Origin: Selaginella moellendorffii
Taxonomy: Eukaryota > Plantae > Lycopodiophyta
Assembly: GCF_000143415.4 (NCBI RefSeq)
Contig: NW_003314319.1
Coordinates: forward strand, 958,365-1,022,364
Length of the DNA stretch: 64,000 bases
Direction of reading: 5' to 3'
In this document: positions 1 to 64,000 of the stretch, piece by piece
How the letters are laid out: every line of letters begins with the position of its first letter
Position numbering within the stretch: the stretch's first letter is position 1
Program-made: the position numbers and the translations under genes
The notes under the pieces: model-generated
What the model saw: the letters and a program-made list of their open reading frames with translations, nothing else
Databases searched by the model: none
What the model was told of the DNA's origin: nothing

Positions 1-722
1 ATCGCTGTGATTTATGAAGTCTTAAGTTGGATAATTTGGAAATACTATATTATTACTATACGAAGACATGACCGAATACGGTAATAACAATCTGCTAAAC
101 TATATGCAGCCGTCAAATCTTAATCCTTTCCACGTGTACAAAGTTAAGAGCTTCATCTCATCCTTGAGACCTCAGCTTTCAAGATAAGCTTATGATACTC
201 ACTCTAAAGCCTGGACTTCAGGTCTTCAAAGCTACTGTAGAGTAGATCCTCAAGGTGATGGTGATTGAAGAAGAGCATGGGCAACCCTAGACCAGTTTGC
301 AGAGTACAAGTCAAGACAGTTTCCAGCATACTCATCCGACTGGCCTCGGCGATGTGCTAGTCATAACATGCTCGATACTGGAAAGGCCATGTCGTAATTG
401 TCTGGAGCTTCCATCAAGCGTGTGCCGTCTTAATCTCCAGCCCATTTGCATCCGCAATCCAAAGAATTAATATTAAAGTACAAACAAAGAAGAGAATCGT
501 ATAATTTCAAGCGTTAGGTGCCTCTGCGTTTACACTGCTAAATAACTTGGAAAAACAAAGGGACAAGAAATGCACGCCATAGTGTGAGTGTCACAGACGC
601 AAAAAGTGTTTAGAGTCCAGTTGAATCTTGAAATATGAAAATGTATTATACAATTTCAAGAGATTCTATTGTTTGCAAGAAAAGCTCGAAAGTAGGATTT
701 TCTTTTAGGGTTCTTGGCCGCG

Positions 723-1163
723 ATGGCGGAAGGAGAGGATCCGCCGCCCAAGGCTTTCAAGTTTTCGTGCACGCCCGCATTGGATGCGCTCTGGTTTTGC
801 TACTGTAAGTGTGTGCTCCTTCACATTCATAGCATCTAAATGTTTTTTTTGGCTCTCGCAGCGCCCGTATTCCAGCTCCGAGAATACTACCGGGAAGGCA
901 CCTTCAACACTTGCACAGACAAATTCTGGGATGTGATGAACTGCTTCCGCCTCAAGACGAAGAAACTGGCCGAGGCTCAGGTCAATCTCTCTCGCTCTCG
1001 CTCACTCCAGAGTGAGTTTCTTACGATTTCTCCGCAGGTAATCATCGAAAGCGAGAATCGGAAGCGCGAGCAACCGCTGTTTTGGGAGCTGCGATCCAAG
1101 GAAGAAGCAACCGAAGCCTGGAACAAAGATTTCCCCGATATGAAGGAGAGTGATGGTCTTTAA
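723..1163 (+). CDS. EMI1/DUF3128-like small twin-Cys protein (3 exons)
   Basis: ATG at 723. Splicing out introns ~805-861 and ~981-1037 gives MAEGEDPPPKAFKFSCTPALDALWFCYSPVFQLREYYREGTFNTCTDKFWDVMNCFRLK...FWELRSKEEA, matching the CxxxxDxxxxC...QxxxYYRxGxxxxC pattern. Confidence 0.75.
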
Positions 1164-1266
1164 ATCCTCGTTCTCAGCAAGAAAGTGGTCCTCAAGAGAT
1201 CAAACTTTGCTCGTGACGATCTGGATCATTCCAACGAAGATCTAGACATTGCCAAGGAATTCCTTC

Positions 1267-1737
1267 TCAAGCCCGCTTTCCACTGTTGGGATTGGATTGA
1301 GGGACGAGCACCTTGCGGCCCTTTCGCCGCCGCCGCCGCAGCACATTCCTCCCGCCGGGCGTCGACATCCTCTTCCGGAATCCCTGCGCCCTCGCCCGCG
1401 ACTTGCGAGACCTGGATCTCTTGGTGCATGCCATGGATGCCTTGCCCGCTCTCACTACCAGCTGCCGCGGCCGCTTCTTCGCTCCATCCACGCACACCGG
1501 CGCCGAGAAGAGCCCCCACGACGATCCTCCTGTGAGATTCTAGCGTTGAATCGATTGGTGAGGGAAGGAATCAATCGGACCTGAGAAGAGCGCTCCCCGC
1601 GCGGATGAGAGAGACGACGCCGCGGCCGTGGGCGCGAACGAGGACGCATCGAGACCTAATCGAGAGGAGGAGGAGGAGATTGGGCGTAGGGCGAGTGTTC
1701 TTCCCAGCGATGGTGCCATAGCCATTGCGAGCGCCAT
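1267..1737 (-). CDS. RPL34: Plastid 50S ribosomal protein L34 precursor (2 exons)
   Basis: Ser/Ala-rich transit peptide exon, then [42 protein letters not shown], the bL34 signature. Confidence 0.92.
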
Positions 1738-1810
1738 CTTATCCCCTGTTTTTCACAAACCCTAAAAAGGTAAAGGGGTAAAGCAACATGGAATAGTTAT
1801 TTCCCCTTTC
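1738..1810. promoter_or_regulatory. 73-bp divergent promoter interval with telo-box (AAACCCTAA)
   Basis: AAACCCTAA at ~1757-1765, between the head-to-head RPL34 and PPR start codons. Confidence 0.6.
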
Positions 1811-4423
1811 ATGGCATTTGCCCTAACCCCAAGCTCCACTCTTCTTGGCAAATCCCACGCCCTAGACAACGATTTCGTTGCGAGGTATGCCGATCTCATC
1901 CGCCAGTGCCGCGATTCTGGCGCTCTCGCCCAGGGCAAGCTCCTCCACGCGCGGCTCGCGAGATCGCTGCTCGACACCCACACATTCCTGGGAAATCTCC
2001 TCGTCGAGATGTATGGGAGATGCGGCAGCACCGCCGACGCTGCCGCGGCCTTCGATCGAATCGCGAATCGCAATGTTTTCTCCTGGACGATCCTCATCGC
2101 GGCATTTGCCCGGAATGGCCAATCCGTGCCAGCGATGGTGGCGTTCCAGCAAATGGATCTGGAAGGGGTTCGCCCAAACAAGGTCACGTTCTTGGCTATG
2201 GTGGACGCGTGCTCTGGCTATGGCTGCCCTGCCCAGGCACTGGATCTTCACCAGCGAGTCCTCGCATCGATCGAATTCGATCTTGTGCTTGCGACCGCGA
2301 TCATCAGCATGCTGGGGAAGTGTGGGATCATCGCCGCCGCGGAGGAGGAATTCCTGGCCAATCTCGAGGAAATCGAGAGCAAGCGATGCGTGATCGCGTG
2401 GAATGCCATGCTTGCTGCGTATGCCCGCAATGGTTGCCATCGCGAGTGCCTGGATCTCTTCCAAGAGATCGTGGAGCTCGATCAGGGTTTGCCCGACGCT
2501 GCGACAATCGCCTCTGCCCTCTCGGCGTGTTGCGATCCCAAGTTCTTGGATCCAGGGAAAGCAATCCACGCAAGAGCGATCGCTGACGACCGGATGGATC
2601 GATCCACCGTGGTGGGAAATTGCATCGTGAGAATGTACGCTCAGTGCCAGAGCTTTGACGATTCGATGGCCGCATTTGAAGAGATCACTGCCAAGAACGC
2701 CGTGTCATGGTCGATCGCGATGGCGGCGCTCGTCCAGGCCGGGCGATCCGATGAGGCCGCGCGATTGCTGTGGCGGATGGATCTGGATGGAACCAAGCCA
2801 GACAAGATCGCAATGGTGAGCACGATTGGCACATTTGGCGAAAGCATCCCCCCAATCTCCAATCCAAGACCCCAAGAACTCGCCGCGAGGGCTCGCGCAG
2901 CTGGATTACACACCGATCCCTTCGTCGGCAGCGCGATCGTGAGCATGCTTGCTCGATCCGGGATCTTGGACGATGCGTGTGAATCGTTTGCCGAGGTCTC
3001 GGACAAGCGCGATATCGTGGTGTGGAATTCTTTGCTAGCGGCACTGGAGAGCCAGGAAGCGATCGAGCTCTTCCATCGCCTGTGCTTGGAAGGAATTGCC
3101 CCAAATCCAGCCACCCTCGTCAGCGTCTTCGATGCGTTGTCCACGCTTGGCTGCGATGATCGTGATCGCGCGCTCGCGATGGCGATCAAATTGGAGTCAC
3201 TGATCGCGAGCTCGATGGATCTATCATCCAATCCATCAATGCTGCTCGTCCTAGAGAATTCGATGATCAACGCGTTTGGCAAGCTTGGCAGCCTCGCGGA
3301 CGCGCGGCGGATCTTCGATGGGATGAGGAATCGCAGCGTCGTGTCGTGGACCGCGATGATCGATGCGTACGCGCGGCAGGGATTCCATCGCGAGGCGCTT
3401 GTTCTCTTTGAGCAGATGGATTTCGATCAAGAGATCCAGCCCAACGATTTCACCTTGAGCACCATCCTCGCGTCGTGTGCGAGAGTGGGAGAGATTGCCA
3501 AGATCCATGCGAGAGCTCAGTCGATTCATGGGGATCTAGATCTTGGCGCTGTGGTTGGATCGGCCTTGATCGCCAGCTATGGCGATTGCGGCTGCGTGGA
3601 GGAATCTCTCAGGGTCTTCCAAGAAATCAAATGCAAGAATACCGTGACATGGAACGCGATGATCGAGGCTCTTGCCAAGAACAATCAAGCCGGCGATGCG
3701 ATCCACCTCCTCCACACGATGGATCTCGAGGGCGTAAAAGCCAGCGCCGCCACGCTCGCCATTGCGATCTCTGCGTGCTCGCAGCTGGGCAGGATCGATC
3801 AAGCTCGCGAGATCCACGCTCGAGCGGCGGCGATCAACCTGGGCGATGGCGATCAGCGCGAAATATTGGGCGTGGCGATGATCAACCTGTATGGCAGGGG
3901 AGGATTGCTGCCTGATGCTCGCCGATCCTTCCAAGATCTCGCGAAGAGCAACACACGCGCATCGATAAGCTCATGGAACGCGATCGTTGCCGCGATCGCT
4001 CGCGCGGGTGATTCCAGGGGCGTGGTGGAGGCATTCCACTCGATCCATCTGGAGGGACTGGAGCCGAATCAAGCGACCTTCTGGCAGTTGCTAGCGTCGT
4101 GCTGCCACACGGGATTGCTGGACGAGGTGTGGGAGAGATTTATCTACATGAGGGAAGATCACGGAGTAGAACAGGCAAAGAGGCACTGGAGCTCGGTGGT
4201 GGATGCCCTGGCGAGGGCGGGATCCATGGGAGATGCCGCGGATGTAGCCCGGACAATGCCCTTCCGCCCTAGCACCGCAGTGTGGAAGATCTTGCTCCAT
4301 GCGTGCCAGATCCATGGTGAGGGCTGGGGTAGTGCCCACGGCGCCGCTCGCGAGGCGTCGAGGCTTCGCCCCATGGACGCCGTGCCCTATGTGCTGCTGG
4401 CCAACATGTATGCCACCTCATGA
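1811..4423 (+). CDS. PLS-class pentatricopeptide repeat protein, E-type C-terminus, no DYW
   Basis: Intronless 870-aa ORF with repeated motifs such as NLLVEMYGRCG...FDRI..RNVFSW. It ends MPFRPS..VWKILLHACQIHG...YVLLANMY. Confidence 0.95.
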   Translation: MAFALTPSSTLLGKSHALDNDFVARYADLIRQCRDSGALAQGKLLHARLARSLLDTHTFLGNLLVEMYGRCGSTADAAAAFDRIANRNVFSWTILIAAFARNGQSVPAMVAFQQMDLEGVRPNKVTFLAMVDACSGYGCPAQALDLHQRVLASIEFDLVLATAIISMLGKCGIIAAAEEEFLANLEEIESKRCVIAWNAMLAAYARNGCHRECLDLFQEIVELDQGLPDAATIASALSACCDPKFLDPGKAIHARAIADDRMDRSTVVGNCIVRMYAQCQSFDDSMAAFEEITAKNAVSWSIAMAALVQAGRSDEAARLLWRMDLDGTKPDKIAMVSTIGTFGESIPPISNPRPQELAARARAAGLHTDPFVGSAIVSMLARSGILDDACESFAEVSDKRDIVVWNSLLAALESQEAIELFHRLCLEGIAPNPATLVSVFDALSTLGCDDRDRALAMAIKLESLIASSMDLSSNPSMLLVLENSMINAFGKLGSLADARRIFDGMRNRSVVSWTAMIDAYARQGFHREALVLFEQMDFDQEIQPNDFTLSTILASCARVGEIAKIHARAQSIHGDLDLGAVVGSALIASYGDCGCVEESLRVFQEIKCKNTVTWNAMIEALAKNNQAGDAIHLLHTMDLEGVKASAATLAIAISACSQLGRIDQAREIHARAAAINLGDGDQREILGVAMINLYGRGGLLPDARRSFQDLAKSNTRASISSWNAIVAAIARAGDSRGVVEAFHSIHLEGLEPNQATFWQLLASCCHTGLLDEVWERFIYMREDHGVEQAKRHWSSVVDALARAGSMGDAADVARTMPFRPSTAVWKILLHACQIHGEGWGSAHGAAREASRLRPMDAVPYVLLANMYATS

Positions 4424-4570
4424 CACGTCAACTGTATACACCGTCCAGGTGGACCAACCCCCGAGCTCCTTTCTTTCCTGTATATTGGAAATCGATGAGA
4501 GAAGATATGGGCAAAAGCTGGTATTTTATCGCTAGTTTACACACGCGGATGCTCTAGGGCAAGCTTGAGG

Positions 4571-4980
4571 ATGGTGGAGAGCGCGGGCTGGGGCTAGGGC
4601 TACTGGGAATCACAGGCTCCGCCACGATGATCCGGCGGTGGCGGCGCGGCAAGAGCGGCAAGAGTGGCTGCGGTGGCATTGTGGAGAGATGGCGGCGGCG
4701 GCGATCATCGCTCGATGAGAGCGAGCAGCAGCAGCAGGATTTGGATCACCAGGATCGATTCGCTTGCAAGCGCGTGTGCGCGTCGGATCGGATGATGAAG
4801 CGAGTGGGCAGCTTTGCAAAGGATGTGACGCCCAGTTCGTGCGTCACTGTGTGTGGGGTCTCGGATTTGGATGCTTGTGCCGAGGCATGCGCTCGATCTG
4901 TTTGTTCTACGCAGCATCACGTCCCCAATTGGAATGATGTTTGTATGCGGCGATGCCAGAGCGAGTGCCTAAGATCATGA
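4571..4980 (+). CDS. Conserved plant Cys-rich protein (At5g64816-like), apparent 5' frameshift
   Basis: FACKRVCASDRMMKRVGSFAKDVTPSSCVTVCGVSDLDACAEACARSVC...VPNWNDVCMRRCQSECL. The in-frame ATG is at 4627; the ATG at 4571 is out of frame by one base. Confidence 0.75.
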
Positions 4981-5134
4981 GGGTATCAATGCAGAGAATT
5001 TTTTTCTCCTATACTGCGTTCTTCGTTCTTTTGTGAAACGAAAACGATCGCAAGGAGAAAAGGCTCTCGTGGCCAAAACGCCGCCCTTGGATCACGCGTT
5101 CTATTAGGTAGTTTGAATTTTAGGGCTCTTGGCG

Positions 5135-8100
5135 ATGACGGCCATGGAGGGAGTTCGCCGGCGGATGAGCGCTCTCGAGGCGGCGACGCAAGCTATGACG
5201 AAGCTCACGCAGAGGTAGGCGCCGGAGGCATAATGTAGCTTAGCTGATGCAGTGATTCATCGATCGCCTCGAAATACTTCTTCCAGTGATCCCATCCCGC
5301 AAGAAGATCACGATTTCATAGCTCGGCATCCGACATGGGAGGATCAGCTGCCTCCGATTCATGGGGTGAGCAAAGCAGCGCCGGATCGCGACCGAGCAGC
5401 GTCATCATCTTCGTCTGCCGCATTGATTGCCGCACTGGCCCCAGCGATTCCCGATTCCCCGGCAACCAAGAACTGGAAGAGGGCTTACACTGCAATCAAG
5501 AGGCTCATGGTAACTTTACTTCTTTCGACTTTAGAGAGTCCTTATTTTCTGTTTCTAGAATATAAGAAGAAAGGCGAGGCGGACTGCTGTCGGGACTGGA
5601 GCAAGAATGGAGGGCACTGCGCTTGGAATTTGGAGCCTCTACAGCCCGTCACGCTTATACATTTTCAGGCTTCTCTACAATCAGTACGTGGATAGAAGTT
5701 TATCATCCTTCCTCTAACAGGCTTTGGTGGCAGGAGAGCCGAGTATGTTGTTGTGTTTCTTATATGCTCCCATATGGTAGTGCTTATCTTCCAAGCGATG
5801 GCTGGGTCTAGGCACGAACGATGGACACACGTCCGGAGTTTCAACATCGATTTCCTGGACGGGCTCATCACGGCGCTTTATACGTAATTTGTTTCCCTCT
5901 TCGAGGTTTCCCCTCACACTTGTGTTTGCAGGATTGAAATGGTTTTACGAATTTCGGCTCTTGGTTTTATCAACGGCCGTCACTGCTACATGCGGAATCC
6001 GTACAATAGGCTCGACTTTGTCATTGTTTTCGATTCCTGGTATTGTTGAGGTTTTGTATCTGATGGTCGTAAGTGTTTCACCAGCTCTTTGCGAGGTGCA
6101 GGGTACATATCATTGCTCGAGGTGTAACTGGACATGATTTTTTCGCGCGGATAGCCGTGTTCCGCGTGTTTCGTGGCCTGCTAGCGTTGAAGCACGTCAC
6201 ATTTTTTGCCGATGTCATAGTATGGTTTGTAAAATTTTGATTTGTGCATTGTTAACACTTGACAATAGGCCATCATGGCGGCCGTGAAAAAGAGCGTTGG
6301 TCCTCTCCAAAACGTTATACTTTTGACGTTTTTCCTGTTGGTTTTCTATTCTCTACTCGGCACGCAGTTCTTGCAAAACTCGATGAATCAAAGGTAATCT
6401 CGATAGTTCTTATCACGTGATCAAAATCCTCCTGGGCAGGTGCTTTCGAACAGCGGACAAGCAACTTGCTTATCCCATGCGCTTTTGTGACAAAAAAGCT
6501 GCTGGCGGCTACGTATGTCCACCATTTCAGAACTGTATGGTGAGTTTTTTCTATAAGCTCATTCCTTATTCATCTCTTTGTTTGTAGACATACGAGAATC
6601 CCAACCATGGAGCGACAACTTTTGATTATCTCTGGTATTCGCTGCTTACCATGTTTCAGGTTTGTGTCACTTCATAGCATCTTATCGCCTTAGCACACTT
6701 CAAGGTGGTCACTCTGCAGGTGATAACTTTGGAAGGATGGAGCCTCGTCATGCAGGATGTGAAGGATGCTGAAGGGGAGCGAGCCAGTAAGGCGTTGACA
6801 TTGTTTCTTTTATTGCTTACACATTCCATTGCACCACAGATTCTTACTTTATGACGTTAATTGTTCTGGGTACATATTTCCTGGCGAACGTTTTCATCGC
6901 CGGTATCAGTGGTGTATTTCTTCGTGTTCGATCAGAGCATCAGGTGCACACTTGTTTTTAATGACCGACTGATTTGGCTTAAGTTAAGCTGTTATTATCC
7001 AGGCTTTGCTGAGGAAAGCCCGTAGAACCTCGGTGTCCTTTTACGATGCAACGATGATGGCACAAGTGCTGAAAGACAATATCGTCAAAGCCGACTCGCA
7101 CATGCCATGGTATAACCGCTTACTCAACAGGTCAAGAAAGGTGCAGCAGAATGTCGCGAGAGCATTAAGTCGGACACGGACCTCCCTGCGGACTGCCCTT
7201 CAAGCCAGATCAATGAGAGTGCGGTCCAGTAGGTCTTTCAGTCGAAGTATGACGATAGGAGTTCAAGCAGCGTTGACAGTTTCCGAAAAAAGCCGCGACA
7301 TCGTTGAACATCCCAAGTTTGAGTGGGGAGTACTTCTCAGTGTCACCATTAACGTCGTGCTCTTATCGTCCTTCAAGTATGGGATGTCAAAACGGTTGTT
7401 GCATATGCTCGGTATTCATTTCACGACTTCCTTTCTATTCGTTCAGCATGATAAATTTTGTATGCAGACGGGTTACAAGCAGTAATGCTTTTTGCTTTCA
7501 GCGGGGAACTTCTGCTGCGCTTTCTAGCATACGGTCCTGGCGATTTTCTTGACGATGGTGAGTTCTTTGTTTTCATGTTGTCTTCTGGTCTGATCCCGAA
7601 ATTTTCAGGAATGAATTTGCTGGACTTGATAGTTGTTTTGACATCTATTGTGGCACTCAGTTCTCATTCGTTTCCAAATTTAACATCAATAAGAATTATG
7701 CGGTGGTTTTACTCTTCGAAGAAGTATGTTGCAAAACATCCCAGTGTAGTGGTGAGTTGCTGCGTTCACTTTGATTGATTTTAATACGTGATGCAGGCTA
7801 CTTGCATGGAAAGTGTTGGCTCTTTGGCGGGGGTTTTTTTCTTTTTCCTTCTGGTTATCATAGTAATCTCTATCATCAGCATGGAATTGTACAGTGGGCA
7901 GTATTACAGCTTTCCTGAAGAGTATCCGCGAGGAAATCATGATTCCATACTGGAAGCCATGCTCGTCTGGTTTACAGTAACCACGGCTGAATCCTGGGTA
8001 AACCAAATGTGGAATTCCCTGCGACCTGGAGTTCAATATAAGTAAGCAGCCACTGAAGTATCTCTAGTATTGACGCCTTCGTGTTTGCAGTGTAGTGGCA

Positions 8101-11100
8101 CCGTTTTTATACGTCTTTTACTTCGTCGTGACAGTTTACGTCGTTATGAATCTTATAATTGCTGTCTTGCTCGAGAGAAACGAGCTTACTGACAACCAGA
8201 AGAAGCGAATCCAACGGGTGAGTGAGGTAAAAAATGAGAACTGCATCTAAGAACTATTTTCTTTCAGATGGAACACATGAAGTTAATCAGGAGAATGCAA
8301 AGTCAGGCACTCACAAGAAGCGGAAGCTGGGTTGTGGGCGCAGTAGAAGGAATGAAAGGTTTGCGACGGATGACAACTCGCATGTTAAGCGTCAAAGATC
8401 ACGTAAAACCGGTTAAAGCCAGGCCAAGAGAGAAGGGGTCCCAGGGTCGTCAACGCCCGGCAGTAACAGCTGCTAAGGCTGATGGGGGTACTACTGGATC
8501 CGCTTTAGAGGCCCCATCATCGGTCGTTCCAGCTGCAGAGTCTTCTGAAGCACCGCCGTCGCGTCACAGGCGTTCTTCCCAAGTTTTACAGGTTTCTGGT
8601 TTTCCGTCTAATATCGGTGAAAGGAGGGGTTCAAGGACCGCACTTCAAGATGCCGTGATAACTCTCGACAAGATTCTCAGCAGTCCAAAAATTGGCAGAA
8701 ATCTAAGCAGGGCCTCTAGCAACAGGAAATCTTTCCAGCTGTCGGAGTACGAAGAGCTCGAGAGAACTCTTACAACCATACAGAGACCGTGGTACTTGCG
8801 AGAAGGGTCGCTTCTTCTATTTGGAGAGGGCAACACGATAAGGATCCTGTCTAGGAAGATCCTCGGCAGTAAACCGTACTTGTGGTTTGTGATAGTTTGG
8901 ATGGTCATCAATACTTGGCTCGTAGTTGAGATGGGAGATGATGGAGAGCCGATAATTGTCCCCGATTTCATTTGGAGTCTGCAGAAGATCAACTTTGTGG
9001 TAAGCACATGCTTATCTTATTTTGCTCGACATTGTACATTGTTTTGGAGCAGGTCTTTTTGGTAGACTGTTTGATGAAGATCGTTGCACAGGGACTTATT
9101 TTTGCGCCAGATGCATACTTGAGTGACTGGTACAACATCTTGGACTTGTTTATTCTCGTCACCGATGCGCTTATTCTTGTGAAGTATAACGCTGAGAATG
9201 AAACTTCCATACCAACCGTCGGTGCGTTTACTTCTCTTCGGCCGTTTCGTTTCGTGGTTCGGTTTACAGGACTGAGGTCATTATTATCAAATCTTTTTCG
9301 GACTATTCCAGCAATTGTGTCGGTTATTCTCTTTACATTTTCAATTCTCCTGATATTTGGAACCATCGGGCTGCAGCAGTTTCGGGGGCTTCTCTGGAAA
9401 TGCAATGACCCGAGGATCACGCACCGAGCATATTGTACCGGCCTCTATGTTAATGACATTGGCATCCTTGCTCCGCGAGCCTGGGTTAATAACGTTTTCC
9501 ACTTCGACGACATCCAGAATGCCCTCCTCAGTATGTTCGTCTGCTCCACTTTCGACAACTGGTTGACGCACTTCATGTACCCTGTCATGGACATCACTGG
9601 GGAAGACCACCAGCCTGTTCGGAACGCGAGTCCTGTCAACGCCTTGTTTTTCGTGGCATTCTGCTGTATCGGGGGATTTTATATCGTCAGAGTTTTCATC
9701 GGGGTGTTTATCAACGAGTTTGGAAAAAATTCTGGAGCAGTTCTTCTCACAGAGAGGCAGAAGCTGTGGAGGGACATGAACCGTATCATCCAGAAAACTT
9801 ATGCTATTCCGCTGGCTCGACGACCAAGCAATCCCATCCGGGGGATGTGCTTCTACTTGATTCGCAATCCGACATATCAAAAGTGCATGATCCTCGCACT
9901 CCTTGGCTACTCCGGGCTACTTGCGACTAACTATGCTGGCCAGTCAGCAGTTGTTTCGGACCGGCGTCAGATGGCTCACTGTGCGATTACAACATATTTC
10001 CTGCTCGAATCCGTGATGAAGTTCCTTGGTGACGAGGTACCTCATTCATCGTTTTCTCGATTGTTTTTTGTTTGACCACCTGGTTTTTCCTTTCTCCAGT
10101 GGAAGGTCTATAAGAACGAGGTTGCACGGCAGATGGAGTTTGGACTCTCCATAATGGCCGCCATTGGTTTCATGGGAAAGAAGGGAACGGTGAGGGGCTA
10201 TGTGGGCCGCACTGCCTACATTGCTCGAGTTTTTTGCATCATTCCTCACGTAGCGAGAGCGCGGGTTATTATGCGAACAATGTTCATCTGTTTGCCAACT
10301 GTAGCTGAGATACTCGCTCTTCTCGCAATTTTCATGTATATGTTCGCGGGGATGGCTTTTCAACTCTTCAGTGCAATGAAGGAAGGGACCTGCATTGGCC
10401 CGTCTGTCAACTTTCGCACTTTCGTCAACGCTTTCATTGCGGTGTTTCAGGTAAAGGCTTGCTTTTCTACCACTTTCAGTTTCGCTTTTCTTTTACAGGT
10501 TACAACTCTTGATAACTGGTCTTGCGTTATGATGGATACCACAATTGATGCACCCGCCTGCACCAACGGTAAAACACTACTCGGCGATGATTGTGGCTAT
10601 CCAGAGGGCGGGATTATCTTCTTCGCCTTCTTGGTCTTGGTCGGGAGCCACATATTCATGAACTTGTTTGTGGCTGTCATACTGGATGCTGTAACCTTCG
10701 GCCTTGTGAACGAGAACTCTATGGTCATGCCAGAGCACCTGTTAGCATATCGAAACTTGTGGAGCCAAGAACCATTCGATCCCAAGTAAGCCACTTAATT
10801 ACGTTCAAGTCCTTGCGGAACTAACTTTACAATCGTCCAGTGCTACGGGATACATTGGCATGCACAAGCTGCGACGATTTGTAAACGCCCTCGGTGATCC
10901 GCTGGGCCGGCGCTACAAATACGCGACCCAATGGTTTGGCGTGTTCCTCTCAATCTCTCTTTGTCTCTCACTCGTTTTTTTCTTTGTTCTGCTCAGGTAC
11001 ATGAGAATAGAGTACGAGGTGATGAGTTTTCGAGTTCCAAACAAAGGAATCCCTTTCAAGGAGCTGCTGGAAACGCTGACGCTGTATAAGATCGGACCAA

Positions 11101-11407
11101 CTGTAAGTAGCTGCTATTCCAAGCTTTTGATACTTACGTTTGGCTCGGATTAACGCAGGGGTTGCCTCTCACTCTGCGCATCGAGCGTGAGAAGCGGATC
11201 CAGGCCGTGTACATCCAGGGCGCTGCAACGAAAATGCAGGCTCTCGTGAGAGGTTTCCTGGCGAGGATAAGAGCCGGCAAAGGTGGTGCTGCTGTGAGCA
11301 AAACCGAGGTGGCAGCTCAACAAGAATTGGAATCGACAAGGAGCAAACCCGAGGTGGTAGAGATTGCCAGGGACGTGAGAGGCGAAGCTCTCCTGGTGGG
11401 AGAATAG
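5135..11407 (+). CDS. Four-domain (24-TM) voltage-gated cation channel alpha subunit, Cav/Nav/NALCN superfamily, multi-exon
   Basis: Four pore loops: FQVITLEGW (6720), FTVTTAESW (7971), FVCSTFDNW (9536) and FQVTTLDNW (spliced, ending ~10519). S4-like segments are present, S6 reads MNLFVAVILD, there is an LWSQEPFDPK EF-like tail, and an IQ-like motif AATKMQALVRGFLAR. GT-AG introns join the exons in frame wherever checked. Confidence 0.93.
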
Positions 11408-11501
11408 TGGTGCAGTCGCAGTTTTGTATATATTGATTTAGAGGAGAAATATGTGAAACGACGTGGAGGTGAGACGTTCGAATACCAAAACGCTTCGGAA
11501 A

Positions 11502-11735
11502 TTAAAAGTTCGAACGTTCTATCTTGAGATTGGGGTGGTACTCAAGCCAAGGTGGAATTTTCATGCCTTCCGGGCAGTCTAGCCTTTTCAGCCTGGGAAA
11601 TGCGCCCTGGCTGTGATTGTGGGACCACAGTGCCTCGTTATGTATCACGCTTTGCCCCGAAATGTGAAGAAATTTCAAACCTGGTAATGATGAAATGGAT
11701 GATGGAATGATACTCTTATCACTGATGAGGGACAA
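11502..11735 (-). pseudogene. LRR-like C-terminal gene fragment
   Basis: SISSLPGLKFLHIS...AFPRLKRLDC resembles LRR repeats. There is no credible 5' part, and it abuts the 3' end of the copia relic. Confidence 0.35.
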
Positions 11736-14560
11736 GGTTTTTTATATTAGTCATTGCATCATGTGATTATATCATGCAACTCTATATTTGACTTCTTTAC
11801 AAGTTGATGCCTTTGTAAATGGAAGTTAACAATTGCACTCTCTTTAACAGACTACCAAATGTTAATTTTAATAGGGTTGGATTTGAGAATATATCAATTG
11901 TAAGCTTTTAAATTTAGACTTCCTAAAATATCACCCAATTTAGTATTATTCAAATTTAAGGACATTTAACCCTAAGTATTTCAAGATCCTTACTCAATTT
12001 GAAAAAAGGGTGTGTTCCTATTTATATGCTTTTTCCCTTTATATTTAAACTTATATAGATCATCTTTTGAGCCATTCTCTTTGTTTTTTTACACCACCTT
12101 AAAGCATTAACAATTGTAAATATAATGTAAATATTAGTCATTTTCACTACTGACAAAAAAATTTCACTATAATCCACCTCTTTGACTTAAGTGAAACCTT
12201 TAGTCACCAAGCAAGCTTTGTTATGAATGGTATTATTGGTTGATTATGAGTTCTCTTGAACACCCATTTATGATCAATAAGTTTTCAATCAAAAGGCATA
12301 AAACAGTATTCAAAAGCCTTGATGGCATTTGTCCAAGATTAGGATTTGCCCCTAGTTAGCCTCATGGTACATTATGGGATTTGATTGTCTACAAACATAC
12401 ATAATTCAACTTCATCATTGGTAAGCAAGGATGTTATGTCTTCAAGCATCTTTTGAAAGGCTTATTGCACACATGGACCTTCCAAGATTGAGGTAACCTC
12501 CATGCCCTGTGCAACAAACAAAAACTTAGGATTGAGAACTTTTTCTTCTTTTTGCTCCCATTGGGGGGGGCAGGGGGGGTTTGCTGCCCAATTACACCAA
12601 GAAGACCTCCCACTCCCCACCAAAGGGCTATAGTAGTGGTAGATATCCTTTTCCCCTCCCTTACTTTGGTTTTTGGGTTTTGGTGCAAGCTAAGGGTGGT
12701 GGCAACCATACCTAAACACCCACTCCCACTAAATCAATGTTAATCCTCTCTCTATAGTTGGTCCCTCCCCCCTCCCTAGTAGTGGTTGATTGGGCATTTT
12801 AACTAGCATGATCCTTAGGGTCATTAGCTGACATTATTGGATCATTAATAATAGCCATAGAATGAGTGGGACAAGTAGATTTTTGTCAACAAACTTAATT
12901 GACATTACATCTAATGGTTGTTTGTATAAAAAGTCATTTTCATCAAAGACAATGTCTATACTAAACATTGTCTCTTTAGTGGTGGGATCCTATAATTTGT
13001 AAACTTTCTAACTATGCTCATTGTCATGAGCATATCCTACAAAATATGAGTTTGACTTTTTGGATCAAGTTTTTTGTAGAGGATGTGTGCATAACCTGTG
13101 CAACCAAAGACTTAGAAATGATAGACATTACGTTTTATGTCAGTTCAAGTTTCTTTAGGAGTTTTTCCTTTAAGTGTGACCGTGAGTAGTTAAGTTTGAA
13201 TATGCATGGCTATTGCAACTGTCTTCTACTAAAATTCTTTGTCAAACTTGCTCCCAACAAGGAGGCTGTGAGCAACATTCACCAACATCCAATTCTTACA
13301 CTCCACAACACCATTTTTCTGTGAGGTGTAGCAAGTGGTCACTTATGCTAGATACATGCTGCGTGGCAAATATCTCTAAAAGCATTGCTGACATACTCTT
13401 TTCTGCCATCTGTATAGAAGTCTTCCCAATCTTCATCTTGAATATGGCCTTGTATAGCTAAAAAGCCTCCACAACCTCAGCATAAAAAAAAAATGCATGC
13501 TTTTTCAACTGAAATCATCAATCACTGTTATAATATATTTCACACCAAAATGATTGAGCACTTCTATTAGTCCACAAAGGTCCGAATGGATCAACTCTAG
13601 AGGCTAGGATGATCATAGTGTAGACAAAGCAAAGATTCTATGATGGTGTTTCCCCAACATGCATGATTCTCAAAAAGTATAAATGAAGCTAATATTTAGA
13701 TGAAGTTTGATTACCATCTTCTTCAGAAGGATATCTTGGAGAGCTTTATAGCTGGCATGACTAAAATGACAATGCCAAATATAGGCACTGCTCTCTGAAT
13801 TTTTAGTCTCAAAATTTGTTTGTGGTAATATAACCGAAAGGGGATATTTCATATAAGTTTTCCCATGCAATAGTGTTTGCCCCATCATGTAAAAGCTTTG
13901 TTTGTCCATAAAAGTGACACGATTGTCATTGAAGACAACAACACTGTTTTCCTTTTATTCCAAGGTTTGTTACAACATCTATAGCATTTGGGCAATTGCA
14001 AGCCCAATGCCCAAATTCCTGGCACAACTTGCAATGGTCTTGACCAATGTGTGTTTCTTGTTTGCTGCAAAGAGTCCTACCAGCATGCCCTCCATGCTGG
14101 TGTAGAGTGGAGGCCGCTCCACCACCATATGAGATGCATCTTCCTTCCCCACAATGGCCTCCACTGTCACGTCCACAGCCTCCATGGCTGCCACCAACAG
14201 CCTCCAACCTCCTCACAAACATGGTGCAATGCACCTTATAACTTTGGGACCTCTCTCTATTCAGCAAGGAAGCGTTCACCAACTTTGTTACTGTTTCATC
14301 AAATGAAAGGTTTGGCTCCCACATCAATGCCTTGGCAACGTCATCCCAGTCTCTCAAAAGTGACTTGGAGAGCTTCACATTCTGCACGGAGTCAAAAACC
14401 TTATGGTCCTTGCCTTGAGAAGCTAAATCTGCATATAGCCCAGAGAGTCCACATGCTATTGCATATCCTCACCATCCTAAAAAGTGCAAACCTTTAAGAC
14501 TGAATGGATCTTCATCAATTCTATATCAAACTTCTTGCTATATAAATCATTGAGCCATGT
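11735..14560 (-). mobile_element. Degenerate Ty1/copia LTR-retrotransposon internal region (gag-INT-RT-RH)
   Basis: On the minus strand: zinc knuckle CKLCQEFGHWACNC (~13980-14030), IWHCHFSH pre-integrase, LELIHSDLCG integrase (~13570-13600), HKWVFKR and KACLVTKGFT*VKEVDYSEIF of RT (~12160-12280), and an RNase H end near 11740-11810. Many stops; no LTR recognised. Confidence 0.88.
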
Positions 14561-14703
14561 CTAGAAATGAGCCCACACCCTAATTTTCCGTATTAAAGGA
14601 CCTTTTGGCTCCACCATTTATAGGGCAGAAGAATATACTGTGCATGTAGTCATTCAGATTTTAGGGTTCTTGGTGGGCAGCAGCGTGATGATCACGGGGC
14701 CTG

Positions 14704-17700
14704 ATGGGGGAGAACACGGTGAGATTCAGCGCCGTCAGCGACATGCTGGAGCGCATTTCCAAGAGCAAGAAGCTGCCGGTGAAGCGCAAGACCTTCCGCA
14801 CCTTTCTGGATCACTTCTACACCGATCGCGAGTATTTCAGCGTGATGCGCCTAGTTCTTCCGGAGCTGGACAGGGAGCGCGGCAACTACGGCCTCAAGGA
14901 ATCGGTGCTGGCCAAGTGCCTCGCCGACGCGCTGGGCCTGGCCAAGGGATCCAGCGACGCCGACAAGCTCGTCAACTGGCGCAAAGGTGGGTCGAGCGTC
15001 GGGAAGAATGCCGGTAACTTTGCGCTGGTCGCCGCCGAGATCGTGGGCAGCCGCCAGAGCCACACCTCGGGCGGCCTCACCGTCAAGCGCGTGAACGAGC
15101 TCCTGGATCAGCTGGCCGAGGTGAAGAGCCGCGAGGAGAAATCCAAGGTCCTGGCGGAGTTCATCAACAAGACCAATCCCGTGGAGATGAAGTGGCTGGT
15201 GATGATCATCCTCAAGGATCTCAAGCTGGGCATCAGCGAGAAGACCGTCTTCAAGGAGTTCCACCCCGACGCCGACGAGGTGTACAACAAGACGTGCGAT
15301 CTCAAGCTGGTTTGCGAGAAGCTGGTGGATCCCAAGGTGCGATTCAAGCGCCAGGACATCGAGGTTGGCAAGGCGGTGAGGCCGCAGCTCGCGTCCCGGG
15401 TGAAGAACGCCGAGGATGCGTGGAAGAGGATGAGGGGGAAGAGGGTGATCGCCGAGTGTAAGTTCGATGGTGATCGCTGCCAGGTCCATAAGGATGGGAA
15501 CGAGGTCCACTTCTTCTCCAGGAGCTCCATCGATCACGTCGAGTTTGCCGCGGCCATGAGCAGCGTTATCTGCGAGAACGTCAAGGCGTCGAAGTGTATC
15601 CTCGACGGGGAGATGGTGGTGTGGAACCGAGTGACGAACAAGTTTGCCGAGTTTGGGACAATTCATGCGGTGGCCAAGAATGCCAAGGATGGCGTCCAGA
15701 GCGACGAGCAGCTTTGCTACATCGTCTTCGACATTCTCTACCTGGACGATTGCAGCGTGATTCACCAGCCTCTCTGCGAGCGACAGAAGCTGCTCGAGCA
15801 GAAGGTGACGACTGTCCCTGGGCGGCTCGAGCTGCTTCAGCCGGATCGGAGGAACTGCGGTGGCCAGCTCTGGTCGATCACTCCACAGTCCGCTGCCGAC
15901 GTCGAGAAGTTCTTCCTGATGACCGTGGATAACAGGGAGGAGGGAATCGTCGTCAAGGACTTCGATTCCAAGTGGGAGCCTGGGGACAGGAGTGGAAAGT
16001 GGATGAAGCTCAAGCCCGACTACGTGAAGGAGAGCGAGATGGATGTGCTGATCATTGGTGGCTACTATGGATCGGGACGGCGGGGTGGTGATGTGGCTCA
16101 GTTTCTTCTCGGCATTGCCGAGCGTCCAGCGAGCGGGTATCCGACCAAGTTCCACTCGTTTTGCAAGGTTGGCACGGGGCTCAGCGATGAAGAGTGCCGA
16201 GTTTTGGTTGACAAACTAAGGCCGTATTTCAGAAAATATGACAAGAACACCAAGCCTCCGAGTTACTACGTGGTGACTAACAACGCCAAGGAGCGCCCGG
16301 ACGTGTGGATCGAGCAGCCGGACAAGTCTGTGCTCCTGGAGGTGAAGAGCGATATCCGAAAGATCAAGTCGGAGGTGTTTGCCTCGCCTTACAGCCTCCG
16401 CTTTCCAAGAGTTACCAGGGTCCGGTACGACAAGCCTTGGAACGAGTGCTTGGATATCCAGGAGCTTGTGAGGATGGTGGCGGAGGACGCAGGTGCTGGT
16501 GTAAATGGAGATGGTGATGGCGGCCGGAAGAAGAAACAGGAGAGGGCTCCCAAGAAGAAAGCTCCAAAGCTTCCTTTGCTGGCGCCTCATATGCAGCAAA
16601 CAGACGTTTCCGGTGTGAAGAAGGTGTCCGACATGCTCAGCGGCCTGGTCTTCTTCCTGGTGAATTTCAAGCTCGAGGAGAAGGAGAGGTTCCACAAGCT
16701 GGTGGCCGAGTATGGAGGGAAGTTTTCGATGAACTTGAATGGCGACGTAACTCACGTCCTTGCCGAGAGTCCGAAGGGCCTTCTGTACGAGACCGCAACC
16801 AAGCGAGGGGACGTGATCCATTCCTCGTGGTTTATGGACTCGATTGCTGCGAAGGAGCTCCTTCCGCTCAGGCCCAAGTACATGCTTCACCTCTCGTACA
16901 AAACGAGGGAGACTCTCAAGGACACTTTGGACGAGTTTGGAGATCACTACTTTGTGGAAGTGGACGAGGCAGACATGAAGCAGCTGTTTGGACGCATGCG
17001 AGTCGAGGACCTCTCAGTGAACGAGAAAGACGTGGACGAGCACAGGGGCAGCCTTGGCGACAGGAAGAACATCTTTGAAGGCTGCTCGTTCTACTTTTAC
17101 TATCCTCGCGAGGCGGCAGTAGCAGATGAAGCGATGATTGCTGGAGTCGTTCTCAGGAGGCTGGAAGTGGAAGTGGAATTGCGCAAGGGTGCTGTGAAGC
17201 CGTCTCTTGCTGGAGCGACTCATATGATCGTGTTCTGGGACAGCGAAAGGGATCACAGTGAAGCCGGTCTCTCTTTCTCGGAGAACAAGCTGGTTTCAAG
17301 CAAGAAGCTGAGAGTCTTGAGTCACAGATGGTTGGAGGAGGCGCTGAGGAGGGACAGTGTTCCTCCGGAGGACGATTACGACGTGAGGCAGGCTTTGGGA
17401 TCTCGGCTGGTGGAAGAGTCTCCTCCACGACAAGAAGAAGAACCAGAGCTTTTGAAAGAAAACTCGGAGCATGAAGCCGGAGATGAAGAGCAGGATGAGG
17501 AGAGGGTGAGTGTTTTTGATACTCTAGTTTTGGAAGAGATGGACGGGCCGGAGAACGAAGAACTCCCACCGAAGAAGAAGCGGCACTTGCAAGGGATGGC
17601 TACCCCGACTCTGGCGAAGACGCTCACTTTGCCAACTACATCATCGAGTTTGGACTTGTGGCCTACCACGCAAGAAGCTGGAGCAAATCCGACACTGGTG

Positions 17701-18222
17701 ATCTCGGAGACTTTGAAGCTTCCAAGTTTCGAGCCACAGAAGTTAGCAGCTTGCTCGGAAACTTTGAAGCTTCCAAGTCTTGAGCCACGGAAGTTAGCAG
17801 CTTGCTCGGAGACATTGAAACTTCCCGAAACTCCTCCAGCGACAGTGATCACCGAGACTGTGAAGCTTCCGAGCTTTGAGCCGGACAAGGCGTTTGACAA
17901 CTTGCTGGCGGATTTTGCGTTCCTTCCCTCGATCACAAGGGAAGCTCCTGCGAAAGGATTTGCAGCTCCACAGCAAAACAAGCCACGGATAGTTCAAGAG
18001 GAAGTAGCGAAGGAAGACACAGCGATGAAGAAGAGCAAAGCAAGCTACAAGATAGAAGTTCCTGTGGAAGGATTTGCTGGAGGATTTGCTGCTCCACAGC
18101 GAAACGAGCCAGGGGCGTTTCAAGAGAATGGCAGCTCCTCCCGGGAAGAAATAGCGATGCCCATGCCCGCCAAGAAGAAGAACAAAACAAGCCTCAAGGA
18201 TGTGGTTCGCAACTTACTGTAA
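14704..18222 (+). CDS. LIG4: DNA ligase IV, intronless
   Basis: 1172-aa ORF with a DNA-binding domain (RLVLPELDRERGNYGLKE), adenylation motif ECKFDGDR, EGIVVK, WMKLKPDY, the OB-fold SLRFPRV and BRCT regions. Confidence 0.97.
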   Translation: MGENTVRFSAVSDMLERISKSKKLPVKRKTFRTFLDHFYTDREYFSVMRLVLPELDRERGNYGLKESVLAKCLADALGLAKGSSDADKLVNWRKGGSSVGKNAGNFALVAAEIVGSRQSHTSGGLTVKRVNELLDQLAEVKSREEKSKVLAEFINKTNPVEMKWLVMIILKDLKLGISEKTVFKEFHPDADEVYNKTCDLKLVCEKLVDPKVRFKRQDIEVGKAVRPQLASRVKNAEDAWKRMRGKRVIAECKFDGDRCQVHKDGNEVHFFSRSSIDHVEFAAAMSSVICENVKASKCILDGEMVVWNRVTNKFAEFGTIHAVAKNAKDGVQSDEQLCYIVFDILYLDDCSVIHQPLCERQKLLEQKVTTVPGRLELLQPDRRNCGGQLWSITPQSAADVEKFFLMTVDNREEGIVVKDFDSKWEPGDRSGKWMKLKPDYVKESEMDVLIIGGYYGSGRRGGDVAQFLLGIAERPASGYPTKFHSFCKVGTGLSDEECRVLVDKLRPYFRKYDKNTKPPSYYVVTNNAKERPDVWIEQPDKSVLLEVKSDIRKIKSEVFASPYSLRFPRVTRVRYDKPWNECLDIQELVRMVAEDAGAGVNGDGDGGRKKKQERAPKKKAPKLPLLAPHMQQTDVSGVKKVSDMLSGLVFFLVNFKLEEKERFHKLVAEYGGKFSMNLNGDVTHVLAESPKGLLYETATKRGDVIHSSWFMDSIAAKELLPLRPKYMLHLSYKTRETLKDTLDEFGDHYFVEVDEADMKQLFGRMRVEDLSVNEKDVDEHRGSLGDRKNIFEGCSFYFYYPREAAVADEAMIAGVVLRRLEVEVELRKGAVKPSLAGATHMIVFWDSERDHSEAGLSFSENKLVSSKKLRVLSHRWLEEALRRDSVPPEDDYDVRQALGSRLVEESPPRQEEEPELLKENSEHEAGDEEQDEERVSVFDTLVLEEMDGPENEELPPKKKRHLQGMATPTLAKTLTLPTTSSSLDLWPTTQEAGANPTLVISETLKLPSFEPQKLAACSETLKLPSLEPRKLAACSETLKLPETPPATVITETVKLPSFEPDKAFDNLLADFAFLPSITREAPAKGFAAPQQNKPRIVQEEVAKEDTAMKKSKASYKIEVPVEGFAGGFAAPQRNEPGAFQENGSSSREEIAMPMPAKKKNKTSLKDVVRNLL
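17704..17883 (+). repeat. 51-bp coding tandem repeat in the LIG4 tail (SETLKLPSxEPxKLAAC)
   Basis: Full units start at 17704 and 17755, with a partial unit at 17806 and a diverged unit at ~17851. Confidence 0.9.
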
Positions 18223-18538
18223 ATTATCATGTATTTAATTAATCCTGATTATGTAACTTGGTTTAGTAAAAAAACGGGTTTAATTTGGATAATGCGGGTG
18301 AATCTTATCCAACGGCTCGTGGCTACGCCACGTGGCATTCTTTACTTTTCCTTGGTGTCTACGTCACTTCTAGCAGTGCTAGTACTACTGTTTGGTGGAT
18401 TGACCTCGAGCGATCGGCGCGGAGGATCCTCTTTGGGTTTGGGTATGATGCTAGGAGTTCGCTAGATCAGACCGAGAGCTAGTTTAATTGGAGGAATTGG
18501 ATACAGGGCTTTGGATCGATCGACTTGCAGGATCGGTA

Positions 18539-19285
18539 ATGGCGACGGCGCATGAGAGACGGGTGGGAGTGGCCATGGATTTCTCCGAGGGCAGCAAGGC
18601 CGCGCTGAAATGGACAGTGGAGAATGTGGTGCGCGGGGGCGACTACTTGATACTCTTCATGGTGGTGAAGACTGAGCTCGAAGGGAAGTCGCAGCTCTGG
18701 GAGCAAGGCGGATCACGTAAGCCCGCGATTTCTCATTCTTCTTCTTTTCTTTCTAAAGTGATCGCTGTGGCTTGTGATAGCTCTGATCCCCCTGTGCGAT
18801 CTGGGCGAAGGGCAGATCTTGAAAGGCTATGGCGTCACTCCAGACGCGGAAGTCGTGACGCTTCTGGAGCAAGTCGCGCGAGAGAAAAATGCACGTACAC
18901 ATCTCCTCGATCGATCGATCGATTCATATATGTGTGGGTTTTGCTAATGCTTTGCACTGTCGCTCTGCCAGATCGTGGTGGTGGGAAAGGTCTACTACGG
19001 TGATCCTCGCGAGAAACTTTGCGATGCTGCCACTGATTTCCCGCTGAGTTGCATGGTCGTGGGAAGCCGCGGCCTCGGCCCTCTCAAACGGTAAGAGACC
19101 ATCTCCTATCCTGGAAGATCATAGATCACAGATCACAGACACGCTACGTGAGAGAGAAAGAGTGATCATATCTATCCATGACCGACGGGTTTGTGATTGT
19201 TTCTTGGATCAGTGCAATCCTGGGGAGCGTCAGCAACTACGTGGTGAACACCGCCCAGTGCCCAGTTACGGTGGTGAAGCACTAG
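18539..19285 (+). CDS. Universal stress protein A-like (4 exons)
   Basis: RRVGVAMDFSEGSKAALKW...YYGDPREKLCDA...MVVGSRGLGPLK-AILGSVSNYVVNTAQCPVTVVKH. Confidence 0.93.
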
Positions 19286-19429
19286 ATCAAGACCATTGTT
19301 ATAGAACGCGTTCTCGATCGTTAAATCGTTAAACGCAGTGCCGTATATGGCGTATTTCTTTCAAGATTCTCTTCGCAGATTTAAGGCAAGAAAATCCTTG
19401 CCCTACGATCCCCATGATTACATTGAAGC

Positions 19430-20163
19430 ATGTCACCTCCTCCAGCAAAGAAGGTAAGTTTATATTGTTTCCATCGTCTGCTCGCAAGCAATGAACGAAA
19501 GTTAACGCATTGGATGATCGCCAGAAGAAGAGCGGGGGGAGGAAGAAGATCCCAATCAAGTTCATCACAGACCCCGAGGCGAGGAAGAGCTGCTTCAAGA
19601 AACGCGTCGGGGGCCTGTTCAAAAAGGCGTGGGAGATCAATCTCCTGGCCAACCCCGTGGTGGAGCTTTTAGTCTACCACGAGGAGACGAAGAAGTTCTA
19701 CCGCTTTGTCAGCACTGACGGGGAGCCCGACTTGAAGCTCTTGCCGGCGTCCATGGCGAGGGTGATCAAGCAGCATCGCGAGGAGATGAATAATGCAAAC
19801 GCGTCTGGAGAGGATCGAGGCTCGCCTGATCCAAGCTCGCCCTCGACAGATACTAGCGCTTTGGAATCGAGCTCGAGCCAAGGAGGGGGCGACGAGGAGT
19901 GTGATGATGATGATGATGAGGAGGAGGAGGAGTGTGAGGATTGGCAGCAACTGTTTATGAAAGAAGAGAATTTGCAATTCCAGGGTGGTGGTGTCTTGCA
20001 ACCTCAAGGACAAGAACAAGACCATGTGTTTGGGAGCAATAACACGCAAGTTGATCCAATGCATCACATCAAACTGGAGTCCGGAGAGATCCAAAACCTT
20101 GACAACGTTGTCCTGGATGATTTCGACGTGAGCGAGTGGCTTCTGGAGGGCCCAAGTGAGTGA
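19430..20163 (+). CDS. Type I-like MADS-box transcription factor
   Basis: A short exon MSPPPAKK, then intron 19454-19524, then GRKKIPIKFITDPEARKSCFKKRVGGLFKKAWEINLL. Acidic C-terminus and no K domain. Confidence 0.8.
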
Positions 20164-20415
20164 AAGCATCAGGACTCTTCTTCTGTCTCATGTTTTAAGT
20201 ACATGTTTTAAGCTATGGCGATAGACTTTCAAAGGCAGACTAGCCAACGTGGTGCTATTCACGTCGTACGATCTCCCGAGCAAGAATCCTGTGCTTCTTG
20301 TTGGGTGGCCTGTAGATTTCAAAGCTCCGGGAACGAATAAAGAATGCCTCCCACGCGTCTCACGCGATCCATCAGTTGAAAAGCACTGGAGATCACAGCT
20401 TACCATCAGTAGATC

Positions 20416-21555
20416 ATGTCGCTGGAGCTCGCGGAGGCCAGGAATGACCGCTGCTCGAGCAGCCACCAAGATGGAGTAGCAGCGGCCGCGGAGGAGCACA
20501 CGAATAAGAGTAAGAAGAACTCCCTGTGGAGCAACTTGAAGCGGAAGAGCCGCCTCTACTGGCTCATGCTCGCGCTCTCCGGCGTCGTCACCGTCGTCAG
20601 CACTGTCTCCGCCTTCCTCATCGGCCGCTTCTACTTCACGCAGGGAGGCTCCCGGCGATGGCTGTCCGCCTGGATCCAAGTCGCCGGCTGGCCGCTAAGC
20701 GCCTCCATGCTCTTCCTCCAGAAAACCAAGAGCCTGCGCGAGATCCTCTCCATCTCCCGCAAGCTCGCCTCCGCCTACGTCGTGCTGGGAGCCATCAACG
20801 GGGGAGTTTGCCTCCTCTACGCCTGGGGGATCTCCTACTTGCCAGCGTCCACGAGCTCCATCCTCATCTCCACGCAGCTCGTGTTTACCAGCCTCTTCGC
20901 GCTGGTGATTGTCCGCAAGCCACTCTCGCCCTTCATGTGGAACGCCGTGGTGCTCATGACGTGCAGCACCGTGCTCGTCGGCCTCCACTCCAGCTCGGAC
21001 AAGCCCCCCGGCCTGACGCACTCGCAGTACATCCTCGGCTTCGTCATGACGCTGGCGGCGGCGGTGCTCTTCGGCCTCCTCATCCCGCTGTTCGAGCTCG
21101 TCACCAAGAACTTGATGGCCTCGTCCAGCTCGGCGGTGGCGGAGCTCATGACCTTCGTCAACATCGTCGCCACCGTGGTGCTGTCCATCGGGATGGCCAT
21201 CAACGGGGACTTCTCGCGGATCTCGGCCGAGTCGCGGGTATTTAAGAGCGGCCGTGTCTCGTACTTCATGACTTTGTTCTGGAGCGCCGTGCTCTACCAG
21301 GTGCAGTATCTGGCCGTGACCGGTGTCGCGATGCTGGCCTCGTCGCTTCTCTCTGGGATCTTGATCACGGCCTCGACGCCGCTGGTTTCAATCTTCGCCT
21401 TCTTCTTCTTCCACGACAACTTGGGAGGGGTGAAGATCATGGCGCTGGTTCTCTCCGTCTGGGGGTTCATCTCGTACGCCTATGGAGGATACCTGGATGA
21501 GAAATCAAAGGCTCCAATCGCCGAGGATAAAAGTAACTACAGAGAGGAAGTGTGA
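20416..21555 (+). CDS. Purine permease (PUP) family transporter, intronless
   Basis: GRFYFTQGGSRRWLSAWIQVAGWP, YLPASTSSILISTQLVFT, roughly 10 TM segments, ending WGFISYAYG. Confidence 0.93.
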   Translation: MSLELAEARNDRCSSSHQDGVAAAAEEHTNKSKKNSLWSNLKRKSRLYWLMLALSGVVTVVSTVSAFLIGRFYFTQGGSRRWLSAWIQVAGWPLSASMLFLQKTKSLREILSISRKLASAYVVLGAINGGVCLLYAWGISYLPASTSSILISTQLVFTSLFALVIVRKPLSPFMWNAVVLMTCSTVLVGLHSSSDKPPGLTHSQYILGFVMTLAAAVLFGLLIPLFELVTKNLMASSSSAVAELMTFVNIVATVVLSIGMAINGDFSRISAESRVFKSGRVSYFMTLFWSAVLYQVQYLAVTGVAMLASSLLSGILITASTPLVSIFAFFFFHDNLGGVKIMALVLSVWGFISYAYGGYLDEKSKAPIAEDKSNYREEV

Positions 21556-21766
21556 ACATAGCTTCTTTTGACCGATGATAAGAGAATGATTTATTTTTAT
21601 TTTTTTGCTTTCGTTCTTTCTGCGTGTCTACCTGCAATGGCCAATGTCAAACTTCTAGTTGAAGACAGCAAGAACATCACATCAGACTTTCAAGTCTGAT
21701 GTGAAGTCTTCTGGAAAGAATGGACGAACTTATAGTCTTCCGGAAAGAATGGACCAACTTACAAAG

Positions 21767-23139
21767 TTACGAGGCTGGCTGGGCGGTTTTTACATTACAT
21801 GATTTCTCGACATCGGCCGCAGAGTCCTTCTCCGCGGCCACGGCGGCCGATTCTGCCGCGGAATGGTAGCCCCTGCTCTCCAGTTCTTTCAGGAACAGCT
21901 CAGTCTGGTGCTCATCGATCCGGTATGGAGTGTGAGCAGCAGAAGGGAAGCGACCGCTGAGGACCTCGTCACGGTAATCTGCGAGACCTTGCTGTATAAC
22001 ATCTCCCACTTTTGCGTATTGTTTGCAGAATTTCGGGGTTATCTTGCACGAGCAAAGAAAACTTTGAGCAGAGAAGCAAAAGATTTAAAGACAGTATTAC
22101 CTTTCTGTGGTGAGGATGCTGCATCATTCCCAACAAGTCGTGATAAACTAGAACCTGCAATGGAAAAAAAAAGAAGCGTTTTTTCCTTTGTAAGTTTCCG
22201 AGCGAAGAACGTTAAGTTTCTTATAAACCTGGCCACTGCAGAAAGGCCCAGCTCCAATGCCGATGGTTGGTATCTGCAAGGACGAAGTGATGGCAGCAGC
22301 CACTGGCGATGGTATACACTCGAGAACCGTAGCAAAACATCCGGCAGCTTCCAAGTGCAAAGCTCTCTCCAGCACCTGGATGTTTTACGAATCGCTGCCA
22401 GCAAAACAAAGAGAGAAAACGTTGAATACCTGGACCGCATCAGAGAAACTCCGTCCTTGAGGCCGGAATCCGCCAAGAACACTGATCGACTGTGGAGTAA
22501 GGCCGACATGTCCCATGACTGCAATGCCGGCCTCGCAAATGGCCTTGGCTGCTGCTACTCGAGAAACGCTACCACCTTCCAGCTTGATCGCGTCCATCCC
22601 TCCCTCCTTGAGCATTCTTACGGCATTCTCGACAGCCTAAGAGAACTAAACCAATTCTAGCAAAAAAAGGAAGAAACTTAGAGACCTGGTCGGAGCTTAG
22701 CTCGTAGCTCCCAAAAGGAAGATCCCCAACGAGAAAAGCTCTATTTGCTCCTCGCTGCACAGCTTTACAATGCGTGAGCATGTCGCTCATGGTCACGGGC
22801 AGCGTGGTATCGTAGCCATGGACAACCATCCCTGCGCAAATTGGAGATAACATTTTTTCTCCCATCGATCACAAGAAAGAAGAAAAGCTTACCGGCAGAA
22901 TCCCCAACTAGGCAGATATCGATGCCCGCCTGATCGACATGGACGGCGCCAGGGTAATCGTAGGCCGTGACCATGGTGATCGGCTCCTTGGCGGCATACT
23001 TGGATTGCAAATGCCGCAGCGTGACCCTTGCTGATGGAGATTGCGGCTTGGGGCCGCCGTAGACGCGATCATCGGGTGTGTGTGCGAAGCCACGCCGCAA
23101 AGATCGAGCGCAAGCTCCAGCTATCCTCTTCCGGATCAT
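21767..23139 (-). CDS. panB: Ketopantoate hydroxymethyltransferase, multi-exon
   Basis: [51 protein letters not shown] and [10 protein letters not shown]. Confidence 0.96.
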
Positions 23140-23218
23140 CCTAAACCCTAAATCCTATTGGGCTAGGCAAGTACACATTGACTTTTATTGACTTTTATTG
23201 ACTTTTACTTTTATACGT

Positions 23219-24380
23219 TTACTCTTTGAAAAAGTGTATGAGCAAGGAGTTCACTTCCTCGGGCGAGTCTTCCTCCACGAAGTGGCCGCCAGGAAGAACA
23301 GCAACGTCGACGAGGTTGGGGACGTCTCGCTTCATTCCACCGCCGGTCACGTACTCCTCCAGCCCCGGGAACTTGCGCACGTAGTCGTCTTTGCCAATGA
23401 TGTAGAGGCAGCGGCTCGTCACCGGCATGTTGATCCAGGGGGCCATGAGCTCGAACTTCCTGCGGCAAAAATCGATCAAACTAGATCCAGAAAATGCAAA
23501 GAATTCTTACCTCCTGTTATCGCGATACGTGAAGTAGAGCGGGCACTCGAAGCCGGACTTCTCGTAGAGCTCGGACTGGACTTTGATGAAATCCTCGGTG
23601 AGCCAGCTCGGGATGGCGTCCGAGGTAGTGACCAAGTCCATGATCTCCTCGTCGGGCCCGGCGATCTGGAGCTCGGACCGGCAAAAGAGCGTGTAGATGT
23701 TCTTGAGCACGGTGGCCGTGTCGAATCGAGCGAAGTCTTTCTCGGCTCGCCCAGGTACCTGGAAAGAATGATGTAGAGCTGTGAGCTCAAAGTTGGAGCA
23801 GTGATTCACGGACTTACACCAAAACGATTCACGTAGAATCCTTCTTCCGGGGGGACTCTAAATCCTCCTAAGGGAATTCCAAGCGAAGCATAAGCTCTCA
23901 CGAGATCCGGCCTCATGCGACACAAGTTCCATCCGGTGAAAGCTCCAACGTCATGACCCACTACGAACACCTGCGATGGAGAGAGGATTTAGAAAACTAG
24001 AAAGGACGGGGTAAAGGAGTACGTACTGGATCTCCTCCAAGAGCATAGATGAGACCCACAATGTCTCCCACCAGATCCACAGGCGTGAGCTTGAAGTTGC
24101 CGGATGAATCCCTGGGACACTCGGTGAGACCATAGCCTCGCAAGTCTGGAGCAACGGCGTGGAATCCAGCGTCCGCCAGCGCCTTGAGTTGGAACCTCCA
24201 TGTATACCACGTCTCGGGGAAGCCATGGAGCAGCACCACAGTCGGCCCTCCTGATCGATCATGTTCTCAAAATCATCTTTTGCTTCTCGTTTCTTTGATT
24301 GCCTTACCTGACCCCATCTCCGCGATATGCATCTTGATGCCATTTGTGTCAATCACGCGGTGCGTTGCTCCTTCCGCCAT
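23219..24380 (-). CDS. Soluble epoxide hydrolase (alpha/beta hydrolase), copy 1 (5 exons)
   Basis: TNGIKMHIAE, LLHGFPETWYTWRFQ, APDLRGYG, nucleophile VGHDVGA, GKDD and GGHFVEE. Confidence 0.92.
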
Positions 24381-24769
24381 AGCCGTGAAAGAATGCAAGA
24401 ACTGTTTGCTCTAAGATTCCACTGTAAGTCCAAGACAAAATCGTTTTTTTTCATTGCCACAAAGTCCCACGACCAGAAGGTTAAAACGAATCTAGGTTCT
24501 CGTCAGCCAGCGAGTGATCAACTGGAGCCCTGCGGATGTGCAGGATGCTATACTCGTTTCAAGATTTTCCTGTGTTAGTTACGTTTGGTTCATTTCCATA
24601 GAAGGAAATTTGAGCCGCTCCTCATATTTCTCGCTCTTTTATTTTGCCTTGCGGTATTTGCGAGCAATCTCCTCTGGAGCATCATAAAAAATTCCAGCTC
24701 ATGTAGACGAGACTCACAATGCTTCCCACAGATAAACTCCTTGAGACCAAAGCCGAGGAAAGTGTTTTG

Positions 24770-24935
24770 AGTTGGAACCTTATACCACGTCTCCTCATAA
24801 AGCAATTTTTTTTTCCTTCCTTTTGTGCTCTGTGATATTGGTGTCGATCTTGCTCCTTCCGCCATGGCCGTCAAGAACAAGAACTCTTTGCTCTAAGATT
24901 CCACTGCAGAAAATTCTTGTTTTCATTGCCACAAC
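24770..24935 (-). pseudogene. Deleted 5' fragment of an epoxide hydrolase paralog
   Basis: gttggaacct/tataccacgtctc, ttgctccttccgccat, tttgctctaagattccactg and tttcattgccaca all match the exon 1-2 and upstream sequence of copy 1 (24188-24462). Confidence 0.75.
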
Positions 24936-24972
24936 AAGTTTAAGAAACCGGAACCAAACAAAACGAAACTCT

Positions 24973-26493
24973 TTAGCTGGTAACTGTGTTACTGGTTCGC
25001 TGGGGATGTAGAAGAGGCCACAGTTGAGCCGGGACGCCGGCTGCCCGTCCAGCCTTTTCTTCCAAAAACTCGCGGCTACGCCATGCCTGAAGCGCATCAG
25101 TGGGGCTCCAGTTGGTCTCTCGACGGCCGACGAGAACCTTGAGCATGCCATCGAAGTAGCGTTTGGCTTCGGTTCCCAGTGGTCGACTCGCAGAGGTGCT
25201 GGGCATTTCATAGCCCTGCTGCAGGCTGCATGAACGAGAGTTTGAGCATGAGAGACGAGCTTGAAATCGGGAAAAGAAAACTTTCTTACGTGTAGAAGAA
25301 GAAGCGACCAACTGGATGGAGGCCATCCGGCACCTTCATGTCCTCCAGAGCCATCTTCTTTTTCCACATCGCGAACTGGAACAGTACTTCTTCTTGAGTA
25401 GCGCTTGGAGTGAACTTCTTGGGATTGACTGGAGCTTCCTTCTCTGGAAAACCTGTTCACGGAGAAAAATGCCAATTGGGAAAAGCAATGGCACAACTTA
25501 CATTTCAAGCTCTTCGAAACAATCCTTTGGTGTCGGACCTGCACGAATCCGTCTATCTCTAGAACTCCGTAGTACCACCGGCTCTTATCTTCGGCCTGGA
25601 AATCTCCACGAAGTTAGAGCCACATTTATGAAGCAGAAGAACATACCATGATGTAAACCGGCCGCCAGTAATCTTTCGAGAGTGCTGCCGTCTCGCGGAG
25701 CTCATCTATGGCATACATCGCAGGCTGGAACAGATCCTTGATCCCAGCCTTGGTCTTCCATTCCTTGACGAACTTCAGCTGCTGGCCACGCACGGTCTGG
25801 ACGCTCTTGAACACATGCAGCAGCACGACGGAAGAAGAAGCGAGAGTCGCACACTGTGCAACGTCCTCCTCTTCATCCTCTGACGACAACTCCGGATCCG
25901 GATCGACGAGGAGCTCCTCGTTGTTTGCGTACTTGACTGCAAAGCCTTGCTTTCTATCGGGCTCTTTCTTGCTGTATATGGCAGCTTTCTCCGGCCCGGG
26001 TCTCGTAAAACGGCCGAGGTTGCGCGTCATCCTGTCGAGAATGGGTGCCTCGGAAGGGTCCTCGCCTTGAAAGGTAGTGGAGTAGAGCACGTCCGAGGTA
26101 ACAAGGTCGCTAATGCACCTCAGGGTTTCGTCACGCATCTCGATTACGCAAAACCTGCGAGAAGGTTTGAAGTATCCAACAGCGAATAAAGAGCACGGAC
26201 CGATCGTAAAGGGGCATTGTCCTGCAAAACGAGAGCAAGCCAAAGCGCTGCCAGAACTCTTGCTCCTTGATTTCGCATGGTGTTTTGGCAAACAGCTCGT
26301 CACTCTTATCCTTTCCCTGGAGCTGGTTGACAAGGGCTTCCAGCTACAGAGATACGAGAGCTTGCATGAGAAATCTCGCTGACCGTCCTACACAAATTAC
26401 CTCCTTGTCGGACAAGTTTGTGATTTGCTGGAGAAGCCTTTGGCGCTTGCCCGGCCTTCCTTCGTAATCCTCGTAATCTTCATCAGATGACAT
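24973..26493 (-). CDS. Orphan 6-exon protein, possible PD-(D/E)xK nuclease-like fold
   Basis: GT-AG splicing gives one continuous frame from MSSDEDYEDYEGRPGKRQRL through VLLHVFKS...DLFQPAMYA...PVYIMAEDKSRWYYG to QRTSNTVTS*. The function is inferred only. Confidence 0.6.
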
Positions 26494-26799
26494 ATTTGAC
26501 AAGTTGACCTAGGGTTGCCCTTTTTATGACCTAGGGTTTTTCAATTTAAATAGTAATTTATATATTTCACTCGTATAGAAGAATATTAATTCTAAAATGA
26601 GTTATATTCATTTCTTTGAAACCAGGTTTTATATTTTCAAAGACTAAAATTTTTCGTCGGGTCCATCCAATAATGTGGCCAGTTGGATGGGTATAACTGG
26701 AAAAATTGGGAGTTTCCAAACTCTATTCTTCCAAGCTATGGCTCTAAGATTCTTCCAAGGTTCCATCGCTTACTTTTATGAGCTTCTTAAACTAAGCTG

Positions 26800-28554
26800 A
26801 TGCTGGGGAAGTTACTGGGTAAATCCAGGATGTTGGAAGAAGAAGAAATCCTTGTCCAGAAATATGCCAAGTGCGGCAAGGTTGACGAGGCTCTTGAGAT
26901 TTTTCACAGGCTTGCGGATCCCAGTGTTGCGACGTGGAACCTACTGGGCGCTGGGCATGCACAGGTCGGGCAACTCAAGAAATCTAGGCAAATCTTCGAA
27001 GAAACACCGAGGCGCGATGTAATCTCGTGGACTGTTATGGCGACTGGGTTTGCCATAAACGGTCACATTGACGCTGCCAGGCTCACATTCGATCTGATGC
27101 CTGCGAGGAGCACAGTTTCATGGAACTCAATGATCAAAATCTATGCCGATGATGGGCAATTGAAAGAGGCAAATTGGCTTTTCGATCAAATGCCACATCC
27201 CAACACAGTTTCGTGGACATCTCTCATGTCCGCAAATGCCCAAAAGGGGCATTATTTGCAAACGAAGACTCTGTTTGACCGCATGCCACAGCGCGACATG
27301 GTGACGTGGACGATGATGGTCACGGCGTACGGGAAAGCGGGGTGCGTTGACCAGTCCGCGTCAGCGTTTGACAGGATGAGCTGGCGAGACATGGTAACGT
27401 GGAATGCCATGCTACACGTCTATGCCGCGAATGGGTGTCTTGACGGGGCCGTTGCTACATTTGGCCAGTTACCGCAGCGCAGCGTCATTGCTTTAAACGC
27501 AATTATCCACGCTTTCTTCGAATCTGGAAAAATTGAGCAAGCAAAGTCTATGTTTGATCAGATGAGCCACCGAAATAACATCACTTGGAACACCTTGTCT
27601 CAAGCATATGCCCAAAGAGGAGATATGCACACTGCAGCTGCTATACTTTCAAAGATGCCCCAACAGGACGTCGTGACATGGACCGCAACGATCCACCACC
27701 TTGCAGAGTCCGATCGTCTTGATAAAGCGCGAGAAATGTTCGATCGAATAACAAATCCAGACGCAGTGGCCTGGAACGCAATGCTTTCAGCATATACCCA
27801 GTCAGGGCATCCGCTGGAGAGCCTCAATCTCTTCCGGGAGATGGCGTTGCGAGGCACGGCCGTTCCCACAGACTACACATTCTCGATCGCCCTCGACGCC
27901 TGCGCGACGCTGTCCGCTCTCGCCGACGGGAGGATCATCCACGCTCTCCTCCCGAGCTCGAGCCTCGCCTCGGTGGTGGTGAGGACCGCGCTCGTCAACA
28001 TGTACAGCAAGTGTGGGAAGCTGGACGAGGCGAGGGCGGTGTTCGACGGCGTCGAGGAGCAAGACCTTGCGAGCTGGAACGCCATGGTCGGGGCATACGC
28101 GAGGAACGGGCATGCGCTCGAGTCCCTGGCGCTCTTCCGGTCCATGGAGCTCTGCGGTATGCCGCCGGACGAGACGAGCTTCATGAGCGTCCTGGGGGCG
28201 TGCAGCCACGCCGGGCTGGTGAGGAGGGCCTACGGCTACTTCGCGGCCATGCCGCGCGACTATGGCGTCACGCCGGACGTGGAGCACTACCGGGCGGTGC
28301 TGGACGTGCTGGGGCGGTCGGGGAGGCTGGGGGAGGCCGAGGATCTCATCGCGAGCATGCCGTTTTGGCCGGATGGGCTATCGTGGACGACGCTGCTGGG
28401 CGCTTGCAAGGGGCACGGGGACGTCGAGCGCGCGGAGAGGGTGGCAAGGAATGCGCTCGCGCTTGTTCCGGAGCATCCCCTGGCTTATGTGCTCCTCTCT
28501 AACATCCAAAAGGCTGGTGCCGAGTTCCAGGACGATCTGGAAGAGGATTCATAG
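26800..28554 (+). CDS. PLS-class PPR protein with tandem short repeats and E domain, no DYW
   Basis: Intronless 584 aa with FDxMPxRxxVSW repeats, ending MPFWPDGLSWTTLLGACKGHG...YVLLSNI. Confidence 0.94.
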   Translation: MLGKLLGKSRMLEEEEILVQKYAKCGKVDEALEIFHRLADPSVATWNLLGAGHAQVGQLKKSRQIFEETPRRDVISWTVMATGFAINGHIDAARLTFDLMPARSTVSWNSMIKIYADDGQLKEANWLFDQMPHPNTVSWTSLMSANAQKGHYLQTKTLFDRMPQRDMVTWTMMVTAYGKAGCVDQSASAFDRMSWRDMVTWNAMLHVYAANGCLDGAVATFGQLPQRSVIALNAIIHAFFESGKIEQAKSMFDQMSHRNNITWNTLSQAYAQRGDMHTAAAILSKMPQQDVVTWTATIHHLAESDRLDKAREMFDRITNPDAVAWNAMLSAYTQSGHPLESLNLFREMALRGTAVPTDYTFSIALDACATLSALADGRIIHALLPSSSLASVVVRTALVNMYSKCGKLDEARAVFDGVEEQDLASWNAMVGAYARNGHALESLALFRSMELCGMPPDETSFMSVLGACSHAGLVRRAYGYFAAMPRDYGVTPDVEHYRAVLDVLGRSGRLGEAEDLIASMPFWPDGLSWTTLLGACKGHGDVERAERVARNALALVPEHPLAYVLLSNIQKAGAEFQDDLEEDS

Positions 28555-28669
28555 TGCCATGGTATAGCTGATGGGAATTTTCGACGCACATTCTTTAAAG
28601 ACAATTATCGCTAGATTGGCAGATCCCAAGCAAACCATGAGGATGCCACAGTGTCCATCAGGCAATGGC

Positions 28670-28727
28670 GATGCTTTACTATTTGAAGAAGCGTATGAGC
28701 AGGAAGTTCACTTCCTCAGGCGAGTCG
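28670..28727 (-). pseudogene. 3'-end fragment of an epoxide hydrolase
   Basis: atgctttactatttgaagaagcgtatgagcaggaagttcacttcctcaggcgagtc matches 54108-54163. Confidence 0.75.
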
Positions 28728-29164
28728 TCGCCATTGGAGCTGATACATTATAAAAATTCATCCTTTGGGCGATCATGTTTCTAAAGATCACGTCTAAGTA
28801 AAGCTCAACAATGAAAAACATAATTTATATTTGTAAAAAAAACTTTTAGTAGTATCGTTTGGCACCCATAAAAATGCAATGTAAGGCTCCAGATTTTGGC
28901 AGTGATTACTATTACCTTTAAATTTCATTGTGAATTTTAATTGACTTGCAACTGCGTGTGAAACGCAAGCGAAAACAGTCAATCTCACCACACAAAATTC
29001 CAGCATGGAAAGTGAAGTGCCATGTCACTCGTAGCCCGGCCTATCACAGCGCCTTATCTTCCACCCCCTTATCTCTCCCCTGCAATCCAAACAGCTTACC
29101 TTATAGAAACAGCGTCCACTTTCTCGCTATCTTTCCTTCGCTGGAAGCTCTTCCAAAGGGGGCG

Positions 29165-29750
29165 ATGGCGGCCACTTCTTTCCTGGGATCTCCAGCTCTG
29201 CTCAAGCCACAAACCACTTCCCAGGCCAGCACTGCGGCTCCTCTCAAGACCAACTTGGCGATCAAGGCAGCTCAAGGCAAAGACGAGAAGAGCAGCAGGA
29301 GAAACATCGTCGGGATTGCAGCAGCTGCGTTGCTCGTTGGAGGATTGCTGTCCGGCGAGCAAGCCAAGGCCGGGCTTGTGGAAGATCTTCTCGCAAAGTC
29401 TGCTGCTAACAAGGTATGTCGCGTCGAGGCTGCTTGCGTAGATCTTACTCGCGAGAGATCTGGCTGCAGGAGCTAAATGATAAGAAGCGACTGACAACGA
29501 GTGGAGCGAACCTGGCCCGTGCCTACACAGTCGAGTTCAATACTTGCAGGTTCCCGTACAACTTCACCGGCTGCCAAGATCTCGCGAAGAAACAGGTACG
29601 GTAGTAGCGAGCTTGAGCACAGCCTTGAATTTGCTGCTGCATATTCTTATCCAGGATGTCAAGTTCTTGAGCGACGATCTGAAGCTCGAGTGCGAGGGCA
29701 AAGATAAGTACAAGTGCGGCTCCAATGTATTCTGGAAGTGGGGGAAGTAA
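29165..29750 (+). CDS. PSAN: Photosystem I subunit N (3 exons)
   Basis: Twin-Arg lumen transit (SSRRN...AKA), then KSAANKELNDKKRLTTSGANLARAYTVEFNTCRFPYNFTGCQDLAK...LECEGKDKYKCGSNVFWKW. Confidence 0.96.
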
Positions 29751-29948
29751 ACACATGAAATGGAAATCTTACGAAAAGTTGATCCAGTCTTGTTGATTGT
29801 TCAAAAACGGAGAAAACAAATCGACCATTGCTGCGAAGCATAGATTGTGATCCTGTATAAAAAAAGAACGAAAAAAGGAAACGAGTAAATGAGTATGAGA
29901 TTAAAATGATTCTTATGTACTTCCGTATTACGTCTATATACAGATTGA

Positions 29949-31375
29949 CTACATCCCTGCTTCCGCGTTTCCCGTCGCAGGGATGGTTTTGGAACAAACG
30001 TTTCCCCTGCACAAGGGGCACACCCTGCATTAAGCAAGAACAAAAGAGTTAGAATAAGACAAGCAAGAAAAGGTCCTCTCTCATTTATTTACCTATGAAC
30101 TTCTTTGAGCCACTTGTCGACACAGGCCTGGTGGTACTCATGTTGACACGGCAGAACCCGGATCTGATCCCCTTCCTCATATTCCACCAAGCATATGTGA
30201 CACCTGAAGCGCACGGCGATCTATGTGTTATTCAACGCGCAAAACTTTATCCTCAAGGACTTACTGTGCAGCTTCCTCGGCCCTTTTGTAAGAACGAACC
30301 GGGATCGAATTCACTACTGTATCTGGAGCAGGAAGCAATGCCAAAGGCATACTCGCAGACTGCGACAGTGCTACTGATTGCCTGTGGATCTCGTCAAGCA
30401 CCTGAAGCAGTAACAAAAATCTCAGCTTGAAATCAAACGAAAACAAAAGGCAACAAAATGGACGAATGAAAGAATGCTACGAACCTCGAATAGTGCTTCC
30501 GCAAGCATGATAATGCGTGAGATGCTTGCTCTCGTGCTAGAGTCTTCACTGGCTTGAGTTTCACAGGAACAGTGGCCATTGAACTGCCCAGCGGCAGGAC
30601 AGCTTCTTTCGTGGCCATGAGAAATTTGGAGACCCCCGCTAAGTCGTTGCAGCGCCCAAACCTGGAAGACGAACACCAAGAACAATAGAAAGAAGTTAAA
30701 ATCTTACGTGAGAAAAACGAAGGCATGAGAAAAATAAAAAGAGAAAGCTTTTCTTACATGTGAACGAACGTGTCGTCTTCGTTCTTCCCAGTCCATGGCT
30801 CTGTCACCTTCCGTGTGCTCGGCATCGGACGAGCTCCTCCAGTGTTGAAAGTTCCAGCGGCTGGTGGAGGAGCCATTGTCATCGATCTCCTCGATCGCCA
30901 CAATGGTGATAGGAGCGGTGCTGCGTCGGTGCGATGCCGCCCTCGTCAAGGCGTCCCAGAACCTCCTCCCACTGTTGCGTCGCGACTCTCGCCCGGAGTG
31001 ATCCACGGCACGCACGAGATCGACGGGGATCTCGTCGAAAAACTGGTTGGAATCACGAGCCAGTTGCTGTGGAGTTCGCTGCCTGGTAGTAGCTTCGCTG
31101 GAAGGAGGAGGATTTTCCACGGCGAGCGGAGAAGAAGAGGACGATGATGACGACGACGATGACCCAGTAGCCTGTTCTTCATCGCCTGACCTGTCCAACT
31201 TATCGAGTTCTTCGTCACTGTCCAGCCCATCCTCTTTGTCCTCGTCAAAAGAAGACGCGATCGATCTCGCGGCTGACGAGCTCTGGGGATTCTCGACCTC
31301 GACAATCACCGATTCACGAGCCTCCCGGCCTCTCTCGGTGCACGAGCATCCGGGGGGACGATCCGTGGACTCCAT
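29949..31375 (-). CDS. RING-H2 E3 ubiquitin ligase (5 exons)
   Basis: [24 protein letters not shown], then the spliced C-H-I-C...[29 protein letters not shown]. Confidence 0.9.
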
Positions 31376-32564
31376 GCTGCTAGATCCCCTGGAAATTTCG
31401 ATCTGTATCTGATCCCTGCCCCGCGATCCACCATCCCTAGGAAGCGAGGAGCCCTCATCGAGCCGAAATATCGCAGCGCCATCGCTCCCGGACGAAATTC
31501 CTGTCTGCCGGCCGCGAGAAACCCTTCCCTGCGAGGCAAGACACCAAGAAAATCACTCCCCGGGCACCAAGAAAACGATTTTGCGGCACGCGATCGAATC
31601 AAGAAGAGAGAATGGAGGAGCAGCAAAAGAATCATCCAAGAAAGAATCAAAGGAGGAAGAAAAGAAGATCACTAGACCTCGGATTGGTTGCGGCAAGCAT
31701 CAGATGCATGGCCTCGCTCCCTTCTGCTGGAGCGCAGCCTAGAAGCATCAAGATTTCTGCTACTACTGGATCCCATACCTCGATTATAACACCGACCTCG
31801 AGCTGGAGCTAGGGCGCCCTAGAGATCCAAGAGAAATCACCGCCTCTCTCTATCTGCCTCACAGATTATCAGGAAATCCCCCGGCGCAGCCACATTCCAA
31901 TCAGTCGCCCCGACCACAACAAGACGACGCCGACGGCGAGGAGGAACAAGCTCGAGACACCATAGCCACGGGCAACCGGGCAGGCTAACACGGTGCGTGT
32001 GGCCATTATTGGTGGTGGCCCGGCAACGGGCAGCGGGCAGCAAACGCCATGTGAATCCAATATTCTTTTGACTTTAGTGGCCCCCGATTAAATCTTTTCC
32101 TTTTCGCGGATAAGCACGATTCTTAGCACCCCGAACGTCCCGGGTTCGAATCCCAGCCCTCTTTCAATCTATCGAGAACAAAATTTTCAGCTCTCTCGCT
32201 CGGAAAAACAATGCCATCCTTGTACAAAGTTTTTGGTTTGTCAGTAAAAGAAACAAAGACAAGATCTTTCCCCCTCGAAGAACAAAGAACAGCTATATAC
32301 TCCTCAAACTTTTTTCTCGCCGCGTTGTTGTGGTTGGATCATCCATCTCTCTCTTCTCTCTCTCTCAAATCTCTTCTTTCATATCTTACACCAGTCGGTC
32401 AGATCAGATCGCTAGCAGCAGCAAAACGCAAATTTTGAGGAGCAAAATCAGAAAACCCGTGTCAAATCCTTTCACCCTTCCCTGTGTTGTGTGTGTTCTT
32501 CCTTTTTTCCTCTTTCCTTCCAAATTCCAGCTCGCTTTCCTATAGAGAAATTTTTTCCCTCTCA

Positions 32565-34139
32565 TCAGCGCTTGTGAGGCCGCTCTCTCGTGTCAACAAT
32601 CTCCTCCTCGTCCTCCTCGGTTCCTCTACTTCGCTTCTTCCGCGAGGATCCTGTCGCTGCTACTGTCGTGGCTACTGCTGCCGCGGTTGTTATTGTTGTG
32701 GTGGTGGTCGCGGTTGCTGTCGCGGGGGTGTCGTCCGTGGTGGGAGTCTCCTCCTCGTCGAATTCCTCGTCTTCCTCCTCGTCTCCTTCACCCGGCTCGA
32801 AGTCGCTCGCGCCCTCGTCTTCCTCTTGTTGCATTATCGGTTGCACGAGATAGTCCGTTCCATAGTCTTCCTCGACCTGGAACCGAAACACGAAACCCAT
32901 CAGAGGAATGAAGGAAACGAAAAAAAAAAACCAAGTTTTGCAAGCTGCTATCCGAGACCGAGTGAGATCCACAAGCCCATGCAGCAAAACCCAAAGCAAA
33001 CAATGGAAAAATAAAATTTTTACCTCTTCTTCCTCTTCCTCCTCCTCGTCCTCCTCTTCGTCATCGTCATCGTCCTCGCCAATCTCCCCGTTCTCATCCT
33101 CCTCCTGGATCTCTACATCGCCCTCAGCGGCAGCCATCGGCGGAGCCGCCACTCCTCCTCCTCCTCCTCCCGCCCCTCCCGGCGCTTGCTCCAGGAGCTC
33201 CTCCTCGTCCTCGCCATCTTCATCCTCCTCCTCCTCCGCCGCCAGCTCCTCATCACTGTCATGAACATCGTGAACCTCGACCACGTTGTCTCCATCTTCG
33301 TCCTCCTCGTCCTCCACTTCCTCGTAGTCGGACCCATTCTCCTCGTCCTGCCCGCCACTGGCAGTAGCAACGGCGGCGGCACCGCCGCCGCCAACACCAC
33401 CAGCAACCCCGCCCGGAGCGCCACCGGCGGAGGCAGCCAACTCCTGGAAGCTTTCCTCTTCCTCTTCCTCGTCGAGCTCTTCATTCTCGCCGCCATCTTC
33501 TTCGTCTTCCTCATCCTCGCCATCCTTAGAAGAGGAGAGATTCGGTGGCCTTTGCCCGTTTGCATGCTTTTGGTGGCCGCCGAGATCCTCCTCGTCTACG
33601 CCCTCGCTGTTAGCATCCTCCCCATCCTCCTCCTCGGACTCCTCCTCCTCGGACTCGGGCCTCTCGTTGTTGTCCGCGTCCACCTTGTCGAGATACTTGA
33701 GCGTCTTGATCATCCCAAACACCTGGGCCCTGTAATTGGGAACTTTGGTCACCGGGCACTCGTAGAGATCGAGCGAGACGAGCCTCAGCCGGGTGAGCGG
33801 CGACAGATCCTCGAGGCTGTGAATCTTGTTGTTGGACAGGTCGAGATCCCGGAGCGAGTGGAGCCCCGCCTCGACCAGATGATCCAGGCCACCAGCAATG
33901 CGATTGTCGCTGAGCGAGAGCTGCTCCAGGCGCGCGAGGCGCGGGAAATCGGCCAGCGTCGAGATGCCCGTGTTGGCGATGGAGAGCGTGGTAAGCTGGA
34001 TGAGCTGCTCGAGGAGAGACCTGGGTGGGAGGCGGCCCTGCGAGCACTTAACGCAGCCGTCGAGCATGAGCGCCTGTGCTGTGGATGGATCCTCGCCGCC
34101 CAGCGCCGTCTCCACGGCGCGCTGCCATGCCTCGTCCAT
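32565..34139 (-). CDS. Acidic leucine-rich nuclear phosphoprotein 32-related protein (ANP32-like), 2 exons
   Basis: MDEAWQRAVE, LRR repeats, LRRcap YRAQVFGMIKTLKYLD, a long D/E tail and DYGTDYLVQP. Intron at 32877-33023. Confidence 0.93.
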   Translation of the reverse strand: MDEAWQRAVETALGGEDPSTAQALMLDGCVKCSQGRLPPRSLLEQLIQLTTLSIANTGISTLADFPRLARLEQLSLSDNRIAGGLDHLVEAGLHSLRDLDLSNNKIHSLEDLSPLTRLRLVSLDLYECPVTKVPNYRAQVFGMIKTLKYLDKVDADNNERPESEEEESEEEDGEDANSEGVDEEDLGGHQKHANGQRPPNLSSSKDGEDEEDEEDGGENEELDEEEEEESFQELAASAGGAPGGVAGGVGGGGAAAVATASGGQDEENGSDYEEVEDEEDEDGDNVVEVHDVHDSDEELAAEEEEDEDGEDEEELLEQAPGGAGGGGGGVAAPPMAAAEGDVEIQEEDENGEIGEDDDDDEEEDEEEEEEEEVKILFFHCLLWVLLHGLVDLTRSRIAACKTWFFFFVSFIPLMGFVFRFQVEEDYGTDYLVQPIMQQEEDEGASDFEPGEGDEEEDEEFDEEETPTTDDTPATATATTTTTITTAAAVATTVAATGSSRKKRSRGTEEDEEEIVDTRERPHKR

Positions 34140-34722
34140 CCACAAACCCTAGAAAATCTCACACCGAGAGGCGCTCTCTCCTCTTCCTCTCTCCTTCCAA
34201 TCCCTGCGCACGATTTCTAGCCCTAGCCTAGAGCGCCAGGACTCTCGATTCTCCTCTCCCTCTCCTCCACGGCCCCTCCTCCCTTCTTTTCTTGGCAGCA
34301 AAGAAAGGAAAGAATGCGCCCGCTAGCAAGAACGTTCTTTGGAGCGATCGCCCGGACCGCAGCGGTGATCGCCCGAGATCGCCCAAGAACGCCGACCCCA
34401 GCCCTAGCTAATCGGCCGGGAAGTTTTCCCGGCGGGTCTGACCGACACGTGGCGGGCGCGGCAGGGGAGCCGTTGGATCTGTGCGTGCCGGGGGATATTC
34501 CTTGCGCACGAGGAAGATGCTTGCTAGTTTATTATAGGTAGGTCTAACGAAAGCTTTAGATTTGTCTGAGAGAGGGGAAAAATTTTTAGCAGCGGGCAGG
34601 CAATGCCAGAGATTTTTTTTGGAGCCCCTGGATCGAACGAACGAGTTGGATCGAGCAGCGCAAAAATTCGAGGAGGGAATGAAAGCTCTTACCTCTCTCG
34701 AGAGAAGAAATGGAAAGTTCGT

Positions 34723-35065
34723 CTAGGTGATCACGACCGTGATCTCCCCCTTGTCCAGAGCATCGTAGAACTCGTTCACCTGGCGGCGATAGTTTACGTG
34801 CCACATTTTCCACACAGCGCCCACTGGAAAAAAACAACCGGAAAATCGAAAATCAATCGAGAAACGAAATCGATAAGCGAGAAAATCGGTGAGCTGAGCT
34901 AGAGATGAAACGCTTACCCATCAATCCCAGGCCGAGCCCGATGCAAATCTCCCGAGTGACAAAGGCGGGGTCGTCAGCCCTCCGCCCGACCACTTGCTTG
35001 ACACCGTGAGAGACTTTGCGCGAGCCGGTCTCCACAGCCTTCTTCACAGCAGCTCCGGCGGCCAT
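34723..35065 (-). CDS. COX5C: Cytochrome c oxidase subunit 5C (2 exons)
   Basis: Spliced product PAFVTREICIGLGLGLMVGAVWKMWHVNYRRQVNEFYDALDKGEITVVIT*. Confidence 0.88.
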
Positions 35066-35451
35066 TCTTCTTCCTTCTTCCTTTCCTCACACCCTAAGCG
35101 AAAGAGGAATGAATCACTGTTAATATAAAACGATGCCATTAATGATAAATTAAGCAGATGTTTACCATAACCACGCGTTCATCGTCGCTTATCAATGGAG
35201 CAAGAGGAATGGTGGCTCCTAGAAATCAGGGGAGTATAAAAATCGAACGAGAGAGACAATAATGGACAGACCTTGAATTTGGCATGGCATGCTTGAGTTC
35301 GATCCATTTATCTCTGAAAAAAGAGTTTTTTTTTTTTAAATCACAACATTTCTAGCATTTCTAGCTATCGACGGTAGAGGTACCTGGAAATTTTTCTTCG
35401 AAGCCATCTCCCAAGCTCTCAAGAAAAAGAACTTCTTCTCTCCACCTCCAA

Positions 35452-35599
35452 GAGAAATGCTGAAAGAGAGCCAAAACCTGCCGATAAGATCGATCGCAGC
35501 GAAACAAGATCTCTCGCAACCTCTTCTCTCTGAGAAATGCTGAAAGAGAGCGAAAACCCCTGCCGATACGATCGCTCGCAGTGAAACAAGATCTCTCGC
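35452..35599. repeat. Imperfect ~67-bp direct repeat, 2 copies, 80-bp period
   Basis: gagaaatgctgaaagagagc...gaaacaagatctctcgc at 35452 and 35532. Confidence 0.85.
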
Positions 35600-35831
35600 T
35601 TGTGAATCTTCCATACCTTGATCGGAGCCATGAAAGAAATCCCAGCGCCGCGCGCGAGATCGACGCGCCCGCTGACGAAATCCCTCCGCCGCGCGAGCGT
35701 CGCGCACGAACAAACGAAACAATCGCAGCTCGACCTAAAGAAAGCACCGCCACGCGTGGATTTGAAAATCCATGCAAAGAAGGTAAGGTAAAAACTCTCT
35801 TTATTTACTCGTGGTGAATCCTCCAGGAAAA

Positions 35832-36425
35832 TCACTCTAGCGGTAGCATCACTTCGTTTGTTCTTAGAAATCCGGGTGTCCATGGCGGATTGTATCGCGC
35901 GAGGATGTAATCGCCCGCGACCTGATAGCCCGCCGCTGCCAGATTCTTACGCAAGAGCTCCACCTTGTTCTTCACCAGATCATCACCGGCGACGCCAGTG
36001 AATCCCAGGACCCCAAACTTCTGCTGTGGAAGAGGAATCACGCGCACTCGCTCGTCCATCGGGCGAGGAATCGACTCCATCGTCAGCCCAGACGGCAGCA
36101 CGAATTGCATCGTCACGCGGCCATCGCTCTTGCTCTCGATCACCGGCGCATTCGCAATTGCGCCTCCACTCGACGATTGCTTCGTGATCACTGGCGCCGT
36201 CATGGCGATCTTCTGCGCGGGCTCGTTCTTGGGCTTGCCCAGCGCGCCGATGTAATCAGCCAGGATCGAGAAGCCGCCATCGCGGCCGCTCCTCATCTCC
36301 GCCGGATCGTAGCTCACCTCCGCGATGATGCGCGGCGCGTAGTCTCTCACCTCGAATCCATCCTCCTTCCTGACAAGCTCGTACTTTGGTGTCTCCACGC
36401 TGATCTTCCCCAACACCATCCCCAT
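35832..36425 (-). CDS. SOUL heme-binding protein, intronless
   Basis: MGMVLGKISVETPKY, IAMTAPV, MQFVLPS and ARYNPPWTPGFLRTNEVM. Confidence 0.94.
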   Translation of the reverse strand: MGMVLGKISVETPKYELVRKEDGFEVRDYAPRIIAEVSYDPAEMRSGRDGGFSILADYIGALGKPKNEPAQKIAMTAPVITKQSSSGGAIANAPVIESKSDGRVTMQFVLPSGLTMESIPRPMDERVRVIPLPQQKFGVLGFTGVAGDDLVKNKVELLRKNLAAAGYQVAGDYILARYNPPWTPGFLRTNEVMLPLE

Positions 36426-36601
36426 TCTCTTTTGCCCTCTCTAGCTCTAGAGAAGTTCCCTGCCGCCATAGCTATAAAGCTCTCTTCAAGTGGCTGGGAT
36501 TGCGCCAAGTCGACGAAGCTACCACAAAGCTCCATGTGTAAAAATTTAAAATCAAAAGTTTTAGGGTTTTGGAGCGCTTAGATTTTAGGGCTTGGAGTGG
36601 G

Positions 36602-37898
36602 ATGGATTGGCCCAGGGCGCTCCATCCCTACTACGCATTCCACGGCGCGGCGATCATCTCATACCTCGTGCTCCATCACACGGTGCTGCGATCTGCCGCG
36701 CCTTCTGCTCGATCGCGGCTCGAGAAATGGGTAAGATTTTGGCGCTTTGGCTCTTCCCTGTACCAATTCACGTTGTGAACAGGAAATGCAAGCTGCATTG
36801 AGCTTGGGGATCGTCCTGGCGATCAGGGTAAGTGTGTTTGTGATGAGCGCTTCCTAATCGGTGAAAAATCGCGAAGTGTGTGAGGCGGATTACGTGGGAG
36901 GTTTTCTTGTCGGATGCTCTTTTATACTCCAAAGTAAGCTCTCTCTCTTTTCTCCGTCTCGAGCGTTCTTAAGCTTGTCTCTTTTTTCTTCTTTTTGCCA
37001 GGCTTTGGTGGCATTGCTCGCTTTTATGCTGGATTGGAGGCTTCTAGCATGGTACCTAGTTATCTTTGCAAGTATAGAGTCTTCTTCTTTCACAGTTTTC
37101 TTCTTCGTTTTTAAGACTGTGTTTTACTTTTGTGTCCAGTGCTGTTTCTTCTTTGTGTCCAGCCAGCGCCCTCAGATGAAGGTAAGTCGTAGGTGTTGCT
37201 TAATCCGAGCTTGTCTAACACTCATGACTTTCTCAGGTAACGTCCTTCCACTCACACCTTTGCAACTAGAAAATCTTCTTACGGACGGAAATCAGAATAT
37301 CGTTCGACTGGTACGAAAATGCTTGTTCTCTGAAAGGTGATGATATATAATGGCGGCGCAGGTTGAATTCGGAGCTGTATGGTCCCCTCGCTGCGTTCAA
37401 CTGAGGAGACTCTTCTCCGAAATCTCAGTCAGGTCTTGAGCACTACTTTCCTTACAAAGAAAACAAATCAATCGTAATCCCGTGGTGGTACAGATACTCG
37501 AAAAGCGGTGTGCAGTTTTCACGGATTGACTTGGGACGATTTCCGAGTGTTGCTGCTAAATACGGCATAGAATTTGGAGGTTTCTTTTCTCTAAACAAGC
37601 TTTCGTGAATTGACGCGGCTTTTTCCAGTTGCTCTTCGGCAGCTTCCAACGCTGATAATGTTTGAAGGAGAAAACGAAGTGTGTAGATTGCCGGAACGAA
37701 GCTATGATGGCACATTTTCAGCTCAAAGCTTATCAGAGGTACTCGATTCTCTTCTTTTTACGTTTCCTGAAAAATAACGGCTTTTCATTGCAGAAGAATA
37801 TCATCCAAAAGTTTGGACTTGACGCTCACATGCTGCAAAGAATGTCTCGTCAAATCCAACTTCGCCAGAGCTTTCAAACTGTGAAGCAAAGCAATTGA
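36602..37898 (+). CDS. Thioredoxin-related transmembrane protein 2 (TMX2-like), about 10 exons
   Basis: TM N-terminus, LTPLQLENLL, VEFGAVWSPRC (SxxC), RIDLGRFPSVAAKYGI and QLPTLIMFE. Confidence 0.85.
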
Positions 37899-37948
37899 TT
37901 GGAAGGTACTAAAACATGAGAAAAGTTTTTTTTTTTTTGAGCTCTCAG

Positions 37949-39013
37949 CTATTCCTCGCTTGCCTGATTCTTCAATTCATCCTCGGTTTTTCTAAAGAAC
38001 ACGTCCCATGCACTTCCAGGCCCGGTGTCGAGGTAGTCGAGAGGAACACCGCTAGTGGCAGTGAGATTGGGCTGCACAAGCCCCTCTCTTTCGATAATCC
38101 TGAACTCTACTGGAGTAGACTTGGCCGGAAGCTCGTCGCTTCCTATCGTGAGGCTGCCCAAGCTGCTCAAAGTCTTGCTCTCTAGACCGTCACCCATGGC
38201 CTCGAGCTCTTCCCACGAGAATAACAGAGGCAGCGTGGAGCCTCCCCACGGATTGAAGTCGAGCAACCTAACTCGCAGATCCTTCGTCACGTAGACATCA
38301 AACGTATAGCTCTCCAGCTCGAACTTTCCCAGCAAACTGTTCTCGAAGAACCCCGAGATCGCAGTCCTCAAGCTGTCCTTGGAGCTGACGAGCGAGGAGT
38401 AGAAACCTGTGACTTCCCTCTGGCAGACCCCCAGCAAAGCCCCCCGGCGGACAAACGCTCGAAACTCCATCTCCGGCCTCAGATCATACCACTTGCGCAG
38501 AGCCAGCACAAGCTCCTCCGGACGCCCGGTGGAAGAAGCCGGCTTGTCGTCGCAGTTGTCAAAGGCGTGGCACAGGTCGTGGACGATCGAGTCGGAGGCC
38601 TTGAGAAGCAGCGAAACATCTCCAAAACTCTGACACTTGAGGTTCTTGGACGAGCTGATCCATGTTGCATCCTTGGGAGCACTCCAGTTGAGCTTCGGCA
38701 GCACTGCTCCTCCAAGCCGCCGGATCGAAGCCTCCACTTCCGCCTCGAGCTCGGGGAAAGAAGGCTGCTGCTGCTGCTCTCCGCCGTCTTCCTCGTCCTC
38801 TTCATCCCACTTCTCGTATCCGTCAGCCTGTAGCTCTGGGATCTCCGGAACCAGCCTCGATGGAAGATCACTCGAGGGGACGAAGAAGTCGCCGTCCAGG
38901 AGGTGCGAGACGAAGGCCTCCGGAAGCCTGTGAATCTCGGTGGCGATGGAGACCGACTTAAACCGAGGATACCACTGCTGGACCTGGCACTCGAGAACCT
39001 CCACCTCCTTCAT
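37949..39013 (-). CDS. CDC123: Cell division cycle protein 123 (ATP-grasp), intronless
   Basis: CQVQQWYPRF, PKLNWSAPKDA, LLLKASDSIVHDL, EMEFRAFV and LDFNPWGGSTLPLLFSWEEL. Confidence 0.95.
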   Translation of the reverse strand: MKEVEVLECQVQQWYPRFKSVSIATEIHRLPEAFVSHLLDGDFFVPSSDLPSRLVPEIPELQADGYEKWDEEDEEDGGEQQQQPSFPELEAEVEASIRRLGGAVLPKLNWSAPKDATWISSSKNLKCQSFGDVSLLLKASDSIVHDLCHAFDNCDDKPASSTGRPEELVLALRKWYDLRPEMEFRAFVRRGALLGVCQREVTGFYSSLVSSKDSLRTAISGFFENSLLGKFELESYTFDVYVTKDLRVRLLDFNPWGGSTLPLLFSWEELEAMGDGLESKTLSSLGSLTIGSDELPAKSTPVEFRIIEREGLVQPNLTATSGVPLDYLDTGPGSAWDVFFRKTEDELKNQASEE

Positions 39014-39083
39014 CGTGAGTAACTATGAACTCTACCGTGTAGTATCCCCTAGTACTGTACTTACAAGAACTTTTCTTTTGTTT

Positions 39084-39663
39084 TCAAGCAGCGAAGGATT
39101 TGCCACAGCCACAAGTAGACGTCGCGTTTGGATTCTTGAAAGAAAATCCACCACCGATAAGAGCGTCGCTGTAATCGAGCTGCATACCAAAGAGATACAA
39201 GAGGCTCTTTGGATCACACACTGTGAGGCAAGCAAGCAGAGAAGAAGTTAGCAAGAACAAAACGAAAGAATTCGAATTCTCCTGGCTTACCCATCGTGAA
39301 TCCTTCTTGCTCCATCACGGAATCATCGCTTCTCACGTTGCCTCGGTCCTCAAAATCCATGATATAGGACATGCCCGAGCATCCTCCCTGCCGGACCCCG
39401 ACTCTGAGGCACAGATCCTTCTTCTGGTCGGCTCGCAGCTTCTGGAGATGGGAGAGCGCCTTGTCCGAGAGAGTGATCGCCGGGACGAGATTAGGCGCTG
39501 GCGATTCCACTGCGGCAAGCTGGAAATCTAGAGAAGCGCGCAAAAACCCTAGGGATCAATCCATACCTGCGGCAGCCCTTATAGTCGAGGCGCGGTGATT
39601 CGATGGCCGTGCCGTCGCAGCCAGGCGCTGTGGCCACAAGAATGAGGGGATCGATGCCGCCAT
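39084..39663 (-). CDS. Plastid A-type Fe-S carrier IscA/SufA (3 exons)
   Basis: Transit peptide, [29 protein letters not shown] and [14 protein letters not shown]. Confidence 0.93.
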
Positions 39664-39861
39664 AGCTGGAAGGAGCGCGATATTTCGAGCGAGGTGGTCT
39701 CTCAAGAAATGCGAGGAAGAGAATATACGAGCAGAAGGAGAGAAATATTCCCGGCGGCGTTGGAATATACGTTTTGTACGGCAGAACAAAACCTCCGTAG
39801 TAGCTATGGCGAATTTTAGGGCTTGGCAATTTTGAGCTGGGAGGTTTTGGCCGTTGGTACC

Positions 39862-41816
39862 ATGGCGGGGAGCGGCGAAGAGCCGCTCAATCGGGAGCTC
39901 TATCGCGTTCCGGGCCACGCAGGTGAGTGAGAAATCCCAGATTTCTCCCATTTCTTCCTTCTCCTCCTTTTTTCCAGGGTGGTTTTCGTGGACCGGCATC
40001 CACTCCATCGAGCGCGAGGCCCTGGTGGAGTTCTTCGAGGGCAAGACGCTGTCCAAGACGCCAAAGATTTACAAGGAGTACCGCGACTTCATCATCAACA
40101 AGTACCGGGAGAATCCCCGGCGGCCGCTCACCTTCACGGAGATTCGCAAGATGCTCGTGGGCGACGTGAATTGCCTCCGCCGCGTCTTCGAGTTCTTGGA
40201 GCTGTGGGGGCTCATCAATTACCACCCCGATCCCGCCGAGGCTGTCAGCTCCATCGTACTGCCCTCCAACTCCAGCGCTGCCGCCGCTCCTCCTCCGCCC
40301 GGCATCCAGATCGTGTCAAAGTCATTCGCCGCCAACCCGGCCTCCAACTTGGGGTCGCGAGAGAACGCTTTCCACAGCAAGCAGCAGGGTGGCGGAGGTG
40401 GGAAGTCGCAAAACTCTCCGGACGGGAGCTCCTCCTCCGAGTGGACGGCCGAGGAGACGATGCTGCTGCTGGAGGCGATATCCAAGTATGGAGATAATTG
40501 GAACCGGGTCCAGCAGCACGTAGGGAGCAAGAACAGGGGGCAGTGCGTGAGGCAGTTCATCCAGCTCCCTTTTGGCGACCAGTTTCTGAACGAAGATCTT
40601 GGGGCCGTGTCGTCGTCGTCGCCGGTGGCTTCCAAGTCGCTGGAGAATGGGACGAGCCACGAGGTGAGGCATCCGACCAAGAAGCAAAAGTTGTCACACA
40701 CGGAAGCCAAGGCAGCCAAAGGTGCTCAGCACGCACACCAGGCAGCGCCCAACACCGCTAGCGCGCATCAACCGGAAGCTCACCATGTTTTGGAGGAGGT
40801 GACGCCTTTGACAGACGCCTCGAATCCACTCCTCTCGCAAGTGAGTCTCACAGCATTGCATGGTTTTTATTATCGTTTTAACCTTTTGGTTTTTATTCTT
40901 TTTTTTACTCTCGGACAGATTGCTTTCATGTCAGCAATGGTGGGTCCTCGAGTGGCTGCTGCGGCCGCTCAGGCCGCCCTGGCAGTTCTCGCCGAGGAGG
41001 AGCCCGCGGTGTCACAATTACCATTTTTGAATCAGCAGCAACAGCAACAGCATCACCCGCATCAACAAAAGGGGCAACAGCTGTCAAAGGAGCAACAGCA
41101 GCCAAAGGAGCAACAGCAGCAGCAGCAGCAGGATGAGCAAGTGGCCGCAGATAAAGAGGAAAACAAGCAAAACAACGCTGAAAAGTACGTGATGCCACGC
41201 ACTCTTTTTCCGGATAAAAATCCCGTTTTTCTCGTTCTTGCAGCGACTCCGACGTAAAGCCTGAGGCGGACGCCACTCCGGAAGTCAAGCAGCAGCAGCC
41301 ATCAGGTACTAAACAAGCTCTTCTTGTTTCTTTCTTCGATTAGACATTTCATTTGGGACGAACTTTATGAACAGCGGAGCCAGTGGAAGACAAGGATCAA
41401 CATGCAAAGAAGGACAAGGAAGAGACGAGGATTTCGGCGGCAAAGCTGCGTGCGGGGCTTGCTACGGCCATGGCTGCCGCAGCTGTGAACGCGAAGCAGC
41501 TGGCGGACCGTGAAGAGCGTGACATGGAGCTCCTCATGGCCAACATTATTGAGAGCCAGGTGCGTAGGAGCAAAAAGCTTTCTTTTCTGTATGGTAACAG
41601 ATCGAACTTTTCCTTTGGCAGCTAAAGAAGCTCTACAGCAAGCTCGATCATTTCGAAGAACTCGAGCAGCTAATGGACATCGAAAGGCTGCAACTCCAAC
41701 AGATGCGAGAGCAAGTGTTTGTGGACCGCCTCCAGCTCATGAGGCAGCAGCACGCGAGCGCCGCCACCGTTGCCGCATCCGCTGCTACGTCCGCGCAAGA
41801 CAAGCCATCGTCATAA
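39862..41816 (+). CDS. SWI3: SWI/SNF complex subunit SWI3 (SWIRM + SANT + coiled coil)
   Basis: WFSWTGIHSIER, YRDFIINKYRENP, FLELWGLINY, SANT WTAEETMLLLEAI, a poly-Q tract and AKQLADREER. Confidence 0.93.
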
Positions 41817-42138
41817 CTTTCACTCTAGCAGAGAAAAAAGCTCCAAACTTTTGTGTAACATAAACATTTGTAACACAGTGACCCCAAACTTTTTGATCTC
41901 TTCCAAGGGAAAAAGAAAAGAGGATCACAGGCCAGGCCTCCTCCATTCCGGAGCCACTTATGCGTTATATACAAAAGCCACAGCGAGCGTCTCTCTCTCT
42001 CGCCACTCCACAGGCTTCTTCTTCATTGTCATCAAGTTCCTTCCTCCATAAGTAACTTTGCGTTGATGGAATGCATCGATCGTCCAGACCGAGCGTTGCT
42101 TTCGCTTCTTCCAAACCAGTCTGGTCCATCCGGTCATA

Positions 42139-45100
42139 TCACCGGGTGTTCTCTGATGGGATGTAAGGCTCGAACAGCGTGGCCCAGGGATTGAAATCGA
42201 AGGCGACCACGTTTGCTGCTCGAGAGAATTCCGCACGGAGTGCCTTGATGCTGTGCTTGTCCACAACCCGGCCCAGATCGTGCGTCACTTCGAACGGGTC
42301 CTCTATGCAGATGAGGTGGCGTTCGTTGCCAATGCGTCGTGTCCACTCTTTCTCGTTCTTGCTGTAAACCAGAAAGAAAGACAAGATCACGAACTTCGTC
42401 TGAAGTTTTTACTGGTTTTACCTGAGATATCCTCCAGTTCGGACGGATATAACCGAGTGGTTGTAGTCGTGTTGGCAAGCCCAATAATCAAAAAATGCAG
42501 TCAGTAGTTCTCCCAAAGTTTCCTTGTTGTCGGCTCCAAAGTCACGCAGCGTCTCGACTTGATCGTAATACGCGCATCTGATGCTTCCCACTTTCACTTC
42601 ATACGTGGGTCGCATTTCCTGGCAAAAGCCACGCGGGAGTTTATAAACAAAAAAAACAGCAAGGAAAGGGCCATGCTTACCTGAAGACACGGGAGTATCG
42701 GCGGTCTCCTTTGCTGAAGAAAATGTATACACATCAACACATAGCTGGAAAACAGAACAGGAATAGCTTAATGCTGAATGACTCCCGCGAAAACAAATCA
42801 ATACGTACGCATAACTCGAGAGAGTTCCGCGATAAGTATCGTTTACTTGTCGTCTCTTAGCCCAGTGCTTCACCATGAAAGCTAGCTGTCTCAGGCGCAC
42901 GTCGATTTGAGCATAGTCGTGCAGTAACTTCGAGTTCACGACCGCCAGCGTGTTGTTCACACAGATGTCACAAGAGATGCCAGTTGCAGGCTCCGTAAAC
43001 TTCACTATCGGAACTCTAGCATGCGTCAGCGCCTGCAGAGATGAAAAGAACAGCGGATTAATAGCGCGAGAACAAAGACAAGCAAGAAACCGACCTGTAC
43101 GTTTAACATGGCATCTGACTCGAGGATAGTTGCCATTTGAACCACAAGTTCGATCTTGTTCGGTTCTTCTTCATCAACGGAGAGGCAAACATCGATGTCA
43201 CTGTTACAAACTCCAAACGCATTGACACACGATCCGAAAAGAAAGAGGCGTGTTCCCGGGAGCTCCCTCTCGAACAGGGACTCAAGCTTTGAGAAGAACT
43301 TCCTTCTCCGGACCTCTTCTTCCTCGGTCGGTATAAGTTCGTCGTAGAGGGAGAGAAGCTCACGCGTGAAATTCTGCAAATCCAGTCGGTAAAGAAGATC
43401 ACGTCTGTGCATGGGAATGACACGCCTGGACTCCCTGAAACGGTTCTCCTTTGGCTGTAAAGAGAGACAAATCAATGAAAAGGCTGCACAGAAAGCAAGC
43501 ACATACCTTAAAGAACTGCGGAGCTTTACCCTCTCGACGGTGACCGTCAATTTGTAGCTCCTCGAGATCTAATGAAGCCGTCACGTCTTCTTCTTCCAAA
43601 GCATCTAGATTATGGAGCCTCTGCTTAGACTCCTCAAAAGCTGCCCCAACTGAAGAGTTTTGCGTACTTCCCGATGGTAAACCTGGATGTTCAAGTTGGG
43701 AAGCCAACGAGCGTGCCTTTGGAAACTTGTAGTCTGGCTTCTTCTCCGCTGGAAATGCTGCCTTCGAGTCGGCCTGTTTTATTCTCCATTCCTGTTGATG
43801 TTTTCTCCTCGCCTTCGAGTGAGTCCCGTTTGAAGATTTAAACGACTCGTCCCTTGCATCAGAGACATCACAGGAGGTGATGTCACTTGGCTCAGCATCT
43901 CTCTGCCTCTCATTTACCGCAATCCACTGGCCAGCAGAACCCCGACCACCGCGTCTGGCGTCAGTGCGGCCGGTACCTCGGCGCCTTCCCGCACCTCGAA
44001 AGTCATCGCTTCCTGGCTCAAATTCTGCCTCTCCATTCGCGTATCTCCCACGATACTCCTGTAGTCTTCCGGATGCTGAGTTCGTCCTCGGCTTTTCATT
44101 CGCCTTAGAGTCGACATAGTCGTAGCCGTTCAAAGGCTGTCTCGAGGAGGCAGGCTCCGATCCTCTTCGCTTCAAAAGTGAGAAACCAGCCGCTCCACCT
44201 CCATCAACTTCTCCAGACGTCTCGTTCACTTCAGCACTCAAACTCCGGTGGCTAGCTGACGGTTTGAGTTCGCCTTCTCCGTCAAACAATGCGTGCCTCG
44301 ACGAGGGAGGAGCAGCCCACATACGTCCAAGGATGTCATTTGGACTCTCCGGTGGAGAAATGATTTGACGCCTCGGGGGTCCTATGGGGCCGTGAAGTGT
44401 AGATGGACTTCCTTTCTTCGATGGCTCTCCAGAGTCCCCACTGTCCGATGTAGCATCCAGCTTTGTCGAGGATGTGGGCTTCACACGACCAGGACCACCT
44501 TGTAACAACTGAAGAAGCTCGGAACCGTTGCCGTAGAACTGCTGCTTGTCATCCTTCACAGGTGTAACCGATCTTCTTGGCTGCTCCACGGCGCGTTTAG
44601 AGTCCGAGCTCTCTGCAGCACTCGGTCCAAAAACCGGGGAACCAAAGTGAAGGCCAGGACCAGGACGAACTTTAAGCTCCCCAGACGAATGTGGCGGATG
44701 AACCATATTCTCGGCAGCCTGGAAAGTCGGAGCATTTGGAAAAGGATACGGCACTGGCGGGTGGAACGGTCTCTCGACTGGAAGCGGAGCAAACGAGCGA
44801 AGAAATCCGTGGTCCGACGGAGTCAAGAACGGATCCGAAGGAAAAAGTGGGTCTTGGTGCTGCTGGAAGTGAGGTGACCACCCACCAAATCTTATTGCCG
44901 GGACGTAGAGTGGTCGTGGAGGAGGAACTTCTCCTCCTCCCCCTCCTCCAGATCCTCCAGGAGGAGCGAAGCTGTGGCTGGGACCGTGAGCTGCGACTGC
45001 TGGATCCTGTAGCTGCCAGGAATCGCTGCTACTGCTTCTCAGCTGCTCGTCGCCCCCACCGCTCTTGAGAAAATGGAGTAGCAAATCGCCGCTGGGAGAA

Positions 45101-45192
45101 GAAACGTCCAGGCCCAGTTCATCCTCGGACTGCGTAGTGGCAACCAAGGCGGACAAGTTTGGAGGACGAACTTGTGGCGGATTCCACGTCAT
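42139..45192 (-). CDS. URT1: Terminal uridylyltransferase URT1-like, multi-exon
   Basis: [68 protein letters not shown] and a long disordered N-terminus. A possible upstream exon starts at 45553. Confidence 0.9.
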
Positions 45193-45731
45193 GGCTGACT
45201 TCCACGCTCCCAGTCAGAGAATCACCGCCCGCTACATGACTGATCGCCCCAGAAATCCCGAAACTCTCGAATGCGCCCCTATTTTCTAGCTGCCCCGGCC
45301 GCGGAGATGAGAGAAATCCACACGATCGCCTGCAAAGCCTCAGCGTTCAGCTCAATTTCCGAGAGATCCTATGCTTGCATGAATCTAGATCGGCTACTCC
45401 GGCTCTAGGCCAGCGAAATCGCGGCGCGGCGCCGGCGCTGGCGCTGCTGCTGCTTCTCGAGGCGATTCTAGTATGCATACCTGGCTCATCGCCGGCGCTG
45501 CCGGAATAAAACGTGCTTGCGACGCTATTGCCTGCTCCTCCCCTGTCCGCCATAGCCGCGAAGAAACCTAGAAATGCTTGTACCCTAGCCAAAGCTCCTA
45601 TATCCATAGCCTATGACACATTCATTCATTGAACTATCCGAAGAATATGCCACGCTATGCTATGATATTCCCATTTCTATGTATATTAACAAAACTTTGG
45701 TAAGTTAAACAATGCGCAGTGTTCTTTCTTC

Positions 45732-48700
45732 TCATCTAAATAGCATCTTGAGTTCCTCGATTCGAGCGCTTCGTACCTCTTCGTCTGTAAGAGCTCCGGC
45801 GATCAATCGCTGCTTCCTCGCTTGGACCTGTTGCATTCTCTCCTCCACCGAGTCCTGTGAAACTCTCTCAGAATTTCAAGCGTTTCAGGAGGAAATGGAA
45901 ACTTACTTTGACGATGAATCGCTTAATCGATACGTTTTGAGTCTGGCCGATACGGTGGATTCTCATTATGGCTTGTTCTTCCACGGCAGGATTCCACCAA
46001 GGATCCTGGAAGGAGTGTCAATTCTGACGATGGCAAAACGAAACTATAGCGAACCATGAGAAAAGCGTTAGATGCGGCCGTCAGGTTGAGTCCCACGCCT
46101 CCTGCCTTGAGAGAAATGAGCATGACCTGTCGAGAGTAGAGTCAGTCCCTGTGTCGAGAGGCGAGCAATGAAAAGCTTACGGCCACGTCTGGAATATTGC
46201 TGAAGTCTTTCAGCACTTGTTCTCGCTTATGCTGCGACAATGTTCCGTCCAAGCGGACAAAACGGACGTTCTTCCTGGAAGTGCATTGTTAGAAACACGA
46301 ACAAAGCGAAAGCTCCAAAGGAAAGACGACCACGGGCTCGTACCGTTTCAATGGTATCTCTAGCAAGTCGAGAAACGCTGTCCACTGACTAAAAACAACG
46401 CTTTTCGACTCACGCAACGTTTCCAGCTGCTGCAGAAGGGCCTCGACTTTGGATGACTCCTTCCACTGTTCCTCGACATTTACTCGGAACCGGTTACTCG
46501 TAGGTACAGTTATAAGTTCCTGTTTAGTACAAGAACGCCTGCATGACAGCCATGGATAAAGAAGGAGAGCTTGCGGAAAGAAAGAAAAAACTTACCTGCA
46601 TATCGGACAGGGACCTCCGGCGCTAGTACGCCAGCTATTAAATAGGCACTCACGGCACATTTGGTGAGCACATGGTGTAAGAACTGCGTCCTCTGGCATT
46701 TCCAAGCAAATTGGACATTCAGCAGTGTCCCCTTTACGAATATCATCAACCACTTCTTTCACATAAGCCGTTGAAGGGACCAGGGAGGAATTCTTGTCCA
46801 AGAAACGTCTAGCCAACTTTCCAAGGTCCGCGTAGTCTTCAGTGTCGCCACGGCTGCGCAACGAAGAAAACTTCAGAAAGTGTGTACAGAAGACGACGCA
46901 TTGTCTACCTCAGAACAAGAAAAGGATGATCACAAGCTTGCCGTAATCGAAGTAGGAGTTCGAGTATTGACGCATAGTTATGAAGAACTTTACCTTCTTG
47001 AACAAACTGATCGAATTTTACCTGATCACATAAAGAAAAAGGTGTTCAGCAATGAAAGAAAAATAGATGAGTTTTTCTTCCTGCCTTGGATCTGTGGTAA
47101 AGGGCATCATAAAAATCACGCTCAGACTCGGATAGGTTGCATTCAATAACTTCACATTGAGCTGGTGGGAGCACCAGAATTGGCCTGTGAATTCAACTCA
47201 TGAGTGAATACAAGACAATGCACGGTGGGAAAACAAAATGTCTACCTTCCTTCTTTGTCAGTTGAATCTTTTGTTCTCCGAAGCATTAAAGGCTTCAAAA
47301 TAGCCTGCAGAAGCTTCAATCCGCGCTCATCCCCCTCTTCGTAAGGCTTCTGAATTAGCTTATACCACCTGAAAAGATTACATGTTTCAGAAACATTATA
47401 GAAACTGTGAAGGGCTGATACCATCCCCAGTTGCACCACGGTTCAACCCGGAGAAAATGGAAAAGACTGTACATATCCTCGAGCTTGTTCTGCATTAGAA
47501 AAAAAACTGCTAGTTAGCTAAAACATATAGAAAAGGTTCTTACTTGCACAGGAGTTCCAGTCAGGCACAATCTGCGGTCTGCCACAAGCTTGAAAACAGC
47601 CTGAGCAACGCGAGACTTATTTGCCTTGATAGAATGAGCCTCGTCTAATACAACTCTAAACCAATTCACGTTATGGATTGGTCCGTCGTCTCCGCTCTAC
47701 AAAACACCGTGAGTGAGAAATTCTGCTTTGAATTACTAACTTACATTGTTGCATTCCGACTGAACAACGCCATAGGTGGTCAGGACAACATCGTGCTTAG
47801 AGAGAGTTTTGGAATCTCTTGATCTATCAGGTCCATAATAAGCATAAACAGAGAAAGTGCCAGAAGATACGTGCGTTTCAAGCTCTGACTGCAAGCACAG
47901 GTTTAAAAAATTCAAATACACATCAATGAAAAAACACATACCCGCCATTGACTAAGCAAAGTCATGGGACAGATTATAAGAGTGCCACCCTCCTTTGGAT
48001 CACTTGAACTTTTAAAAGACTTCGTTTTTGCCACTGTTGGCTGCACCTGAGAGGTATTACATCCTTTGCGGCGATTGCAGAGCAAAAGAGATATTGTCAT
48101 GACCGTTTTACCAAGCCCCATAGCATCAGCGAGAATCTGATTTGATAGAAACATAAGATACCGATTAGCAGATTTGACGAGCAAAATACCCCTCCTCTTG
48201 AAGCCTGGAGTGCGCTAGGAAAGTCCAGTGTTGCCTCGCCAGAAAAAGAATTCACGTAAAAAGAAGAGGCTCGCCTGCAAAAGGGATGACTAACCAGCAT
48301 GACACGAAGTTGAATCATACCTATCCGCAATACGGTATTCAGACCAGCAAGGATGAAGAGCTTTAGCAGCGTCTTCCTGAGTGACACCATCTTCCAGTTG
48401 AGACATCCAAAACAAAGCTTGCTTTTGGTAAGGCCTCAGCTTGCATTCTAGACCTTCAGGTTCCTCCATTTCCTGGTGTGTCGAATGTTGAGTCATGGAA
48501 AATATGACAATAAACATATGCGTACCTCCAGTTCGCGACTGTCACTGGTGCCAACCACATGATCGACCTCCGAATCGGGCATATCTTCAGTATCCTTCTG
48601 CTCGACTTTTGAACGCTTTGAAGGTGGCCCTTCCTGTTTAAAAAAAAAAGTCGCAGATTGTCTCACACATGATCAGGCTCTTTCATAAAACTACCTCTGG

Positions 48701-50336
48701 ACGTCGACAAGTGTAGACATTTAAATCTTCTGGCGTAAACTGGGCCTGGACAGCAAACTATGTTATAAACAAAGGCCAAAACAACACGATGTTGTACCTT
48801 TCTAAGAGGAGTCATCTTTAAAAGCTCCATCAACGACGGAAGAGGGCGAAAAGTTGTCTCTTCAATCGATACTGTTCTCTTGTATTTCACAAATAACGAC
48901 TTATTGATGTAAACTCTGCAAACACATCATGTAGGGATACACAAACTTCTCCAGGAAATTAAGAACATTTTACCTCAAATCGAGAACTATGCTGCTCATA
49001 AGAGAGAGTGCCTCTGGTGCCATTTTGCACCTCCCCAGTATGTTTACTTTATTCGAGCGAACCAAAGGTATTAGACACTTGGCCCAGTCAGCTGGAAGCC
49101 GTCCTATCTGTGTGCAAATAGTTAGAATCAAAATAAATAACGAGTGAAACGTACCTCTCCTGAAGTTTTTGTTGAGAACCTTACAATGTCGGAGCTTGCT
49201 TTCTGCCGAGCCCAAGGCTTCTTGTGTTCGAAGGACTTCTTCTTACTTTCAGCTGCAGGCTTGGGAAAGTTGAAGGACACGAAATCACCAACACCAATTC
49301 GGGATCCTCTGGAAGTCGAGTAACCGGCAACTTCTGTCTCTTCGAGGAGCCACCACCTCTCTGCATCTAAAACAACCGAGTGCTTTTCTGTACAACTGGC
49401 TAATGGAGAGGTTAATGGAGCAACCTTAGCTCCAGACGAATAGGCAGCTTTACCATCTTCTGGAGTTTCGACTTTCACAGAACCCGGTTCCATCTTCAGC
49501 GAGACATTTGGAGCTTCGACTTTAGCAGAATCCAAACCAGTCTCCATCTTCACTGAGCCATTTGGAGCTTCGACTTTCGCAGAATCGAAACCAGTCTCCA
49601 TCTTCACCGAGCCATCTACATCACAACGAGCTTCGACCTTCACCGAAAAATCCGAAGCTTCAGCTCTCACGGAATGACAACCAGCGTCCACTGTATCTAG
49701 CTTCATCGCGAGCTTTCGGGAATCCAAGCTACAATCTCCGATCGAAAGCCCTGCTAAGGCGCTAGAAACAGACTCGCCATCTCCCCTGGCAGCCTCACCG
49801 GAGCTCTCGACCGCCTTGGCATCTGTTTCCTTCACCTCGGCATTCTTTGCTCCTTCAGTCTTTCTCTTTTTGGTCCCTCCTCCAACCTTACCATCGTTGG
49901 CTTCACTATCTACTTCGTTGGCTCCATTTTCTACTCCCGAATCATCTAAGTTTCCTGTTCCGCTATCAGTGCTCACCTCGGTACTCATTGTTGTCCTACC
50001 AGCCTCAGCTTTTGCGGGAGTTCTTGGCGATCCACTGGAAGGTTTTGCCGCAGAGTTCGTTGTCACGGTAGAGCTCCCTGTTATCGACGATTTCCCAACG
50101 CTGGGGCTCCTCGCCTTGGCACTGTTTGTCGAAGAAACCGCACCCTGCTTCTTCCTATTTCTAAAACCCGGAGTCTCAAGCACAATGTGCGCGGCCATTT
50201 GGAGATCGTTCCTCGACAAGTGTAGCGCGTGAACGAGATCCATGTCGCACACATCGCTGCCAAGGACATCCCGGAGAGCGCGAAAACTTTCGTTGTCAAT
50301 GCGACTTCCTGGCGGAGAAGGCCCAGAAATTCCCAT
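45732..50336 (-). CDS. RAD5: RAD5-like HIRAN-SNF2 helicase-RING protein, multi-exon
   Basis: HIRAN (IVRFST..IGRLP), [35 protein letters not shown]...CAHQMCREC...CPICR and [15 protein letters not shown]. Confidence 0.94.
49460..49645 (-). repeat. 54-bp coding repeat in the RAD5 N-terminus ([18 protein letters not shown])
   Basis: catttggagcttcgactt...agaatc..aaccagtctccatcttcac occurs at ~49505 and ~49559, with diverged flanking units. Confidence 0.85.
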
Positions 50337-50507
50337 TACCTTGTCCAGCTCCAAGAACTCCAAGAATGCCGATCAAGGCTACCCCAGCGCCGTCTCCCGG
50401 GCGACCGCAGCGATCGCGCGGGCAATAGATAACCTACAAATCCCCTCCAAGAACCCTAAAATGGAGTAAAGACCACATAGCGCGGGAAATTCCTCGCGGG
50501 AAAAAAT

Positions 50508-52145
50508 CTATTCAATGGACGCTAGACAAGAGCCTAGAACATAGGCCGCGCCATTCGCGGGCTCCAGGGACACCGCCTTGTTCCCCGCTCGAGCCCCAAT
50601 CGATCCACTGCGGTGCGCCACGGACGATCCCAGCAACGACCTCCACGCCACGACATCGATAGGATTTGCGAGCAGCATTTCCTCGGCTAGCTTCAATCCT
50701 GCCCCACTCTTCCCGAGCGCATCGATCACGGCACTGTAGTGCTCCACTCGAGCCGCCAGGGCGTAATCGCTGCCCATCGAGCGCAGCCACTGGCAGGTCC
50801 TCTCGACGCTTCCGGATCTCGCGCACACACTGAGGATGCTCGTGAAAGATCCCTCATCCACGATGAATCCCTCGGCACTCATCGCCCAGAGGAGCTCCAC
50901 AGACTCCCCGAATCGCCCATTCGAGGCGAATCCATCAAGCATCGCGTTCCAGGACACGCTGTTCCTCTCGGGCATCCGATCGAAGAGCCCCTTCGCTCGC
51001 GAGATCTCGCCATTCTTTGCGAATCCATCCGCGAGGCTCGTCCAGGAGATCACGTCCGGGGCGGGGATGGAATCAAACACATCCTTCGCGACACCCAGTT
51101 GCCCATCCCGGGCAAGCGTGGTAACAATCGCGTTCCAAGACGCGACTGGCGGATCGCGGATGGAATGAAAGATCTGCAAGGCGTCGGTGACAAGAGATTT
51201 CTCCGCAAACGCGCCCAGCATCGCGGTGCACGACACAGCGTCCAGCTCCGGCATACCATCAAAGATCACTTTAGCGTGCTCGAGTAGCCCCTTATTCCCG
51301 TACGCCTGGATCATCACCGTACAGGAAACGATACTCCTCTCGGGCATATTCTCAAACACCCGCGTCGCATCTTCCAGATGCCCGTTATAGGCATATGCGT
51401 GTAAAAGCCCGGCCCACGACACAAGGTTCCTGTACGGCATTTGGTCAAATAGGTGCTTTGCTTGCGAGAGATTGTCTTCCCTTACAAATAATATGATCAT
51501 TGTGTTTCTTGCAAACACGTCTTGCTGAGGCATCTCTTTAAAGCAGAGTTTTGCTTCTTCAAAATGACCTCCACGGGCAAGTGCTGCAAGAAGAGTGTTC
51601 CACGAGATTGCATCCCGGTCTGGCATTTCCGCAAAGATGCTCTTCGCAAGCTCAATCTTTCCGATATCCACAAACCCCTTGATAATGATGTTCCACGAGA
51701 AGAGATCTCTCTCAGTCATCAAATCAAACACGTTCTTGGCCTGATCCATATACCCGCTTTGGGCATACGCTGAGAGCATCGTATTCCACGAGACCGTATC
51801 CCTCTTGGGCATCGTCTCAAACACCGCTTTCGCCGCGTGAATATCTTGATTGGCCACATACGCTCCCAGCAAGATGTTCCACGAGAATTGATTGGGTTTT
51901 TCCAAGCCATCGAAGATCCCGGAAGCGCCTCGCAGGTTCCCACAATCTCCATACTTTTGGATGATGAGATTGGCGAGGTAGCGATCGCGGCAGTGCGCAC
52001 TGCGACTCAGTCTGGCTCTTATCTCGTCAAGATCGCTGGAGTTTCGGCAAGAACGTATGAATCCCGCAAAGGCCTGGATGGAAGAGCAGGAGTCCATAAA
52101 CTGGAAAGTTCCATAGAAACCAGAAACAACAAAACCACAAACCAA
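50508..52145 (-). CDS. PLS-class PPR protein with tandem short repeats and truncated E region
   Basis: Intronless ORF with FxxMPxRDxxSWN arrays, ending VAWRSLLGSS...AAYVLGS. The start may be the internal ATG at 52097. Confidence 0.9.
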   Translation of the reverse strand: MVCGFVVSGFYGTFQFMDSCSSIQAFAGFIRSCRNSSDLDEIRARLSRSAHCRDRYLANLIIQKYGDCGNLRGASGIFDGLEKPNQFSWNILLGAYVANQDIHAAKAVFETMPKRDTVSWNTMLSAYAQSGYMDQAKNVFDLMTERDLFSWNIIIKGFVDIGKIELAKSIFAEMPDRDAISWNTLLAALARGGHFEEAKLCFKEMPQQDVFARNTMIILFVREDNLSQAKHLFDQMPYRNLVSWAGLLHAYAYNGHLEDATRVFENMPERSIVSCTVMIQAYGNKGLLEHAKVIFDGMPELDAVSCTAMLGAFAEKSLVTDALQIFHSIRDPPVASWNAIVTTLARDGQLGVAKDVFDSIPAPDVISWTSLADGFAKNGEISRAKGLFDRMPERNSVSWNAMLDGFASNGRFGESVELLWAMSAEGFIVDEGSFTSILSVCARSGSVERTCQWLRSMGSDYALAARVEHYSAVIDALGKSGAGLKLAEEMLLANPIDVVAWRSLLGSSVAHRSGSIGARAGNKAVSLEPANGAAYVLGSCLASIE

Positions 52146-52303
52146 GAAGAACCAGTGGTACTATCTGGACATAGAAAAGAAAGGATTGTTCCTTTGTTCC
52201 AGAGAGTTTGAATGTAAGTTGGTCATGGCCGGTTTTTTATAAGATCTTGTTTTGACTTGGAGAGGAATCTTAGAGCAAAGAATTCTTGCATTCTCCACGG
52301 GCT

Positions 52304-53488
52304 ATGGCGGAAGGGGCAACGCACCGCATGATCGACACAAATGGCATCAAGATGCATATAGCAGAGATGGGATCAGGTAAGGCAATCACAAAAACGCAGA
52401 GAATGAAGGAAAAAAAGATGATTTTGCGACGATGATCGACCAGGAGGGCCGACTGTGGTGCTGCTCCATGGCTTCCCCGAGACGTGGTATACATGGAGGT
52501 TCCAACTCAAGGCGCTGGCGGACGCTGGTTTCCACGCCGTTGCTCCAGACTTGCGAGGCTTTGGTCTCACCGAGTGTCCCAGGGATTCATACGGCAACTT
52601 CAAGCTCACGCCTCTGGATCTCGTGGGAGATATCGTGGGTCTCATCTATGCTCTCGGAGGAGACCCGGTACGTGATGATTTTCTAGCATCTTAGTTTTCC
52701 AAATCCTCCCTCGATCGCAGGTGTTCGTCGTGGGTCATGACATTGGAACATCCACAGGATGGAACTTGTGTCGCATGAGGCCGGATCTCGTGAGAGCTTA
52801 TGCTTCGCTTGGAGGTCCTTTCGTGCGAGCCGGAGGAGCTCCAACTTTTGGACTTCCCCAGGAAGGAGGATTCTACGTGAATCGCTTTGGTGTACGTCTG
52901 TGAATCACTTTTGTTCACAGCTCTAGAAAATTCTTTCCAGGTACCTGGGAGAGCCGAGAAAGACTTCGCTCGATTTGACACGGCCACCGTGCTCAAGAAC
53001 ATCTACACGCTCTTTTGCCGGTCCGAGCTCCAGATCGCCGGGCCCGACGAGGAGATAATGGACTTGGTCACCACCTCGGACCCCATCCCGAGCTGGCTCA
53101 CCGAAGAGTTCATCAAAGTCCAGTCCGAGCTCTACGACAAGTCCGGCTTCGAAGGCCCGCTGCGCTTCACGTATCGCGACCGCATGAGGTTTGCAACTAG
53201 GAAATCTATCCCTTTGCTGGATCGAGTTTGTTGGATTTTTGGCGCAGGAAGTTTGAGCTCATGGCTCCCTGGATCAACATACCAGTGACGAGCCGCTGCC
53301 TCTACATCACCGGCAAAGATGACTATGTGCGCAAGTTTCCGGGGCTGGACGAGTACGTGACCGGTGGTGGAATGAAGCGAGACGTCCCCAACCTCGTCGA
53401 CGTTGCTATTGTTCCCGGTGGCCATTTTGTGGAGGAAGACTCACCTAAGGAAGTGAACTCGTTGCTCATACGCTTCTTCAAAGAGTAA
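52304..53488 (+). CDS. Soluble epoxide hydrolase, copy 2 (5 exons)
   Basis: Near-identical exons to copy 1, with HGFP, GHDIGT, GKDD and GHF. Confidence 0.92.
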
Positions 53489-54112
53489 AGCATTCCCATT
53501 GCCTGGAAAATGAGAAATACTTATTTTTAAATGAAAAATTCAATAAAAATGTATTATATATATTACTCTTCAGTTTCACTGTCTAGATCTTCTAGCCAAG
53601 CCAAGACACGTTCTTTGAGGCACCCAAGCCGCGTTGACCAACTTCTTTAATGAAGCCAACTTGGTAGTCAGGTACGTGAAAGTCACATCCAATCATCCAA
53701 CTCTTCATACCCTCCACCAAGTTCTTGCAGCCGTGGAGACAGAAACATATGTTCCTAGGAAGCGTGCCCTGCGTTTTGTTCGGCTTGCGGGGTTTGAAAC
53801 TCCACTGACTTCTTAGCATCAAGATAGATTGGACAACATCTCTGTGTTTGAATCCTTGTTTCTGCATACGAGCTTCCATTCTTACGGCATTCTCGATAGT
53901 CTTCAGAAAAACGAAACTTAGAACTAAACCACGAAAAGAGAGAGAGAGACCTCTCATAACTCAGATCTCCAACAAGGAGATCTTTATTTACCCCTCGTTC
54001 TGCCGGCTCTACAATGAGAGCATGCTGCTCAGGTCAGTAGCAGCGTGGTATCGTACGAGGCTGAGTCGCAATGTATATCAACTCCTCTTTTATTACTTCC
54101 GGCGATCATGCT

Positions 54113-55253
54113 TTACTCTTTGAAGAAGCGTATGAGCAAGGAGTTCACTTCCTCGGGCGAGTCTTCCTCCACGAAATGGCCGCCAGGAAGAACAGCAACG
54201 TCAACGAGGTTGGGCACGTCTCGCTTCATTCCACCGCCGGTCACGTACTCGTCCAGTCCAGGGAATTTGCGCACGTAGTCATCTTTGCCGGTGATGTAGA
54301 GGCAGCGGCTCGTTACTGGCATGTTGATCCAGGGAGCCATGAGCTCAAACGCCCTGCACGAAAAATTCGATCAAACTCCATCCAGCAAAGGTATCCTGAA
54401 AAACCTCATGCGATCGCAATATGTGAAGCACAGCGGGCACTCGAAGCCGGACTTCTCGTAGAGCTCGGACTGGACTTTGATGAACTCCTCGGTGAGCCAG
54501 CTCGGGATGGGGTCCGAGGTGGTGACCAAGTCCATTATCTCCTCGTCTGGCCCGGCGAACCGGCAAAAGAGCATGTAGATGTTCTTGAGCACGGTGGCGG
54601 CGTCGAATCGAGCGAAGTCTTTCTCAGCTCGCCCAGGTACCTGGAAAGAATCTGTGAGCTCAAAGTTGGATGGAGCAGTGATTCACGGACTTACACCAAA
54701 GCGATTCCCGTAGAATCCTTCTTCCGTGGGACGTTTAAATCCTCCGAAGGGAATTCCAAGCGAAGCATAAGCTCTCACGAGATCCGGCCTCATGCGACAC
54801 AAGTTCCATCCTGTGGATGTTCCAACGTCATGACCCACGACGAATACCTGCGATCGAGAGAGGATTTAGAAAACTAGGAGGCTAGAAGATCATCACGTAC
54901 CGGGTCTCCTCCGAGCGCATAGACGAGACCCACGATATCTCCCACGAGATCCAGAGGCGTCAGCTTGAAGTTGCCGTATGAATCCCTGGGACACTTGGTG
55001 AGACCAAAGCCTCGCAAGTCTGGAGCAACGGCGTGGAAACCAGCGTCCGCCAGCCCCTTGAGTTGGAACCTCCATGTATACCACGTCTCTGGGAAGCCAT
55101 GGAGCAGCACCCCTGGTCTATCATCGTCGCAAAATCATCTTTTTTTCCTTCACTCTTCTGCGTTTTTATGATTGCCTTACCTGATCCCATCTCTGCTATA
55201 TGCATCTTGATGCCATTTGTGTCGATCAAGCGATGCGTTGCCTCTTCCGCCAT
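54113..55253 (-). CDS. Soluble epoxide hydrolase, copy 3, with two 12-nt in-frame deletions
   Basis: Same 5-exon structure. It lacks GPTV at the start of exon 2, and SELQI is replaced by F in exon 4. The frame and catalytic residues are retained. Confidence 0.8.
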
Positions 55254-55397
55254 AGCCTGTGAAGAATTGCAAGAACTCTTTGCTCTAGTTTTATAACCCA
55301 ACACCTGTGATTTATCACCAAATCTTCTTTCACATATGTATATCATCGTCAGTAGCAAGCCTCGTAACCTTGGTCTATTCTTAATTCCGCGTCAAAA

Positions 55398-55525
55398 CTG
55401 GCTCTAATCTCGTCAATATCGTTGGAGTTTCTGCAAGAACGTATGAATCCCGCAACGGAGACCATAAACTGGAAAGTTCTATAGAAACGAAGAAAATTTG
55501 ATAGCACAGAAAACACAAAACCAAG
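55398..55525 (-). pseudogene. Duplicated 5' fragment of the PPR gene at 50508-52145
   Basis: ctggctct.atctcgtcaa.atcg.tggagttt..gcaagaacgtatgaatcccgcaa...ccataaactggaaagtt matches 52012-52146. Confidence 0.8.
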
Positions 55526-55737
55526 GGACGAATTTGCGCGCTACTAACTAGGTACAAGGTTATTGGCCGTAGCTAAGATCGAGGAGGCAAAATTATTTCG
55601 TAACAAAAAGAGGGACCTTAAGAAGGAAAAAAAAAATCCAAAGCCAGCGAGGAGAGAGGAATAAAGAAAAAAACGGAAAGAACAAATGAAATGAAGGCGA
55701 GAACACTTATCATCGATAGAGGGGCGGTAGTAGTAGA

Positions 55738-56753
55738 TCAACACTCACAGCCAGACGATCTTGGCAGTCTATTGTTGTTTGTAATGTCGATCGTGTCCGG
55801 AAGATAGCTGCGAGAATTACATCGAAACTTAGCGCTTGAAAGATCACAAACAAGCAAACTTACAAGTCTTCCTCCGGTTCGCTCCTCAAGGCATTTTTGG
55901 CGATGCATTGAAAGGCAGCCTCTACGTTGTAGTCTTCCTTGGCAGACGTCTCAAAGTATGGGATGTTTCCCTTGGAAGCACACCAGGCCTTGGCTTTCTT
56001 CTCGGAAACCTGGAGACACAAGCGTAAGAGAGAGTGAGAGAGAAGCGAGAGAGATTGAGCGCTAGCACTCACCACTCTACTGTTCCCTCCATCTACGTCG
56101 ACCTTGTTGCCGAGAACAATGAAAGGGAAGTTCTCTGGATCGGAGGGACTTGCCTGGAGACTGGTTTAGAGACTGATAAAGAGCTTTCAAGCATCTCATT
56201 TTACCTGGATGAGGAACTCTTCTCGCCAGTTGTCCAAGTTGTCGAACGATTTCATCACATTCACGTCGTATACCAACACGCAGCAATCAGCACCTCGATA
56301 GAATGCCACACCGAGGCTTTGGAATCGCTCTTGACCGGCTGTGTCCCATATCTGGAAAACCAAAATCCCAATTCGTAAGAAGAAAGAAATTTTTTTGGAG
56401 CAAAGATCACGACCCACCTGCATCGTCACTAGCCTGTCCTCCACTTGAACCTCCTTGGTGAGAAAATCGGCTCCAATAGTAGCCTTGTACTGGTTGCTAA
56501 ACTTCTTATTCACATATCTAAGAGTAGCGTCAAGGCATCAAACAAGAGAGAAACAAAGAGATTTCGCAGCTCGATCACAGCGAGAAAACAACCAATAGGA
56601 TACTGATTCATTAGCGATGTCTTCCCGACTCTGCGCAAGAATCACACAGATTGAGCTCGATTACTCACTCATCCCTTAGAAATCGATTATAGACCCATAC
56701 CCGCTGTCGCCGAGAATGATCGCCTTGAGGAGAGTTCGCTTCCTGGACGCCAT
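55738..56753 (-). CDS. RAB7: Rab7/RabG3 small GTPase, multi-exon
   Basis: [43 protein letters not shown] and C-terminal GCEC. Confidence 0.96.
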
Positions 56754-56992
56754 GCTGAGCTCGCGCTAGAAATCCCGGCACAGATCAGGCGTTGCGCATC
56801 ACCAGTGGAACTCTCTCCACAAAGAATCCAGCAAACCCTACGACAGCGATGAACCCCGTGTTGCCCTAATATTAAGGGTAGTGTATCTTTTCTTTTTTGC
56901 CTGTGACGTGTCGACAGACGTGGCAATTCCTCTTTTTCTCTCACCCGCGCGAATCTCCGCCGTTGTTTTTTCAACGGCTGCAGATTGCTCAC

Positions 56993-59900
56993 TCACTGAA
57001 GCTTTTGACGCTTTTTGTTTTTGTTGTGGCCTTCTTGTTTCTCCGGAAAGCTCGACAGCTTCTTTCTTATCTCGCTGAGCTTCGCTCCAGCATCTTTGAA
57101 AAGAGCATTTGTGCTCAGTGCTAGCAAGTCCTGGATGATCAAAGAAAAAAGAAGGTCAAAATCTCGTTCCTCGTCAAGAGTTATCTGGTACCTGTACGTA
57201 GCTCATTGCGGCAATGTTGCGTCCAAGGACGTTTTTAAAGCTCTGAAAATCCACAGGCCAGAAAACATGAGGGAAAGATAGGAAGAAAAGTTTACCCGCA
57301 CGCTGCCGTGAATTTCTTGAACACTGGTTACAATTGCACGGGCTGATGGTGTTGCAATGAGTTGTTCATGGTGGATGCGTAGTAGCATCGTCGCTACTCT
57401 TCCTACAATTTCCACCTTTCAACATAAAAAACACACGAGTCAGTGAAAGCAAGATCCAAACACGAAAGAAGCTTGTACCTGACTACCATCGGGTATCCAC
57501 TGCTTGACGTATTCCAGCAGCTTCAACGCATCCGAAAATGGGAGCATCTATAGAAGAAAAGTTAAGAACTTGTAGCAAAAACAAACGAGAGTTCATACCA
57601 GGAAGGCTTGCTCGAGATCACTAGGCCGGACCGAAGTAACAGCACGAAGGACGTAGGCAGCGGGTGAGAGACCGAGCATCATAACGTTGGGTTGGAACTT
57701 CGTTTTTTCTCCAGCCTCCTGCAAATACATGCATGAAATGGTGATCATCTTTTTGGAGTTACACCAACCTTGTGCTCCAAAATCTTTTTCCTTTCTTCCT
57801 CGGCCAAGTCCAAGGCGTCGATGATAGAGTCCGCAGCAGACACGGTATCCTGCGTCTTTCGTCCGGCCAAACCAGAAGCTCCTTCTTCCGGAGCTTCTTG
57901 CCTAGGCGCTCTCGAATCGTCTAGCTCGGAATCAAACCGTGCCTCCAGTTGCTTTTCTCTTTCTTCCTGTGAAGTACTCACTTAGCAAGCCACCACCAGA
58001 TTTAAAACGCTACCTCTATGAAGAAAGGTTCTTCTGTCCGCTCCCACCGGCGTATCGATCTGTCATGCGATCCGGTGATAATAAAATCTCCGTAGAAACT
58101 CACTGCAAGGCACCAGATCTCGGCGTGGTGTCCCTCCAGTCTTAACAGGTGCTGGAACTTGTCCGCATCCCAGTAGTTGACAACTCGGTCTTTACCAACG
58201 CTGAAAATGTAATGGGTGTTTGGAACAAACTTCAGTGCCATAACACTGTCGTGATGAGCGAAGAGAGACTTGTGGCAGTCTCCAAAGTCCATTCCCCAGA
58301 TCTTCATATTCTTATCCGCAGAACCGGAGGCAAGTAGAGCTCCATCGCTCGAAATATCGATGCAAAGGACGGGAAGCTTGTGCCCGTAGAGCGAGAGATA
58401 AAACTTCAAGCTATCTGTAAAAAAGATCTGCTTTGCAACATGAATCGTCAGCGTCACAGCCAAAACAAAGTCACTCACTTTCACAGTGGAGTCGAGAAGC
58501 GCAACAGCCAGATACTTTCCATCCGGACTTACACGAACAGCAAGAACATCCTCGGCCATTCTTAGAGTACGCACATTCTCAATAGTAAGCTGCTTGAATG
58601 CCTGGAACTTGTCCACGTCAAAATCCACACACGAAGATTAAATACAAGAGTTACCTTGTCGTCCGCTTGAACAAGATCAAACCTCCAAAACTTCACGTCA
58701 TTATCTGCGCTCCCGGTGACAAAGCCTTCACCATTTGGTAGAGCTGACACGGACCACACCGCTCCAGAGTGGGCTTCCACAGCTCTCACTCTCTCCCCTG
58801 ATCGAACGTCGAAAATCTCCAAAGCTCCCGTCTTGGTCCCAACGATGGCGTGATGGTTGCCAGGACCAAACAAGCCACACAGACCGTAGCCAGCCTCCAT
58901 TGTCCGCAAGCAAGAACCTGTCGTTGGATTCCAGATCTTCACTGCATTGTGGCTGGTCGTCAGGAGCAGCGTGCCATCCATTGTGAGCACCGCCGAGCGG
59001 ACGTCCGACCTGTGACCAGGGAGATCGATGGAGTGGACTTTGGCCGACGATTCTGCTTGCACTTCGTGGACTTCCAAGCTGTTGTTGTGCAGTGAAACCG
59101 CCAGCGTGCACATCACTTCTTTCCTCGAGTGTAGAGGAGAGATAGCAAACGATCTCGCCTTGTGTTTCAGTCGAACGATTTGTAGAAGCCGGATATAGTC
59201 CGATGCCTGGAACTCGTTACCATCTTCCGGCTCTGTCACTGCTACGTTTTCCGGTTTCTCAGTCTTGTCAGCCTTCTCTCTCTTTCTCCGTTTCCTCCTC
59301 TTGGCCTTCTTTAACGCTTCCTTGTCGTCATGCAAGGAGTAAACCTCCAAAGACTTCCCGGCACACTGGCAACCGAGAAGCGTTCCCAGCTCGTTGAATC
59401 TCAAAGTGACTACTCGATCGTGGCTTTGTTTCTTCACGTCTCCCAGAAGCTGGAGCACCTCCCACTTTCCCGGATCGCTGGAAGGCTCGCTTGATACTTG
59501 GAAGAGCCTGAGTTCCATGTCCGCACCACCAGTGACGACGTAGCGCTCCAGAGGATCCACATCGAGTGACCAGACTTCACTGCGGTGGCTCACGATCGTC
59601 TGGACGCAAGCTTGCGTTTGTATGTCCCACACACGAACGAAAGTATCCTTGGACGAGGTGAGAAGCTTGTTCCCATTCTCAATGAAAACAACATCAGTCA
59701 CCTGGAAGAAAATCACGTCTAAGGAACAGAAAGAATGAATGAATGAAACTACGAGTGACTTACCTGGTCTCTGTGACCTTGAAGACGAAACAACCCAGTC
59801 TCGCCTACCGTATCCCACACAATAACGTCAGTGTCTTTGCTTCCAGTGGCAAGCAAGGAGCCATTTTTATTGTATCTCAAGGCAGTCACTGCTCCTCGGT

Positions 59901-60282
59901 GGCTGTTCATGGTTGATTCACACGCTCCCTTGACGATGTCCCAGATTCTAAGTGACCCATCGGAGTAGCCACTCGCAACCTCGAGTAGACGAAAAAAATC
60001 ATCAAGCGAAGAGAAATGGAAGACAAGAATGTGGGAGCTTACCAGTGAGGAAGAGGCAGGCGTACATGCGATAGCAGTGACGGCGGGCCTGGAGCCTGAT
60101 TCGGGGAGAGAGGGCGCGAGAGAATGCACGCAGAGTCCCTGCTTGACGTTCCAGACGAGGAGCTTGTCGAGAGCGCCGGCGATGAGGAGCTTCCCTGTGC
60201 TATCGTAGCACAGATTCGATTCCGCCGACACAACCACACCGAAAGAATTGCATTCCTCGTAGCGGAGGTAGGACTTCACCAT
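56993..60282 (-). CDS. UTP12: WD40 SSU processome protein DIP2/UTP12/WDR3, multi-exon
   Basis: MVKSYLRYE, many WD40 repeats, LPGHRSDVR, LSLYGHKLPVLCIDIS and a C-terminal Dip2/Utp12 domain (SDLEQAFL..LPFSDAL). Confidence 0.94.
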
Positions 60283-60290
60283 GACTAAAA

Positions 60291-60310
60291 AAACCCTAAA
60301 CCCTAACCTA
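60291..60310. promoter_or_regulatory. Tandem telo-boxes immediately upstream of UTP12
   Basis: aaaccctaaaccctaaccta 9 bp upstream of the ATG. Telo-boxes are typical of plant translation and ribosome-biogenesis genes. Confidence 0.65.
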
Positions 60311-63300
60311 CTTTCTTAAGTTAAGAAATTGTAAAATATTTTAAATTTTTAAACATTACTACTTAAAAAAATTATATTGCAACTAAAATTTAAAATCAGG
60401 TTGGATTCACATTAAATTTAATAATTCATTAATAAAAATGATAATATCAAGACTTATGAATATAGTTACCATGTATATTATTTGTTATATGTCATCCATA
60501 TAAACACTTATTATTTTTATGACATTTGTGAAGTCAAAATATTTGTATTATTTTTCTTAATTATATATTTTTTAATATAATTTTTCATTATATTTATATA
60601 TATAGTTAAAATTAATTATATGAATGGCAATTCAAGTTACTCCAAAAGAGCTAATAATTTTTTAACATTCATAATATAGTGTGAGTTCTGCTTTTTTTAG
60701 TTTTTATATACAAAATTTTATTTATTTTTAAATCAGTATGCTAAAAGTGAATTATGAAAAAATTAAATTTCCGGGAGAAAAAGAATAAATAAAATTCTAA
60801 AATTCAAACTTATGGATATTTAATTTAAAAGATATAATTTTAGTTAGAAACCACTGTACAGAAAATTATGTTTAGAATAAATAATTATAAGTAAGAAAAG
60901 TAAAATGAATTTTTTTTGACATTTTAAAATAGTGATAAAAATTATAGGTATAATAACCTTTATTGGAATCAATAAATGAAAACAACAAAAAACATACATA
61001 TTTTAAAATCTATAAATGACTACCACAAATAATTAAAATTTGACACCAAAACCCAGCTAACTTCACCGAAGTTTGCTGTTCCACAAAAGAAAACATCAAC
61101 TACCTTCACCAATCACTTACAGAACACGCAACCATGCCTCCTCCAGCAAATGCCATGACCAACATTAGCAAAACTTTCACCCCTTCAACAAAATTCCAAG
61201 TAGAAGATTTGGGCCATTCAACCCCAACGGATACATTAATTTCAATACCACATCTAGGCCATTCATCCAACATCAATCCGAAAAGCTCATCTCCAACCAC
61301 CTCAAAGAATCCGAACCGACCACACCACCCACATCTGACAAAGCAAATTAAGCCTCCAGCAACTTCAAATCCTAGGACCAAGAACACAGCAAACCCTAGT
61401 GAGGAACACAAGGATCACGGAGTAGGAGCAGGAGTAGTAGCCATGCCTCAGCCATAGAGTCAGGTATGCCATGGTTATGACGAGATCAGGAAGGAGTACG
61501 AGGATAAACTCTGCGACCTGAGCTACTGCACCCATAAATTGTTCGAAGCCCTCAATCAACGCATGCACCGTGAGCAAGCGAACCACTTCCCAACACCAAC
61601 TGACATCTCACAGCACCTTCTCAAGCAAGACTTCATATACACCTAGGGAGCAATCAAGAAGGAGTTCTACAAGCCTTAAACCACTAGCTTGACACTCAGC
61701 TCGAGAAGATGAAGCAAATCTGTACCGACCTCTAGGACATCAGGAAGATCATCTTCAAGTAGCCATCAACCCCATCAGCAGCTCACAAATTCACCTACAA
61801 ATTCAAGTACAAAGAGCTTAACACTTGCTATCGGAAGCTCGAGGATGATCATACCACCCTCCTGGCCAAGGTAGCCGAGCTCCAGGAAGATTGGGATAGA
61901 TCCACCAGATAGTGTCCCCAACCATGAGCTTACACTCTTGCAGTAGAAGCATCACCTTTATCGATTTGAGCAACAATAGCAACAAGCGATGAAGACTGAC
62001 TACATTCGCACCAAGGACGGTGTCTAGTTTTGTTAGGGGAGCAGAGTGTATCAACCAAAAACCCAGGCTTAGGGGACTCCAACCTTGAAGCCAAAGCTGC
62101 ATCAGAGCCATAGATTTCATCATGCACAGCATATACCATTCATTAGCATATAGAACTACCAGCCTTTCAAGGGAAAAATCCGAGTTGTGGATCCCCATCT
62201 CCATTCATCATTTTCATATTAATATATAGTATTCATTCACTCATCTTCCTTTCTCAGCCCCTAGAGATCAAGCCCTTTTCCCCTTCTGTTTTCTCATTAG
62301 TAGTAGATATCCAGCGAAGAGGAGTATCCACACCTCTTCAATAATATAAATTTTTATCAAGAAATTGTGATATATATATAGAGCAAGTTAATTATATTAT
62401 TTCCAAATAAGATTTACATAACCATACATTAGGGTTAAAGTTTGTGCAAATTTTAGGGTTTAAATGATTATGGCACCTTTCACAAAATTTATGCACAGTT
62501 TATATAGTTAATGATATCTTAAATTGAATATTTTATTTAAAATATTTATATTTTAATTATATTTATATTTTGTTTATAATTGTATTATGATTTCAAGGGT
62601 TTTAGACCAGTTTGTGGGTATCAATTTAACAATGATAATTTTCACCCAAATTAAATTTTCAAATTAGCTTAAGGTTGGACTAAATTAGTTTTCAACAAAT
62701 CATTCTTCTTCCTTTCTTTTTTCTTTCTTTAGTAGTTTTTATTGTCTCTTTTTCTTTTAACAATGTACTTTAACAATTAAAACACTCTTTGATCTATAAC
62801 TTTCCTAAATCCTTTTTCACCTCTAATCAAATCTTGATGCTTTATACAAGTTATATCATGTGTTAGAGCAATCTAATACAATTATCCATTCACAACTTCA
62901 ATAAATTCTTCAACATTAACAACATTTTCCTAATTTTGAGCCAAAAATTAGTATAGCAACAAAGTTTAATGGGATGTAATCCAAGTTCTATAACTTCCTC
63001 AACCAAATCAAGTTTTTAGTTACTATACAACTTAGACAATAGTCCATTTTAACTTTTTATATGAGACTTGGCTGATATTTCACTTCAACTTTTTATTATG
63101 AGACCCTTTCCTAGTTTTCGGCTCTTTTTGAAAAGAGTGATTATGTTCTTCAAGATTTTGATTTCTTTGATCAACACTTCTCTAGTATATTTAACAATAC
63201 TGATTAAAACTGAAGTACCATTAGCAGGTTATAATAATTGTGCAAAAGCTCCAAATCTGCATTTATTTATGCATTGGAATTCCAGATGGTCATCACTAAT

Positions 63301-64000
63301 ATTTCATGGAATAATATAGCTCTCAAGAAACAATTATACCTTGACCTTTGTGAGGTTGTTACAGATCTAGTGTTTTCTGCCTTTGTGAAGTTGTTAAAGA
63401 TCTTATGCTTTCTCATCTAAATACAATATTTCTACTGTTTACAATTAATCATTATGTTTACTATAATAATCAATATTATTAAAACATTGTCACAAATATT
63501 TTTTGTTTGCTTAAGCAAACCTGTAAGAGGACTGAGATGGTAGTGAATATACCTCAAATATGCTTGAATATTCTAGGATATTTTACCATCTAACTCATTT
63601 AGATTAATCTTGTATTTATAATTTATAAACTTTCTTAAACCCTTTCTAGTATATTCTGTTTTATTCTACCATGTGCTATAAGATTAATCTTGTGTTTATA
63701 AATTACAAAAATGCTTATAATTATAAACTTTTCTTGATCAATTAGATTAATAAGTAGGAATAACACCACTATTAAACAAACCAAATGTTACTACATAAAA
63801 CATGTAGCAAATTATTTCCTCATCCAATGGTCTTAGTCTTTGACCAACCAACACATGACCAAAATGCAATTTCAATGGAGATTAGAGCTACATGTTAACA
63901 ATGTCGTTCCAATGTTAAATGATGATGCCAAATAAAAAATCATGCAAACCACTTCCATGAACAATATCCTTTTACTCTTACGCTTGTGTGGTTGATGTAA
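60311..64000. other. AT-rich, CpG-poor region with decayed coding-like relics (probable old transposable elements)
   Basis: Abrupt drop in GC content. Stop-riddled coding-like tracts at ~61100-62000 (+) and ~62700-63500 (-). No diagnostic domain recognised. Confidence 0.5.

What the first reader, a model, noticed from the sequence alone, without database searches (positions are those of the whole stretch)
5135..11407. Apparently intact four-domain Cav/Nav/NALCN-type channel in a land-plant genome
Seen: four 6-TM repeats, each with a pore loop, joined by plant-style short GT-AG introns and surrounded by ordinary plant genes, so it is not obviously contamination. Established: flowering plants lack 24-TM voltage-gated Ca/Na channels, whereas flagellated green algae have them. 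Inference: this is a retained channel of a seed-free plant, possibly used in flagellated-sperm Ca2+ signalling or fast electrical signalling. I cannot tell whether this locus has already been characterised.
Basis: partly seen in the sequence, partly recalled or inferred. Interest (0 to 1): 0.9.

Follow-up and report, generated by a model that had tools for sequence, protein, structure and literature searches.

The report
Four-domain cation channel gene in Selaginella
This is an intact, transcribed gene of the spikemoss Selaginella moellendorffii for a 24-helix, four-repeat calcium/sodium-channel-type protein, a kind that reviews say land plants lack, and I found its relatives only in plant lineages that still make swimming sperm.

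Summary
Window 5135-11407 (+) holds a 23-exon gene with 22 GT-AG introns of 45-72 nt. It encodes 1695 aa without a stop. My hand-built model is 100% identical to the NCBI Selaginella moellendorffii protein named 'L-type calcium channel alpha-1F-like'. RNA-run contigs from four studies are spliced at my introns, and allelic differences give pN/pS of about 0.15.

The protein has four Ion_trans repeats, an E-E-D-D pore ring, charge-poor but present S4 helices, a conserved III-IV linker motif, and an EF-hand-like plus IQ tail.

It is not a Cav3, Cav1/2 or Nav orthologue (AU test against Cav3, p = 9e-7). It belongs to a land-plant clade: liverworts, moss, lycophytes, fern and Ginkgo. The gene tree mirrors the species tree. 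The clade lies on the fungal Cch1 side of a 100/100 split. The predicted fold matches NALCN best.

No angiosperm or conifer member was found. That fits the sperm idea, but it is only a phyletic pattern, and expression in many ordinary RNA libraries argues against sperm-only use.

No paper in the library describes these genes. The scan noted paralogous four-domain channel genes on other pieces of this genome, plus unchecked Mid1/FAM155-like genes.

The parts
5135..11407 (+). Whole coding region of the four-domain channel gene (23 exons, 1695 aa), identical to NCBI S. moellendorffii protein P0151
5135..5214 (+). exon 1 (res 1-27), start codon
   Evidence: same start as the RefSeq model
5287..5509 (+). 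exon 2 (res 27-101)
   Evidence: 3' junction seen in RNA contigs
5559..5683 (+). exon 3 (res 102-143)
5734..5883 (+). exon 4 (res 143-193), DI S1-S2
5932..6039 (+). exon 5 (res 193-229), DI S2-S3
6102..6219 (+). exon 6 (res 229-268), DI S4
6269..6393 (+). exon 7 (res 269-310), DI S5
6440..6539 (+). exon 8 (res 310-343), DI extracellular Cys-rich loop
6588..6659 (+). exon 9 (res 344-367)
6720..6786 (+). exon 10 (res 368-390), DI pore loop
6840..6943 (+). exon 11 (res 390-424), DI S6
7003..7411 (+). exon 12 (res 425-561), I-II linker and DII S1
7468..7557 (+). exon 13 (res 561-591), DII S2
7609..7751 (+). exon 14 (res 591-638), DII S3-S4
7797..8041 (+). exon 15 (res 639-720), DII S5 and pore loop
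8091..8217 (+). exon 16 (res 720-762), DII S6
8268..8999 (+). exon 17 (res 763-1006), II-III linker and DIII S1
9053..10036 (+). exon 18 (res 1007-1334), DIII S2-S6, III-IV linker, DIV S1-S2
10100..10450 (+). exon 19 (res 1335-1451), DIV S3-S5
10499..10785 (+). exon 20 (res 1452-1547), DIV pore loop and S6
10841..10933 (+). exon 21 (res 1547-1578), EF-hand-like region
10997..11102 (+). exon 22 (res 1578-1613)
11159..11407 (+). exon 23 (res 1614-1695 and stop), IQ-like motif
6732..6734 (+). DI selectivity-filter codon E372 (T-L-E-G-W)
7989..7991 (+). DII filter codon E703 (T-A-E-S-W)
9554..9556 (+). DIII filter codon D1174 (T-F-D-N-W)
10511..10513 (+). DIV filter codon D1456 (T-L-D-N-W)
6145..6195 (+). 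DI S4 (res 244-260); charges in register with Cav3: R, R, L, K
7686..7727 (+). DII S4 (res 617-630): R, R, Y, K
9224..9277 (+). DIII S4 (res 1064-1081): the two outer charges are lost (G, T), then R, R, plus two R towards the S4-S5 linker
10205..10264 (+). DIV S4 (res 1370-1389): only two in-register R; the most degenerate sensor
9734..9793 (+). III-IV linker motif (hydrophobic pair, T-E-R-Q-K-L-W-R-D), conserved across the plant clade and its sister clade; aligns with the insect Nav F-M-T-E-D-Q-K segment
10757..10907 (+). Post-S6 EF-hand-like region (res 1538-1569; spans intron 20); weak Pfam GPHH match
11222..11272 (+). IQ-like calmodulin-binding motif (res 1635-1651)
   Evidence: IQ 18.3 bits, cut-off 20.3; IQ is precomputed for paralogues P0002 and P0152

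Best explanation
The locus is a working gene for the pore-forming subunit of a pseudo-tetrameric 24-TM cation channel. It belongs to a land-plant-wide subfamily inherited vertically from the ancestor of land plants. This subfamily lies outside the animal Cav1/2, Cav3 and Nav groups. It falls in the ancient assemblage that also holds fungal Cch1, which Senatore et al. 2025 call clade A (NALCN/Cch1).

Shown: the gene is intact, spliced, transcribed and under purifying selection. It has four repeats, an all-acidic E-E-D-D filter ring, and intact S2/S3 counter-charges. Its S4 helices keep only 2-3 in-register charges each, and VSD-IV is the most decayed. It has a conserved III-IV linker motif and an EF-hand-like plus IQ-like tail.

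Inferred: the four acidic filter residues bind Ca2+, so the channel conducts Ca2+, probably with some monovalent permeability as in Cav3 channels, which share this ring. The reduced gating charge makes it voltage-modulated rather than steeply voltage-gated, as in NALCN. The IQ tail gives calmodulin/Ca2+ feedback. The III-IV linker may close the pore after opening.

Its cellular job is Ca2+ entry across the plasma or flagellar membrane. Which cells use this particular paralogue is not shown.
For: Gene model and identity to the RefSeq protein. Splice junctions in RNA-run contigs of four studies. Transcripts in at least 14 RNA runs. 26 synonymous against 13 non-synonymous allelic differences, giving pN/pS of about 0.15. 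Four Ion_trans domains (E = 4e-123), and GPHH and IQ matches near threshold. E-E-D-D conserved in every plant member. S2/S3 counter-charges kept. III-IV linker and C-terminal alignments. Careful IQ-TREE: plant clade 100/100, internal order as in the species tree, and the clade lies outside a 100/100 clade holding Cav1, Cav3, Nav and chlorophyte, oomycete and ciliate channels. AU test rejects union with Cav3 (delta lnL 110.7, p = 9e-7). AlphaFold2 model of DIII-DIV-tail has pLDDT 85 and pTM 0.77. Its six best PDB matches are all NALCN (TM 0.78-0.82), against 0.62-0.72 for Nav and Cav. Senatore et al. 2025 report Chloroplastida channels in clade A, and the Selaginella proteome was in their set.
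Against: There is no electrophysiology; ion selectivity and gating are inferred from motifs. No NALCN sequence could be brought into my tree, and the link between the plant clade and Cch1+Rigifila is unresolved (53/48). By plain sequence score the protein is closer to Cav1.1 (331 bits) than to NALCN (234 bits), whereas fungal Cch1 scores best against NALCN. The filter is neither EEKE (NALCN) nor N/Q-E-E-E (the Cch1 rows). The AlphaFold conformation may be biased by what is in the PDB. Marchantia keeps more VSD-IV charges, so weak voltage dependence may hold only for lycophytes.
Confidence: 0.62

Rival explanations
1. Sperm channel. The family exists to admit Ca2+ into the flagella or cell body of swimming sperm, controlling waveform and chemotaxis, and was lost together with flagella in conifers, gnetophytes and flowering plants. 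This concerns the biological role and is compatible with the molecular description above.
For: Members were found in liverworts (Marchantia, Riccia), a moss (Ceratodon), lycophytes (Selaginella, Diphasiastrum), a fern (Adiantum) and Ginkgo, all of which have motile sperm. No angiosperm or conifer member appeared in the exhaustive representative search, nor in the word searches seeded with Selaginella or Ginkgo proteins. A sister-clade gene lies next to a CEP104 ciliary gene on marine contigs, which is weak support.
Against: Spliced transcripts of this copy occur in at least 14 RNA runs of 7 studies. The tissues are coded, but sperm or male-gametophyte libraries of this species are unlikely to make up all of them. 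There are about five or six paralogues in Selaginella against one in Marchantia. Many genes share this phyletic pattern for reasons unrelated to sperm. Conifer, gnetophyte and cycad proteomes are poorly represented, so their absence is weakly tested. I found no expression data for the Marchantia or Ginkgo gene.
Confidence: 0.3
2. Cch1-Mid1 / NALCN-FAM155-type complex. The channel works like the fungal high-affinity Ca2+ influx system or the animal leak channel. It would be largely voltage-insensitive, dependent on an extracellular Mid1/FAM155-like partner, and used in vegetative cells for stress-evoked or background Ca2+/cation entry.
For: The plant clade is on the Cch1 side of the 100/100 split. 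NALCN is the best structural match. S4 charge is depleted, with a lycophyte VSD-IV resembling that of Cch1. Expression is broad. Two unchecked scan notes report Mid1/FAM155-like genes elsewhere in this genome.
Against: The Mid1-like genes were not verified here. Senatore et al. 2025 found FAM155/Mid1 only in animals, fungi, apusomonads and cryptists, although Selaginella was in their proteome set. Every S4 keeps at least two arginines, and the charge-transfer residues are intact. Sequence scores favour Cav over NALCN. The filter differs from both NALCN and Cch1.
Confidence: 0.25
3. True T-type (Cav3) orthologue. The E-E-D-D ring would mark a low-voltage-activated Ca2+ channel homologous to animal Cav3.
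For: It has the same E-E-D-D ring as the Cav3 rows in my alignment. NCBI named one paralogue 'T-type alpha-1H'.
Against: The AU test rejects plants+sister+Cav3 as one clade (p = 9e-7). The plant clade lies outside the 100/100 clade that holds Cav3. It has an EF-hand-like plus IQ tail and a Nav/Cch1-type III-IV linker, in regions where the Cav3 rows do not align. The sister clade has E-E-D-E.
Confidence: 0.03
4. Pseudogene, contaminant or recent horizontal transfer.
For: None was found. The idea arises only because the literature says land plants lack such genes.
Against: The 1695-codon frame is open across 22 introns. The introns are short, in Selaginella style, and the neighbours are plant genes. 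Spliced RNA is present. pN/pS is about 0.15. The gene tree matches the plant species tree. Exon boundaries are shared with an orthologue in another plant genome, L002.
Confidence: 0.01

Closest known systems
NALCN (animal sodium leak channel, with FAM155/UNC79/UNC80)
   Same: Four-domain architecture. S4 helices have reduced gating charge, with the weakest sensor in domain IV. It has a C-terminal calmodulin-binding helix. It is the best structural match to the predicted DIII-DIV-tail (TM 0.78-0.82). It lies on the same side of the deep split as NALCN's fungal orthologue Cch1 (clade A of PMC12412391).
   Different: The filter is E-E-D-D rather than EEKE/EKEE, so Ca2+ selectivity is expected rather than Na+ leak. 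Plain sequence similarity is lowest among solved four-domain channels except Nav2.1/NaX (234 bits). Partner subunits are not shown in plants. NALCN itself was not in my tree.
Fungal Cch1 (with Mid1; high-affinity Ca2+ influx system)
   Same: Same side of the 100/100 split. It shares the III-IV linker motif type (hydrophobic pair, T, x-x-Q, x-x-W) and the post-S6 EF-hand-like segment. VSD-IV is degenerate. [quoted passage not shown]
   Different: A direct sister relation is unresolved (53/48). The Cch1 filter rows read N/Q-E-E-E. Cch1 lacks the clear IQ motif seen in the plant proteins.
Cav3 (T-type Ca2+ channels)
   Same: An identical E-E-D-D selectivity ring.
   Different: Not orthologous (AU p = 9e-7). 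The tail and III-IV linker are of a different type. The plant S4 helices carry far fewer charges.
Cav1/Cav2 (high-voltage-activated Ca2+ channels)
   Same: They give the highest sequence scores (Cav1.1 331 bits). The EF-hand-like plus IQ tail is shared (weak GPHH and IQ Pfam matches).
   Different: There is no AID (Cav-beta binding) motif in the I-II linker, where the beetle Cav1 row shows it. The filter is EEDD, not EEEE. The protein lies outside their clade.
Chlamydomonas CAV2 and other chlorophyte four-domain channels
   Same: They are four-domain channels of the green lineage. CAV2 is a flagellar Ca2+ channel (cited in PMC6509283), which is the functional analogy behind the sperm idea.
   Different: The chlorophyte sequences in my set (Tetradesmus, Myrmecia) fall in the canonical Cav/Nav clade, not with the land-plant clade. 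CAV2 itself was not available to test.

Membership tests
Four-domain voltage-gated cation channel superfamily (Cav/Nav/NALCN/Cch1) | Four homologous 6-TM repeats in one polypeptide | tested here: met
   Pfam Ion_trans, 4 stretches, E = 4e-123; hydropathy scan; colinear with full-length homologues
Four-domain voltage-gated cation channel superfamily (Cav/Nav/NALCN/Cch1) | A pore loop with one selectivity-filter residue per repeat | tested here: met
   E372, E703, D1174, D1456 align with the filter positions of the Cav1, Cav3 and Nav rows
Four-domain voltage-gated cation channel superfamily (Cav/Nav/NALCN/Cch1) | S4 with R/K at every third position, plus S2/S3 counter-charges | tested here: met
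   Each S4 has 2-3 in-register charges, fewer than Cav3; the S2 aromatic+acidic and S3 acidic residues are kept in all four sensors
Four-domain voltage-gated cation channel superfamily (Cav/Nav/NALCN/Cch1) | Fold of solved four-domain channels | tested here: met
   AF2 pLDDT 85.3, pTM 0.77 for residues 930-1665; 192 PDB matches with E <= 0.001, and all 50 listed are four-domain channels
NALCN/Cch1 'clade A' (Senatore et al. 2025) | Falls with NALCN/Cch1 and CRuMs channels, apart from the Cav1/2, Cav3 and Nav clades | tested here: met
   A 100/100 bipartition puts plants+sister with Cch1, Rigifila and Picozoa, and against 21 rows holding Cav1, Cav3 and Nav. NALCN itself is absent from my data. 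The paper reports Chloroplastida in clade A
NALCN/Cch1 'clade A' (Senatore et al. 2025) | Direct sister or orthologue of NALCN/Cch1 | tested here: inconclusive
   The branch joining plants+sister to Cch1+Rigifila has 53/48 support
NALCN/Cch1 'clade A' (Senatore et al. 2025) | Works with FAM155/Mid1 (and UNC79/UNC80) subunits | not tested
   Only unchecked scan notes of Mid1/FAM155-like genes in this genome; the published search found none in plants
NALCN/Cch1 'clade A' (Senatore et al. 2025) | Filter EEKE/EKEE (NALCN) or N/Q-E-E-E (Cch1 rows) | tested here: not met
   The plant filter is E-E-D-D
Cav3 (T-type) | E-E-D-D filter | tested here: met
Cav3 (T-type) | Phylogenetic placement in the Cav3 clade | tested here: not met
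   Tree; AU test p = 9.35e-7
Cav1/Cav2 (HVA) | E-E-E-E filter and an AID motif in the I-II linker | tested here: not met
   The filter is EEDD. No AID-like segment is present where the Cav1 row has Q-Q-L-E-E-D-L-R-G-Y-L-D-W-I
Cav1/Cav2 (HVA) | EF-hand plus IQ C-terminal module | tested here: inconclusive
   GPHH 18.5 bits (cut-off 26.8) and IQ 18.3 bits (cut-off 20.3). The alignment supports both. IQ passes in paralogues
Chlorophyte flagellar CAV2-type channels | Orthology with green-algal four-domain channels | tested here: inconclusive
   Tetradesmus and Myrmecia channels fall in the other major clade. CAV2 itself and streptophyte algae could not be included

The most novel reading that the evidence does not exclude
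Land plants that still make swimming sperm retain a complete Cch1/NALCN-type channel complex. It would consist of this E-E-D-D pore subunit and a Mid1/FAM155-like extracellular partner. It would supply the Ca2+ entry that steers sperm flagella, and possibly the Ca2+ component of bryophyte action potentials. The complex would have been discarded together with flagella on the way to conifers and flowering plants. That would overturn the statement that embryophytes have no four-domain channels, and it would name a missing Ca2+ channel of plant sperm.
Probability: 0.2. Interest if true: 0.85.

Novelty: new member of a known kind. Interest (0 to 1): 0.68.

Why it matters
Reviews and surveys state that embryophytes lack four-domain Ca2+/Na+ channels (PMC5824947, PMC6509283, PMC12455266). 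Here is an intact, expressed and selectively constrained one. It has orthologues from liverworts to Ginkgo.

That changes the inventory of Ca2+-entry pathways available to non-flowering plants. It also dates the loss to within the seed plants rather than to the origin of land plants.

It offers a concrete candidate for two open questions. The first is which channel carries Ca2+ into plant sperm during chemotaxis. The second is which channel carries the Ca2+ component of action potentials in bryophytes.

Marchantia has a single copy (Mp2g23520), so both questions can be tested directly by knockout. An E-E-D-D ring combined with a NALCN-like scaffold also makes the protein an informative natural experiment for selectivity and gating in this superfamily.

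Tried and rejected
- The alignment-seeded homology search was swamped by animal Nav/Cav isoforms. It did not even recover Marchantia, so it says nothing about plant distribution.
- The Atlas look-alike search for the sister clade returned only generic Nav/Cav clusters and did not name the organism.
- Tissue of the RNA runs could not be learned. Run names are coded, and the word filter accepts only SRA library terms.
- The gene ids Mp2g23520, Mapoly0069s0001 and Gb_09885 occur in no searchable paper. They also do not occur in the supplements of two Marchantia sperm papers. The Cycas sperm transcriptome paper does not mention channels.
- MAFFT --auto on 158 sequences timed out. I used FFT-NS-2 and then L-INS-i on subsets.
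- No NALCN or Chlamydomonas CAV2 sequence could be obtained as a stored protein. I used PDB score controls and a fold search instead.
- Considered and rejected: Cav3 orthology, pseudogene, contamination and HGT (see rivals).
- I did not assign the unnamed Logan contigs (L001, L002) to species.
Full report
**What is there.**
The + strand between 5135 and 11407 carries many short ORFs with Ion_trans matches. I read the sequence and laid a full-length homologue on it with tblastn. From these I built a model of 23 exons joined by 22 introns. Every intron is GT..AG and 45-72 nt long. The model gives a 5088-nt frame of 1695 codons without a stop. It is identical, residue for residue, to database protein P0151. 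NCBI calls P0151 'voltage-dependent L-type calcium channel subunit alpha-1F-like isoform X1 [Selaginella moellendorffii]', and it is recorded on a 1.26-Mb contig. The flanking genes are typical land-plant genes: three PPR genes, DNA ligase IV, a PUP purine permease, a SWIRM-Myb protein, RAD5A and WDR3. The locus is therefore a resident gene of the spikemoss genome.

**Is it alive?**
At least 14 runs flagged as RNA, from seven studies, hold 31-55% of the sampled words of the locus. I laid the contigs of four of them, from four studies. They skip exactly my introns, for example 5510-5558, 5684-5733, 5884-5931, 6944-7002, 7412-7467, 7558-7608, 7752-7796, 8042-8090, 8218-8267, 9000-9052, 10786-10840, 10934-10996 and 11103-11158. 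These contigs differ from the window at scattered positions, presumably because they come from the other haplotype or another strain. Of the 39 best-supported coding differences, 26 are synonymous and 13 are not. With 1181 synonymous and 3904 non-synonymous sites this gives pN/pS of about 0.15. This covers only the listed subset of 99 differences. The gene is transcribed, correctly spliced and under purifying selection. The tissues of the runs are not disclosed.

**Anatomy.**
- Repeats and pore. Pfam finds four Ion_trans stretches (E = 4e-123). The filter residues are E372, E703, D1174 and D1456. This E-E-D-D ring is conserved in all plant relatives that cover the position.
- S4 helices. Read in register with the Cav3 rows, the S4 helices carry fewer charges. 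DI has R, R, L, K. DII has R, R, Y, K. DIII has lost the two outer charges and keeps R, R. DIV keeps only two arginines. Marchantia keeps K, R, R, R in DIV, so the loss there is lycophyte-specific.
- Counter-charges. The S2 aromatic/acidic and S3 acidic residues of the charge-transfer centre are present in all four sensors.
- I-II linker. It has no AID motif, whereas the beetle Cav1 row shows one.
- III-IV linker. It carries a very conserved hydrophobic-pair-T-E-R-Q-K-L-W-R-D motif. This aligns with the F-M-T-E-D-Q-K segment of insect Nav and with similar segments in Cch1 and protist channels, but not with Cav1 or Cav3.
- Tail. After DIV S6 comes an EF-hand-like segment and an IQ-like motif. 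The Pfam GPHH and IQ matches lie just under threshold in this copy. IQ passes in two paralogues.
- Predicted structure. An AlphaFold2 model of residues 930-1665, built on a 32-sequence alignment, is confident (pLDDT 85.3, pTM 0.77).

**Relatives.**
An exhaustive HMMER search with the domain-III exon against 1.84 billion cluster representatives gave 5790 hits.
- Selaginella has further copies: P0002, P0152, P0155, P0157 and P0001.
- Diphasiastrum complanatum has two genes.
- Marchantia polymorpha has one (Mp2g23520).
- Riccia sorocarpa, Ginkgo biloba (Gb_09885), the fern Adiantum nelumboides and the moss Ceratodon purpureus each have one.
- Two unnamed Logan contigs also carry members. One is a transcript closest to the fern. 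The other is a 14.7-kb genomic contig with a full-length orthologue that shares the Selaginella exon boundaries.

No angiosperm, conifer or gnetophyte protein appeared in the exhaustive list. None appeared in word searches seeded with a Selaginella or the Ginkgo protein either. The Ginkgo search scored all 6845 candidates. For angiosperms, whose proteomes are abundant in the collection, this is a meaningful absence. For conifers, gnetophytes and cycads it is weak.

**Family placement.**
I ran a careful IQ-TREE analysis of 48 rows and 1284 columns under LG+C20+F+G4 PMSF.
- The land-plant clade has 100/100 support.
- Inside it, liverworts+moss (97/92) stand apart from tracheophytes (100/99).
- The tracheophytes split into (Ginkgo,(fern, transcript)) (96/92) and lycophytes (99/98). 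This is the species tree, so inheritance was vertical.
- The sister group (100/100) is four intronless ORFs from gene-dense aquatic metagenome contigs of unidentified picoeukaryotes, with an E-E-D-E ring.
- These 18 rows lie outside a 100/100 clade of 21 rows. That clade contains Cav1, Cav3, Nav, and chlorophyte (Tetradesmus, Myrmecia), oomycete and ciliate channels.
- The 18 rows lie on the same side as fungal Cch1, Rigifila and Picozoa. Their exact relation to Cch1 is unresolved (53/48).

An AU test rejects a union with the Cav3 group (delta lnL 110.7, p = 9e-7). The E-E-D-D ring is therefore not a sign of T-type ancestry.

This split matches 'clade A' of Senatore et al. 2025. That clade holds NALCN, Cch1, CRuMs and 'more divergent channels' from Chloroplastida. 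The Selaginella, Marchantia and Physcomitrium proteomes were in their set, but land plants are not discussed.

I could not bring a NALCN sequence into the tree, so I used two proxies.
- Sequence scores against the PDB. Cch1 scores best against NALCN (247 bits, against 228 for Cav1). The Selaginella protein scores best against Cav1.1 (331 bits), then Cav2.2 and Cav1.2 (317), Cav3.2 (283), Nav1.7 (270) and NALCN (234).
- Fold search with the AlphaFold model. The six best PDB matches are all NALCN (TM 0.78-0.82), against 0.62-0.72 for Nav and Cav.

Sequence conservatism therefore points to Cav, while phylogeny and predicted fold point to the NALCN/Cch1 side. I read it as a slowly evolving clade-A channel.

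**How it probably works.**
Shown: it is a complete four-domain pore subunit with an all-acidic ring, reduced but not abolished gating charge, and a Nav/Cch1-type III-IV linker. It also has an EF-hand-like plus IQ tail.

Inferred:
- It conducts Ca2+.
- It is modulated rather than steeply gated by voltage, with VSD-IV nearly inert in lycophytes.
- Calmodulin binds the IQ helix and feeds back on gating.
- The III-IV linker may contribute to closure.

The cellular role is open. However, this copy is present in many ordinary RNA libraries, and the family has expanded in Selaginella. A sperm-only role for it is therefore unlikely, and subfunctionalised paralogues are possible.

A second reading comes from two unchecked notes of this scan, which report Mid1/FAM155-like genes elsewhere in the genome. 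On that reading this is a Cch1-Mid1-type Ca2+ influx system. The published survey found no such subunit in plants, and I could not test the notes.

**What is known.**
Pozdnyakov et al. 2018 state that embryophytes lack four-domain channel genes and report finding none. Helliwell et al. 2019 and a 2025 essay repeat that land plants lost them. Ten full-text searches found no paper that names the Selaginella, Marchantia or Ginkgo genes, and none that links such a channel to plant sperm.

The genes are public and machine-annotated. NCBI's names for the paralogues variously say L-type, T-type or sodium channel, which is itself a sign that they fit no animal subfamily. The scan noted paralogous four-domain channel genes on other pieces of this genome.

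**Verdict.**
The finding is real. Its 'retained channel' reading is right. Its family label needs the shift from Cav/Nav to the NALCN/Cch1-side clade. The sperm link is a reasonable but untested hypothesis.

Noticed in passing
L002:2122-9980 (+), Logan contig of run SRR33208241: A full-length orthologue of the channel sits in an unnamed compact plant-like genome (GC 0.446). It has the same exon boundaries as the Selaginella gene but longer introns. It branches at the unresolved base of the land-plant clade; a hornwort or a streptophyte alga would fit.
   Followed up: partly
L003-L006 (metagenome contigs carrying P0015 and P0182): The sister clade of the plant channels is encoded by intronless ORFs of 1600-1730 aa. 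These lie on gene-dense aquatic or marine contigs (GC 0.56-0.57), next to a CEP104 ciliary gene and a cNMP-binding kinase. The pore ring is E-E-D-E and the organism is unidentified.
   Followed up: partly
other pieces of the same genome (scan notes s1-374919, s1-346922): First-stage notes claim intact Mid1/FAM155(NALF)-like accessory-subunit genes in this genome. If real, they would pair naturally with this channel and would contradict the published absence in plants. I could not reach the sequences.
   Followed up: no
window 10205-10264 (DIV S4): The lycophyte DIV S4 has an I-I-P-H segment at the same columns as the L-I-P-R of fungal Cch1. Marchantia keeps R-x-x-R-x-x-R there, so this looks like convergent decay of the fourth voltage sensor.
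   Followed up: partly
window 14704-18222 (+): A single 1172-aa ORF has the complete DNA ligase IV domain set (ligase N, M and C plus BRCT), apparently without introns.
   Followed up: no
window 12001-14000 and 60001-64000: These stretches are AT-rich (GC 0.36, and 0.29-0.37) in an otherwise roughly 50% GC window. I did not examine them.
   Followed up: no
window 5433 and 7681: RNA-run contigs carry a 9-nt insertion after 5433 and a 9-nt deletion at 7681 relative to the window. Both are in frame. They look like allelic or haplotype indels in the N-terminus and in DII S4.
   Followed up: no
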